The notes under the pieces: generated by a model
What the model was told of the DNA's origin: nothing
The model's input: the letters and a program-made list of their open reading frames with translations, nothing else
Databases searched by the model: none
NCBI GenBank assembly: GCA_907165135.1
Contig: OU015568.1
Location: forward strand, 9,424,001-9,488,000
DNA length: 64,000 nucleotides
Direction of reading: 5' to 3'
DNA from: Oikopleura dioica
Lineage: Eukaryota; Animalia; Chordata
Made by a program: the position numbers and the translations under genes
In this document: positions 1-64,000 of the stretch, piece by piece
Numbering within the stretch: the stretch's first letter is position 1
How the letters are laid out: the number at the start of each line of letters is the position of its first letter

Positions 1-914
1 GTTCCTTAGAAACACTTTCTTTCTCGGCTCATTTTCTAGGGCTCATTTACATAACCCTCCTAAGAAACATTGACTCATCAAGAAGAAGTTGAAGGATCGT
101 TTAGTCCACGTCCGAATTGAACCACAATTGGCAGCTGTGCCGGAGCTGGTAATGCTCACCTTCTCGGGCGCCTTGCCCAGTCCTGGCGGTATAATTTTCT
201 CCCTTCTCATTTTTGATGAATCGACTCCAATTTCTCGCCGGCCTCTTTTCTGATAACTTATCCAAATATTCTCAATTGACGACGTGGGGCACTAGAATTT
301 CAAACCGCAAGTTTTGGGAGTTGTAATTTTATAAAATAAATATTAATCAAATTAGTACCTCCTAATTAAAGGGCCAATGATAATGCGTTTGGTGATCGGG
401 AGACCCTTAATTAATGAAAGAGTGACATTAATTAAAAGTTAATGCTTTTAGTGTTTATTGTCATTTCTCGCGAATTGACACTCACTGAGTGTCACCTATT
501 TAACGAAAATTTGACGATGATAAAAATGAAAGAGTACACGCATGGGGAAAGTGTTGATGCAAAAATAGGGATCTGACGTGGGAACGCGTGAGTGTTATCT
601 TTACTAAAGACACGATCTTGTTTAAGTCAAGCTGATTCGATTGGTTTGGAGGAGCTTCTTGTCATGGCTTGAAAATATTTTTTTTTATTTAAAAAGGCTT
701 ATTTTTAGAAGCCTGCATAAAGGCGTTATTTTATTGGCTTGAAATGTTGGTGGCGCTGTTCGTGCTTAATTTAGTATCTGATTGGTCGATAAATTCCGAA
801 TAAGATAATGTCGGTCGCTCAACCAATAAGATACCCAATAAAATTCAAACAGCGCTACCAATTATTTCATACAATGAAATTTCGTATTCGCATGAAATTT
901 TCAATCCTTGAAAG

Positions 915-2725
915 ACCCCATGGAGCTGTGCCAAAGAAACGGCCCAGGAATGTACGCTATTGAGGGACAATGCGAGCAGTACGTTCAGTGCTACGACTCT
1001 GCACTGATGGGTGGCCGCGGCGGGCGCGTCAAAAAGTGCTCCACTGGGCTGGTGTTCGACGCCGAGACCAAAGGCACGTGTTAAACATCCTCATTAAAAT
1101 TCTCAAATAATCGCTGCTCTAGTCTGCGACTTCGCCGAGAATGTTAAGGGTGCCTGTCACAACAACAAGCCCGCGTACAATAAGGGCGAGAAACCGAACG
1201 TCCCCGAAGAGGTAAGAGCTCTAGAATGACCTAAATGATGCCCTACTCAAAGCGCGCTTAGCATTTTTATCGAACAAAAGCCGCGCTCGATGTTTTATTT
1301 TCGATATTTTCGGGAAAAAGGGAAATCCGATTGACTTGCGATAAAAAATATTGAGCTCGGGGAAGAGTTAAGTAATTTTCAGATAAAAAATAACGAAACT
1401 TTTCAGGAAGAAATTCTCGAGGACCAGTGGATCAACGATGCGGACGAGTTTTGCAAACAAAATGGAGTGGGAACCCATCGCCATGCGAATGACTGCTCTG
1501 TTTTCTATGTGTAAGTTGTCAGCGATTTTAAGGGGGAAGACCACCATAAAACGAATTTTCGGCCGAAAAAATTAAATCAATTTTTAGATAAATACAAGAT
1601 TGAAATTATTTCTAGCTAAAAAAAAGGGTGCGCTAAAATCTTTGTTTTCTTATTTGTCTTTTTTTCGATTCGGTATTCTTCTATTTCATAACCCTTGTTC
1701 CAGCTTTACCTCAGTATTTTCTCCTACAAGTAGCGTCGTAATACAGCTGCAGCTAAAGTTGTCGCCTTTGATCTAAAATTACAAAAGAAGAAAAGGCGGA
1801 GATAAATGACATTATGTACGGTTAGCGAAAAAGATGCTTGTAGACAAGATTTTTCGGCTTCTGTTTTTTACGCGGTGCCGACAGATGCCAGATTAGATAA
1901 TCCTTTCGTTAAACGTGAGAGAGCTTTCTAAACATCGAGATAAAGTTATATTTCACCTTAACTAACCATGTCCCGAGTCCAGAATTTGAGAAATCGGCTA
2001 GAATTTGGGTCAAGATGGCTAATTTAAAGATTTCATGTTACCAAGCGAATCTACTTTCTAAGTCAGTTCCAAGGAAGATCGACTCGTTTGATTTAAAATA
2101 TAATTACTGCTTCGCGATTTCCGCAGAACATCCGGATCTACAGCCCTTTCGACAAACGTTGATGAGTTCCGACCAAAATATAAGCTATAAATTGAGGGAT
2201 TATTTTGACTTTCAACCAAGCAGCAAGAAATCAAAAAACTTTTCAAAGAAAAATGAATTTTAAAATCGTCTTTGAATCATGATTTTCATCCAAAAATCCT
2301 AAAAACAAAGCGCTTCTTGGGTCCGTGCTTCCGTCGATTACGCGTACTGCGGATTTTCAAGCTAACCATTCTTTGGTTAAAAATGACGAAATACGATTTT
2401 TCTTCTGTCAGCATTCAATGAAGAAAAATACCTATCATTTTCATCATTTTTAGTTGAGAAAGTCTTGTTTGTTTTTAAACAAACAGATTTTGACTTGAAT
2501 GCCACCTTGATAAAGTTTGTCTCTCGTTTCTAAATTCAAGCCCCTCCCAATATCATCATCATCGACTTGCATAAGTGTTGCTTTAGATGCCAGAGTTCCG
2601 GTCAATCCGACAAGTTCCACTGCCCCGATGGACTCGTCTACAACACCAAGGGTGGCTACTGCGACTGGGCAGACAACTTGGAGGACGGTTGCTTCACGCG
2701 AAATCTTTACTTGGTCGGCTATTAA
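915..2725 (+). CDS. Chitin-binding protein with two peritrophin-A/CBM14 domains; spliced, 5' end unresolved
   Basis: Exons ~915-1073, 1123-1211, 1407-1511 and 2587-2725 join in frame: CQRNGPGMYAIEGQCEQYVQC...CSTGLVFDAETKVCDF and CKQNGVGTHRHANDCSVFYVC...FHCPDGLVYNTKGGYCDW. Both show the six-Cys CBM14 pattern with CPxGLVF/Y. The first intron is GC-AG. Confidence 0.85.
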
Positions 2726-4240
2726 AAACATTTCTTTTATTAAAAAAATTATTCTCTTCTGAAAAAATAAATTGATTAAATTTTTGATCTTTTCGAACTC
2801 AAATCCGCCTAATTTTCTGTTTTCAATGAATCCAAAAATCCGAGGAAAGAGTTAATTAGCGTCAAAGAAAAAAGAAGTTCGGGGGAATCAATGAGGTCAT
2901 CACCTGAATATTTTAGCATGTTGAAATTCAAATATTTTGACAACGCTCAGTAAATTGCAGCCCTAAGAGGGAGAGAGCGCGGGGAATAGCTAAAGCGGGT
3001 TACTTCTCAAAATATTTTGGAATGGTACTTGCAGTTCATTTTGGAGCTTTTACGTTGCTAAATCATTTAGATTTCTAATGAAGCGAATATTTGGATAATC
3101 CAGTTTGAGGATTGGCGATTCTATCAGTCCTTAGGCAAGGGAATCCGCTATTTTATCAGCTCCCGCAAAGAAGCTGGATGAAATTGAATCAGAGTATTTT
3201 TCGTCGTCAACCCATGCTTGACGCTTGATGCGGTTACTGTGGCCGGCTGCGTGCGCGTCTGATCAAAGAAAGCTACTGAAATCTAAGTAAAAGGATTCGC
3301 AACTCCTGGCTTGATTCGATAATGTCAGGTTCAACGAATTTGGCAAGGAATGACTCTCACTGTCGGAATGACAAAATGCAGGCTTAGAAGGACGAATTGG
3401 CAGCGACTTTTTGAAATTGGCGGAATTGAAATGGGAACATTCTCCGCGGTCGATTTATGTCTAATTAAGGAAATGCTCGATCTTTCTCTACAAGATTTCT
3501 CTACCAAGGACAGCTCAGAACAGGAAAGAACTAAAAACAGGCAAGACAAATATCTGTGCTCTTGGTATGATTTTACGAGATTGCTAGAATTTCGAGAAGA
3601 AAATTATGCAAATTTTGGATGGAGATGAGGCAGCTTTTTTTTCTAAAAAACGCGTGTATTCACGAAAAGTTGAACACGAAACTTATTCAGTTTTTTTTTC
3701 TCTCACTAGCAGAAACACTCGCAAAGTATTTTCGACCATTGTTTAAAATTGGACTGTAGAAATGAATACTTTGCGAAATTCGAACAAAATTTCGTCCGAG
3801 CCTTATCCCTGTTTCTAAGTTTCTAATAAGAGCCCTTCGCTGTCAGTTTTTTTCTCAGGAGCAGATGTTTCATCCGCTGCCCCGCGAAAAAACAAAAAAT
3901 TTCAAAGCGAGTTTGTTTTTCAAGACGGGCGGCGCAGTCTATTAATCCTCCTGCTCTTTCTCTCCGGCTGAGACGCCTAATCCGACTTTCCCTTGAATTT
4001 CTCTCTCTCTCCCTGGGATTATGCGCTGCGGGTTATGTAAGAATGAAAATAGAGAGAATGAGAAAAAACGTGTTTTAGTTGATAAAGAGTTTATTCAAGC
4101 GTTATCACGTTTTGTACGAAGAAACGCTTCCGGTAGTAAAGTGCTTTCCCAAGTGTTGCGGATAATATTTCCGTGATTAAGAGTTACAAACTCAAGGAGC
4201 GCAGGACACGCTCTCGAAAGAGACCGAAGGCCTAAAGGAA

Positions 4241-5142
4241 TTAATCGAAGAGCTTGAGGATTTGGTCAGCAGTGAAATCGGCTCGGCAGGTCGGGCAGGT
4301 TTTCTGAGGAAGAGAGGAAAGGCACTGGAAGCAAGCCTTATGGCCACATGGAGAAACTGCTGCTTGAAGGTGGTCATCGTCGTATAATTCGAAGCAGACC
4401 TTGCATTTAAGCTTTTCGTTGTCTTCCATCGGTTTGTTCTCTTCTTCTGGAGTACCTTAAAAAGATAAATAAGTTTTGAACTTGCTTACTTGAATCATTT
4501 ACCTAAATCACTGTCATCATCTTTCAATGCCACCATGGCGAGTATGTAAGCCCGTTTTTGAACTTTCTTACGCCATATTTTCTTCGTGTTGAGTTCTTCA
4601 CTCGCCGCCTGCACATTTTTTTCTGCTAATTCGACTTGTTTTTTGGCCTCGACCAATTTTTTTTCAGCTTCTGTTACTTTGGATTTAGCAGAATCTTCCT
4701 CCATTTTTGACTCATAGAAATATCTGTTGACAACCGAAAAGCAGTCATAGTTTCCTATGTTTTATGTATTATGAACTGATATGACAATTATCGAACTCAC
4801 TTGTGTTATGAGTCCTTTCCAAAGCATTTTCACAGCAAGATCCAATCCAGTAGTCACGGTAAGATAATTCCTTGGCGCCACTATCCTCAAGACGCGATAG
4901 GGGAGCAGGACATTTGAATTTTGCGTCAGATTGCTTGAATGTGAATGTTCTCTCGGGAAATTTTGAAGAAGAGCATAATTCACATATTCGTTGACCATCA
5001 TATTCGGCGGTCGATTCTGTTAAACTAAAACTAATAAAAGATTTTTCATCTATACATACTGGTTGCAGAATTCACATTTTCGAAAAGAACCAATTGATGT
5101 TTCATAGTTAGGACTCGGACAAAAATTTGTAGGCGGGTCCAT
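4241..5142 (-). CDS. Putative E3 ligase: N-terminal CxxC...CxxC motif, coiled coil, C-terminal C3HC4 RING
   Basis: ATG at 5142. Three GT-AG introns (5059-5017, 4800-4755, 4502-4456; 43-47 nt) give one frame: MDPPTNFCPSPNY...KCEFCNQ...RICELC...KCPAP...GSCCENA...EAEKKLVEAKKQ...CKVC...CGHKACFQC...CPTC. Confidence 0.85.
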
Positions 5143-8100
5143 TTTTCTCTATTTTATTGAACAAGGTAAATTTATAAAAATCTATGAAACTTTATTCTAC
5201 ACCCAATTAGAATCTACCCCGATCTGTCAGTCACTGATTTTATCAAAATGAATCATTTTCTTACACCGTCGCTCCATGTGAACGATTTTATTTCTGTATC
5301 TTTCCCACACCTATAATAAGGGAAATTATTTTCAGAGGATATTCCTTCATCAAAGTTGAGCACTAAAAGAACCCCCAGAGAGGAGAGGATAGGATGATAT
5401 AATCCATTTTCGCCGTCGAACATGGGCACCTGACCGGCGCACGTGTCTCTGTGGTCATGATTTCATGAAGTGAGCCTTCTGACAGAGTCCTAACCTACTT
5501 ACTTAAATTCTTGCCTGAGATGTAATCCGTTTAATTCTCCTCGCCAAGTTAGTCTAGTTTTAAAGAAACGACCTTTTTTAATGAAGACAGTTTTGATCGA
5601 AAGTCTAAGTAAATATGGCTGTTTGTATAATTTAGCTAAAGCAGCTTCTAAATGAACGCTGGTTTGGACTGAGCTGATAAAATAAGCTTAAGCAAACGTG
5701 TTATTTTGTCCGAGGTCGAGTTAGATAAGGTTAAGTCGGCCATGTGGCGGGAGAGGCCCGGTTTTGCTCCGCTGATTATATCGAAAAAATCGTTTTGAAT
5801 TGAAATTAGAAGCAGCTTTGTGTTAACTTAAATGGATCTAATTCAGCTAATTCTAAATCCAAAAATTGATTTATGATATTGATATCAATTGAAATCAATG
5901 ATATTGATTTGCCAATTCATTGAAAGGCAATTTAAAATAACTCGACAATTACTACTAATCCAGTAGCTATCTTTGTGAGTCGTGACTCAAAAATCTCTCA
6001 TCCCCGAAATGAAAAAATGAAAAATGTTCACTCTTCTAAAAGTGGCCCCAATTATGGTCGCTGATCTTTGCCGCAGAGCGTAATTTTCGTAAAATCTGAT
6101 GAACCACACGCGTTTTTTTGAATTTACAAAATCTGACCTGACAAATTGATGCAAGAATTGATCAAAAGAAATCCTCAAAAGAAAAACCCTGTCAATTTAC
6201 ATTTAGTTATAAATAATCGCCCTTTATTTATAAATATTTTCATTCGTAAAAAACAGCGCTAGAAGTAGTTTCGATAATTTGTTAAATTTGGAGCGGGCGG
6301 AGCTGCTTGATTATGGTTAAAACACAAACTTATTTTATAATTATCATCGATTTCGACTTGCTGATTACTTGTCAGAAGAAAGCGCGGATGAATGATTTTC
6401 TTATCAGTAATAACACAGCGAGCAATTATCGAAAATGAACTTACTCGAGGAGAAACTCAAGGAACAAGACAAATTAGCATATTACCTGGTCTAAGGACAG
6501 GGCGACCACAATTTGAATACTGAAAAATTTTCGCGTCTTATCTAATTTTGGCGAAATGCAGCGGCCAGGCGCTTATCACTTCCACTGCGACCGCTCAAGG
6601 AACCCTTTCGGCGAGCTTAAAAAGCGGATAAACGCCTTTCGCGTATTTTATAGAAAAATTTCATAAGAATCCTTTTTGAGCCTAGAAATTTGATTAATTC
6701 GCGCGAAATCTCCGGCGCTACAAGTCTTTCCGCAAAATTGAAAATGATGATCTCCCAAATCTTCTTCCAAATCCACGATGAACACGTTTCCCAGAGCCTC
6801 GAAAAAAGAGCACGACGTAACTTTTCTTCGTTAAACCGAATCGTTGAATCCGCAAAAGAATCGAATATGCAAAGCATTCGTAGCTAAAACACGGAATCAA
6901 ACTGCCAGTGACAGTCCAAAATGATAAGAAAAAAAATTCAGAGGGACGTGTTAGCCTCGGATTCTCGGGCAATGTTATCCACTTCTTTCTGTCGGATGTA
7001 GCACGTGTAGCACGAGTCGTGAAAAAGTGTATCTCGTCAAGTCCAGAATTGACTATCTAATCGGCCCAAGCAATACATAATTTATCAAGCTCAAGGCGCG
7101 CTCCATATCTGCCCAAACAAAAATCTTGCGGCCAGGTTTCGGACATTCCAAAAATCCACCGTGTTAGATTAATGACTACGAAGCATTTCCGAAAATTGAA
7201 AAAGTAATATTCAATATTCAACGAAAATTAACTCACTTTTTTGAACAAAAAAAATTTTTTGGCAACACGCTTTTTTTAGAAAAATCGATCACTAAAATTT
7301 TCGTTGCGGATCTTCTGCCACGTGATAAAACTGTGCTTCCCACTTGTGGGATTATTTATTAATTGATTAATCCTAATTAGCAGCGAAAAAGTTCAAGTTT
7401 GAATCGACTCCAAAAGTTTACCTAAGCTCAGTTCCGCAATACCAACCATAATAAATTCAGAGGTTGCATGGCTATTCTGAAAAGTCATTCCCTTTTTTGA
7501 AGCGGTCCTTGAGTGGGAGCGGAACTTCCTCCTCTTCCCTCTTTTTGAGAAAGAGAGAGATCTGAAAGTGTCTTATCAAATCTCAGATAGCCGAGCCGAT
7601 ACCCATTTAGAAATAAAGAAAGAAGGACACGTAATGCGAAAGAATGGAACATGAGTACTTTAATTTTGATGAATCAAAAAAGAAGCTGGTTCTATCTTTC
7701 AAGCATTCAAAATGACTAAGCTACCTGGTGCTTCTAGTAGCTGAAAAGCTAGAAACGATCCCGAATGTACTAAATTCGATGGACAGTGAGTGCCCGCGGC
7801 CAGAAAACCACCACCGCAGCACTAATTCAGACAAGGGTCTCCACCTTGACGCAAAGCTAATAAACGTTTTTAGCAAAAAAGTGATTCAATATTTTCTCGG
7901 CCCAGATTTTTTCGCAGAACTGGGTCAAACTCTTTCACCAAAAAGAAACTTCAGTAAAATTCTAAGATCAAAAATTTGATTCAAAGAATTAAAAAAGGCC
8001 AAAACTAAAATAAGAAATAATCATTTCATCGAAAAACAAAATCTTTTTCAGCAAAAATCCTTACGAACTAAAACGTGGTTGATAATTTTGCGAAGTTCTT

Positions 8101-9277
8101 TAATTATAAATAACTTTGGCTCATTAATTTTCACTTTTCAACAACGTTCAATTTTTATTTTCATTAGCAATTATTTTAATAAAAAAATTAGCTTCCACAA
8201 CAAAATCCTTCAATAATGATTTGATGAGCCCTTTCTTCATTTTTTTAGCTACAGTTTAATTATAAAATAATCTCTAATTATCAATCGAGATGATGGTTTA
8301 TTTTTTGTGTATCGAAGATTGTCTAAATTCTTGAAAAGCCGAGTTTTAGACATCACTAAATTCAACAAATATTAGTTATTACTAATTGGTCATCATCTTT
8401 CTCCCACCCTAGCGGCAACATGCATACGGAATGAGAGGTAGGACCGTGGTGGGTATTACGCTTGGTCTCTTTTCCCGACCCTGCTTTACGACGCTGGGTG
8501 GCGCCGCCTGCTGAGGTCGAGCTCTGGTTGTTGCTCCGAGGCGTTCCACGAGCGAGCTCCACCGCCACCCGTATCACCAAGAAACTTGCCGAACGAGTGG
8601 CTCCCTCTTGTGCGCACCACCACCAGCCGCGTGCATCGCCCCATCCACAAGCATTGAGACGTTTCAATTTCGAAAAAACCTTTTGTAAAACCGCTGTAAA
8701 TATTCGAAACGGCGCACAACAGAGATTGTTGAAGCCAGAATAGAGAAAAAGACGCATAAATCAACGCTACACAAACTCCAATAACTTTTTATTCTAAAAA
8801 AGGTACGTGCTAATCTAAAAATAGAAATTTGATGGTGACGCCCTTAAAATAGAGAAAACACGTAAAACAAAACTTGATTTCGTTAAGTTATCTTCCTTGA
8901 TTTCAATTTAGAATCCATGGTTATCGTCAGTGAATAATTATCGTAAAAGAAAATATAATTGAAATTTAAATATTTCGCTGTTATTTTAAATGTTATTTTA
9001 AATTTCAAATGCTAATTTGATAGTCCTGTTTCAAAATTTATCACGTGCAACAAATTTAAAAAGCGGTAAATATCAATTAACCCAGAATCAGTAATTAGAG
9101 TCCTTTTAACATGAATTCTAAAAAAAATTAAATAATTATTTATCTTATTAGATTCTAGATATTATGAGGGTGAAAATGATAGCGCGGTAATTTCCGAAAA
9201 TTGATTTTATTTTCGAAATTTTTTGTTCTTGAATTATAAAAATCCGTTTCAGCAAGAAAACACAAACAACAGAAAAA

Positions 9278-11850
9278 ATGCTCGTGAAAGGACTTGCTTT
9301 GGTCGGAGCCACCAATGCCGCCATCAGAAGCCGAGTAGGTACCCACCACGCCAGTGTTGAAGACTACACAATCGGCTCTGTCGATCTCTCCAGCTTCATC
9401 ACAGCCTGGAATTACACAATGGTGAGTTTCAACTTTTAAATAATTCTCGGTGAAATGAAAGTGGAGGAATTTTGTTGCCACGGCGAAGCACATTCTTTTC
9501 GACTTGTACTGCAATAGTAATTAGCTTCAGTAGTTGGAGAAATAATCACTTGTAAGGCAGAGAGAAATTCTCGCTTCGTAGCTTTCGGCTTTCTTTGAAG
9601 TTCGTCTTAATACTGTAAGAAGTAGCTGATAAGCTGTGGCAAGCGAGTGTTATGCCAAGCGAGCCGCGGCAAATTACCAATAACAAAAATAGAAATGGGG
9701 AAATGGCTCCTTTCGAAAAAGGAACCTACTAATCCAGACTATATCCGCCATTGCGCCGAGTTTAAAATAATCTTCCATAATTAAATTTTGCTCAAAACAA
9801 CTTTTCAGGGTCCACCACCACGAAGATGGTACAAGGCCAAGTTCGGTCTCGAGTACTCGCCAGAGACCAACGACAACATCATCAAGAAATCGGGAGAGAA
9901 TGGAGAAACCACCGAAGATTTCGACTTTGGCGCCTTGACCAAGGACCACTACTGTCGATACAGAGAAGCAGGAACTGAGAGAGAAGGCCAGTGCTGTACA
10001 GAAGAGGATGACCACTGCTACACTAAGGTAAGAAGAGAAAGAGAGGCCCTTACGATAAAACAAGCGGTACACCCTTACGATAACGCCTGCGATCATTTGA
10101 ACTTTCACTCGAATTTTATCGTTAAAATTTTCTTCGCCTCGTATGACATCAGTTTTCAACAGCATTACTCGTTTACTAACGCTAATCGAAAAATTGCTGA
10201 TCATTTCTATTTTACCGGGCTTTCCAATTGGCAACAACCACGCCCTTCTTTTTTTTGAAACAGGCGAGTGCGAATGTATTAGAGAAACCATCTCAGTTTT
10301 CATCCCGTGACTCTGGCGAGGAATTAAGGGCATCCAGGTCATTATATTTTGTTTGAAAAAATTTGAGGTTGCAATTTTCGAGTTAAACTTTTTGCATCGA
10401 AAATTTTCCTGGTATAATTTTAAGTTTACGACTTGCAAGGGGCGACCTTATTTTTTTCGAAAAAAGGCAGCTGCTGCCTGCAGTTAATTACAAAATTCTA
10501 AGCCTGTGTCCTTTTGCTCCCTGGAAAACGATCGGCCTAACGATCCTCCTTGCGCATGTTATTATCTAATCACGTGACCGCTGAACCATTATTCCGTTCC
10601 GTTTCTTCAAGAAAATTTGGCAAATTTCGGGGCGCGTTTAACGTGTTCGCAAATTTCACAGCCAGCTGGCCTGACATAATGAAACAATTATCAAATTATG
10701 AAGCGAACCGCGGCCAACCTGACTTGTGGTCGCGAGACGCATCATATTTATAACCATTTGTTTAACCCGCGATTTTCAAAAACAAAATCTGCCAAAATTA
10801 TTTCAAAGCGAAAAGAACGTGTTCGTTTTTCGCGAGAGTCAAGTTTAACTCCGGAGAAAGTTGCGTTTTCTTTTGAAACAAAGGTTTCTTTGAAATTCTG
10901 ACACCCGCGAAAACGTAAAAAATATTAGTTCGCCGCGCGAGGAATTCTTTTCATCCCTTTCTTCCATAATTCTAGTGATGATTTTCACCGTCACGAAAAT
11001 AACTTATCAATAAGAGAAATTTCCTCCCTTTTCTTCAGTAAGAAAAGCGTCTTATCTTGAATGATAATAATTTTTATATGATTTCCGCTAGAAAAAGCCT
11101 AGACAAGACGTGTTGCTAATAAATTTAATTTTTTCTCGGCCGAGCAGGTGGACTTGTTCAAATGACGCAAGGCAACAAATTCGCGAGTTAATTTCGCGGC
11201 CGCGTCAAATTCAAGATTATTCGCTGTGAAATTGAACAAACGTTATCTTCGATTTCTCCATCAAAGTATTCATTTTCTTGTTTTTAGGCTGGCTGCTACT
11301 GCGACGTCGCTTGCTTCACTGTTTACGGCGATTGCTGCACTGATCATTTCGTCACCTGCTACGGTAAGCGAAAAACAGCAATGAAGGAAAGACTAACGGA
11401 GAATTTCTTTTTCAGAGGACTTGAACTTGTGCTTGAAAAAGATCACCAACAAGGCCGAAACTGAGCTTGCCCAGGCTTTGGAAGGCGAAAACGCAAAGAA
11501 AGAGAAACAGAGACCACTCGGCAGAATGGGAGGCATGCAGCTCGATGTTCAAACTGGACATGTTGTGGTAAGAAATCAAATTATTTTCGAACCACGACAG
11601 AACTAAGACCGCACCATTTCTTTGCACTTGGCTCATTATTTCATTCAGCCAAATGCCTGCTGCGGCCAGAAAGAATACAACGACGGAGTCGAGTGCTGTG
11701 TCAAGGGAGCCAACGGAAAGAAAGTCTACAGAATCGACCAAGATAACTCTCCTTGTGCCGAAGAGTGAGTCCTTTAGTCGCTCAACTAGTAACTAACAAA
11801 TCGAACTCAGGAGTGAATACGAGTACGAAGAAGAAGAGGAAGAAGAGTAA
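9278..11850 (+). CDS. Secreted Cys-rich protein: somatomedin-B domain, CCG..YN..CC module, acidic tail
   Basis: Signal-like start MLVKGLALVGATNA. Six GT-AG exons stay in frame and give GCYCDVACFTVYGDCCTDHFVTC (SMB pattern), ACCGQKEYNDGVECC and the C-terminus SEYEYEEEEEEE*. Confidence 0.85.
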
Positions 11851-12273
11851 ATTTTAAATTTAATATATAAACGGTAGCAAGCACAAAACACAACAACAAC
11901 AAAACCACAACAACGACTACACACCTCCTCTTGTATCTATATTCTTCTACAACACTGACAATACTCGACGATTTACTCGGTAAGTTGAGCTCTACGCGGG
12001 TTTGAACGGGACTTACGAGGGTGCCACTTATCTGAATAAGGATTTGTCTCGCAGGATGCCGCTCACTTGTCTTTTTGAACTCAATGAAATCAACTTCCAT
12101 CAGAAAATAAAAAATAAAGATATCTCTCGATAGAGCCGTATTCAACTCAAATTTCGAATACTTGGATCAAACAAGCTTAGCGATTATCTCCAAGAGATTT
12201 GAAAATAATCCAACTATGGGTTGGGCTCAATGATTCTCGGGTATAAACTTCAATCGAATTCTAGAGAACTTAA

Positions 12274-12408
12274 GGGCGTCACCGCCAATTCTCGTGAATC
12301 TTCGGGAAAAAACCGATCTTACAGTAATTCAACGACTGTCAAACTGTATCGTCTAAAAAAGAAAGAATGATGAGCGATTTTTTTGTAAAATTGCTGAGTG
12401 GTACACCC
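12274..12408. mobile_element. Possible short MITE flanked by TTAA on both sides
   Basis: TTAA at 12270-12273 and 12409-12412. The termini GGGCGTCACC and revcomp GGGTGTACCA are only imperfect inverted repeats. Confidence 0.3.
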
Positions 12409-13553
12409 TTAAGTCGCTCGTAACCTTGACGGATCTATAAACCCGTTTTAAATCGCTTCAATCCATCTCGCTTTCATCCCTGACACGAAATTAACTAATC
12501 CCTCTTTTCAGACACCTTTTCACCAAATCTGACGTCACGAACACAGAATCAAAGTCACCACCACCACCACAATCGCACCACAAAGCTACACACGAATCGA
12601 CATGACCGCTGCCGCACAAATTGTGACATAAAGTTGTACATAAGTCTAAATAATTATTAATTTAAAAATTCAAAAAAGAAAAAATCCTTCATTCACTACA
12701 GTACTCTAGAAAACATCCCTAGAAGCACCCCTTCCCGCCAAACCATGGCGGGTATTATTTTTACACCAGCTGGTGGTGCTCGGGAGTTAACAAGTCAAGT
12801 GAACCCACACACCCAGATCACCGCCTATTTTGTACGATTTCGCGCTAAAAAGAACACTCCCTGTATAAACTCACCCTGTAATATCGAATCAATAATATTT
12901 AAAAATGAAACCCGTTCGATCGAAAATCTCGCGAGGGAGCACCTTAAGTCCGTAATTTTGATACAAGTCGAAATTTTGCGTTAAAAACGGCCTAAGGCTG
13001 ATATTCCTAGCAAAAAATATTTTCTTTCATTTTTTCAAAAAAGCGAAAAAACTAGCGAAAATAAGAACTTGAAGAAAACCGACGATGAAGCAAGAATCTC
13101 CTTCGAAAAGTGAAGAACAATCACCGTGGCTTTCTAAAAGTGAACTTTTTCTGTCGATTTCGCAAAATTCTGTCGATAATATACAAACAGCTAAAATTTC
13201 AAAACAAAACAAAGCCTCCTTTTGTGCAAATTGACAGGTCTACAGAACGCTCAAGCAGGGCCACTAAAACCGAAAAGCATAAACAAGCAGCTTTTAACGT
13301 GCATTTCTGTAGATACCTCCTTAATCTCTCTTGAAAGTCTTGGAAAGACACGGCTCCTGACAGAATATCATGATTCAGGACATGTTCAAGTACTAAGAGT
13401 GGAATCAGGAGAAAAGCAACGAGTGCCCTAAGTGGTTCACCATGAGATTAAAGCTACCTCTACTTTCAAAGGTTTTTGGATATACAGTAGGAATCCTACT
13501 GTGGGTTATCAAAAACAGTAGAGGTAAGGGTTAGGTTTCGGTAGTGATAAAAA

Positions 13554-13683
13554 TATAATATAATATAATATAATATAATATAATATAATATAATATAATA
13601 TAATATAATATAATATAATATAATATAATATAATATAATATAATATAATATAATATAATATAATATAATATAATATAATATAA
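13554..13683. repeat. (TATAA)26 perfect pentanucleotide microsatellite
   Basis: Uninterrupted TATAA units over 130 bp. Confidence 0.98.
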
Positions 13684-14998
13684 GTAGCTCGAAGAGCTCT
13701 ATTCTTGATCATTTGTCATGAGCACGTGGTGATGTTAATTTTAACTCCTGTTTATATTAACCATTTCCAAAGCGTATTAGTACTTGTCGACTCTCTATTT
13801 GTAGTTATAGATAATTATAGCCCCTCGGTATAAAAATATTGAGCCAACGTGTTAAATAAATTAAAAAAAACTGGCGAAATCAGCGGATAATTGACGGGCA
13901 CAATATTTAAAAGAAACTGCGCGTCTTGAAATTGGTAAGAGTTTTGTTGAATTTGCATAAATTGGAAAAAACGTCGCTGAAGGAAATTTGGAAATTTGTT
14001 CGTTTGAATTCGGGAGGGTCCGATAACCGACGCACGTGACGGCTGATGTTCTAAATGTCAACTGCCTACAAAAATAACGCCTTATCTCTAACAGCCAAAA
14101 GTGAGTCAAGCCTTTTTCAGGCATTTTTTTATTTCTTTCCTGAATTGAAATTTCAAAAAATTGAACATCAAACTTGATAAATTCTTGAAAAAATCGATGA
14201 TTTTTCAATCCAAAATCAACATTTTTAGATTAAATTTCACGTTAAAAAACGCAGCTAACGTGCCAAAGTTTCAAGCCACAACAGCCGTTTGCCCTTTTGT
14301 GGCTTTTTTTGTCGAGTTTGGTCAGCAGCAGCGAGGGAGAAGGATTTCTTATCGCTAGGTGCTTAGAAACCATTGAGAAGCTGGCTCATCGGTTGACGTG
14401 AGCTGCAATCTGCAACGAAAGAGAAGTGCCCCGGAAGACTTTGATAAAGCTTAGTCTTTTAGTTTTTGTGCTTCTCAGGGGATAATCCGGCGGAGAGCAG
14501 ATGCGACGGGCAGATTTTGGAGCCTCCCACGCCAATTTCGAAAAATTTCTTTTGTTCTTTCGTTTTTACCCTTCAGAAATTTTCGACATTGATTGTCAAA
14601 TAATTTCAGCTAACCCAAGGCTAACAATAATTATAATAGGAGAGAACTCATTCTTCCAATAAATTAATTAGTTTTCAGTCAACTTGGCCACTTGATAAAA
14701 ATAATTGGTTGACAACTCTAAGTTACTGGATTTGGACTACCACGTCAACCGTTGAAGTCGGAGCAAAGTGCCAGCACTCGAGTGTTTTCTCAGTTTAGAA
14801 TTTGATTTGCTCAAGATTTTCCTTAGAAAAAGAAACGGCCTTTTTCCTATAGCAACCTTCCAATGCAACGGAGGTCCATCAAAGTGCCATTTCACTCTCA
14901 GAATTTTTTTAAACATAAACAAAAAGAGAGCCGAAAAATGGCAGTCAAGGGGCTTCCTAAAATTATAAAATTTCTAGTATTAAAAATCAAAATATTGG

Positions 14999-15016
14999 TT
15001 AGGGTTAGGGTTAGGG
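14999..15016 (+). repeat. Interstitial (TTAGGG)3
   Basis: ttagggttagggttaggg followed by tag. A similar (TTAGGG)2-TAGG lies at 26148-26163. Confidence 0.8.
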
Positions 15017-17877
15017 TAGATTTCAAGCCTCTAAAAAGCCGCACTTCAACAACTCACAAATCTACTGAATCAAATTCAGCCGGCTACGAATAGGGATACT
15101 CAATTTCACTGCTGTATTTTTCCATGTAAAGAAGGATGATTTATGATTGAATATCCCTTGTTTTGACCACGTTGTCGCCTTTCCCGTCAGAGACTGATCA
15201 ATGTCAAACTCTCATCGCTGCCGTCTCCCAGGCCAGGTCAGTTGAAAAAACGAAAAAAGGAAGTGGGCTATTTACGAAAGTGGCACTCTAACTCTGGGCT
15301 CAGGAATCTGGCAATTGGCACGATCGCTGGTTCCGATCACCGGCATCAGATAATCATAAATAATAGAGATAAATTTTAGACCAGCGAGTGAGCACTGAGT
15401 CAGAATCAAGTCCATGCTGAGTACACTAGAGTACACGAGATAGCAAAAAAACCTGCCGAGAATTTTTTTAAGTGCCCGTTGCCACTAAAAGACAAGCTAT
15501 CTTGTCAAAACGCTCTTCTTTTTTTGAGAAAGTGGATCATCCTCAATTCAACATTGGATTTTAGAGAGCTCGTTTATGATGGTGCAAATGGTGCTGCTGA
15601 TGCTCTTGTTCAAGGAAAAGTTCTACAGTAGATTTTTGAAACTAGAAAGAACCAATTTTTTGCGTTTTTCAACTCGGAAAATAAATGGGCTAAGCATATT
15701 TTAGAACTTATTTTTGAGGAAAACGTTTGCCAGCTTCCAGCTTCAAAAACCTCCTTGAAAAAATCTCGGTCTTTGTATAATCTCGGAGAAATAATTCATT
15801 TTTTTTTTCATATGTGTTCCGTAGAATCAAAATTAAATCGAGTTTGTATAAATCGAGAAGGAGTTGCAGGTGATGGAAAGCTGGAGCAAACCGAGAATAG
15901 CGCTCGGCCTCTGTCGCCAGTTTGACTGTCACGGGCTGTCCAGATAGATTGCGCTTTTCGTAACAAAGGGTTAATAATGAAAAGAGGGGTTGGGCGAGAT
16001 TGATAGCGCCCGGGCTCGAAGTTTCGATGAAGAAACTAAGAAGCAATATTGAATATTCAGTTTTGGGCGCACCCCAAAATCGGACAATATTCTTGAGCTA
16101 ACATTAACGGAAGAATGTTGAAGAGAGTCTTCAATATTTCTTTGGACTTGAAAAATCATTAGCAATAACAAAGAAAATCCTCAAAAAACCAAGTTCGCCA
16201 GGAGGACAGAAATCTATCCGCCCGCAAAATCCCCCAATGGAAATCCTCCAGTAAGTTATCATAGCCACTGTAAATACACCAAACTGGTTTCGCCTTTCAC
16301 AAGCAATAAGAGTTCAACCCTTTACACATTTTTTTTTTGCTTTCTAAAGTGTTCATAAAATGCGAAATTCGTAAAAAATCTGGCGAGTCTGAATTTTTCC
16401 GCTTCGCTAGGTAAATTTGAAGACGTCAAAAAATGCACTAGCGTTTGACAGGGGCCGATGTTTCTTTTTATTCTCAATCAATGGACAGCCTTAGAATCAG
16501 CGAATGTAGCTCCGGCGAACGAATGGTCCTTGCCTGGACAATCCTACTCATTTGCCTCTTGAATACAGATTTAAAATTCCAAAGACGCACTACTAAGTAT
16601 AAGTAACAAGCTCTTGGGCCAGCGCTCGAAACAAAATAAAAACGCGTCACGAGTTTTGGAATCAAATACTTTCAAGAGAGCAAATTAAGGCGCTTATCGG
16701 AAATATTTATTAAACGAAAAACGTTTTAAATCTGTTCATTAGTTCCAGCAAGTATTTTAGAAAGAAGAAAAAGAAGGGATATTAAGGACGCGACTCACTT
16801 TAAAAGACTTCCTGTCACCAATAAATTTTTTACTTAGGATAATATTCTAACGAGTAAATTTGCATGAGAAAGTTTATCGCATGCATGTCAGATGTGCTAA
16901 GGGCATTCCGGGCGAGTTGATGTAATTACGCAATTTTACCATTAATGACCACTTTAGCCGGCCGATTTATTCCGTTACATAGAAGATTTGATTTAGAAAG
17001 AGGCAGAAAAATATTGAAATCATTTGATTTTTTCAAGTTTATTGAAGTGAAACAGGACTGGCGCCAGAATTTGAATTGATCAGCGTGGAGTTTTCTCCAA
17101 CACGCTCGCGGCGAAGAGTCGAACCCTTTTTGAAGGATTAAGGAACTGACGCCCTTAATTTAAAATCCTCATAATGGGCGATTTTAAGGAAGGACCCTCC
17201 CTAGAAGTTTTCTATTTTTAATTTTTAATCCTTTCCTGAAACCATGAAAACCTTCTATTCCTTGAATCTCGATTGAACACTCCAAAACCCAACTATTCTA
17301 CCTCCGAAAATGTTCGACATTCAACAATCTAGCTTACATCTATTGCGAAAAAGAATGAAATACACGAAAAGACGCAAACCCAAACGAGCGCCAGCCAAAA
17401 AAGTGGCTTGTTTCAGGCATCAATAAACTCGCTTTTCGGGGAAGACGGAGAGTTTTTTGTCCAAACACTTTTTCGCAAGAAGACTCTTTAAAAAATCGTA
17501 TTGAGAGTAACAACACGATGATAAGCTCGTCAAGTTGCTTGGCAAAATAAGCAGTTCATGAATCCGTCTCACGTGATTGCAAAGCATATTTTTAGTGGCA
17601 AGGATCATTAAAGCAGTACTGCATAATCGAAGCGAAAGCTGTTTTGTAAATCTCATAGATTATGAAAGTAATGAAGGGATCGAAAAGATACAGATATCAG
17701 ATTTAATTTTTACTTTGAATAATATTATTTTCCCTAAAAGATGTCCAAAAGCGCTTTTCCTGGCTCATTCGATCAACAAGGCAATAAAATTTGAACTTTA
17801 CTAAATGTGTCTAAATGATAAAAAGTTTTGAGATGATTATTTTTACCACTTGTACTACCTGCGAAAGTAAGTGCCAG

Positions 17878-19064
17878 ATTTGTTGTGAGGAAAAATGTCT
17901 GAGAACTACAAAATAATTGATCTTTGCTACAAGTTTTGAGCAATTAAAATAAGGGTATCAATAGGGAAATCACTAATAATTGAGCTTTCTTTCTAGCTAA
18001 GAACGGTGGGCGTATAATACATTTTTAGAATCCCCAGAAGCTGGGGATCATTTTGACTATTGATAGTTGGGGGTCATCTCTTACCCTGGGGGCATTTAGG
18101 CACCTCCAAAGTCCCAAAATCTGGCCACTTTCGGAAATTTGAATTTTTGAACGCCTGGACTGGCCTTTCAGGGCCAGCGACTATGCTAGAATTGTAGCCC
18201 AGGCTCTGACGGTTATTTTGAGTACCTCAAAAGTACTGATTACCCCCCATTCCTGGGGCGCTAGAGACCTCCGAAGTTGGGGAAGTCAACCGAAAATAGG
18301 TACTTTTCATGAAAAAGTACACTTTTTCCTTCACTTATGCTTCGAAACGCTTGTAGTAGGTCGTTCTTTACATTTTTAACATAAAGACATAGTTTGGGGT
18401 CATCTGAGGTCACTTGAGGTCATAAATGGAATTTTCAAGTATTTTTGTAATTTTCGCCTCAGGTGACCTCAGATGACCCCAAACTATGTCATTATGTTAA
18501 AAATGTAAATAACGACCTACTACAAGCGTTTCGAAGCATGAGTGAAGGAAAAGTGTACTTTTTCATGAAAAGTACCTATTTTCGGTTGACTTCCCAACTT
18601 CGGAGGTCTCTAGCGCCCAGGAATGGGGGTAATCAGTACTTTGAGGTACTCAAAATAACCGTCAGAGCCTGGGCTACAATTTAGCATAGTCGCTGGCCCT
18701 GAAAGGCCAGTCCAGGCGTTCAAAATTCAAATTTCTGAAAGTGGCCAGATTTTGGGACTTTGAGGTGCCTAAATGCCCCCAGGGCAAGAGATGACCCCAA
18801 CTATCAATAGTCAAAATGATCCCCAGCTTCTGGGGAGTCTAAAAATGTATTATATGACCCCTACTAAGCAAAAAAGTCGATTTATTAGTGATTTACCCTA
18901 GGTATCAACAAAAGTTTTCAAGAAAATTATCCGAAGAAAAGTAGAAGCTCATGTTACGATTTCTTCAAAATTGATTGATGTTGATACCCTTATTTTAATT
19001 GCTCAAAACTTGTAGCAAGTATCAATTATTTTGCAACTCGTAGACATTCTCCCTCGCAACAAAT
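17878..19064. mobile_element. Older palindromic MITE-like element (~84-bp arms) interrupted by the foldback hAT element
   Basis: 17878-17961 is the reverse complement of ~18981-19064 (atttgttg..ag...tgctacaagttttgagcaattaaaataagggtatcaa). Removing 17962-18908 leaves a ~240-bp imperfect palindrome. Confidence 0.75.
17962..18900. mobile_element. 939-bp non-autonomous foldback element, hAT-type (8-bp TSD GGTATCAA)
   Basis: Termini TAGGGAAATCAC...GTGATTTACCCTA. GGTATCAA lies directly before (17954-17961) and after (18901-18908). Arms of ~450 bp, near-identical over their inner ~410 bp, surround a 37-bp spacer (18420-18456). Confidence 0.92.
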
Positions 19065-20129
19065 TTCGAGTTCAGTATTTTGTTGTAACGAAAACAGTAC
19101 TTGAGTAATTCTAGCGCTTACTTCAAACTCTGGCAGTACGTGGGTTTGAAAATTCGCACTCTAGTTTCGAGTAGTTCCGCTATAAGTACACTGTTTTGCT
19201 GGGTTTGTATGTTCAAGCGAAGTCCTTTGTCTGTGGTTTGTATCAAGCGCAAGTGTTTGTTTGATCATGTGAGTCCTTTCTGGATTATCCTCACTCTCGC
19301 CAGCAGTCGGAGCGCGGCTTCGCTCTAACATTGAGCTGCTCAAGGAGTGTTGCCTTTTCGAGAGTTTCTCCACTTTGTACACCAAGTACTGGCCCATTTT
19401 CAGCGCGATTAGCAGTGCTCTGTTTGCTCGTTACCGAATTGTCCTGTAAGATACAGTATCTATTCGGGGGTTCAGCTTATTACTCGAAATTTGCTGGAGC
19501 TAGAATTTGTGAACGAGTGTCCAAAAGAGCTCAGAAACATGACGGACCAGTTGATGCGTTTATTCGGATCGACGCATACGCAGTTGACATAACAACCCGT
19601 CTGCGGATTCTGAAGAATACAAGTTAGTTTTCGATGTTGTTTTGGGCTTTTGAAGAGTTCCACGGTATGAGTAAGCACAAAAAGGTGGGCTAAAGAGAAC
19701 TTTCACTTTGTTCCTCCTCGAACTTACATCAGAAACTTGAAAATAGAGCGTTCTCGAGTAAAGTACTTGATAGCGTAAGTTTTCATCTCTTTGATCGATT
19801 CAAAAATATACTTGAAATTCTTATTGAGGATTCCTCGAGCTTCAAGTTCGACTGTCTAAAACAGGTTAACGCTGCCTTATCCTAAATATTCCTCAGAAAA
19901 GAAAAAGCTAAAAATCTGTGCCTCCGAAATCTGATTTCTTGTGGTCTCCCTTGGGACGCGATTAAAGCTACTCAGTCGGTGTAGTTTTTCCGAGCGTCAT
20001 GATTTGAAAATCATCAAATCAGCGGAAAAGCTGATGACACGTTCTACAACCAAAAACAAGCCTCACTATTAATTTCATATTTGGTAAAATCATGTTCTCT
20101 TGCGTTCCCAATACCAATAATTTGCTGCA

Positions 20130-20380
20130 TTTAGAACTGACCTTATAAATAAAGTAGGGTGAGACTTCCGCTGGGCAGTCTGCTAAAGCCGGATCTTCCT
20201 CGCCACAAGCGGAACATCCCTTTTCCGAACATAATTTGCAGCAGAAATCTATCAGTTCCAAAGGCTGCCTAAAACCCCAATTTCAACGAAAAGAAGGAGC
20301 GTTCAAAAGGTACCTAGTTCGATTCTTTCGGCGGATGAGGATGGGATTCTCAAAGCAGGAACCTGAAACAAAAATATTTG
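20130..20380 (-). CDS. Exon pair of an unknown Cys-rich protein (partial)
   Basis: GT-AG join gives GSCFENPILIRRKNRTRQPLELIDFCCKLCSEKGCSACGEEDPALADCPAEVSPYFIYK. Neither end is resolved. Confidence 0.35.
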
Positions 20381-21280
20381 AAGTTGGTCGCGCTCAAACT
20401 TGGAAACACGTCAGATGTCACTGCACGCCACTGAACTTTTAAAAATAGAAAAAAAGGAGAAACACACGTTTATACCTGAAAAACGCCTATCGATCCCTAA
20501 AATAAAGTCTAAGAAAAGGATTTAAAAATATCAAAAAAAACTCATGAAAAAAAAGATGTAGTGCGGCACTAGGTGCCTTATTAATTCAAGGGCATCACAA
20601 TTATAAAGCCCAATTTAAACAGCCCATTTTACCGTGTTGACATCCTTAGTTCTTTGCTAGACTGCGGTTTCACTTTTTATCGGTTAAAATAAGGGCGTCA
20701 CCATGCAAATTATCGCCGAAAATGCGTTTTTAAACTGGTGTTTTTCACCTCCATAATTCATACCCTCTCCAATGCGCTCTCTATTTTCTTCTCTTATCTC
20801 TTCATTCTGCGCTAGAATAATCCCGATCCCGGTCCACATCCAGATCTCGATTTTCATCCCCTCCACGCTATTCCCTTATCTTCGCTAATTCTCTCTCCAC
20901 AACTAATCTTACATGTCCAATTTCTCGATAGACTCGTTTAATTTTTGATAATTTAGAACTGTAGCCAAACTGGCGCGAAATTAAAAATATATTTATTCAG
21001 CGAAAAAGACTGAACGCGAGGGAAAAAAAACAACTCGCAGGACGGGGAAAAAGCGAGATTAAAAAACTTTTTCTTCGCCGGGACGTAGAACCGATTAAGC
21101 CGCACAATGACAGACACAAATCACACTGGGCCAAGAACAGGCAAAAATCTGCTTCCAAATTCAAACCCGACAGATCCGATTTACCGAAATCCCTTTCATC
21201 AAAAGATGAATACCTGCAGCGCAGAATGGAATAGAATTTTCTTCTCGCTATTTTTATTCAGTTCATTTTCGTTGTAAATT

Positions 21281-22027
21281 TTACAGCAAAATAATATTGA
21301 ATCTTATGAAACCATCATCCTTCATCGAAAGTTTCACAACATGTCGCCCATCGTCATCGACCCTGCTGATGAGGTCGTGTCGAATGCCCTTGTTCCGCCG
21401 AAGAGTTTCATCGAAGACAGCCATTACTTTTCCGTTCATTTCACGTATTGGCTGCGCGATGGCTTTGAAGGGAATTTCTCGATCTGAAATTCAATTAATC
21501 AATTTTTAATTTTTAATCTAAAAACCTTCGTGAGACAGCCAAAGTGAGATAGACCAGGTACCACTCTTGAAGATGGGAATCGTCTCAAGCACACTCCTGA
21601 ACTCGAGTCTCCATCCAGACTCGGTGACATCCAAATTGTTGGGATATGAATCGAATGGGTATGCAAAGTCTAGTAAGTTGAGTTTGTCTGGTTCTGGAAG
21701 AGCGCGTCGGGCACATCTATAAAACTTTTTGGGTTTTATTTCTTAGAAAAGTCTGTATTTTTTGAAATAAATAAACGCCAGTCCCTTTAAATTGATTCGA
21801 CGTTCGCCCAACGACAGCAGCTTCAGAACATTGCGGATTTCTTCATCTTTCATAGCATCTCTTATTCGCGGAGCAAGACAAGCGCGAGGTGAAAAAAGAG
21901 GTGAAGAAAGAGGACTATCGGTTTTGGAAGTGTCGATATCAAAATAATGCCCTGCTCCTCCAAGTGGTCCGAGATCATTCCTCATCTTCTCCAGTTCCTG
22001 TTTTCTTGAATCAGAGAACTGACTCAT
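21281..22027 (-). CDS. Uncharacterised protein (3 exons)
   Basis: ATG at 22027. Exons join in frame through CARRALPEPDKLNLLDFAYPF...GWRLEFRSV...WSISLWLSHEDREIPF...IRFNIILL*. No family recognised. Confidence 0.7.
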
Positions 22028-22040
22028 TTTTCAAAAAAAA

Positions 22041-22810
22041 TAGAGGGTACATTCTTTTAGACCGAATGCATAAGGAGTTCACGATTATTTTTTTTCTAAA
22101 GATGAATTTCCATAAGAATTTTTCGGGCAAAAAAATATTTTGTGAGTTATCACCATAGTCTGAAAGCCCATATCGAAATTAGTAGATTGCCGAAATTCTA
22201 GCACTGGATGACGTCACGATGACGTCATCAGTGTCGATTGAAGGTCCCGAACCCTGAAACTTTAGGTACGCTTTTTGAGGCTGGTTTCGCCGGAAAATGA
22301 TTTTTTTCTTTGCAGGAGGTTGTTCAGCATCGAAAACTACGCGGGAATCCTGAAGAATTCTTTCGTACCAACCGGTTACAAATCGAACCGCCAAAATAAC
22401 CGGTTGGTTATGGCCGGTTAGAGGCCGGATTCCCGCGTAGTTTTCGATGCTGAACAACCTCCTGCAAAGAAAAAAATCATTTTCCGGCGAAACCAGCCTC
22501 AAAAAGCGTACCTAAAGTTTCAGGGTTCGGGACCTTCAATCGACACTGATGACGTCATCGTGACGTCATCCAGTGCTAGAATTTTGGCAATCTACTAATT
22601 TTGATATGAGGTTTCAGACTATGGTGATAACTCACAAAAAATTTTTTTGCCCGAAAAATTCTTATGGAAATTCATCTAAAGCTCATATTTATTATAATAG
22701 TAATAATAATTCAAATAAATATAACGACACTCTTAAAAAATTTTATTACCACATTGCATGTACCTTCATGAATTGAAAATGCAGCATTTTGCTTAGAAAT
22801 GTACCCTCTA
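22041..22810. mobile_element. 770-bp foldback/MITE-like element with ~250-bp inner inverted arms
   Basis: Termini TAGAGGGTACATT...AATGTACCCTCTA. Arms 22101-22350 and 22428-22677 are near-perfect reverse complements. No direct TSD: the flanks are A8 (left) and T8 (right). Confidence 0.85.
22209..22568. promoter_or_regulatory. Four perfect CRE-like palindromes (TGACGTCA) inside the foldback arms
   Basis: TGACGTCA at 22209, 22220, 22550 and 22561. Function untested. Confidence 0.35.
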
Positions 22811-23297
22811 TTTTTTTTCTCTTGAGCGGCAGACTTATTAAAAACAAAATGAGTGAAAGGATGAACAAAGGATGAACCTACACCGCTCGGGAGCCGCGTT
22901 TTCCCTTTTTTTATTGAAAAATGCTAACGGTAGCAAATATAATTGGAACTTCAAACCTTGGATATATTGGAGGGTTTGGAAACTTTAAAAAGATCTATTG
23001 TTAATGGCTTTTGGTATTTCTCCAGGACATATTCTTCAAAACCCACCTTCATCTTCCTAAAATCCCGCTGAACATATTTTTGATCGAAGAACCGAATTAG
23101 ATGTAATTCATCGATAATCCGACGAGTTCAACAGCTCAAGATCTTGTCATCCGCTTATGCTTGTCTTGCTAGCCGCAAACTCGAAATTAAGAAACCTTAT
23201 TTGTCCGGGACAAAGTGATCAACTCAGCACTTTTTCTTCTGTTAGAGATTAAATAAGTTTATTAAAAAATATTAAAAGAATATGTACATTTTGGGAA

Positions 23298-24436
23298 CTA
23301 AAGAGAATCAGGGGTAACGTCGCGGTTATCGCGGAACCAGGCATGTTTCGAAAAGTCGGCTAAGGGCAGTCGCTCGGCGGGCGGGAAACGCATGATTTTC
23401 ATTAAAAGATCTTTTAGACAGTCGCTGATTTCGCAATTTGGAGGGTACCGAATCTTCACGCGCTTGTACTTGTTCATAATTTTGTATTCTCTGAACAAAA
23501 GGATTAGATTTACGTGAAATCAAGGAAGAAAGCGTTAAATTTAAGCTTTCTGGGGATACCCTTAAGAAAACAAGCGAAAACACCGAATAAGTGAGCTTGA
23601 AATTTAAGTGAGCCCCCGAGATAAGCCTTAGAACATTGATGGAATACCTTTTATCAAATGGCAAACTTTTAGTAACAACACTGAATAAGATAACCCCGAC
23701 GCTCCAAATGTCGCCCAGCTTGGCATCAATCTGTCTGGTGCTAGCCGCCACTTCTGGCGCTATATAACCATCGGAGCCGCAACGCGTCGCAGACAACTCG
23801 CCTCCCACTTTTCGTGCGAAGCCAAAGTCGCCCAGGATCAGCCGCCCGTGGTAACTGAGGAAGAGGTTTTCTGTCTTCAAATCGCGATGTGCTACGTCCA
23901 ACGAATCGTGCAGATACATAACAGCTTGGCTCAGTTCTCGTATTACGCGTCGAGCAACGGATTCTGTTAACGCTCCTCTGAAAGAAAAATGGTTAACCTA
24001 TCGCCGCATGTAGTGCCATTTTTGGTCAAATTAAGTCACTTTCTGTTGATTTACCTTTGTTGAATGTACTGAAGTAAATCGCATGCATATAAATCGGTTA
24101 TTACATATACAAATCTGCCGCTTTCTATCACGTCGTGCACTTTGACAATATGTTTATGATTGACGAGTCTGAGGATCTCCAATTCACGCGCCAGGAAAGT
24201 AGACTCAAATCGCGGATCGTTGATTTTATCCAAATTCATTACTTAAATCGTTTTACTACTGTATGTATTGCTAATGAAGACTTACTTTTGACTGCTCGTT
24301 TGTGCTCCTGTCCATTGATAACTTGCTTTGCCGCGCTGACTTTTGCGAAACTGCCACCCCCGATCACCTTGCCCAAAGTGATTCCGACATTGGTCAGCTC
24401 GTTGTTGGCATCTTCACTCGGCCTCCTACTGGCCAT
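23298..24436 (-). CDS. TSSK: Testis-specific Ser/Thr kinase-like (CAMK group)
   Basis: GKVIGGGSFAKV, RAVK, FLARELEIL, HRDLKTEN, DFGFAR, TRCGSDGYIAPE and DIWSVGVILF, in a kinase-only protein. The last intron (23626-23491) is GC-AG. Confidence 0.85.
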
Positions 24437-24489
24437 AAGTTCTGTTCCTTACTGAACTGCCATCAATAAAGCCTTCAAATAAATTTTCA

Positions 24490-25483
24490 CTTACCTTAGG
24501 AAGATGACCGACGCGCCGGAGGGCGAAACTGACTGAAATCTGGCCAAAAGCGTGAAAAGAAAAAACATGTTCTAGAGATGCATTTATTTTCAAAAGGAAA
24601 AAATTATACAATTTTTGAAATACGAGATTTTCGAGTTTTTGGCGTTTGAGGGGCCTTTGTTCGTAACGATGGACTAGCTTTATCAAGGTCCATTTTTTCT
24701 GAGAATGCTTTCGTTATCAAAGAGAGACCCTTATCAATTTTATTTCCAGCAGCGCAAACTGAATTGCTTACGAAATCGTTCAACTCCGTTTCCATCCTAC
24801 TCTCCCTTTTCTGCAGCGTTTTCCTTTCCCGCTCATCTGAAAACAACCGTTTTTTCGTCAACCCATTTTATCATACTGAAATCGAGAATGTAGTACACCA
24901 AGCCGACCCAATCGTAAAATAGCCAAAGAATCGTGACAAACAAAATTGCGGCCGGAAGCGCGAGAAAAAGCGCTAAGCGGATGTTCTGCTCTTTTTCCGT
25001 TCTAAATAGGCTCAATTCTAAATTCTAGGGCATCGAGACCTGATGAGAAGATCTGAGGCGTCGTCTTTGTTGATTTTTATTTTGCCCCCGAGATCGTGCT
25101 CCGTCATCATTTGATAAATCTAGTACTGGTTTGAAAAGTCGAAAATCTTGGAAAGTTTGTCGCCAAGAAAATGGCTCCCTTTGCAGCAAGGGGTTAAAAA
25201 ATTATGATCGTTTTTGAACCATTTATCATTTCTTTAATCATCTCATTCCGTAGTTGCTTTTCAAAGTCGCTAAGTTCTCTGTCCCCCGACATGGCGTGTG
25301 ATTATGGTTTTGGAAATCCCAGCCTGTGGCCAGCTTAGTCCTTTCTCCGCCGTTCACCAATTCCATCACACTTTGCACTTTCACGCGCTTTACATTCACT
25401 TGCTTTTCTATAAGCTGATAATAAATTCGGGGCATCGGGATTTGTGTCAATCTTTGCGCAAGTACACATGTTGGATTTGACAT
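24490..25483 (-). CDS. Putative membrane protein; exon structure uncertain
   Basis: MMTEHDLGAKIKINKDDASDLLIR splices in frame to TEKEQNIRLALFLALPAAILFVTILWLFYDW (hydrophobic helix) and then a charged segment. The upstream exon 25238-25483 may belong to this gene or to a separate one. Confidence 0.45.
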
Positions 25484-26286
25484 GACGCAGGCCGAGATTT
25501 AGCTATTGAAACGTGGTTTGGAGGTTTTATCAGTAAATATTTCTTGATATCAGTCTCATGATCTATTATTTTTATCACTACTGTACTTTTCTATTTTATA
25601 AATTTTTATTTTTGAAATTTCAAACGATGCGAATTTCTTCTTTAATCGTTTTTGGCAAAGAATTCCTCTCGCTCTTCCTCGTCGGAACAATTATGGGTTG
25701 AAATTTAAGTTTGGCGCAGCACACAACTGGCCAAAATTAAGTCTAATGAGGAATAATAACCTGATCCCTTCTTATTTTTTCTCAGCGCGGCGTTACAACT
25801 TGTTTTTTCCTCAAATACTTTTACCCGTTTTTAAATTTACTTAACTTTAAAGTTACAAACTGTTTTCGCAGCGGGGGAAAGTCGCCAGCTGTTTCGGGAT
25901 TGTCGAGCTTTTGCTTCTTTTTGAAGTCAAACAGGGAAGAAAACTGGAGAGAACAGCTGTCGTAAAGAGCGCTAGAGCTCGGCAGCTCTCCCACGTAGTA
26001 GCTTGAGTAGTAGTTCCTCAAGAGAGAAAAGAAGGAGGGCTTAGCTGCCCTTTGGAAAGACACAAAGAATCATAAACAGCAAGAGTCAAATCATTACTTT
26101 GGAAGAAACAAGAAAAACGAAAAAAGAGACAGACAGTGAGATGTAAGTTAGGGTTAGGGTAGGTAGAAACATATTTTGATTTTTAGACAACATTGGAACT
26201 TCGATACATTTCAAACAATCAACCAACAGTTGAACACTCACGAATCTGACTTTCATTTGTGGAAGAAAGTCACTATCTGACAAGAA

Positions 26287-26930
26287 ATGCCTGGAAAGCG
26301 CGACAGTGTAAGCTGGACGTCAGAAACCTACTTGGCGGGCGGAAAAAGCGGCCACAATTCCAAACACGAGGAGATTTACATCGATTCAAGCAAGTATTAC
26401 AGCACTTCAGCCGAGGCCGCAACGCAAACACCCCCACTTCGGAGTGCGACGAAGAGGAGATTGAAGCCGTGGTGCCGGGCGATTCTGTGGATCTCGGGAT
26501 TAATTTTTCTGTGCGTGTTTTTTGTGGCGATTTATCAGATTGCTTCGGCTCCTACCAGGTAAAAATAAAAAAAAACCTCAATAAAAAAATTTTCATAATT
26601 TATTAAGATTGCCTAGAAAATACCGAAAAGTTAAAGCTATGCATATGTATATTTCATGATTTTCGAAATTCCCAAGATGGGTATAAAATTATTAAACCAC
26701 TCAAAATGCTCCCCCTGACCTTTTTACAAATCCTCGTAATAACACTCTTATTCAGGAAAGCGCTGGCAGAGGAAACAGCAGCGAAAGAACAGCTAGTCAA
26801 AATTCTAGTGGAGATTCAAGAACATGACCGAGCAAGAGTCGCACAAGTGAATCAGTTATTTCAAGGAATTTCAAGTCCGCTGATACCGTATTTGCCCGCC
26901 CGCGGGTCAACTCCTGTTATAACTTCATAA
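26287..26930 (+). CDS. Single-pass (type II-like) membrane protein, unknown
   Basis: Exon 1 ends AILWISGLIFLCVFFVAIYQIASAPTR. A GT-AG intron joins in frame to KALAEETAAKEQLVKILVEIQEH...ITS*. Confidence 0.7.
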
Positions 26931-27197
26931 ACTGCTTTTTACTGTTTTCTTTTAACTGCTACTACAATTTGTTAATAAAAAATAAACGAAGCGTATTTTT
27001 ACTCCCAAGGTGGTACTCCAAGCTTTGTTGAGCCCAGTGAAGGTGCTCTTTTCAAGGTCATTCCGGACCGTGACGAGAAACTGAAATCAACAAAGAGAAT
27101 TTCCAACTCGATAATTTTTTTCTTCGTTCTTCCTCTCTGCATTTGAATAATTAATAACTTCATAAAATTAATGTATTTTATCACAAAATGCATATTT

Positions 27198-30100
27198 TTA
27201 AGGATTGGTTAGATAATCGCTTTTCGCATTATAATTTTTCACGTGAATACTTATAACAACGTAGAAACTCGCAACTACCACACAAATTGTCAGTAAAATA
27301 GCAAAAAGATGGTTAATCATTTTTCCATAAAATCTCCACGCAATTGTCCATTCATCTGGGTCCAAATCAGAGCTTTTTCGCATCTCAAGATTAATTGCCA
27401 GCCGTTCTTTGCTGTCCTCTACTTTTTGCTTCAATATCTTCAGAATAACTTCAGGGATGAGATATTTGTCACCGTGAATTTTTTCGTAAATTTTTGCTGA
27501 GAAAAGTGCAAACTTTGCTTTTCTCTGCGTGAAGCAGTACAATTGGTCGAATTGTTTTTCTTCTAACCATGCCGTTGCGAGTGGTCTCCGTTTGCCCAAG
27601 TCGCCGTTTGCCCAAGTCGCCGTCTGCCCAAGTCGCCGTTTGCCCAACTTGGGCAGACGGAGATCTTAGGCAAACGGCGATGTGATTTTTTTTTAATTGA
27701 TTGATCATAAAATGATAGAAGTAAGACAACAATTTCATTATCATCACTGAGTCTGCTGATTGCGGTCTGATTTGCAGAGACTTTCAGCCTGAAAGTTTCA
27801 GGTGAAAACAAGGGTTGTCCTGTTACGTCTTTTGAACGGTTATTAACCGTGGATTCTTGACAAGACCACCAATCAATGGTTATATACGATTTTCGAATAA
27901 ATTCTTGAGCACAAACACATAAATAAGAGACGAAATGAAAAATACAGTATCGTTGACTCTACGGAAGCTTTCCGAAATGACATCGTTTACATTGATAACG
28001 AGGAGCCTTCGTTATATATCATATATTATATATGGTCTAATTATGAGAGTCGCTAAATTCTCAATCAAAGTCCTAAATTAGGACTTCTAATTAGGACTCC
28101 TAATAAACAATTCCCGGAAGAGTTAATCAAGAAGAAAAAAGGCTCCGGTTTACTGAGACTGGATCGTAATTCGGTTGTCATAAGATTGTGCATGTGTTTG
28201 TAAATCAAGCCTGAGTACTCCTCTTCGCTGGGAGGAGGTTTTGGGAAGAGTTTCATCAGTTTTCCCCTTTTTCTCTTTTTCCTACTACTCACAATGACTG
28301 TTTTCTCTCAGTTTCAATCAGAAATAACTCCAAAAATAGAACGGACCGAAAATGAATCACGAGAAACAGTAATATGGGAAACCATCAATTCAACCAAGTT
28401 GGGGATTAGCGCTTGTGAGGACTCGGCGCATCCATCGTTTCCTCAATCTATGGGCCTCGGACGTAAAACTAGCGATTTAACTTTACCACTTAAAATCTAT
28501 CCTATCCTGCTGGTTTTGATTTCATAATTCAAGATGAGAAATTTCCCGATTTTAGTAATTATAAACTGAAATCAAAGTCTCCTTTGCGCTCATAAAAATC
28601 TGAAACCTTGAATTAATTTCTTTAAATTGAATTATGATTATATTTTCAATTTGATCGCCGTTTGCACAAGATCGCCGTTTGCCCAAGTCTCCGTCTACCC
28701 AAGTTGGGCAAACGGCGATCTTGGGCAGACGGCGACTTGGGCAAACGGCGACTTGGGCAAACGGAGACCACTCTGCCGTTGCACCTTAAAAAAGTTATTC
28801 GAGGAGTTTTTTTTATTAAGGACTTACTCAAGATAATCATACTGGCCACACTGGCGATTAAACTGATAATAAAAAGGATCAGTAATTGAGGTGCATTTGC
28901 AACTTCTTTGAAGACCGGGATGTTAGAAGAAAGAACATCCAAGTAGACAACGATGGTCAGTAGCATGGTGACCTGGTAGCTTATCGTCTCTCCACTGCTT
29001 ATGGGAATCCAGAGGCCAACACAGACGAGGATGTTTAGGCACACAATTGGTAGCAAAAGAGTTATTTCGTAAAATGCAATCTGCCGTTGGAGAAAAAATG
29101 AAGTTGATAGCTTTGAGAACTGCTGGTTTTTATTGCTAAAAACTTATTAAAAAAGATGATTTTTTTTCGTGACCACTTACTTTGAGCTCGTGGAGACAGA
29201 ATATTTAAATGCTTTCAAATTCCACTCTGGGTTTTCGTCGAAAAAGGCATTCTTGGCCACATTCAGGTCAGTTTCGTTGTACGAAGTTTCATTTTTCGTC
29301 CGAGAGATTTTTGGTTTTTGAACTTCATTCCACGTTCCAATTCGGAAATTGAGAAAAGTTGTGTCTAAGTTTGGCGTTGCCAAATCAATAGCGCACTCTT
29401 GAAGATCGAAAGGATAGAGCTTTTGAACGATCTCACAGGAAGTCTTGAGGCGCATTTTGATCTTCGTGGAGACGTCCCCGTTGGTTGTTATCTTTGCGTC
29501 GTAGTAGAAAATTATACCTTCATTGAGGTACTCGTCCAGGTTTACGATTTCGAACGGTGGTGTCCAGATCTTTTCGTAAGGAACGAAAATAGAGTAGATT
29601 TCGTTGTGTTCAGAAGCATTCCAGGTGAGACGCTCGTCAGTCCAGGAGAGATAGATGATTATTGTTGAATCCATCGAGCTACATTGTAAACTTTATAAAA
29701 TTGATTTCTGAGGAATTTTTTACCTTTCATGAATCATGACTTCATTAATGCTCTGAACTTCCATCGACGCCTCGATGTTCATCGGAGTAAATTTTGACGT
29801 ATAAATCAAATTTTCGAGCATTTCAAAAAGCTCATCCTCCATTTCATAAGATTCGCCGTTCTCTTCAATACACTTGCCTCCACTTGTTTTGTACGAAGCC
29901 AGCTCTGCACTGTCAAAGAAATAAAATGACTTGATATACTGCTGACAAGCGCGGGATCTTGTAAAATCAGCCGGGATTTCGGCTGAGTCGTAGATGCAGT
30001 AAAAGAAATCAGCAGCATGGGAGTTCTTTTCGTCTTCATCAAGAGATTCGAAGTCGTATTGGTCATCTTGGTAGTAGAAGTCGTAGATATTCGTTATCCA

Positions 30101-30280
30101 TCGTTCGCAGATCCCCGTAAAATCATCACTTTCCTCTAGAGGATCGTAAACCTCATTGATTGGCATCGTATCAGAGTCATAATTGTCCTCGTCCAAAAGG
30201 GTTCTTTTCAACCTTTCATTCGGCCACAAATCTCTCTGCCCAAATATCTCCGTGAAAAATAGAAAAAATAGAAAAATCAT
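27198..30280 (-). CDS. Divergent Cys-loop ligand-gated ion channel subunit (nAChR-like, cation-type, non-alpha), interrupted by a transposon at the end of M3
   Basis: Signal peptide; WTDERLTW; IWTPP; Cys-loop CEIVQKLYPFDLQEC; QRQIAFY pre-M1; M1-M2 linker PISSGETISYQVTMLL; M4 EWTIAWRFYGKMINHLFAILL. The frame is continuous once 27579-28773 plus one TSD copy is removed. Confidence 0.93.
27579..28773. mobile_element. 1195-bp Foldback/Mutator-type non-autonomous element (9-bp TSD TGCCGTTGC; tandem-repeat TIRs)
   Basis: Termini GAGTGGTCTCCG...CGGAGACCACTC. TSD at 27570-27578 and 28774-28782. TIRs of ~100-120 bp are built from a 16-bp unit, CGCCGTTTGCCCAAGT. Confidence 0.92.
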
Positions 30281-30693
30281 AATTTATTTTCAGAAAATAA
30301 GCTTCTGAGAAAAAAAAAATAAAGCAATAGTCTTAAAATAACAATAAAAATCTTTTTATGACTTGAAAAGAATCCTGAACTCACGCCAGAAAACAAATGC
30401 CGCTTGAAATGTAACAATGGTTTTTTGCAAATAATTACTTTTTGAAAGGAAGCTTTCTTTCCGGAGTCGGGTCTTTGGGTGCGAGGACAAGTCAAAATTA
30501 TTATTCCTGAACAATGTCTCGTTGACATAAAAGATAAAAATCGGCATTTAAGTTAAAATACTCATTGAGCCACTGTGTAAATAATAGTTGCTATGAAATA
30601 GACATAGTCGTCGAAAATTTGAACTTCGAGTGGGATTCAGCATCTGTTTCTCTCACAATGGTCTCAAGAATGTGATCTGCATAAAAGCCAAAC

Positions 30694-32099
30694 ATGCGAG
30701 TCCTAGTAGCAGCATTTTCTCACATTTTTGCAGAAATCGTCGATCCGACTGGGTTATTTACTGACTCCAGAGGACTAACAAGGTTTTGTTGGATATAAAG
30801 ATTTACTTTTTTATTAGTTTGTAGAGATACGTATGCTATCAAAAAGGAACTTCCAGCTGAAGATTTCAACTTTGTCGTGCTCGGAGACTGGGGAGGACTT
30901 CCTCCACCAGCATACACCAGTGAGCTTCAACTGAACGGTGCCAAGGCCCTCATGGAATATGCAAAGATTAATCCCGTAAGTAAAAGTCATCTCTTTTACG
31001 ACTAAACGTTGATATAGCCAGAATATGTTCTCTCGATCGGCGATCATTTTTACTACAACGGAGTCGAGACAGTTCGAGATCGAGCTTGGGAAAGGACATT
31101 TGAGAATGTCTACGACTCTCAAGAGATGATGGTCCCTTGGTATCCGACAATGGGTAATCATGATTGGTTAAAATTGCCGGAGGGAACTGAAGGTGGACAG
31201 AAAGGCAATGGATGGGCCCAGGTGAGAGTGAATGTTTTTTCAGGTAGGAATTCTTAGATTGAATACTCTGCTCATGGAACTGGTCGATGGACGCACCCAG
31301 ATCTTTTCTTCACGACTGAATACACAACCAGCGCTGGAATCAAAGTCAAAACCATTCTGGTCGACACTCCAACTCTCACTGGCGAGTACCGCGATGGAGC
31401 CCCCCGACCCATTCACTCTGATGAAAACTGCGACGATCCGTACAACCTTGACTGTGAGCTCCGAGCTCTTCATCCTCTCGACGAAGAAATTGCAGAGTGG
31501 GCTTGGGAGTGGGTTGAGCAAGAACTCGCGAATTCAGGGGACGCGGATTACTTATTCGTAACCGGGCATTACATGATTCTTGATACTGGCGGCATCTATG
31601 ATTGGGAGCTTTTCAGAAGACTTGAGCCACTCATGGAACAGTACAAAGGTAAATCGCTGGAAACCAACTTTTTTATCTGTTTCTAGTGAGCGCATTCTTC
31701 CAGGGCCACAAACACACACAAGAACACGCCGTTCGATCACCAAAACTCGTCCCAGCAGGAGCCGAAGAAACCCCCGGCACCGTTCATTTCTTCACCACTG
31801 GAGCTGGTTCTCTTTATGACACCGAGTCCACCATTTTCCAACAGCTGACAGGAGGCTTTCCGGGAAGAAGCGGCTGCCATCCCAGATTTGAAGAGAACGG
31901 AAATGACAACTCTAGAACTGTCTGTCATTACTACTGGGCGACGACTAAGAATGATGGAGAAGCTGATAGCGGCTTTACTTCAGTGAATATTTCCGCTGAT
32001 CGAGCGCAAGTCCGATTCGTCACTTCCGAGAAAATCAATGAAGACGACAAGTTTTCCATCGGATACGAATTCGATATTCCTCCTAGAAATGTTCAATAA
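30694..32099 (+). CDS. ACP5: Purple/tartrate-resistant acid phosphatase type 5-like
   Basis: Signal-like start MRVLVAAFSHIFA. Metal-ligand motifs GDWG, GDHFY, GNHD, TGHY and GHKH occur in order across GT-AG exons. Confidence 0.92.
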
Positions 32100-32318
32100 A
32101 AAACAAACATTGACATAGAAATTGATAACGCAATCCAATAACAGATTCCTCGAGAATGTCTTGCGACAAAAACTTTCTCTGGTAAAATTTACAAACATTG
32201 TCCTCCCAGTGCTCTCTTCACCTTCTCATAAATGCAGCTGCCAATTCTATGCGCTATTTCAAATCTAGTAGAAAAGAAATTCAATTTTCAACAATTTCTA
32301 CAAAAAAATATTTTAAAA

Positions 32319-32816
32319 ATGAAAGTTTTTTTATTCAATATTGCTTCTTTTGCCTCTGCTCTTTCAACTGGACAAATGAGACCTTGTGATATGGCTGTTG
32401 AAGAATGTTCTTTGGTGAGTGAAAATGATGTCAGTTATCGACGATTACTTATCGTTAAGCTTTTTTCTTTGAGTTTACAAAGTGCTTCTCAGTCTAACTC
32501 TGAGCCTCATTAATCGGTTTTTTAGAACTTTGACTGCGTCGACTTTCCCTACTGCTCTGAAGACGGCTTCTACTTCACTGGACCAGTTTGTAGCATCGAG
32601 GGAAGCTGTTCCTGCATCGACCGACTCACTGGAGCCAAATCTGTTTCATCCGAAGGAGTAGAGCTCACTACTCAAGTCTATCTCCCTGCAGACTTTTTCG
32701 GCAGCTGGATGACAGACGCACAATTTAGCTGCGACTTGTTCTCTTCTGACGCTTCAGAGAGCGCTTCTTTAGCTGAAACTGTTCCTGAATACGTTCTATC
32801 GCAAATTGCTCTCTAA
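32319..32816 (+). CDS. Small secreted protein with one thyroglobulin type-1 domain
   Basis: Start MKVFLFNIASFASA. Exon 2 contains FPYCSEDGFYFTGPVCSIEGSCSCIDRLTG, matching PxCxxxGxY...C...CxCVD..tG. Confidence 0.75.
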
Positions 32817-32912
32817 CTCTCTATCATCAACCCTGCTTCATTTTAAATACAGAAAATAACATGTGCTTGCTTTAAAAAATATACGTTTATTATTGTTGAG
32901 TAAAGGAAGAGT

Positions 32913-34115
32913 TTATGCAGAAGATTTAGCTTCGCGGATTGCCTTGATGTGCGCCAGTTTGGCCTCGATGAGTTCAATGTTTGGGAAGGAGTCGGGCACC
33001 AGGTTGGTTCGACGGTTTCGGAAGTGGAGGTTTTTGTTGATTCGCGAGATGGGTTCCAGTCGGGAGCTGTAGCTCTTTGGGATCGCTTCTGCTTTTTCCT
33101 TGTTCTCCTGAGATGTGAAATTAAAGAGGAAGATATCGTAAACTTACCAAGGAATGAGGCTGGAAAGAAGCGTGAACAGTCGACTTTTTAACAGCTCTAG
33201 TTTCAGCCCGTTCGTTAGCATGTCTAGCAGCCGTCTTGTTCATAAAGTCCGTTCTTGGCTTTTCTGAATAAAATTAGTGTCCAAATGAACGGTAAAGAGG
33301 CAGCAGGCTTGAAAATTGATCGAAAACGAACAGCAAAGAAACTGAGTTGAAAATTACAACCTTGTTTAATTGTTGATTGCTCTGGATAATAATGAAGACT
33401 GTGTCTATTCCACTTGCGCAACTCACGCGACAAGATGCCACCTTTGCACTCGCGCTCGTACGTAGACATGTGGCGAATCTCTGCTGTCTGAAGAAAAGGA
33501 TTGAAAAATATGGACAGAAGCCATTTTACCTCATATCGGTTTCCGTGATGCTTGAAAAGAAAGTGCGGCTTGGTATAAATTTCTCGGGACACGTGAGCGG
33601 GAGTTGAGTATTCTAAAATTGTAATTCATTACATTTCTCATTGACAGAAAAAATGCATGAAAAAATTTGGTTGGCTTACCGTAGCCTACGCATTTATGTT
33701 TCTTATAATCGACGTGACTCGATGGAGTGACATCTCTTGTGCTCAGGTCGACATTTTGATCGCAGTACCAGTTCTTCTGGCAAATTTTCTTTCTGTCCTC
33801 GAACCAGTTACCAATCTTGACTCCATCCGAGTACATTTTTTCTTTTCCATCAGAGGCCAAATCGACCAGCGTGTCCTTGTCAAAGCAGATCCCATGCGTG
33901 GGAACACTTTTGTAGGACTTTTTTCGAGGCTGAGGATTATTGTACACTAGAAATTTCAATAGAAACCAAGCTAGCTGAGAAAAGTACCTCTTGTAGTTTC
34001 GATGAAACTTTTGTTCGCTGGGCAAATTGAGGTAAGGGTGGCCTCCGTCATTTTCTCGCGCTAGATCTTCTTGTTCTTCTTCAGCAGCGATTGCCCCCAC
34101 AGCGGATCCTTTCAA
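32913..34115 (-). CDS. CFAP107: CFAP107/C1orf158-like ciliary protein; start uncertain (possibly ATG 33836)
   Basis: YSDGVKIGNWFEDR, HFLFKHHG, STYERE, LRKWNRHSLHYYPEQS and KSTVHASFQP appear in the order I recall for C1orf158. GT-AG exons are in frame. Confidence 0.7.
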
Positions 34116-34375
34116 ACTGACGACTTTTGAAAAAACATCCCCATCTCGGCAGATGTTCTAGAGATGCAAAACGCCTTTTTCAGATTAGAGGATTGATCAA
34201 TTTGAGAATTGTGAAATTTATGCGTTCGACCTTAGGGTAGGTAGCGGAAGTAGCCAGAGCAAAGAGGTGATAACGACCGACAAGCGTCCCGCACGACTTG
34301 GACAGTGGTCAAATTAGCCTAATTCATTTATTTATAACCACTCCTGAAACTGCAACTGCTGAAATTGAGAGACTT

Positions 34376-34887
34376 ATGCTTTTGGTAAGACTTGTCTTCT
34401 TGAGAAAGTTAAACTTCTTTTTGAGAAACTTGTTGTACTCCTCCTTGATTTCAAAGCCCTTGGAATCACACTCTTCGGTCCCGACTACAGTTCAAGTGAT
34501 GCCTCTGCCTACATTTCATCCTATTCTAGCTCCGGTAAGTCTTCGAATTTCATATTTCTTTTATTTTCGAAGACAACTTCGACCCAAGAGAATGCAAAAA
34601 TACGAGGACAGGGGTCGACTACAGAGGAACTCTTTCATTAACACAATCTGGCAAGCCGTGCAAGGTATGTACCATCCTTCCAGCAAGTTCCCATATATTT
34701 CTGATTCTAGGATTGGAGGGACTTCCCCCGATGGATAGAAAAGTACCCCGAAAGCGACCTAAACGGGCCATATTGCAGAAACCCGGATGATGATCTAGGC
34801 GGACCTTGGTGCTTTACAATTGGAGGAAGCTGGGATAGCTGTAAAATTATTGACTGCGTTAAATATTTTTCTTCGAATAAAAAGTGA
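34376..34887 (+). CDS. Small secreted single-kringle protein
   Basis: Start MLLKLVVLLL. Kringle: [27 protein letters not shown]...[16 protein letters not shown]...WDSCKIIDC. Confidence 0.9.
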
Positions 34888-34961
34888 TGCTAAAATTTCA
34901 TGTCGGTGAAACTTGGATTCAAAGACAATCTTTAAAAATTTATATAATTTAAATGTTTATT

Positions 34962-36049
34962 TCAGTTTTGATTTAAATCAGAGCTTTCAGATTTAATTGG
35001 TGGTGCATGTTCCAGTGCTACGTTTAATTCTCGCCAGCAGTGTTGTAAATCCAACTGAAAAAAAATTATTACTTCGTTTTCATCACGTAACAAGCTTACT
35101 TTTAACCAACAGGGCAGTCCATCCACCTTTTGAATCTGAACTGTACTCGTTCCCCAGCACAGTCCAAAGGAGATAAAAATTGTACAGTGCTCTCTCAGTT
35201 CCCAAAGATCGCTGAGCGACTCTCGCTCGGCAATTGCTTGAGAAAATTCTTCGTAGTAAAATAATTCGACTTCATGAGCAGGGGGAATTCGGACGGGAGT
35301 TGTATCCATTTGGGGAGATTTGACGTAGACGGAAATTGGGGAGACGTTTCTCAGGAGGACGGAAGCTTAAGTATAAATTATTAATCAAATTCATAAGAAG
35401 GGAAAATAATTATTAATTGATATCAATTGAAGTTAAACTAAAAGTAATATCTTGCTCCTTACCTTCAGAATTTTCAAGTACTATTCCATGACCAATACTT
35501 TCCAAAACCCTATCCGTGTCCGGACAGCCTCTTAGCCCAAGTGTTCTTATTCCTAGAGGCATTCTAGTAGTCGTGCAACGCGGGCCAGTATTTCCGTCAA
35601 TTTTGAACGATCGACTTCTGGCTTCAACAAGGCTTCATTTTAATTAATCTCGTCGACTCTTTCTTAAATTGGAGCCTTCCCTATGAAATCCTCGCCGCGT
35701 TTGAGTTTCCTCTGGTAAAAAGCAACTCTTGCCCAATCTACATGATGTCTGATGATGTTCTCTGAGGGCTGTTTTCGCCGTTTCATGGTTCTTTTTTCTT
35801 TGTCGTGAGTTTTGTCGATTTCTGTCGAATGAACAATTTTGGCGGGTGTATGTCTCGAGTCTCTGTCGGTGTCTGGTAGACAAACTGCTCTTTTTATCGA
35901 TGTCTGGTAAAGCCCGTTTCTAAAGTTTGTCCCGTCAGTGACAGTCTTACTTGCTTGGATAAAGAATAATTTTAAAAAATGATGATTAAATTTTCCGATA
36001 ATTTATTTTTATTGAACTCTCGAACTGACAATGACAGGAAAAGATGCAT
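34962..36049 (-). CDS. Smad-like protein with a divergent MH2 domain only
   Basis: WARVAFYQRKLKRGEDF, FKIDG, IGHGIVL, VYVKSP, VRIPP and CTIFISFGLCWG...PCWLKLDL align colinearly with Smad MH2. One intron is GG-AG (35680-35622). There is no space for an MH1 before the GATD3 stop codon. Confidence 0.8.
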
Positions 36050-36106
36050 CTGAAACACATCCGGTTGGCAAAAAATAGTACTAAACATGTAACATGTAGC
36101 GCGGCT

Positions 36107-36986
36107 CTAGCAGAGTTTGAGAAGATCTTCGACCATCTTCGAAACTCCATCGTGGATTTCATGGAACGCACCTTTAAAGAACAATTTACCCTTTAGATTC
36201 TACTGGAGATAAACTACCTTCATACATAAAGGCGGGAGTGGTGACAATTTTGTTCTCCTCGTCAACGCAAGTTTCCGCGACGGTTTTTTCGACATGCTTG
36301 CATCCCAATTTTTCGATCGCTCCCGCGACTTCAGCATATGGCCACTTGCCGCCCTGAGAATCTAAAATTCAAAAGGAAAGAACGATTCTAGCACTTTAGG
36401 CTTTTCTTACCAGCGGAACCGACAGTAACGGTGCAGCCAGGAATCAGTTTCGCAGCCAAATGAGGGGCAATGCAGCAAAAAGCAAGTGGCTTCTTTGCTG
36501 CGTGGAATTGAGTGATCGTCTGGGCTACAGTTGGATCGACCGTACAATCAGGACCTGGGAAAGTTCTTGACTATCTTTTTTTCTGAATTTTACCTTTGAG
36601 AGCCCAGTCAGAGAGATTCTTCGCCGCGCCGAAACCACCTGGAACGAGGAGAGCATCGAAATCTTCGACTTTGAGTTGAGCAAGATCAGTGACTTTTCCA
36701 CGGGCGATTCTAGCGCTTTCTTGGAGAACGTTTCGATTCTCTTCGTGTGGTGCTCCTGCACAGTGGTTAATCGCGTGCAGTTGTGGCTTGTCTGGAGCAA
36801 AGCAGGATATCTAAAGGGATAGAAAGCAGAAGATAAAGGTTGTAGTACCTGGGCATTGTGGCGAGAAAGAGCGACAAGAGCAGCTGAAGCCTCGTGAATT
36901 TCGCTTCCATCATAGACTCCGCTTCCGGCGAGGAGAACTGCGACGCGGTGGGAGCTCGCCATTCTTCGAACAGTCAGGCTTAACAT
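36107..36986 (-). CDS. GATD3: ES1/glutamine amidotransferase-like class 1 domain protein
   Basis: [61 protein letters not shown]; five in-frame exons. Confidence 0.95.
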
Positions 36987-37020
36987 TTCTTATCCGTTAG
37001 ATACGTCGTTCGTTTCATTT

Positions 37021-38046
37021 TCATTTTGAAAAAGTGAAAGAATTTGAATGTACAAAGTCAAAAATCTGCTGCCGTCGAGCTTCGTCCACGGGCAATTCAA
37101 AAGTTGGCAGTTCGATTCCAGTGAAAGGATCGCTCGGGGGACGCGACCACAGGCGACTTTCCTTCTTCCACTTTTCCAATGTGCTTCTATCGACCCAATA
37201 TCCAGATGGGAGAAGAACAGGGTGAACCATTTGTAAACAGGTGACAGAATCGATCGCCCAGGGAGGAAGCTTGCGCTCGGAAATTGGAATTCGATGGGGA
37301 AATTTGAGACTTTGAGAAGTTGAAGCTTCTTCTTCAGCATCGCTTTCTTTGGGTGGACCTTTCTTTTCTTCGTTATCGTAACTTCCAAAAAAGGCTCGGA
37401 TTTTGGGCTTTTCACTAATAGAATCTTCAACAGGACATTTTTGCTCGCTTTTCCAGTCCACTTGCCGACCCAAAGTTCTCATAGAAATTGAATTTGCTGA
37501 GAATCGATCGCCAAAGATTTGAAGCACTTCCAGTCCGAGGACTCCTCCAGCGAGCATTTTCACGAATCGAAATCTTTTCTCGTTATTATTTTCAATTTTC
37601 TTTCGTTTGCAAACCTTAGTTTTACGAATTTGAAGGAAAAACGCGTTGGAAGGATTTGAGATGTCCACCTTGGTTTGAAGACCTTTTCGTTACTTTTGTG
37701 CAACGAGTAATTTTGGCCACTTCCGCGAAAAGTCAAAGTCGACAAGTTTTTGAACACTTTTCCCTCGGATGAAATGTCCAGTTTTAGAATACAATTCGAC
37801 GCCTGAAGAATTTTAATTGGAGTTGTTTTTGGTTGAAAAGTGTTGAGAAAATGGGGGTTGTACCTTTATGTTTATACCTTTGAAGATCATCGGCAGTGGC
37901 GCTTTGATGGTGAATGTAGCTGGAGATCGAATGTAGTGCTCGAAGTAGACTGGGCCGGAGGAAAACGAATCCTGGAATTTGGCAAGAGCATCATCTTTGC
38001 CAGGGTTTTCAAAGGTAATGTCAAGCTGCGAGTTTAATAGTTTCAT
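37021..38046 (-). CDS. UBOX5: U-box domain protein 5-like
   Basis: EHYIRSPATFTI at the N-terminus and a U-box AIDSVTCLQMVHPVLLPSGYWVDRSTLEKW...PSDPFTG. Middle splice sites not fully resolved; no C-terminal RING. Confidence 0.85.
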
Positions 38047-38269
38047 ACAAAATACATTTCTAAACACATTTTACACGATAAGTAAAATTAATATTAATCT
38101 CATTTTTAGGGATTTTTTCAGATTACAGAGGCAGATGACTTAAATTATCGTTGAACTTCAAGTTCCAATTTATCTCTTCATTTCGTTTATAATTTTCAAG
38201 TCTTGCCCAATCAGCGCGGCGAAAATTCAGAACGAACCAAGATCCCTCTGTCTTTCTTGAATTCTAAAC

Positions 38270-38723
38270 ATGGATCTGGCATCGTTTCCAAGGTCTGAAG
38301 TTCAAGCTGAATTGCTTGAAACAGCTCAAGTCTTGAACTTCAAGTACTCAACTCGTGTTCATCATGGAACTGAACTCGACCAACTTGGGTCAAAAACTTC
38401 AGGGCGTGGAAGTTTGCTTTCAAAAAGATTCGAAGCATTCGCAAATACTGTTCATTCATCATATACCGTAAATATTCGTACCCCCAGTCGTGAATTTATA
38501 CACATAAACGACCGAAGTTTCCATAATTGTAATATTTTCAAAAATCGACAACGTAGTAAGTAGGGCCCAAGTTTTGAAGTCTTTGCACAAATCTTCGAGA
38601 CCTGCTTTGGTTCAAATTTGGTTACTCGAGGTTACTTCTTAGATAATGAAATATTTTTGATTGTCGGATTCTCTTTCACGGAAAAGGCTACACCCTTAGA
38701 AATCACCATCAGTTATGGTCACT
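38270..38723 (+). CDS. Unknown protein (exon structure unresolved)
   Basis: ATG ORF MDLASFPRSEVQAELL..., plus a downstream open segment FAQIFETCFGSNLVTRGYFLDNEIF...SYGH*. Divergent from UBOX5. Confidence 0.35.
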
Positions 38724-39938
38724 AACCTCTCAGAAGACAAGAATCAGCTCCTCCAAAGATTCAAGTTGAATATGAACAATTATTAATTGTCAATTAATAA
38801 AATATCAGTTCCGAAATAGAAAGACATCAGCTTGTCTGTCCCACGAGGCAGCCAGACAGGTATCGCAGTCTAAGTGGCCTGGCAGACGTAATTAATCAAA
38901 AAGTTCCCACCAATTCCTAGCTATTCTTTCCAGCAAATACAGCCCGGGCGTTTTAAGTAGCGGAAATCTGTAAAACGCTTCCGGTATTGAGATGTTGTTT
39001 AAATTTTGTACATGGACGACCTTGAACTCTTGACTTGAGTTCAGACGCGAGAGTGCAGACTCGGTTTTTAGACTCCATCGACATTGGATGGCGTAACAGT
39101 TTGCTCTTCCGGAAAGCGTCTGTCACTACGAGTGCTCCCCCCCCCTATTTAAAGAACGGCTACAGGCAGGTCACAATCAGTCAAAGCGAAAGCTCTTTGT
39201 TATATTTTACATCTTATTATAATATTTTATTCTATTTATTATTTTCACTATGTATTATCAAGAGAATATATTTACGAGGAATTTATTATTCAAGGTATTT
39301 ATAAAAGTTCTATTTCATGGTGGTCTCAACTTTCTGAGGTGGCCCTCATCTTACTGAAGAGCCTCAGTTGAAAAACGGACTTGAGAAACTGGTCAAGTAG
39401 AAGGTAAAAGGGCAGTATAAAAGTCGGGTATTGCAGAAGATATCAAAAAAGAGAATCGTCGAAAATCAGCATTTGTACTCTTCTATGATTTCATAAATAG
39501 ATATGTGTCAGTTTACAAAGAATTTTAGAAGTAATTGAGAAGGCTAAGGTTTCGTGCCCAGAGGCCACTATCGGTCTTCTTAGAACGCCTATTTAAAATG
39601 GGCTATTTGCGAAAACGGATCTGCCGGTCTTAGATGCTACTAATACTAAGGATCGTGTTGCAGCTTGTCCGACGGTGAGGGATGAAATGCGCAGCATTAT
39701 CGATCCAGTAGCGCCTAACGCCTATCTCCAAGCGAGTAAAAACTTCAAGACAGATTAGTCTAGACAAGACGCTTTTTTTCAGACGATTCCTCAAGGAAGA
39801 ATCAGTCTTATTAACAGTGGCAGTCTTACACGAGAGAGAACGGCAACGCATTTTCTTTCATAAGCAGCAGAGAACAAAATCCAACTTTTACCCTAACCTT
39901 AGGTAAAATTGTGAGAACGTTTTTTTTTTTGAAGGATG

Positions 39939-40448
39939 CAATTAGCCTGGGTCCCAGACCCAGGATTCATTTCAAAAGTGACGCCTGGGTCTCAGACCCA
40001 GGATACCCCCTCAGAAGTGACGCCTGGGTCCAATACCCAGGATTAATTTAAAAATGGGCATTTTCGGCAGACTTCGTCGATTGATTCTCTGAAAACTCTC
40101 AGATCTATTTGCCCCTTACCACGGGGCTTCGCCCCTTAGGTCCTAAAATGCCGGGGTCTAGTCTAGGGTTACTTACGGTTACCTTCAGTAACCCTAACTA
40201 ACCCTAGCCTATCCCCCTCGGGTGAGACTGTTCCGTCATTTTTGCAGGTGCCCCCTAACACTAACCTTAATTATAGTAAATACTAGACTTTTTATCAATT
40301 ATTCATGGGAGAAAATTATTTTTTTTCTTCTAATAACGCTTATCTCCTAATTTTTGGACCCAGGCGTCACTTCTGAGGGGGTATCCTGGGTCTGAGACCC
40401 AGGCGTCACTTTTGAAACGAATCCTAGGTCTGAGACCCAGGCTAATTG
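39939..40448. mobile_element. 510-bp MITE-like element with 95-bp TIRs made of hairpin subrepeats
   Basis: 39939-40033 is the reverse complement of 40354-40448. The units (38-39 bp period) contain CCTGGGTC-N3-GACCCAGG. Flanks are TG/TA, so the TSD is not certain. Confidence 0.85.
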
Positions 40449-43400
40449 TATACTTCCTTATTTTACCTCGTGACTTTGGAAACATTAAAGAGTATCTCAT
40501 TTTAATCCACTGACATTATAGGATATAATAATAAATAGTAATATCATATAATAATATCATATTACACTCTTAGTCGTAAACAAGGGTACAAATTGTATCA
40601 AGTATTTCAGTCACTTTTCATCGAATTAGCAAGAAAGGAGTTGGCTCAAACATTGGTTTAGCGCAGTCAGACTGTTCAAAACAGACCTTTTCGGTTATTA
40701 AATGTCTGCTCTACCATCACGTAATAACTGTAAAAATGATGTAATACAAGTACGTTCCTACAAGAAAGCCTAAGGGTTAATTTTCAAGTAACTTATTAAA
40801 TAAGTCTTATTTTGCTGGCAGGAGAAATAATACTCTTTCTTTAGCAAAATACTCTAATCGAGTTTTTTTCAGAAGAATCATTGTATTTTTGCACTTGAGC
40901 GTGTCTTTTGTTTTAACAGAATTGGATGACTTCGAAAAGAAAAGCTAGAGAAAGGATCTTTTCAGAGTGATGGATACATATGCCACCTTAACCGATCTTT
41001 ACGATAATTGTTACGCGAGTCTGAGAGTAAAACAGACAATAAAAAAATCGAATTCAACGTTTAGAGAAATGATAATCATATATTCATTTGGCGGGTTTAT
41101 TCAGAGATTGATGGACAGTCACAGTAATCGTTAATGCAAAAACTTGATGTAGCGGCAGATGAGGTCGCTCCTAAGAATTATTGTTCAATATCAAACACAG
41201 CTAAAGCGGTGTTTCAGCGGCACAAACCGTGAATATAAAAATTGTATATCATTCTTCCCAATAAAATTATGCGATAAAGAGATTTAAGAACGCGCGTGAT
41301 GAATATAAATTTTTCCATTAATAACTTTCCAGAGAGTAACCTTAATTTATCAGATAAAAGAAATCATTTCATTATGAAAAAAATAACGAAATGCTCTGCC
41401 GCAAATTATACTTGGATTTTCAGCGTTGCGTTTTCACGCTTTGAAGTCGCCACAATAGCTCGCGCTTTTCGTTGATTATTATGGGCTCCTTTGAGCGAAG
41501 GAGTAGCGCTGCCCCCGTAAAGGGGGGTTGAGCCACTGATCGCTCTCTGCACTAATCAGTCCGCGCGGGTAAGGTCTTTGTCTGCGCCAATGCGACTACT
41601 GCCCTTTTGCCCTTACCAGACTTGTATTCGATCGAGCAAGTGCACGTTCCTGAGAGAAACAATTAGACGAAAACCAAGTAATGATCAATAGAATAAGTAT
41701 TTTTTATCAGCCATAATTAATGGAAAATCATTTGCTATCTTCCATTGTAAATAATATAATTTTCTGGACGGATATCTTTTCATTATTCACGGTTGATTCT
41801 ACAGCCATACTTTTTATCAGTGATAATACTCCTGAAGAGCACTATTTGAGCTGAACTTCTTTGATAAAATTTTTATCATAAAATTATTTTCTGAATTAAT
41901 ATCATTAAATACTAGTTATGCATCTTATCAGATCATCAATTGAATCTTCAAAAAGAGCTGGTCAGAACTCCCCCTATAAAACAGGATTAAAACAATTTTT
42001 TTTTCATTCGTTGCTTTTTCATTTTCTGAAAACGAGCAATATTGTAATAATTGATTATTGCGGTGATACTGTACTTTCTTAAGCTGTCTGAGTAACTGTT
42101 AATCTCTGCTCAACTAAGCTTCAGACAGACTTCCTCAGCAACTGCTCGAGAGCGAATTTGTTGAGTGAAATTGCCACAACTTTTTAGACTTCGCCATCTA
42201 GCACCATTTCCGGCGCACCTTCTCTGAATCATCAATTGTTGATTATTGTAATCTTCAAGTTGCATTTTAAGATTAAAAATCGGGATCGCTAAAAAAGGAA
42301 GAGAAATATCTCCATCGAAAAACCAACTGCGCAGAATCGAAAATGCCGATGCCCAGTGGCCTACACAACCTTTCCTGGAACTTGACAAACTTTGGTCGAT
42401 CATCTGTAAGTACCGTAATGGAACACTGTTCGGCAAACAGTCTATGCCTCAAATTGTTTCCATTGACATTTGATAAGAGTGCTCGGCAAACAACTGGTAG
42501 TCAGTCTGGTGCACTTTGTGGGTGACAGCGACAGTTTTTCGGAACGCCTCAGCGTCAATTCAAGCCGGGTTGATACGAGTTCACTCCCAGTCCAACTAAT
42601 AACATCGCTCTAATAGACAGTAATAACTTGAACTTTCTCGCGGTTCATTTTCGAACTGCTGTTTGTGAGCCCATGCATGCAGCCTATTTTCGCACACCTA
42701 AAAATGGACAATACGTGGCAGCCTATTCAATATTTATCATAAATAATGAATAAAATTCAAACCACATCTATCCATAAATGATTTCGTGCAGAAAAGCTTC
42801 TTTATTGTGAGTAACAACAACATTGAAGGTAAAACAAGAACGCATTTTTTATTCTTCATGTAAACTTTAGTTTTGCTGTAAACAAATTGTTATCGATATG
42901 TAAAACATCATACCAACTTATGATGACATGACTTCTTATAGCAACTCCCAATACTGCTACAAATAGGATGACAAAGAAAATATTGATTAGGAAATCATTT
43001 TTGAGTGCGAGCAGTCCCTAACCCTTTCTTTAAAAACTGACGATTATGCACTCTAGACAGCGACTCAAATATTTAAACATATTTGTAGACTCAAACTAAA
43101 CACAAACCAGACTAATCGTTTCTCAAGAAATCCGTTAGTAGTTGTTCGAGAATGAAATAGAATACCGTAATGAGCGAGCTGATAAAAATTGCACATCTTT
43201 ATAACAGAGCGAAGGTATTCTAGGAGTAATATTTGCTGAGATTGCATAATAAGGTGCAGAAGGTCATTTGCAGACTAAATTTATCTCGTCTTTTTATGGC
43301 AGATTCCAATTTTTCGAACTAGAAATGTTTTGATGAGCTTCAATCTTTGGAATATAATGTGATGTTTTTGTATCAATTAGCTCAAGAGCCTTAGCTGGCA

Positions 43401-43510
43401 CCATATTCCATCGCCTTGGGCAAGAAAATGGAACATTCTCTTACTCCAGAACGTTTCACTTGGAGATTCCCCAAAGTCACTTTTTGAAGGAGGATAGAGA
43501 AACGAAAAAA

Positions 43511-46528
<3,018 letters not shown>

Positions 46529-46858
46529 AGCTGTAAAAATGAGTAGCAAAAGGACTCTCGAACTTTGTAACTTGAAGTTTACCTACATCAACATCAACGA
46601 AAATACCACATTTACAAATCACCAAAAAAAGTTCCCTGACAGAAAAAGTCAGAAATAGTTTGTATCAAAAAACTGAAAACAGTTACACCCACTCTCTTTC
46701 TCTTCAAAGTTCTATCACAATAATAAACTTCTGCAATGATAAATTTGCATTTGAATTTCAGTCAATCAGTATTCCTCGACTTAGTCAGTTTCAAGCTTTC
46801 TTTGGGTATATTTACAGACTTATTTATTGCACTGAAAGAACAGCAGTTAGAAAAAAAG

Positions 46859-47566
46859 TTAGTCCGATTTCTTCCCTCCTCTATAAGATGTCGAAGCAGA
46901 CGTACTCCAACCGGTAGAAATGCGCATGGCTCGTTGCTGGCGTGCTTTAGTTTGATCAACAACTCTGTCGAAGAATTTACTAAAAGCTAAAATAAGTGTT
47001 AGGATCAAAGCAACAAATTCTTCCGCACCGATTTTAACCGCAGATCCAGGAGAAAGGGCCTTTTTATCTGAGCAATCGAGATTAACGAGCACCGACCCAA
47101 GTTCTTCGGCCATTCTTCTTGATCTCTCCTCTACCAGCGTCTTTTTCTCCTTCATGACATCGTTCATCCTCGTTCCTACCAAAATCAGCGGCACATTCGC
47201 CCCCGATTCTTGGTCCCCATCGAGCACTTCTTCCGACCAGCCTCGAATGTTCTCCAAACTCTTCCTGTTGGTGAGATTGTGCACGAAAATGACGCCATGA
47301 AACTGGTTGAAAAACACGGAACGGGACATTGTGTGCGCAAGATTTCCAGAAACATCCCATAGTTCGCAGAAATACAAATCCTCTTCAGCTGTGCCTTGTT
47401 TGTACTTGTGAATGAGAATTTCAACGTTGGCACCAATCGTCCAGTTGCACTGAGCATTTTTCATCGAACCGGAAACGTCAGTCAGGATTGACGACAAATG
47501 CGTTTTCCCAACGCCAGAATCGCCAACTACCAGGATTTTTATTTGAATATCTTTGCAATTGGACAT
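46859..47566 (-). CDS. RABL3: Rab-like protein 3
   Basis: KILVVGDSGVGKT, WTIGANVEI, ELWDVSG, VFFNQFHGVIFVHNLTNRKS, VPLILVGT. Confidence 0.93.
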   Translation of the reverse strand: MSNCKDIQIKILVVGDSGVGKTHLSSILTDVSGSMKNAQCNWTIGANVEILIHKYKQGTAEEDLYFCELWDVSGNLAHTMSRSVFFNQFHGVIFVHNLTNRKSLENIRGWSEEVLDGDQESGANVPLILVGTRMNDVMKEKKTLVEERSRRMAEELGSVLVNLDCSDKKALSPGSAVKIGAEEFVALILTLILAFSKFFDRVVDQTKARQQRAMRISTGWSTSASTSYRGGKKSD

Positions 47567-47848
47567 CTCTGAATTCAAATAATAACTTATGAGCATTTTT
47601 GTGAGATTTTTGATCAGTGATGGCTTCAAAATACGGTAAAATATAGGAAAGGTCTCAAATAGAATAAAAACTAGTCCATAAGAAAGTTCTTATGAAGGTA
47701 TTTATGGTAATTATGATGGTAATCGAAAGCTCAGAAGAATCTTAGAAAGATAAACTCTGAGCATTTGATGTGCCAGGAAAATTATAAATTGAGAAAAGAT
47801 TTTTCTCTACGTGAGATCGCAAATATAAATGATAGATAGTAGAAGAAC

Positions 47849-50087
47849 TTATAAGTAATTAAGGCTACTCGGGCCCGGTTGATCGATGTCTTCCGGGTCG
47901 TAAGAGCAGTCGTGGAAAGAGTATCGAGGCCGTTTCTGCTGTGGAGTGACGCATTCAATATCAGATTCATTATCCGATTCAGATAGGATCACAATTGCCT
48001 CGCGATTTTCCTCGGTCGTGTTTTGGCGCTTTGGGATTCGGGGCGGAGAGGGCGAGCAGGCAGGGTTGAAAGCGTCTGAGGATCTGTTTGGTTTTGTGGA
48101 GTTTACGGCTTCTTCATCGTCGCTGGAGTTAACGAGGTCTATTACTTGCTGTCGCGACTCAATTTCTAGCTCCAGTCGGGAACGATGAACGACTGGGCGG
48201 CGAGGAGCAGGACTATCATCATCTAAAAACGAGTTTAATCAACAATCACTAATGATCGTTTTTCTACCTATGACGATTGTATCGACAACTTCTCTTCGAC
48301 TCTGCATTTCATTGTAAATCCTGCTGGCGATAGTGTTCATAGGCCGCTGGCGACGGTGAGGTAGAAAAGCATGACCTCGTCCCTCACGTGGATGGATGGG
48401 AATGTTGACCGGGTTGAGCAAGGGATTGGAATCGCCGATGGGAATGTTTGACACTCGAGCCATCTGGATTCCCTGTCGACGTTGAGGGGGTTGGCGATTT
48501 AACGATGATGTTCCTGGACGATCAGGAAACTCAGGCTCAAGTCGAGGAGGAGTTTCCGCGTCGCCATCAGCGTTTGAAGAGTCTGTGGAATGGCCATCCA
48601 AGGCTGGATCATCCCAATCAACGACTGGAAAATCTGGAGCAAAAGGAGGCAAATCTTCTTGATCCAAAACGAGTGTTTCAAAGTCATTAGTCGTTGTTCG
48701 CCGTCTCGGCTGTCGATTTGTATTTCTTCGACCGATTCCAGAAGGTCCTGGCGCTTGCTCATCATCGTCTTCAATAAGAATCGGGGTCGGATCGTCGGGG
48801 TCATCGATAGGCATGATTCTTTCCGGGGCACCGGGTGTTTCTGTCTGAGGATTTCGCCGAGTACCCATACGTTTTGCTGGAGCATATCGAGCGTTTCGGT
48901 CATACGATCGGATGTCGTATTCTTTCGCTGATGCGAACCCCTTGAGCTCGTGGATGAAATGTGTGGCGTAGTTGTGCATGTGATGAGTGAGAAACTCGCG
49001 GAACTGACGCGATTCGATTCCGAGTTCGATCGCTTGGTGCTGAATGTCGATGATCAAATCGTTCAAGTATCGTCTGTCAGTTGAGCCATAGAGTGCCACG
49101 ATCTCTCGCCGAATCCAAGGGGTGAGCCGATGTGTTTGAGCCTGAAAAAAGTTTGCAATGATTCTAGCGCTGTAGAAACTAACTCACCTCATTAGCTTGG
49201 TAAAATTCTGCACTGAATTCTCGCTTAAATTGAATTTCAACTCTTCTACCAGTTCGATAGACTGTTCGCCTTGCTCTAATGCAGGATGGCGTCGATCGAG
49301 CAAATCGAGCCTGAAAAATTTAACGATTGATTCTTATAATCTATTCCCGGCGCCGATGAACAGGACTCCTTGGCGCAACGGTAGCGCGTCTGACTCCAGA
49401 TCAGAAGGTTGCGTGTTCGAATCACGTAGGGGTCAAACTTTTTAAATTTTTTGCAATCGCAGGTGAATTTTTTCGCATGCAAAGGTGACATTTCACGTAA
49501 AAAAATCAAAAAAAGTTTGACCCCTACGTGATTCGAACACGCAACCTTCTGATCTGGAGTCAGACGCGCTACCGTTGCGCCAAGGAGTCCTGATGGGGCC
49601 ATCGTAAAGGCTGGTTATGAATGATTACCTCCCACAATCTCTGTCTTCGCTCTCGTTGAGCATTTAACTCTTCAAGTACAGTGTCGATCATATCTTCGTC
49701 CCGCCGAGCTGCCCAAAGTCGTGGCCAAGAGTTCTCGAGTCCGAGAGCAACGATGTTTTCCGGAGGCCGTGGAGCTTGAAGCTCTTCAGCTTTTCTAATT
49801 GGAATCGGTCGACTCTTCGAAGAAAGAAAAAGGCCCTACCTGAATTTCCCCGTCTTCTTGTTGAGCGAGTATCTGATTTTCTTGAATTCCGCATTGCACA
49901 AGGGGCAAGTAGTCTTTTCCATGGCCCATTTTCTCAGGTGCTCCAAGCAGAAGATATGCTTTGAAAGAAGAATTAGCTGGTGAAATTTCGTAAATGATTT
50001 TACCTTGCAATTTTCGGGCTGCGACGGATTAACGATTTCCGACAAGCAGATCGGGCATTTATCCTCTTCATCGTCGGTATCGGGCAT
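47849..50087 (-). CDS. TOPORS: TOPORS-like RING E3 ligase
   Basis: N-terminal RING (CPIC..CKHIFC..CPLC), HRLTPWIRREIVALYG and HFIHELKGFA..YDRNARY, then a disordered tail with hydrophobic-acidic SIM-like motifs. Confidence 0.88.
49364..49435 (+). tRNA. tRNA-Trp-CCA: tRNA-Trp (CCA)
   Basis: GACTCCTTGGCGCAACGGTAGCGCGTCTGACTCCAGATCAGAAGGTTGCGTGTTCGAATCACGTAGGGGTCA: 72 nt, full cloverleaf, A and B boxes, downstream oligo-T. Confidence 0.97.
49518..49589 (-). tRNA. tRNA-Trp-CCA: tRNA-Trp (CCA), identical inverted copy
   Basis: Exact reverse complement of 49364-49435, followed by oligo-T on the minus strand. Confidence 0.97.
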
Positions 50088-50337
50088 TTCTCTGTGTGTT
50101 TTTAACTCTTTTCTGCTAAAGAAAGAACCTTGTAAGATATTTTTGTTTAGGCGCTGTTCTGTATTATTGTTTTGTAAGGCATGTTTTGCTGAAGAGTCAT
50201 GAGAAAGTAGAGACATGATTTTTGCAACGATTTTTCGAATTAATAGCTTGAAGATTGAAAGGTCAGTAAGGTCAGTTGAAACAGAAATAAGCAATAGTAA
50301 ATGATGGAATAGAGAATAAAATAAGGAATCGTGATTT

Positions 50338-52387
50338 TCAAAGCTCTTCTTTTGCATCATTTAGATTTTCGTATTGAAGAATGTCATCGTCAGTGGAAGG
50401 CTCCGTGTCGGTAAAATAATTTTCTTGGCCAGTGTAGTGCGTTGGCTGGACGAGGACGGGATTGGCAGAGAACGCTTTGAGGTTCTTGTTCTTGAAGGCT
50501 TTCGTGTAGCTGTCGATCTTGTGCGCTCCGTACATGATCGGCAAATATTCATCGACTGGGATCAGCTTTTCCTGAAAATGCATTTTAGAAAAGTAGGATT
50601 TTAGTGTAAATTTTGCTAAGAATACATTTTCTAAAATTAACTTACCAAGGGTTTTTCATCGACCAACACTTGCGCTGCCTCTCCAGTGATGATGTATCCC
50701 AAGGTCCAGAAACTGTACGTCACGTTGGAAATGTTCTCCGTGACCATTACTTCTACATCATTATCCGCTCCTGGTCCGCGTTTTCGTCCAACATAAATCA
50801 AGTCCCACTTTTCGATCGTTTTCGCTTCTCTAAGAACGCGTCGCAAATCGACGACGAAATCGGGTCCAAATCGAACATCGTCTTCGAGGACCAAATAAAT
50901 TTCTCCCGGTTCCATTTTTTGCCAAAGATAGAAATGAGAGAGGAAACAACCGACTTCTCCGCGAGTGATTGTCCGTGGCTTGTGCGGGTCGGAGAAGCCG
51001 GGTAGTTGTCGGATTCCGAGGTTGTCAATGTCCTCTTAAAATTAAATGTAAACAGCTCTAGAAAGAAGCTTTTTCACCTTGAGTTAGGGCTTTCCCATCG
51101 ACAGCGGGAACGAGAGTATATTTTATTCCTTGAATTCGCATGCAAAAGTCCATTCTTTCTTTTCTATCAACTCTTCTCCTGAAGAAATAAGGTTAGTTAA
51201 AAGGAAAGGAATGAACAAAAAGGGCCGTACTCGAGGTTGATGACGAAAATTTCCGAGAGGCCATGTTTCGTTTGAACGGGCCAAACTGGCGGCGTGGCGG
51301 CAGATGCTTGCGGGATCATATCCCAACCGACAGGCGGTAGCGTATTCATTTCCATCAGCATGTGGTTGAACATGGCCACCTCGTCGGGCAATTCTCCAGA
51401 TTGAACCGGGTACGGAAACCAACCAGCAGCCATCGTGTTATCCACCCAAAGGTCAATTTTGTTCAACTGAAAATGAAGAATCAAAAAGAGATTTAACAGT
51501 TGGACGGTACCTTGGCCATTCCAGTAAAATAAATAATATCATCCATCGGCCAGTAAGGCAGCTCATCAGAATACTTTCCGATTCTGGGCCAATATTGAAT
51601 CAGCTGCGATTTTCTGCGATTCATATCGATCAAATAGCACGAATGGAGCATTGGAACTTTGTGGACATTCAGAAACTCCTGCTCGTAGTATCGAATGTCG
51701 TAGTAGTCATTTCCTCGCTCGTAGTAGCCCGTTTCGGTGTTTTGATTCGACCAGAAATTGGAAAAAGGAACGCCGGTTTCTAGCATAGGCCCCACAATTG
51801 GCTTATCTCGAAGGACCAGTTTTCGCAATAAACTTGGCTGTAAAAGTAAATCAGATTTGATTGTTTCCTGAGCGATTACCTGGACAAGGATGTTGTCAGC
51901 ATCGATCATGAACAAATAATCAACGAGCATATTTCTAGCGTGGTTGAGCGCTTGCTGCCGCAATTTTAGAATATGATCGTACCGGTTCGGCGACCAGCTC
52001 AGTTCCGTCTGAGCGTCGTTCCAGTGCCCTTTTCGAGGATCGCGGATTTCTATCTTGATGTCCATGTATTCCATCTATCGAACAGAATAGCGACAAAAGA
52101 AAAATATTATCAAAGAATACCTCCCAGGCTTCTTTCCAGGCCTTGATCACTTCCAAGGAATTATCCGCGTTGTGGTCGGTGACAAACCAAAGGCGAATCC
52201 TACTCTTAGGATAATTCTGCCGCTCTAAGCCACCGAAAAAGTACGGCAAAGCATGTTCCTTGTTACGCACAAAAACGGGAATCAAAATCGACGGGGGGAT
52301 AAATTCAGCCTCACCATCCCATTCCGACTGTCCATGCACCTGCAATACACCAGCTACCGCTAACGTTATCAGCTTTGTTAGCAGCAT
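50338..52387 (-). CDS. COLGALT1: Procollagen galactosyltransferase (GT25)
   Basis: Signal peptide; PVFVRNKEHALPYF; LWFVTDHNADNS; LKLRQQAL; YLFMIDAD; FSNFW; VPMLHSCYLID; FVINLERR; GEVGCFLSH; VLEDDVRF; DLIYVGRK; YSFWTLGY; C-terminal AKEEL. Confidence 0.93.
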
Positions 52388-52670
52388 TCTTAACAATTTC
52401 AATTCTAGCGTTTCTTTCTCTTTAAATTTTTTTTTTTGATTTTTTTTTGTGAAGAAATTTCGGCTTGTACAGAAAAAAATTTTATGGGGGACTGTTTTGT
52501 AGTGCGAAACACAGCGGGAGAGCTATTTTTGTAATAAACTGGTTCGATTTGGGCATCTTTTTTATGTATTTTTGGGCGAAAGGAAATAGGGTTGAATTTG
52601 AGTTGAATATTTTATTTTGAAGAGAAGGCACAACGTGAAAGTGAGCGAAGTGACAATGAAATAATATTTG

Positions 52671-55600
52671 CTAGGTTTTGACTTGTTTTGGAACATGAAT
52701 TTCTATATGGTTGTTTTTCTTTTTGTAGCTTGGCAGATCGACGGAGGAGGACTCGCTGACGGCTATACTTAGTTCGTGCTGAAATGGGTTAGATATCGGC
52801 TTGTCTTCACAAGGGAAGTTTTGGCATGTTACTATGTACACATACAGGGGGAGTCTTACTGTACTTACTTGAAAATTAACAGTGCCGCAACACTTGAGAA
52901 TTCCTTTTCTTGGAAATGGTCCTTCCTGAAATTCAAAAAATCAAATTTGAGCTGGTTCTACTTTTAACTTCAAGCAAAAACACCAATTTCCAAGTTGGAA
53001 CTAAACAGTAGAGCTCACCCCTGTACATTATTCGATTACAAAAGCCATTTTTAGATAGAATGATTTTAAACGAGTGTTTAAAAAAGTACCTGTTTATACA
53101 GAATTTTCCAATTTGGCTGAATGATGATATCCAACTCTTTGCCCTCCTTTCGTTTAATTTGTCCTAGTCGCAACGCGAACTCGAGGACGAACCTGCCCGT
53201 GAGAAGGAGGTCCCCTTTGAGGCCATCTTGCTTGACTCTAAGTGTGCAGACCCCGTCATCGTAAGGCGACATGCAAATGCTGTGGATATTCTTGACTTCA
53301 ATTGTGCTCTTGAGTTTTAGCGAGTCGGCCGCAAGGATCGACACAGCTGATGTCAAAACGACGATTACTTCTTGCGTCTAAAGCGAGAAGGTAAATTTAG
53401 CCAGGCAAAGTGGAATTATTTTATTTTGGAATTCGGGAGGTGGAATTTGCGATTCGCGGTTTAGTCGAATTCCGCCTATTCTGGAATTTACGAATTTAGC
53501 AAGTCTGACGTACAATGTTTTTAATTTCATTCTTGCGCACTTTTCTACTTGTTAGTAATAATCTCATATTTTAAAAAATTTTTACCTTTCCATCTTTTCT
53601 GTTAACTTTTTGCATGATATCCGCAAAAAGGATATCGCCAAAAAGGTTCTTCGTACTCAGGTCTTCCCATTTCTTCTCCGAATTCAGGTTGATATAATCG
53701 GCTCTGTAGACAAGTCTCAATTGCGATCGGAAAAGCGCTTTTCTTCAAACATTTCTGCACACTCAACTTTGTCAACCAGAAGCCTGTGTTGACTGGGCGT
53801 CAGTTTTCTGATGTGATTTGTGCATCGCCATTTGTGATGGAGTTTTCTGAGCAAGGAGTCGGTTTCTGCGAGTTTTTTGTGGCGCAGAATCGGCCAGGAA
53901 GAATCTGTGGGAGAGGAGGAAGGAAGAGACTTGGCTAAAGCAAGTAAGTACTTCTTTACGGATAGATTGTCCATAAAACGGGCGATTATGGGGGCAGCAT
54001 TGGCTTTGAATAATTTTCGCGTTTCACGGCGACATTTCATCCCACGCCACGCAGCGGCGATAGTGGTCGCGGCATTATGCCGCTTTTGAATAAGTTTGAG
54101 TCTGGCGAGCTCGGCGCGCGCCCGCATTCCCCGAAAAAAGCACTGTATCGTCAGCGTACTCTTCTTCGTTTCCAAATACAGACGGCGCTGCTTGTAGCAC
54201 TTCCACTGCGACGAAATAGAAATTTGGGCGCTTTTCATTGCCGTGAATTTCTTTCGCTGAACGTAGCATCGCCACTGCGCTTGGACCTTGGCGACGATGG
54301 ATTCGAGCATTTTCAAACGGATTTCTTCCAGCTTGAAGATCATTTTTGGACTTCGGATGAAGATCTTCGATCGACCGAACTCGTACTCGTCTTTGGAAAG
54401 CTTCGTGTCTTCCAGAATGCATTTAACCGCGTCCCGGTGGGCTTTATTTGATGAAGGCCAAGTTGAGTCACTTTGATTTTTACAAATATTTTTAAGAATT
54501 CTTTTTCTTACCTCATCATTTTGTATCTATTATGAAACTCGGGATAAGACTGCCTAAAGGAATATCCCGCTCGTCTAACACGAACATTTTCAACAAGCCC
54601 CAAATATCTGATTTGGCTGGTCACGAGGCCCTTGTCAAACAATTTTGGGGCTTTTTGTTCATTCGGTTTGATGCACCTAATGTAATGTGGTTGCTTTTGG
54701 AGCAAGTTCTTCATCAATGTCGACATTGACAATTTGAACTGGTGACCCTGAGTTGGTGGGCGCTTTCGATTGTCGAATTTCGGATCGCCTAATAATTTAT
54801 TATTTTTAATGAATACTGGTAAATAACTAATAGTAATAATAGTAATAGTAATAACTAATTATAATAATTTTTTCGATAATTATCATTATTAGAATAAAAA
54901 ATAATTAATTTCTAAACTATTTCTTTTAAAAATTATTTGATAAACTGATTTGTGAATGAACTAGTTATTTTTATGTGTCACTCCTTCTTGTTAACATTTG
55001 TTATCAAATGGAAAATCAACTCGAAAGATTTACCTTCTGGGAAACATTGTTTCAGGACATGACACGACGAATTGAAAGAGACAGCTGACAGGCTGCTATA
55101 TAAAACATCCTTATTTTTCTCGACGAAATTGATAATCGAGTATTTCACGGTGCCCGCATAATGCGTAATACTGAAGTCGGTGGAGCTTAGGATTGCACTT
55201 TTGTTCGAGTTTTTGGAGGTCGCTTTGTTGCTTTTAGAATTGTTGTTGTTTTCTCGACTCTGGTAGAATTTGCTGGATTGAAGATAGATGTCGAATTTTT
55301 GAAGAAGTTGCGCATCACCTGTTTCTCCTGTTCAATGAAATCGAGAGACGATTCAAGCGATAGAAGGAAAGTAGTAGAATTTAAAGAGGGATAACGATGT
55401 TTACCCCCTGGGAGGTAACAGCTGGGCTCGGCAACCTGAGTACAGGGTCAGGGTCAGGGTCAGGGTTAGAAAAATTTTTCTTGATATTTACTCAGGAACT
55501 CAGGTCAGGGTTTCTCACTCAGTCAGGTACTCAGGGTACTCAGTCAGGCCTGCTCAGACTCAGGAACTCAGGTCAGGGTCAGGTGCCTGACTCAGGCCAA

Positions 55601-58055
55601 AACTCAGGGTTTTTCCACACATAAAAATTTTAACAATTCCATTTTTCGCAGATTACATATAACCTTTAATCACAAAATCGCCCATAAGATGGAAAATTAC
55701 TGTATTTTGACCGCCTTGACATTGCAAATTGACCCTTTTTTGTGTTTTTTTCGCTTACTCAGGCCCTGTGTGAGCAACTCAGGCCTGTCTCTTAACTCAG
55801 GTCAGGGTCAGGCTCAGGGTTTTTTTTCTCGGGCCTCGATTTTACTCAGGCACACAGGTCAGGGCCTGTGTACTCAGTACTCAGGGGCCTGACTCAGGGT
55901 TTTACTCAGGTCAGATTGCCGAGCCCAGGGTAACAGACTAGGTAGATAAACGCTTTCGATGCTAATTAATCAGGATGTGCGATAAGGGGAGGAGATAGAG
56001 GACTTATTCACTCAACCGACCTGCAGTAAATTTCGAAATTAATATTTTTCAATTTTGAAATTTTAAAATAAAAGAAAAATTCAATTCCATTCCTGGTCGG
56101 AGACATTCTTCATCGAGTAGGCCGAGTACCCCGGGGCGCCCCTCGATGAGATTAACAATGGGCACGTTGTTGAAGTACTCAATCTGTTGCCACTGGATTC
56201 CTTCGCGTTGATACTCTTCCTGCTCCTGCTTCAGCGTTAATTCGATGAACACTTGGTGCAGCTTTTCGTTGCAATAGTTGATCAGCAACTGCTCGAAGGA
56301 GTTTTCTGTGAGCACTTCGAATCCGTAAATGTCCAAAACGCCGATCACGCTTCTAATTTCTTTCTTTTCTATTTTGAGAAAGGCGTTGAGTCGCTGGACC
56401 AACCAGTCGAATACGCGCCCGTAAAGAGCTTTACAAAAGGACAGTTGGACGGCTTCCGCTTCCGGTACCGAAAGAGTCACGTGAACTGTTTCGCCTTTTG
56501 CCGAGGAGATCTTGATGGCTCTTCTGGTGAGAGCCTCACTTAGGCTCTCCTCGTGGATCCTTAAATACCACGTGTTAGCCGACGAAATTGCATGCTCTGC
56601 CTTGAACATTAACTGCAAGAAGATGCAGCTGCTCTATCCCGATTTACTCTGGGACACTTTTATTTTATGCAGCGAAATCGAAGGTTCTACTTTCATCAAC
56701 GACCACTGTATAATAAAGCGAAAAAATTGGTTTATTAAAATAGATGTTTTTACTCTTAAAATAGTCTGCTGAGTAAACAAAAAAAAAAGAGAGAAAAGAG
56801 TGTACCTGAGCAAGGTGGCGACCCGGCCGAGTACTTCAGCGTTCTTGACTTGGCACTCGTCGTCACCTTTAGAAGTAAATTGCACATTTCCAAGGTGCAG
56901 AATCGCCGCGATGATTCTCTTGATTGCGCCAATCTCTTCCTCCGCAAAACCTATCGTAACCATCGCGCTTACTAACTCTTCCCAGCGTTTACTAACAACG
57001 AGATTTACATACAAAGAAAATGGCCAAATTTTAGGTGCAAGCGTAACTAATTAGAATATGGGTGTACCTATCATTAATGCCTGGAACGTGCTCGACTCCA
57101 CCACGAGCAAGGATGTTGTAGTCGACCGCACGCCTTGTCAATTGGAAGCTGGCGAGTTCGGCTTCGTCGATTCCGTGAATGAGAAAGTAAAAAATGTGAA
57201 AGTTACGCTCCTCCGCGCACTGGAAAACGACGCGACACTTTTCAAGGAGATAGTTATTGATTTGGCCGCCGACCGGTTGTCCGTCAAAGCCGAAGGCGAT
57301 ATCCATGTACTTGCCGAAGCGCGAGGAATTATCGTTTCGCATTGTTTTCGCGTTTCCGAAAGCTTCCAGGATCGGATTGCTCTGGATAAGCTGATCCTTG
57401 ATCCGATCTATCCCCACTTGCATCGGCGTTACCGTCGAAATGTAGTTCATCATTATCTTCGATGCCTCCGTTTTTCCGGCGCCGGATTCGCCCGTGATCA
57501 GGATGCATTGATCTTCAATAGTAATTTAACTCTTATTTAAATAAGAAAATAGTACTTATTTCGATAATAAACGTCTACTAAGAATTTTCTCTAAAAAGTT
57601 TCTTTTCGAAAATTTTCAAAACCAAATGTTTGAGTAGTACATGGTATACATTTGAATTTTACCTTTACAGAACGTGCGCATTTGTCGATATGCGGCCTCA
57701 ACTAACCCAAACAGATGCGCCGGCATTTCGTACATATTCCGACTTATTTGCGGTCACAAACTGTTTCTTACTTTCTACTTTCTCGTTTCAAAGATAGAAA
57801 TGGATTATTTTGTTCTGACCGTTGCCCATTATATTTTCGAACAATGTCGTCGGAGTATATCGCCACGTTCTGATACGGATTGATGGAAATAACCACGGGG
57901 CCAATGTACGTGTAAATTGCATTTTTCGCAAAGCGCTTCCGTAAATTCTCCAGCACCGCTTCCTCGTTTATGTTTTCAAGAAGGACGAGATCCTGGACGC
58001 CGGTGCCTTTGTCGCCCAGATCCAGCTGGAAACTCGTCCCAGTCACAAATGTCAT
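52671..58055 (-). CDS. MYO1B: Class I myosin (MYO1A/B-like): motor, IQ motifs, TH1 tail; apparent 1-nt frameshift at ~53740
   Basis: [60 protein letters not shown] repeats, and a TH1 ending [12 protein letters not shown]. Includes a GC-AG and a GA-AG intron. Subclass assignment is by recalled similarity. Confidence 0.93.
55422..55928. mobile_element. 507-bp non-autonomous hAT-type element (8-bp TSD GGTAACAG) in a myosin intron
   Basis: 13-bp TIR CTGGGCTCGGCAA/TTGCCGAGCCCAG. TSD at 55414-55421 and 55929-55936. About 25 subterminal TCAGG motifs. Confidence 0.92.
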
Positions 58056-59608
58056 CGCTATTTCTTGTTGAACTTTTCTCTCTTTCCGATTTTTAGCAGC
58101 TCATTCTGAAACTCTCTCTCAATTTCGCTCTCCCTAAAAATCTTCAAATTTATGACCCGGGAGCAAAAATACCGATCATAAATTTCAGATTTGATGAATA
58201 TTTCAAAATGCCATTTTCAATAATCATTAATCAATCCTCATCATTCAATCTCATAAAAATATTGTCTCAGAATAAGAATAGCAGCTCTATTTTGTAAACA
58301 AAAGTCTTTTGGAAAAATAATATACGTTTTTTTTTCACGATGAATTTTGATGCTAGCGCGATCTCTGGGAAATGAAGGTGTCTCTGGTGCTCCACATTCT
58401 GGCCCGCAGCGACCCCACTGAATGATCGATTCAGAATCGGCAGAAAAAAATTCCGCGTTCCATTATGAAAATGAAAATTGAAGAGTAAGACCCGCTAAGC
58501 ATTTACAGTAAGCTTATTAAAAAAAGAGAGAGAGCGCTGCGGTGAAATTTACACAACAGTGACGTTAGACCTATTTTGTGGCGATATATGAGAGTGTATC
58601 GAGGGAAATTGCCAGCGCTGCAAGAACATAAATGCAGAAAAAAGGTCGTTTAAAAGTTACGACTGTTAGTTTTCTTTGCTTAAATACTACCGCCGGGCTT
58701 TTTCTTTCTTGTTTTTCCGCCCTTGGCATTTGTAAATCACTGGAAATTGACTTGTATTAATAACTTTCAAGACAAGTGACTATTTAAAGCCCTTCTATTG
58801 TCAGGTTTCCAAATAAGATTTAACGAAGGTATCGAATTGAAGATTGAAATGCTGATTCATGAATTTTATGTCGCGCACCTGTAACAGTATCCTGTGAGAA
58901 ACACGCAGGAAAAATTCTCTCTGTTCTCAAATCATAAAACCTTTTCTCTCCAAAGATACCCGAAAAAGGGATGACTCCTAAAACTCGAGCCAACTATCCT
59001 CAAGTCGCCACCAACGTGTCAAAAAAGGGATTACACTGTTTCTCAATTCAGAGTGTGTCCGTCAAATGACTTTGTATCCCGCCAAGGGACCAGAAGGATG
59101 GCAAAAAATCTGCCATGGAATATATAAATTCCTCTCACATTCCACCGTGATGAAATCTAACGTTGGTACATGTCTCCTACCCGTGCATTTTCTACCATTT
59201 TCTTATCTACGTCCGCAGCTTTGGGAAAAATTATTACCGATAGTCCCTTTGCGGTTGAAACTCGAGTTAGATTTCGTTAAATACTTCCGGGCGAAAGTTT
59301 ATGTCAAACTGATGACATTGGCAAAACTTTGATGCTCAAAATTTGATCGCCAATTTAGAGAAGAGTTTCTACCGCTGAGAAATTGAAACACATCGGGGTT
59401 AGCATTAGCCATGAAATCGCATTAGTGATCGAAAGATTGAATCTCCTACTAAAGTGAGCAAATCAAAAAATTGCTTTGATTTTGAATGAGAAAAGCACAA
59501 AACTCGGATTGTTACGGAACTTTGAATTTATTAAATGAATGTTTCTTGCACGATAAATGAAACGATAAGTGGCTCATAAACAAATGTCTTTTGAAACACT
59601 TTTTAAAC

Positions 59609-62600
59609 TTAGCGGGATCTTGACCTTGATCCTCTCCTCCTTGATCTGCGCGAGTACCGATCATATGACGGTGATCTTGAGCGGGACCGTGAGCGCGATC
59701 GGTATTTTCGTCTTCTACTAGTAGTTGTCCCTGTGTCCAGGGTGCTCGATTCGTCTCGTCAAATTCGTCCGATACGAGGACGAGATGAAACGAGAAAATT
59801 CGTCGTCAATTCGTCGTCCCGGTGCCCGAAAAATCCTCGTCCAAACTCGTCCTGACGATTTTTTTTTCACTTTCGTCCGACGAAAATTTCTCGTCCGCTC
59901 GGCTCACCGAAAATCTTTTCCGGTCTCGTTTTTTTTTCGTCAGCTCGTCCAACCGAGATTTTAGTATTAAACTGAGTAAAACGGGGCCCCGGAATCGCAA
60001 AAATAACATTGAAATAACTTTCGTTTCCCTTAATATATTTTTAAAATTCAACCTGCATGCTTCACTCATTTTGATGAGTGAAACATCCTCAATTTTCGCT
60101 TAGAATAAACCGAATTCCTGATAAAGCTCGTTTTGTGGGAGTATAGAGCCGAAAATAACTTTATTTTGAACTATCAGATTGACCGACCAACCGACTAATT
60201 TCATTTTTGAAATAGCTGGTCAGTGTTTTGTATCCAAACAAGACCGATCGACAGCCCGACCTGGTCGGAATAGTCAGTGCCGACCCTTGGTTGGACAAGC
60301 TGGACAAGTTTTTTTTTCGGTTTTCGGCAGGACGAACTAGACGAGTTTTTTTCGGTTTTCGGTTCGACGAGCTTGACGAGTTTTTTTTTCGTCCTCGTTT
60401 TCGTCCATTTTTCGTCCGTCCGGGGAGGATTTTTTCGTCCTCGTCCGTCATTCGTCCGGGAAAATTAAAAATTTTGGACGAATCGAGCACCCTGCCTGTG
60501 TCATAATGGTCGTCCAGTTTACTTTCCGTTTCTTTACGATATGACTCGTAGGAAAATGAACTTTCACTCTTGTATTCTCGACTGTCTCTGTCAATTATTT
60601 CAGGCGCTGCTGGAGGTTCAGGAGCACTGTAGTCGACTACTTTCGCCGGCCGACGAGATGCGCGAACTTCTGGTTCTGGCTCAGGTGGACGGTTTTGGGT
60701 CCAATGTAAAATGGGGATTTCAAAATTTATGAGAAATTTTTTTATCTTTTATTATATCTTATGACTTTTATGAAAACCCTATCTATAACCTTCTTCTCCT
60801 GCTTCGGAGGGATCGATCTTGCGAGTTCTGCTCTTTCATAAAGGCTTTTTTCTTCTTGAGTCAATCTGGGTCGATATTGCTTCTGATGAAAAGGAGGTCT
60901 TGGATGGTTGTATCTCGGATTATTGTGCCTTGGTGGGCGCTGATGCACCATTGGTGGTCGGGGATGTCGTAGTCTTGGTTGATGGTGTAAAACTGGTGGT
61001 GCATTTGGGGCGACAATTACTGGTGGAGGAACGGGCTTTTGAACAACTCTAACAGGAGGAATAGCACTTGGTAAACCTTCGGGCATCGGAACTGGTAATT
61101 GATAGTCGTCTGGCAGCCCGGATGGATTTTCCTGAAACACATAAATTTGAAAAGAAGAAGAGAAATGAACTACCGGATCCTCGGCATTCTCCGCCTGCGG
61201 TGGTTCTGCCTCTTTAGGAGGAACATTTTGTTGAACCTTCGAAAGAAGATCCTTCAAATTGTTCACGTCCAAATCCAACAAATTACACGTCGAGCTGGTC
61301 ACATCTGCTTGTATTGGCTTTCTCTTCCTGCTCGGCAGATCTGGAATGTCATCCATTCCTTGCAACTTCAGCGACCCGGGCTCCTTTGGAGGCTCATAAA
61401 CTGGTGGGCCGGTTTCGTCAGAAAGCCGTTTTGGTTCCACCATTTTTTGCTTACTGAAACAGCGAGGCATGCCGTAGCCAGCCGGTGGTCTTTCAAATGT
61501 TCTTCCTTTATGTGAGACAACATCTTCCCTAGCCAAATTAATCGTGCCTTTCTTAGACATAAAATGATGACGCTATAAATATAAGATCGCTTTACCTTCA
61601 TTAGATTCGCTGGAAAATCATCGCCTCCTTTCAAATCAAAGAATTTTGGCGGACTTGGAGGGCCTGGATCTCGACGATAAAGTTCGTCGCGGATCAGTTC
61701 TATTTTCTTCGCTTGATCCTCTTGGACTTTCATCAGTGTCTTGTCTTGCTCCTTCCATTGGTCGATGTAATTTTGAAAGAGCGTTTTATTCGGATGATTG
61801 GCGTGCTGATTCTTCCATTTTTCGCAGTCTTCTTTCCAGTCGAAGTACTCTTTCTTTGACTTCCTGAAAACATTGAGAGTTCAACAACAAAGAAATGACG
61901 AGAGAATTTACTCTTGGAGATTTTTCATTTCGTCCAGCTTCAAATTTAGGTCCTTATCCGTCAGTAATTTAAGATCATTCCAGTCAATGTTTTTCAATCT
62001 ATCGCTATCTGAAATCGTCGCATAGCCACCTAAGATAATTTCATGCCAAAATCATTTTAGTTTCGAGAAATACCAGCTTGCTTTTTTGGCATGTTAGCTT
62101 GGCGCTCCTGCTCGATCAGGCGCGCTTCTGCTTGAGCCTCTGCTCTCATGATTTCCCGGTGTCGGTCGAGTTCGATATTCCACATTCTTCTCTTTCAACG
62201 ACATTTTTCAATACCCCGATAAGGCCATTGTGAATATAAAAAAAGACCGGTTCCTGAGATTCTTCGCTCGATTTGCGAAAACTTACCAAACTGGCATATT
62301 TCCGCATTTTCTCACCTAGCGGGCCTTGGAGATGCCTGAGCTCCCACTCGACGAATTCTGGAATCGGCGGGGGTGGTGGTTCACTATTAATTTATTTTCT
62401 CAACAATTCAGTAAAACAGTTGTAAGACAGACCTAGGTGGTGCAAAACTAGGCTCTGGTGGAGGGGCTGGCTGATCTTTTCGGAAAGAAACTGGCCCTTG
62501 ATGCGGGTTGAAATCATATTTATTTTGCTGATTATTCTGATTGAAAGAATTGTTGGCATGATATGGTCCATAAAAGTGGTTGTTTGATTGGTGAAATGAT

Positions 62601-63440
62601 CCTCCGTGAGCATCCTCCTCTTGACTCTCTTTTCCTTGATACCAGCTAGCTTGAAAATTGGGATCCATTGCATTTCTCCCTCTTGGATTTCTCCCAGGCT
62701 CAGATGGATAACGATAGATGGTGTTTAGCTGTTGGGGTTGACGCGGCACCGATCCAAATCTTGGCCCCTGTCCCCGGCCCCTCAATTGAGGCATACCACC
62801 GGGCCGGGCCGGTCCTGGTGGACGAACTTTTTTAAGTCTCTGGAAATGTATCAAACAATCTCTTGTCTTTAGAAATCTTGATGTTCTCTTATTCTAATCG
62901 GTTTTTATATATCAATTGTTCTCAAAACTTTTCATTCAGTACTGTGCGGTGACATAACATTTGAGCAACTCCTGCAGTAGTTCATGTGAATTTCTCTGAG
63001 GAAGATAAATGTTTGAAAAGAACGCAAAAATGTTTGGAATTTCTTGATATGAATTGTATTGAATATGATTGTGAATTGAAATTTTGTGAAGTTGACCTTT
63101 GAAATTCTCTCGTAGACTCGTCCCTAAAACCGATCCTCGTATAAATAAAAATTCAGGAGAAGAACTTACCTAATCCACCGCTGCTCAAATTCGCATTCGG
63201 TCCTGGAGCTTCTGGCCTCGTCACTGGGCGCCCGCTGCCGCGAAAACTCATTCCAACATGATTTCGAGGATCGTCGCTCTTGCTCTTTTGCTGAAACTGA
63301 TTATTTTGATTCTCTCCGTATCCTCTTCGTCCTTGTCTTCCGTTATTACTATCAGGCCAAGGGCTTGCGCTCTGCGAGCCGCCTCGTCCAGGAGAACCTC
63401 TTCCTCTGTTTCCTCCGCGATTTCCACTGGGCCGCCACAT
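59609..63440 (-). CDS. RG/Pro-rich nuclear protein with C-terminal RS domain (weak YLPM1-like segment), interrupted by a hAT element in its last exon
   Basis: Starts MWRPSGNRGGNRGRG and continues through P-rich exons and YFDWKEDCEKWKNQHANHPNKTLFQNYIDQW. Removing the element plus one TSD restores DDHYDTGTTTSRRRKYRSRSRSRSRSPSY...RSRSR*. Some internal splice sites are unresolved. Confidence 0.75.
59738..60494. mobile_element. 757-bp non-autonomous hAT-type element (8-bp TSD CCTGTGTC) inserted in a coding exon
   Basis: 18-bp perfect TIR CAGGGTGCTCGATTCGTC/GACGAATCGAGCACCCTG. TSD at 59730-59737 and 60495-60502. More than 20 subterminal TCGTC/GACGA motifs. Confidence 0.95.
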
Positions 63441-63672
63441 TGAAAAGTGTCCGATTTCTAAAGTGAAAACTTCATGAAACTTGTTCAGCTCAAATCAAAT
63501 TATTGAAATTGACGCAATTGGAGAGTAACTGGCAGAGTAAAATTGAAGAAATGTCGAGTTAGAAAAATAAAATTGTAAAATCTACATTGACATGAAGGAG
63601 ACTACCAAAATTGTAGAACTTGAACAGACTGATTCCATCTACACAAAATTGAAAATAGAAATAAGAATTGAT

Positions 63673-64000
63673 CTAATCTTCTTTGAGACTTCCTACTTCT
63701 TCGACTTCGAGTGGGAGGCCGTGCACTGCGTAGTCGATGATGTAGCCGATGCCAAGCATGATGAAATTAACTGTAGAGATGCCAAGCGCGAGCAACATTA
63801 GCTGCCACCAGCGAGACATTAAAAGAGGCGTCTGTGCCGAACCCTCGAATATTAAAATGCTCAATTGCCACCTAAACTGGTCAGAAATGAAAGCTTCAAA
63901 AACAACTTACAGAATGAAAAATCCTAAGGAGCCGAATGATCGTTTCATCGCTTTTCCAAAACCATCCGTGTCGTGTGGCGCGAAAAAACTTTCCACAAGG
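63673..64000 (-). CDS. 3' end of a membrane protein, truncated by the window edge
   Basis: FGKAMKRSFGSLGFFIL splices (GT-AG) to WQLSILIFEGSAQTPLLMSRWWQLMLLALGISTVNFIMLGIGYII...ED*. Confidence 0.55.

Follow-up and report, generated by a model that had tools for sequence, protein, structure and literature searches.

The locus described here raises the question of what becomes of a receptor gene when a transposon lies within the sequence that encodes one of its transmembrane segments. In the window (the whole 64-kb stretch of Oikopleura dioica DNA that was analysed), a Cys-loop receptor gene of four exons, on the minus strand, is interrupted in its last exon by a foldback-type element. The initial annotation had proposed that the gene could still be expressed by splicing across the element along three in-frame routes, referred to below as (a), (b) and (c), the allele being otherwise null. 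Whether the insertion point is coding or intronic, whether the insertion is fixed, and which product the interrupted gene may give are considered in turn.

The receptor gene and the insertion site

The gene is laid out as follows.

30280-29724, minus strand: exon 1, signal peptide and long acidic N-terminal stretch
29678-29181, minus strand: exon 2, ligand-binding domain with the Cys-loop (Pfam PF02931, E 2e-22)
29135-28828, minus strand: exon 3, pre-M1, M1, M2 and most of M3
28827-28785, minus strand: native intron 3, 43 nt, GT-AG, phase 1, intact, conserved in paralogues
28784-28774, minus strand: first 11 nt of exon 4, the last exon, on the 5' side of the element
27569-27198, minus strand: remainder of exon 4, with the end of M3, the cytoplasmic loop, M4 and the stop codon (27200-27198)

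The three introns measure 45, 45 and 43 nt and every one of them is of the GT-AG type. The reading frame is intact on either side of the element, and when the latter is removed together with one copy of its TSD, the gene reads as a single ORF of 1746 nt, that is 581 codons. The translation has the ligand-binding domain, the C-x13-C loop (CEIVQKLYPFDLQEC) and a putative M1–M4 layout like that of the nicotinic-type (alpha-7-like) Cys-loop subunits. The Pfam membrane-domain model gives no match on the pieces of the receptor searched separately; a paralogue with the same M1–M3 aligns to the M1–M3 of alpha-7 structures, and an M4-like hydrophobic stretch is present in the translation of the last exon. 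Contrary to the nicotinic-type subunits, the receptor belongs to a divergent, lineage-expanded family in which the N-terminal stretch is long and acidic; the squid chemotactile receptor CRB1 is among the PDB matches of one of its paralogues. About 120 residues of the region that precedes the ligand-binding domain (29783-30157) form an acidic, aromatic, cysteine-containing stretch with no match in Pfam.

The expansion of the family is visible in the ten relatives of the C-terminal piece that are found at E <= 1e-4, most of them short fragments. L003 (positions 1-4569) has a tandem pair of paralogous receptor genes, next to a connexin gene; this sequence is from the Okinawa assembly of Oikopleura dioica, GCA_907165135.1 (PMC11384887). 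A metagenome scan with the same C-terminal piece gave 88 pattern matches and no relative.

The insertion point is 11 nt inside the last exon, in the last turn of M3, which is the cytoplasmic end of this segment when judged from the paralogue aligned to the alpha-7 structures. The exon had first been described as the one that encodes M3: this is right for the last turn, but the preceding exon supplies most of M3. Likewise, the 43-nt intron that excision of the element was said to restore does exist, at 28827-28785, but it is intact whether the element is there or not.

The residues around the insertion point, Ser-Ala-Thr-Ala-Trp-Leu, had been taken as coding, and this assignment is now confirmed by the empty haplotype described below, by two orthologous contigs and by a paralogue. 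In L001, an ENA metagenome contig that carries a close orthologue, a 39-nt intron is followed by S-A-T-A-W-L-D-D-K, and the element is absent. In L002, a more distant orthologous contig, M-I-I-L-A-G-T-A-W-L-H-D-K is coded across the site, with no intron there. In the paralogue from L003, a phase-1 intron occupies the same place and T-V-S-L-W comes after it. The paralogues align over the site without a gap, in the form I-I-x-x-x-x-W (I-I-T-V-S-L-W-C-Q, for instance).

The element and its family

The element, its ends and the two copies of its TSD are the following.

27579-28773: foldback-type DNA transposon, non-autonomous, 1195 bp, defined by its TIRs, its TSD and the termini that it shares with other copies
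27579-27681: left TIR, perfect over 54 nt (27579-27632) and about 103 nt in total, made of 16/17-nt units, four direct and then two inverted
28654-28773: right TIR, perfect over 54 nt (28720-28773), with the units in mirrored arrangement
28774-28782, minus strand: TSD copy 1, GCAACGGCA, 9 bp
27570-27578, minus strand: TSD copy 2, GCAACGGCA, Ala-Thr-Ala, in frame

The 54-nt arms are 100% complementary (54/54), and the pairing reaches about 103 nt with one indel. The 38-nt tip occurs at two sites only in the window, when none is expected (100 shuffles), and the 12 copies of the 16-nt unit TCGCCGTTTGCCCAAG are all within the two ends of the element. The TSD corresponds exactly to the Ala-Thr-Ala codons in the frame of the 581-codon ORF, as had been noted at the outset, and the earlier description of a foldback-type DNA transposon with a 9-bp TSD, inserted in coding sequence rather than in a native intron, is retained; the TSD length of the family is that of one copy, the one in the window, checked at both ends.

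The element is a member of a cut-and-paste family that has many copies and was active recently. The reads of two DNA runs, X1 and X2, were placed on the window: in both, the depth over the interior of the element is several times that of the flanks, about fifty times in the repeat bins, and contigs from these runs with unrelated flanks end exactly at 27578/27579 and at 28773/28774. Variants with internal deletions also occur. L004, a contig of a different metagenome assembly, has a second copy that matches the 3' half of the element, with indels, until the homology ends exactly after ...CACTC. A scan of metagenome contigs with the 22-nt tip of the element gave no match.

The 9-bp TSD and the TIRs built of subrepeats fit a Foldback/Mutator-like element, a putative assignment in which the superfamily is unproven, because the family is known here without an autonomous partner or a transposase. 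Merlin elements likewise make TSDs of 8-9 bp. With the non-autonomous Foldback and Mutator-like (MULE) transposons, the element shares the 9-bp TSD, the long TIRs made of short tandem units, the lack of coding capacity and a multicopy family with internal-deletion derivatives. What sets it apart from them is that two inverted units are also present at each of its ends, which allows an end to fold on itself. Regarding coding capacity, the four ORFs inside or leaving the element have no match in Pfam and no transposase domain, and exact look-ups of the ORFs of the element or of its junctions matched no record.

Some features of the family are worth recording. The segment 28526-28610 is missing from most other copies (the depth at the corresponding joint is 354 in X1). 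A derivative reduced to the hairpin is present in X1 at about single-copy depth: it joins 27615 to 28729 with 9 other letters between them, which makes about 91 nt. The target site GCAACGGCA is similar to the core of the repeat unit of the element (GCAAACGGCGA); the only other flank seen, that of the L004 copy (TTTTCTCAT), has no likeness to this core, so the resemblance is probably a coincidence, as far as these two flanks can tell.

Filled and empty haplotypes

One contig from X1 joins 27569 directly to 28774, with 1204 nt left out, and nine letters at the joint fit either side, hence the empty allele has one copy of the TSD. The depth of this contig is 97.9 of about 218 (approximately 45%), and it is linked to SNPs of its own and to a 3-nt deletion in an intron. 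Letters like those of the window make up the other part, about 55% of the depth in X1, right up to the element. The letters of the carrier haplotype are, on the plus strand, G at 27506, T at 27516, G at 27546, A at 28819 and A at 28885; from these linked letters, and not from a contig that bridges the junction, we infer that the window-like haplotype of X1 carries the element. In X2, a 443-nt contig crosses the empty site, the whole depth of the flanks has the variant letters of the empty form, and only this form is seen.

The insertion is therefore polymorphic and not fixed: the assembled haplotype is filled, and the second haplotype of X1 is empty.

Comparison with the orthologues indicates that the receptor gene is under purifying selection. 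Over 173 codons that span the site, dN/dS is 0.05 with respect to L001, with a dS of 0.64; with respect to L002, also over codons that span the site, dN is 0.135 and dS is saturated. The SNPs point the same way: of the seven that were checked in the coding flanks, six are synonymous (three of the seven are linked to the empty-site contig of X1 and four are seen in X2 only).

Consequences of the insertion

Two kinds of outcome may be envisaged for the carrier haplotype. In the first, the element is translated until a stop codon is reached; in the second, it is removed from the transcript by splicing. The features to which the discussion refers are these.

28554-28552, minus strand: first in-frame stop on read-through, after 458 native and 73 element-encoded residues
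28770-28771, minus strand: GT of route (a), 2 nt inside the element, context aga/GTGGTC, a weak donor
27586-27587, minus strand: AG of route (a), 7 nt from the end of the element, context GGGCAAACGGAG/acc, with no pyrimidine tract
27563-27564, minus strand: AG of route (b), used with the donor at 28827
27497-27498, minus strand: AG of route (c), coding here; L002 has an intron at the same position

We argue that the first outcome is the one to be expected. A non-autonomous, foldback-type transposon that had recently transposed would have inserted into the final coding exon of a constrained receptor gene. In the carrier haplotype, intron 3 would be spliced normally, translation would proceed through Ser-Ala-Thr-Ala into 73 codons of the element and end at the stop, and the product would have neither the cytoplasmic loop nor M4. 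A subunit of a pentameric channel that lacks the cytoplasmic loop and M4 should be non-functional, and the allele would therefore be a recessive loss-of-function allele, sheltered by the intact one. The locus is thus most likely to be read as a young, polymorphic exonic insertion that abolishes the function of one allele while the other haplotype remains intact. The null allele, which had been proposed merely as a fallback, becomes the better reading, with the addition that it is polymorphic and has an intact partner haplotype. It resembles the classical insertional loss-of-function alleles, with no notable difference: a young insertion, an intact TSD, a premature stop in the element and an intact allele that segregates.

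It is important to note that the stop is in the last exon, so the mRNA might be spared from nonsense-mediated decay. The carrier allele could in that case give a truncated subunit, the effect of which would possibly be dominant. Exonic hits are presumably more likely in a compact genome, and insertions of this kind would be expected in a gene-dense genome that is sampled from one outbred individual.

Regarding the escape by splicing, the arithmetic of the initial annotation is confirmed: routes (a), (b) and (c) are all computed to be in frame, with a gain of 6 residues (EPLATA) and losses of 6 and 28 residues, respectively. That these routes are a special feature of the locus is not upheld. 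Around the element, 36 of the 110 GT-AG pairs, and 80 of the 253 Gn-AG pairs, are in frame and free of stops; this is one third of the nearby pairs, the rate expected by chance. In addition, route (a) depends on weak sites within a stem, while (b) and (c) skip an intact acceptor. Receptor exon words were not found in the older RNA assemblies, and among the raw RNA reads, one partial read falls on the receptor in X11 (bulk) and none in X8 (single-cell); these runs are perhaps from other lineages. Splicing that leaves no footprint was also considered and rejected, because none of the 10 boundary pairs that would remove exactly the element and one TSD copy ends in AG.

The alternative that deserves most attention is that the element is a nascent intron, spliced by route (a). 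Nine nt of the element and the 9-bp TSD would stay in the transcript and encode EPLATA at the border of M3 and the loop, and the receptor would work. The frame allows it, and in the predicted RNA fold (MFE -457 kcal/mol) the ends of the element form a stem of about 100 bp over the sites of route (a), which would bring them together. The rescue would hold at any site and in either orientation, since the ends are inverted and the footprint is 18 nt. Transposon-born introns are moreover discussed for larvaceans: these tunicates tolerate unusual transposon-derived introns, according to a review (PMC11282704), and Oikopleura is listed under intron gain by transposon insertion (PMC3443670).

On the other hand, the seven clear introns of the receptor gene, L001, L002 and L003 have GTAAG, GTAAA, GTAAT, GTATG or GTACA as donors and are T-rich before the AG, which is unlike the GTGGTC donor and the GGGCAAACGGAG acceptor of route (a). 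Both of these sites are buried in the perfect 54-bp duplex, in-frame pairs occur at the chance rate, the RNA runs checked gave no reads for such a product, and the allele is not fixed. We consider it unlikely that the carrier allele is rescued in this manner.

The same reasoning may be extended to the family. Its symmetrical tips have their GT at +3 and their AG at -8, which with the TSD would leave a constant in-frame footprint of 18 nt, and the family may in this sense be introner-like, which we regard as doubtful. If it were so, exonic insertions would be tolerated in the compact genome of a tunicate and could mature into new introns, and the receptor locus would be a case of intron birth caught before fixation. 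The element has features in common with the MITE-derived, non-canonical introns of Fritillaria borealis (PMC11282704) and with introner elements, namely inverted repeats and a TSD in a coding exon of a larvacean; as in introner-type introns, its tips are close to a GT and an AG, and the footprint would keep the reading frame. It is distinct from introner-type introns in its weak sites, its polymorphic insertion and the putative nature of its splicing, and the receptor's own introns, contrary to those of F. borealis, are ordinary GT-AG introns of 43-45 nt.

Another way to rescue the gene would be to skip the element from outside, with the donor at 28827 spliced to the AG at 27563 or to that at 27497, which would make the receptor 6 or 28 residues shorter. 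Both acceptors are in frame, the one at 27497 has a good pyrimidine tract, and the sister lineage represented by L002 has an intron there. However, the insertion leaves the native acceptor at 28785 as it was, at the usual intron length of 43-45 nt, whereas introns of 1265-1331 nt would be needed; the conserved W-L-x-x-K and the residues that follow, which are strongly constrained, would be lost, and there is no RNA support in the runs checked. Rescue by skipping is, on this balance, quite improbable.

That the element was misplaced in the assembly is very improbable: the short-read contigs are indeed shown without a bridge between flank and element, but the element is bordered by a perfect 9-bp TSD of a sequence with one copy in the empty allele, and the window-like letters persist at about 55% of the X1 depth up to the element. 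Last, the idea that the element is within a native intron and does not affect the gene, which has nothing more in its favor than splice-like sites nearby, is practically untenable: native splicing to 27497, the finding that would have made the element merely intronic, is not what the orthologues do, and the empty allele, L001, L002 and the paralogues all code through the site.

If the insertion is indeed a loss-of-function allele, the locus is a segregating transposon knockout for which both the filled and the empty allele are known, in a gene under strong purifying selection. The insertion can serve to mark ongoing transposon activity, and it also calls for caution, since broken genes can appear in an assembly that represents a single haplotype. 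If, conversely, carriers do splice the element out, this would be a live example of the birth of an intron from a DNA transposon in a chordate, a possibility that is directly testable because both alleles are in the same population.

Regarding the introns themselves, turnover between lineages is apparent in this part of the gene. L002 (positions 236-400, compared with 27490-28830 of the window) has lost intron 3, and its own 37-nt GT-AG intron falls precisely at the position that corresponds to the coding AG at 27497 of the window. In L002, the motif TTCAG appears twice, once where the exon ends and once where this lineage-specific intron ends.

Follow-up and report, generated by a model that had tools for sequence, protein, structure and literature searches.

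A hAT-like insertion in the last coding exon of a YLPM1-like gene of Oikopleura dioica: variant allele or newborn intron?

Can a DNA transposon that sits in a coding exon be removed from the transcript exactly, as an intron born with the insertion, or does it alter the protein? This question is raised by a stretch of 64,000 nucleotides of Oikopleura dioica (contig OU015568.1, positions 9,424,001 to 9,488,000), hereafter the window, for which a sequence-only reading had proposed an exonic hAT element that can be spliced out with zero footprint. The insertion site is the last coding exon of a minus-strand gene, which we call YLPM1-like because relatives of its product carry Pfam Spectrin_YLPM1. 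The exon was compared with three loci: L001 and L002, which are genomic and come from one related lineage, and L003 (a JGI contig, protein P0011), a cDNA-like contig from a third lineage. The joint of L003, ...EKKVID^WNSRE... (here and below, ^ marks a junction), sets the start of the exon, which is composed of two parts.

60495 to 60703, minus strand: upstream part of the last exon (W-T-Q-N-R...D-D-H-Y-D-T-G), based on the L003 joint and on conservation in L001 and L002.
59609 to 59737, minus strand: downstream part of the last exon, a conserved RS-rich tail with the stop codon TAA at 59611-59609.

The RS-rich tail, which reads ...DYDTRRRRSRSRS...SPSYDRRSRRSRRRSRSRSR followed by the stop, is conserved in L001, L002 and L003. 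Since the exon is uninterrupted and ends in the same RS tail at all three loci, it is coding and has a conserved end, and the insertion is confined to the lineage of the window. A 258-residue exon query matched only fragmentary reading-frame calls from related lineages in public protein collections, and the reading frame of the insertion allele had P0011 as its sole match; the collections seem to be without the window's own lineage. In L003, the frame shifts at about 820-840, before the RS tail: frame 0 ends with ...KKTENKCYRL and a stop, and frame 1 goes on as ...NVIDYDTRRRRSRSRS.... An error of sequencing or assembly in L003 is the probable cause of this shift.

The exonic hAT-like element itself is real as described, with perfect terminal inverted repeats (TIRs) and a perfect 8-bp duplication within the coding exon. 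Its parts are as follows; X27 denotes DNA contigs with the same species label, whose flanks diverge by about 1.4-4.6% from the window.

59738 to 60494, no strand assigned: non-autonomous hAT-like element (MITE), 757 bp, 43% GC.
59738 to 59755, plus strand: terminal inverted repeat CAGGGTGCTCGATTCGTC, 18 of 18 positions complementary (pair I4).
60477 to 60494, minus strand: second arm of the terminal inverted repeat, 18 of 18 positions complementary (pair I4).
60495 to 60502, minus strand: target-site duplication, copy 1, GACACAGG on the gene strand, read from the sequence and the X27 joints.
59730 to 59737, minus strand: target-site duplication, copy 2, GACACAGG on the gene strand, read from the sequence and from X27 joints, where 8 letters suit either side.

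On the gene strand, the boundaries read ...CATTATGACACAGG^CAGGGTGCTCGATTCGTC...GACGAATCGAGCACCCTG^GACACAGGGACAACT..., and in a wider frame ...CATTAT GACACAGG ^ CAGGGTGCTCGATTCGTC ... GACGAATCGAGCACCCTG ^ GACACAGG GACAACTACT.... The ends begin with CAGGG, which fits the YARNG end pattern of hAT elements, and the octamer GACACAGG is present at both flanks, as expected for the 8-bp target duplication of hAT elements; an X27 joint with 8 letters fitting both sides agrees with it. The hAT target consensus nTnnnnAn, a weak criterion, is matched on neither strand by GACACAGG or its complement CCTGTGTC. Sixteen TCGTCC hexamers are present in the element, most of them in the outer 210 nt or so on either side, which gives a density of 21 per kb as compared with 0.67 per kb across the whole window. 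The 8-bp duplication, the CAGGG ends and the subterminal short repeats suit a non-autonomous element of the hAT type, and the 757-bp element (59738-60494) holds no transposase reading frame.

Within the window, the 18-mer end was matched only at the two TIRs when up to 3 mismatches were allowed (0.05 matches expected by chance), and the 64 kb hold no further copies of the element. In X27, the summed depth of contigs over the end-proximal parts of the element is about ten times the flank depth, which suggests several other copies. Moreover, loose element ends with differing flanks, that is, copies at other sites, were found among the X27 contigs and among the X1 contigs, which come from a poly(A)-selected metatranscriptome. 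One of the latter, contig 1, corresponds to 59738-59934 and represents another copy of the family, with 7 differences in 197 nt and 145 nt of unrelated flank; either the RNA retains one or more copies, or DNA was carried over into the poly(A)-selected library. A metagenome scan with a 20-mer ending at the target site gave 0 matches. The 18-nt TIR gave 19 metagenome matches, all of 18-24 nt and in GC-rich bacterial contigs, which we rejected as chance.

Removal of 765 nt restores the reading frame and the RS-rich tail, as had been claimed, with a product ending in ...DDHYDTGTTTSRRRKYRSRSRSRSRSPSYDRYSRRSRRRGSRSRSR and the stop. Nine equivalent deletions of this length can be written, and GC..AG ends occur in one of them, 60495..59731, so that the zero-footprint GC-AG register built from the target duplication stands as a matter of structure. 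One further register, 60497..59733, has AG..AC ends with CAC ahead of both junctions. It was considered because the neighbouring intron, 60704-60780, is without G..AG ends.

59731 to 60495, minus strand: hypothetical GC-AG intron, 765 nt, read from the sequence, with a mid-range donor and an acceptor that ranks 20th by score among the 67 AGs of the region.
59733 to 60497, minus strand: alternative exact register CAC^AG...CAC^ (AG-AC), read from the sequence, which would give an identical mRNA.

The exact junction predicted for the allele with G is ...GACACAG^GGACAACT..., i.e. ...TATGACACAG^GGACAACTACT. If the insertion were a nascent intron, the spliceosome of carriers would remove exactly these 765 nt, as GC-AG 60495..59731 or as AG-AC 60497..59733. 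Both splice sites would derive from the duplicated GACACAGG, the protein would be normal and the insertion would be near neutral. The existence of exact in-frame registers speaks for such splicing, as does the exonic CAG^G, a classic proto-splice site, which forms the junction context on both sides of the would-be intron. However, in a simulation that used the base composition of the window, 7.2% of random 8-bp targets had a precise G*-AG register and 1.8% an AG..YAY register, so that the coincidence of a register is weak evidence for splicing.

The sequence-only reading had also called for a check of the empty site in other haplotypes or species, and this site is empty in the X27 DNA and lies in an uninterrupted exon in L001, L002 and L003. 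Two X27 contigs join 59729/59730 to 60495/60496, omitting exactly 765 nt. At one of the joints, 8 letters fit either side, and the octamer is therefore identical to that of the window. The other joint has only 7 of the 8 duplication letters in common with the window, which suggests a base change at 59730/60495, the letter itself not being displayed. The depths of these two contigs, 16.2 and 33.2, amount to about 49, near the flank depth of 60-65, so that the X27 individual looks empty on both haplotypes. The perfect inverted ends and the perfect target duplication indicate a young insertion, and the best explanation of the empty sites is a recent insertion that segregates in the population. 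The word shares of the DNA runs (0.69 to 0.41), tried as a test for carriers, proved useless, because other copies of the element supply the words.

An assembly artefact or a somatic event, with the insertion in no animal's germline, is extremely improbable. The insertion is unconfirmed in an independent run, the X25 word share of 0.69 being explainable by the flanks and other copies, and elsewhere in the assembly, in the myosin gene, there is at least one apparent homopolymer frameshift. However, a mis-assembly does not create a perfect 8-bp duplication around perfect inverted ends, and what sets the empty site apart from the window is precisely the element plus one duplication copy. The frameshift in question, in the minus-strand myosin gene at about 53739-53745, is a one-base shift at an A-run (GAAGAAAAGCG as compared with GAAGAGAAAGCG in L002) that breaks a conserved exon whose frame is continuous elsewhere; the cause is either an assembly error in the homopolymer or a true frameshift.

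Which introns does this genome splice? Using conservation and reading frame, we reconstructed 17 introns in the YLPM1-like gene and the neighbouring myosin gene. Fifteen are GT-AG, one (in the myosin gene) is probably GA-AG and one is AG-AT/AT-AC. The earlier count of three GC donors elsewhere in the window was not confirmed for these two genes, a GC donor being found in 0 of the 17 introns. The 15 GT-AG introns measure 41-257 nt with 66-83% AT, and the median intron in the window is about 56 nt. The probable GA-AG intron has the donor CCAG^GAATGG, which is conserved in L002, and in L001 an orthologous intron has GA as its donor in place of the GT of the window. L003 is without two introns found in L001, L002 and the window, and thus behaves as cDNA. 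One of the two, 61173-61132, is an ordinary GT-AG intron. The other lies directly before the last exon.

60704 to 60780, minus strand: intron before the last exon, 77 nt, with AG..AT or equally AT..AC or TA..CA ends, from L003 as compared with genomic L001, L002 and the window.

Across this intron, the L003 joint reads ...GTTATTGA(C)^TGGAAC..., and L001 and L002 conserve both boundaries; 60704-60780 has no register of the GT-AG or G*-AG kind. The Fritillaria type of splicing, dominated by AG/AC introns, was considered because of this AG..AT intron and the CAC^AG...CAC^ register of the insertion, and it was rejected as a general description since 15 of the 17 introns are GT-AG. About 11-12% of the introns of Oikopleura dioica have been reported to be non-GT-AG (PMC8008620; PMC7072748), with an enrichment of GA-AG (PMC7072748). 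The 2 non-canonical introns among 17 found here agree with this value and not with the approximately 95% of Fritillaria. The tolerance of the genome for non-canonical introns, with the published share of about 11-12% non-GT-AG (PMC8008620, PMC7072748), thus speaks for a nascent intron, whereas the count of 0 GC donors in 17 reconstructed introns speaks against it.

The would-be intron differs from the host introns in length and composition. Its 765 nt are three times the longest of the 15 GT-AG introns (41-257 nt), its AT content is 56% as compared with 66-83%, and its last 20 nt have 40% AT where real introns have a median of 70%; the candidate therefore falls outside the host-intron range on both counts. 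Its splice flanks are less unusual. The candidate donor flank scores 2.4, in the middle of the range of real donors. Apart from G^GT(A/C), the donor flanks of this genome are poor in information, and the position-weight matrices behind these scores, built from only 15 introns, carry little information as well. Many real acceptors in this genome are without a pyrimidine tract, which would also favour a nascent intron.

The RNA of the would-be intron is predicted to form a long foldback, with a minimum free energy of -273.5 kcal/mol (z = -7.9). In this fold, donor positions +2 to +19 lie in a 19-bp terminal stem, opposite the final 19 nt ahead of the 3' duplication, and the 3' side of the stem is where the branch point would lie. 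For MITE-derived introns, the pairing of inverted ends has been argued to juxtapose the junctions (PMC11282704). Paired ends could likewise bring the junctions together here, so that the fold is not decisive. Taken together, the length, the GC content and the placement of the donor and branch region in a predicted stem lean against efficient splicing, and this atypical make-up weighs against the nascent intron.

RNA data were searched over the region 59000-63600 in bulk reads (X6), single-cell reads (X3) and the X1 contigs. The X6 and X3 reads matched just one 33-nt block in this region, 63539-63571, and they probably come from a divergent lineage despite the same species label. The block lies between the start of the YLPM1-like gene and the next gene, and the reads have consistent but different flanks there, which suggests a conserved untranslated or regulatory piece common to the divergent lineage. 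Among the X1 contigs, one of 194 nt corresponds to 60496-60680 without a mismatch and then extends by nine further letters, which on the gene strand are AGACAACTA. It is the only RNA contig with a joined form. This form reads GACACAG-A-GACAACTA, but both duplication copies of the insertion allele have G at that position, and the A could therefore be obtained by neither splicing register. The joined RNA is better explained by an empty allele than by splicing; its source is possibly the 7-letter allele seen in X27. In X6, X3 and X1, zero reads support a nascent intron, the sole joined RNA contig being from a different junction allele, and we regard exact splicing of this insertion as rather unlikely.

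With a probability of about 0.6, we favour a variant allele whose transcript is read through or truncated at the element. A non-autonomous hAT-like transposon would have cut the 8-bp target GACACAGG in the last coding exon and duplicated it. The transcript of a carrier would most likely read into the element, and the conserved RS-rich tail of about 42 residues would be replaced by 109 element-encoded residues.

60161 to 60494, minus strand: element-encoded read-through tail, 109 codons, whose stop codon TAA at 60163-60161 overlaps AATAAA at 60165-60160.

The unspliced frame is open for 109 codons into the element, up to the stop at 60163-60161, and the transcript plausibly ends inside the element, where the stop overlaps AATAAA. 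The insertion would then give a variant allele whose protein has a changed C-terminus, of neutral to mildly harmful effect, rather than a functional intron. Three points argue against this reading. The genome splices non-GT-AG introns (2 of 17, and the GA donor in L001), and its splice flanks are low in information, with a mid-range candidate donor. Furthermore, the RS tail is conserved across lineages and an allele that loses it should be selected against, yet such an allele is in the assembly.

Splicing could also be imprecise. In exonic DNA transposons of maize (Ds) and of Caenorhabditis elegans (Tc1), imprecise splicing is the usual outcome. Here, splicing at cryptic sites in the element or the exon would remove part or all of the element, and the resulting products, some in frame and others out of frame, would retain partial function. 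Several sites score higher than the candidate pair, namely GA 60526, GT 60183 and the AGs at 60029, 59852 and 59712. However, the matrices that rank them were built from 15 introns and are low in information. We consider imprecise removal rather unlikely.

The window has three young insertions, at 59738-60494, 27579-28773 and 55422-55928. The frequency of young insertions in a gene-dense genome can explain insertions in exons without invoking splicing; alternatively, exonic insertions could be tolerated because they are spliced. The element at 27579-28773 has 1195 bp and a 9-bp duplication TGCCGTTGC at 27570-27578 and 28774-28782, and its long inverted ends are composed of GCCGTTTGCCCAAGTC repeats. 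It breaks a minus-strand reading frame right after transmembrane segments resembling those of Cys-loop receptors, and deletion of the element together with one duplication copy makes the frame continuous. The element at 55422-55928 is a hAT-like MITE of 507 bp, rich in CCTGA/CTGAGT repeats, with TIRs at 55422-55439 and 55911-55928 and an 8-bp duplication at 55414-55421 and 55929-55936. It lies in the myosin intron with the probable GA donor, CCAG^GAATGG, conserved in L002, and is missing from the orthologous intron of L002, where the gap between exons is about 197 nt as compared with about 757 nt in the window. An Rfam search of the window found two tRNAs only, at 49364-49435 (plus strand) and 49518-49589 (minus strand); these genes have identical Rfam scores, are inverted relative to each other and lie 82 nt apart.

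Target duplications of transposons that supply splice-site bases are already known from introners, from the MITE introns of Fritillaria and from maize Ds. Wessler and colleagues reportedly found, in the late 1980s, that Ds, a hAT element, is spliced from maize exons in wx, adh1 and sh2 alleles. The insertion described here resembles Ds in being a non-autonomous hAT-type element in a coding exon, with a possible removal from pre-mRNA by the spliceosome. However, Ds donors lie inside the ends of the element and its removal is mostly imprecise, while the candidate sites here lie in the duplication and would leave no footprint. Polymorphic new introns in populations of Daphnia are said to have been described by Li et al. 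in 2009 and shown to be spliced. They share with our locus the presence/absence polymorphism of an intervening sequence in a coding exon, flanked by short direct repeats, and differ from it in that splicing has been shown for the Daphnia introns, none of which is a copy of a transposon.

Introners (Huff et al. 2016; Gozashti et al. 2022, 2025, PMC12130899; PMC11282704) are likewise short DNA transposons with inverted ends and a duplication that lie within genes. In both cases, bases of the splice sites come from the duplication, and relatives have no element at the orthologous site. However, introner families number hundreds to thousands of copies, their splicing is demonstrated and one splice site is usually part of the introner itself, while there is 1 copy in our window and about 10 by depth in X27, the element brings no splice signal and splicing is hypothetical. 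In Fritillaria borealis, AG/AC and AG/AT introns dominate, with a YAY triplet before both junctions (PMC13326754). This species (Henriet et al. 2019; PMC13326754) is also a planktonic animal with a compact genome; the CAC^AG...CAC^ register fits its AG/AC class with YAY, and the inverted ends could juxtapose the junctions. However, GT-AG introns make up 15 of 17 here and about 5% in F. borealis, and just one intron here (60704-60780) has non-G..AG ends. A further comparison is with the G*-AG introns of Oikopleura dioica itself (PMC8008620, PMC7072748), with which our locus shares short introns, weak flanks and a probable GA-AG intron. These three features make it a setting where a GC donor is least surprising. 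However, the known G*-AG introns are short and AT-rich, while the candidate has 765 nt and 44% GC.

A broader possibility is that exact splicing at duplicated CAG^G proto-splice sites routinely neutralises MITEs that insert into the exons of this compact genome. We hold this to be very doubtful. If true, segregating insertions would be introns caught at birth and the source of the extreme intron turnover of larvaceans, and this locus would be a ready-made presence/absence test case. On present evidence, the locus carries a young, polymorphic insertion with a probable effect on the C-terminus of one protein, and such a polymorphism is common and to be expected in a gene-dense genome with active MITEs. 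If exact splicing were confirmed, the element would be a further case of those whose target duplications supply splice-site bases, distinctive as still polymorphic in an animal. It would then be a segregating intron born from a transposon, with the empty allele at hand for comparison, and would let intron gain be observed directly in a lineage whose introns are known to turn over rapidly.
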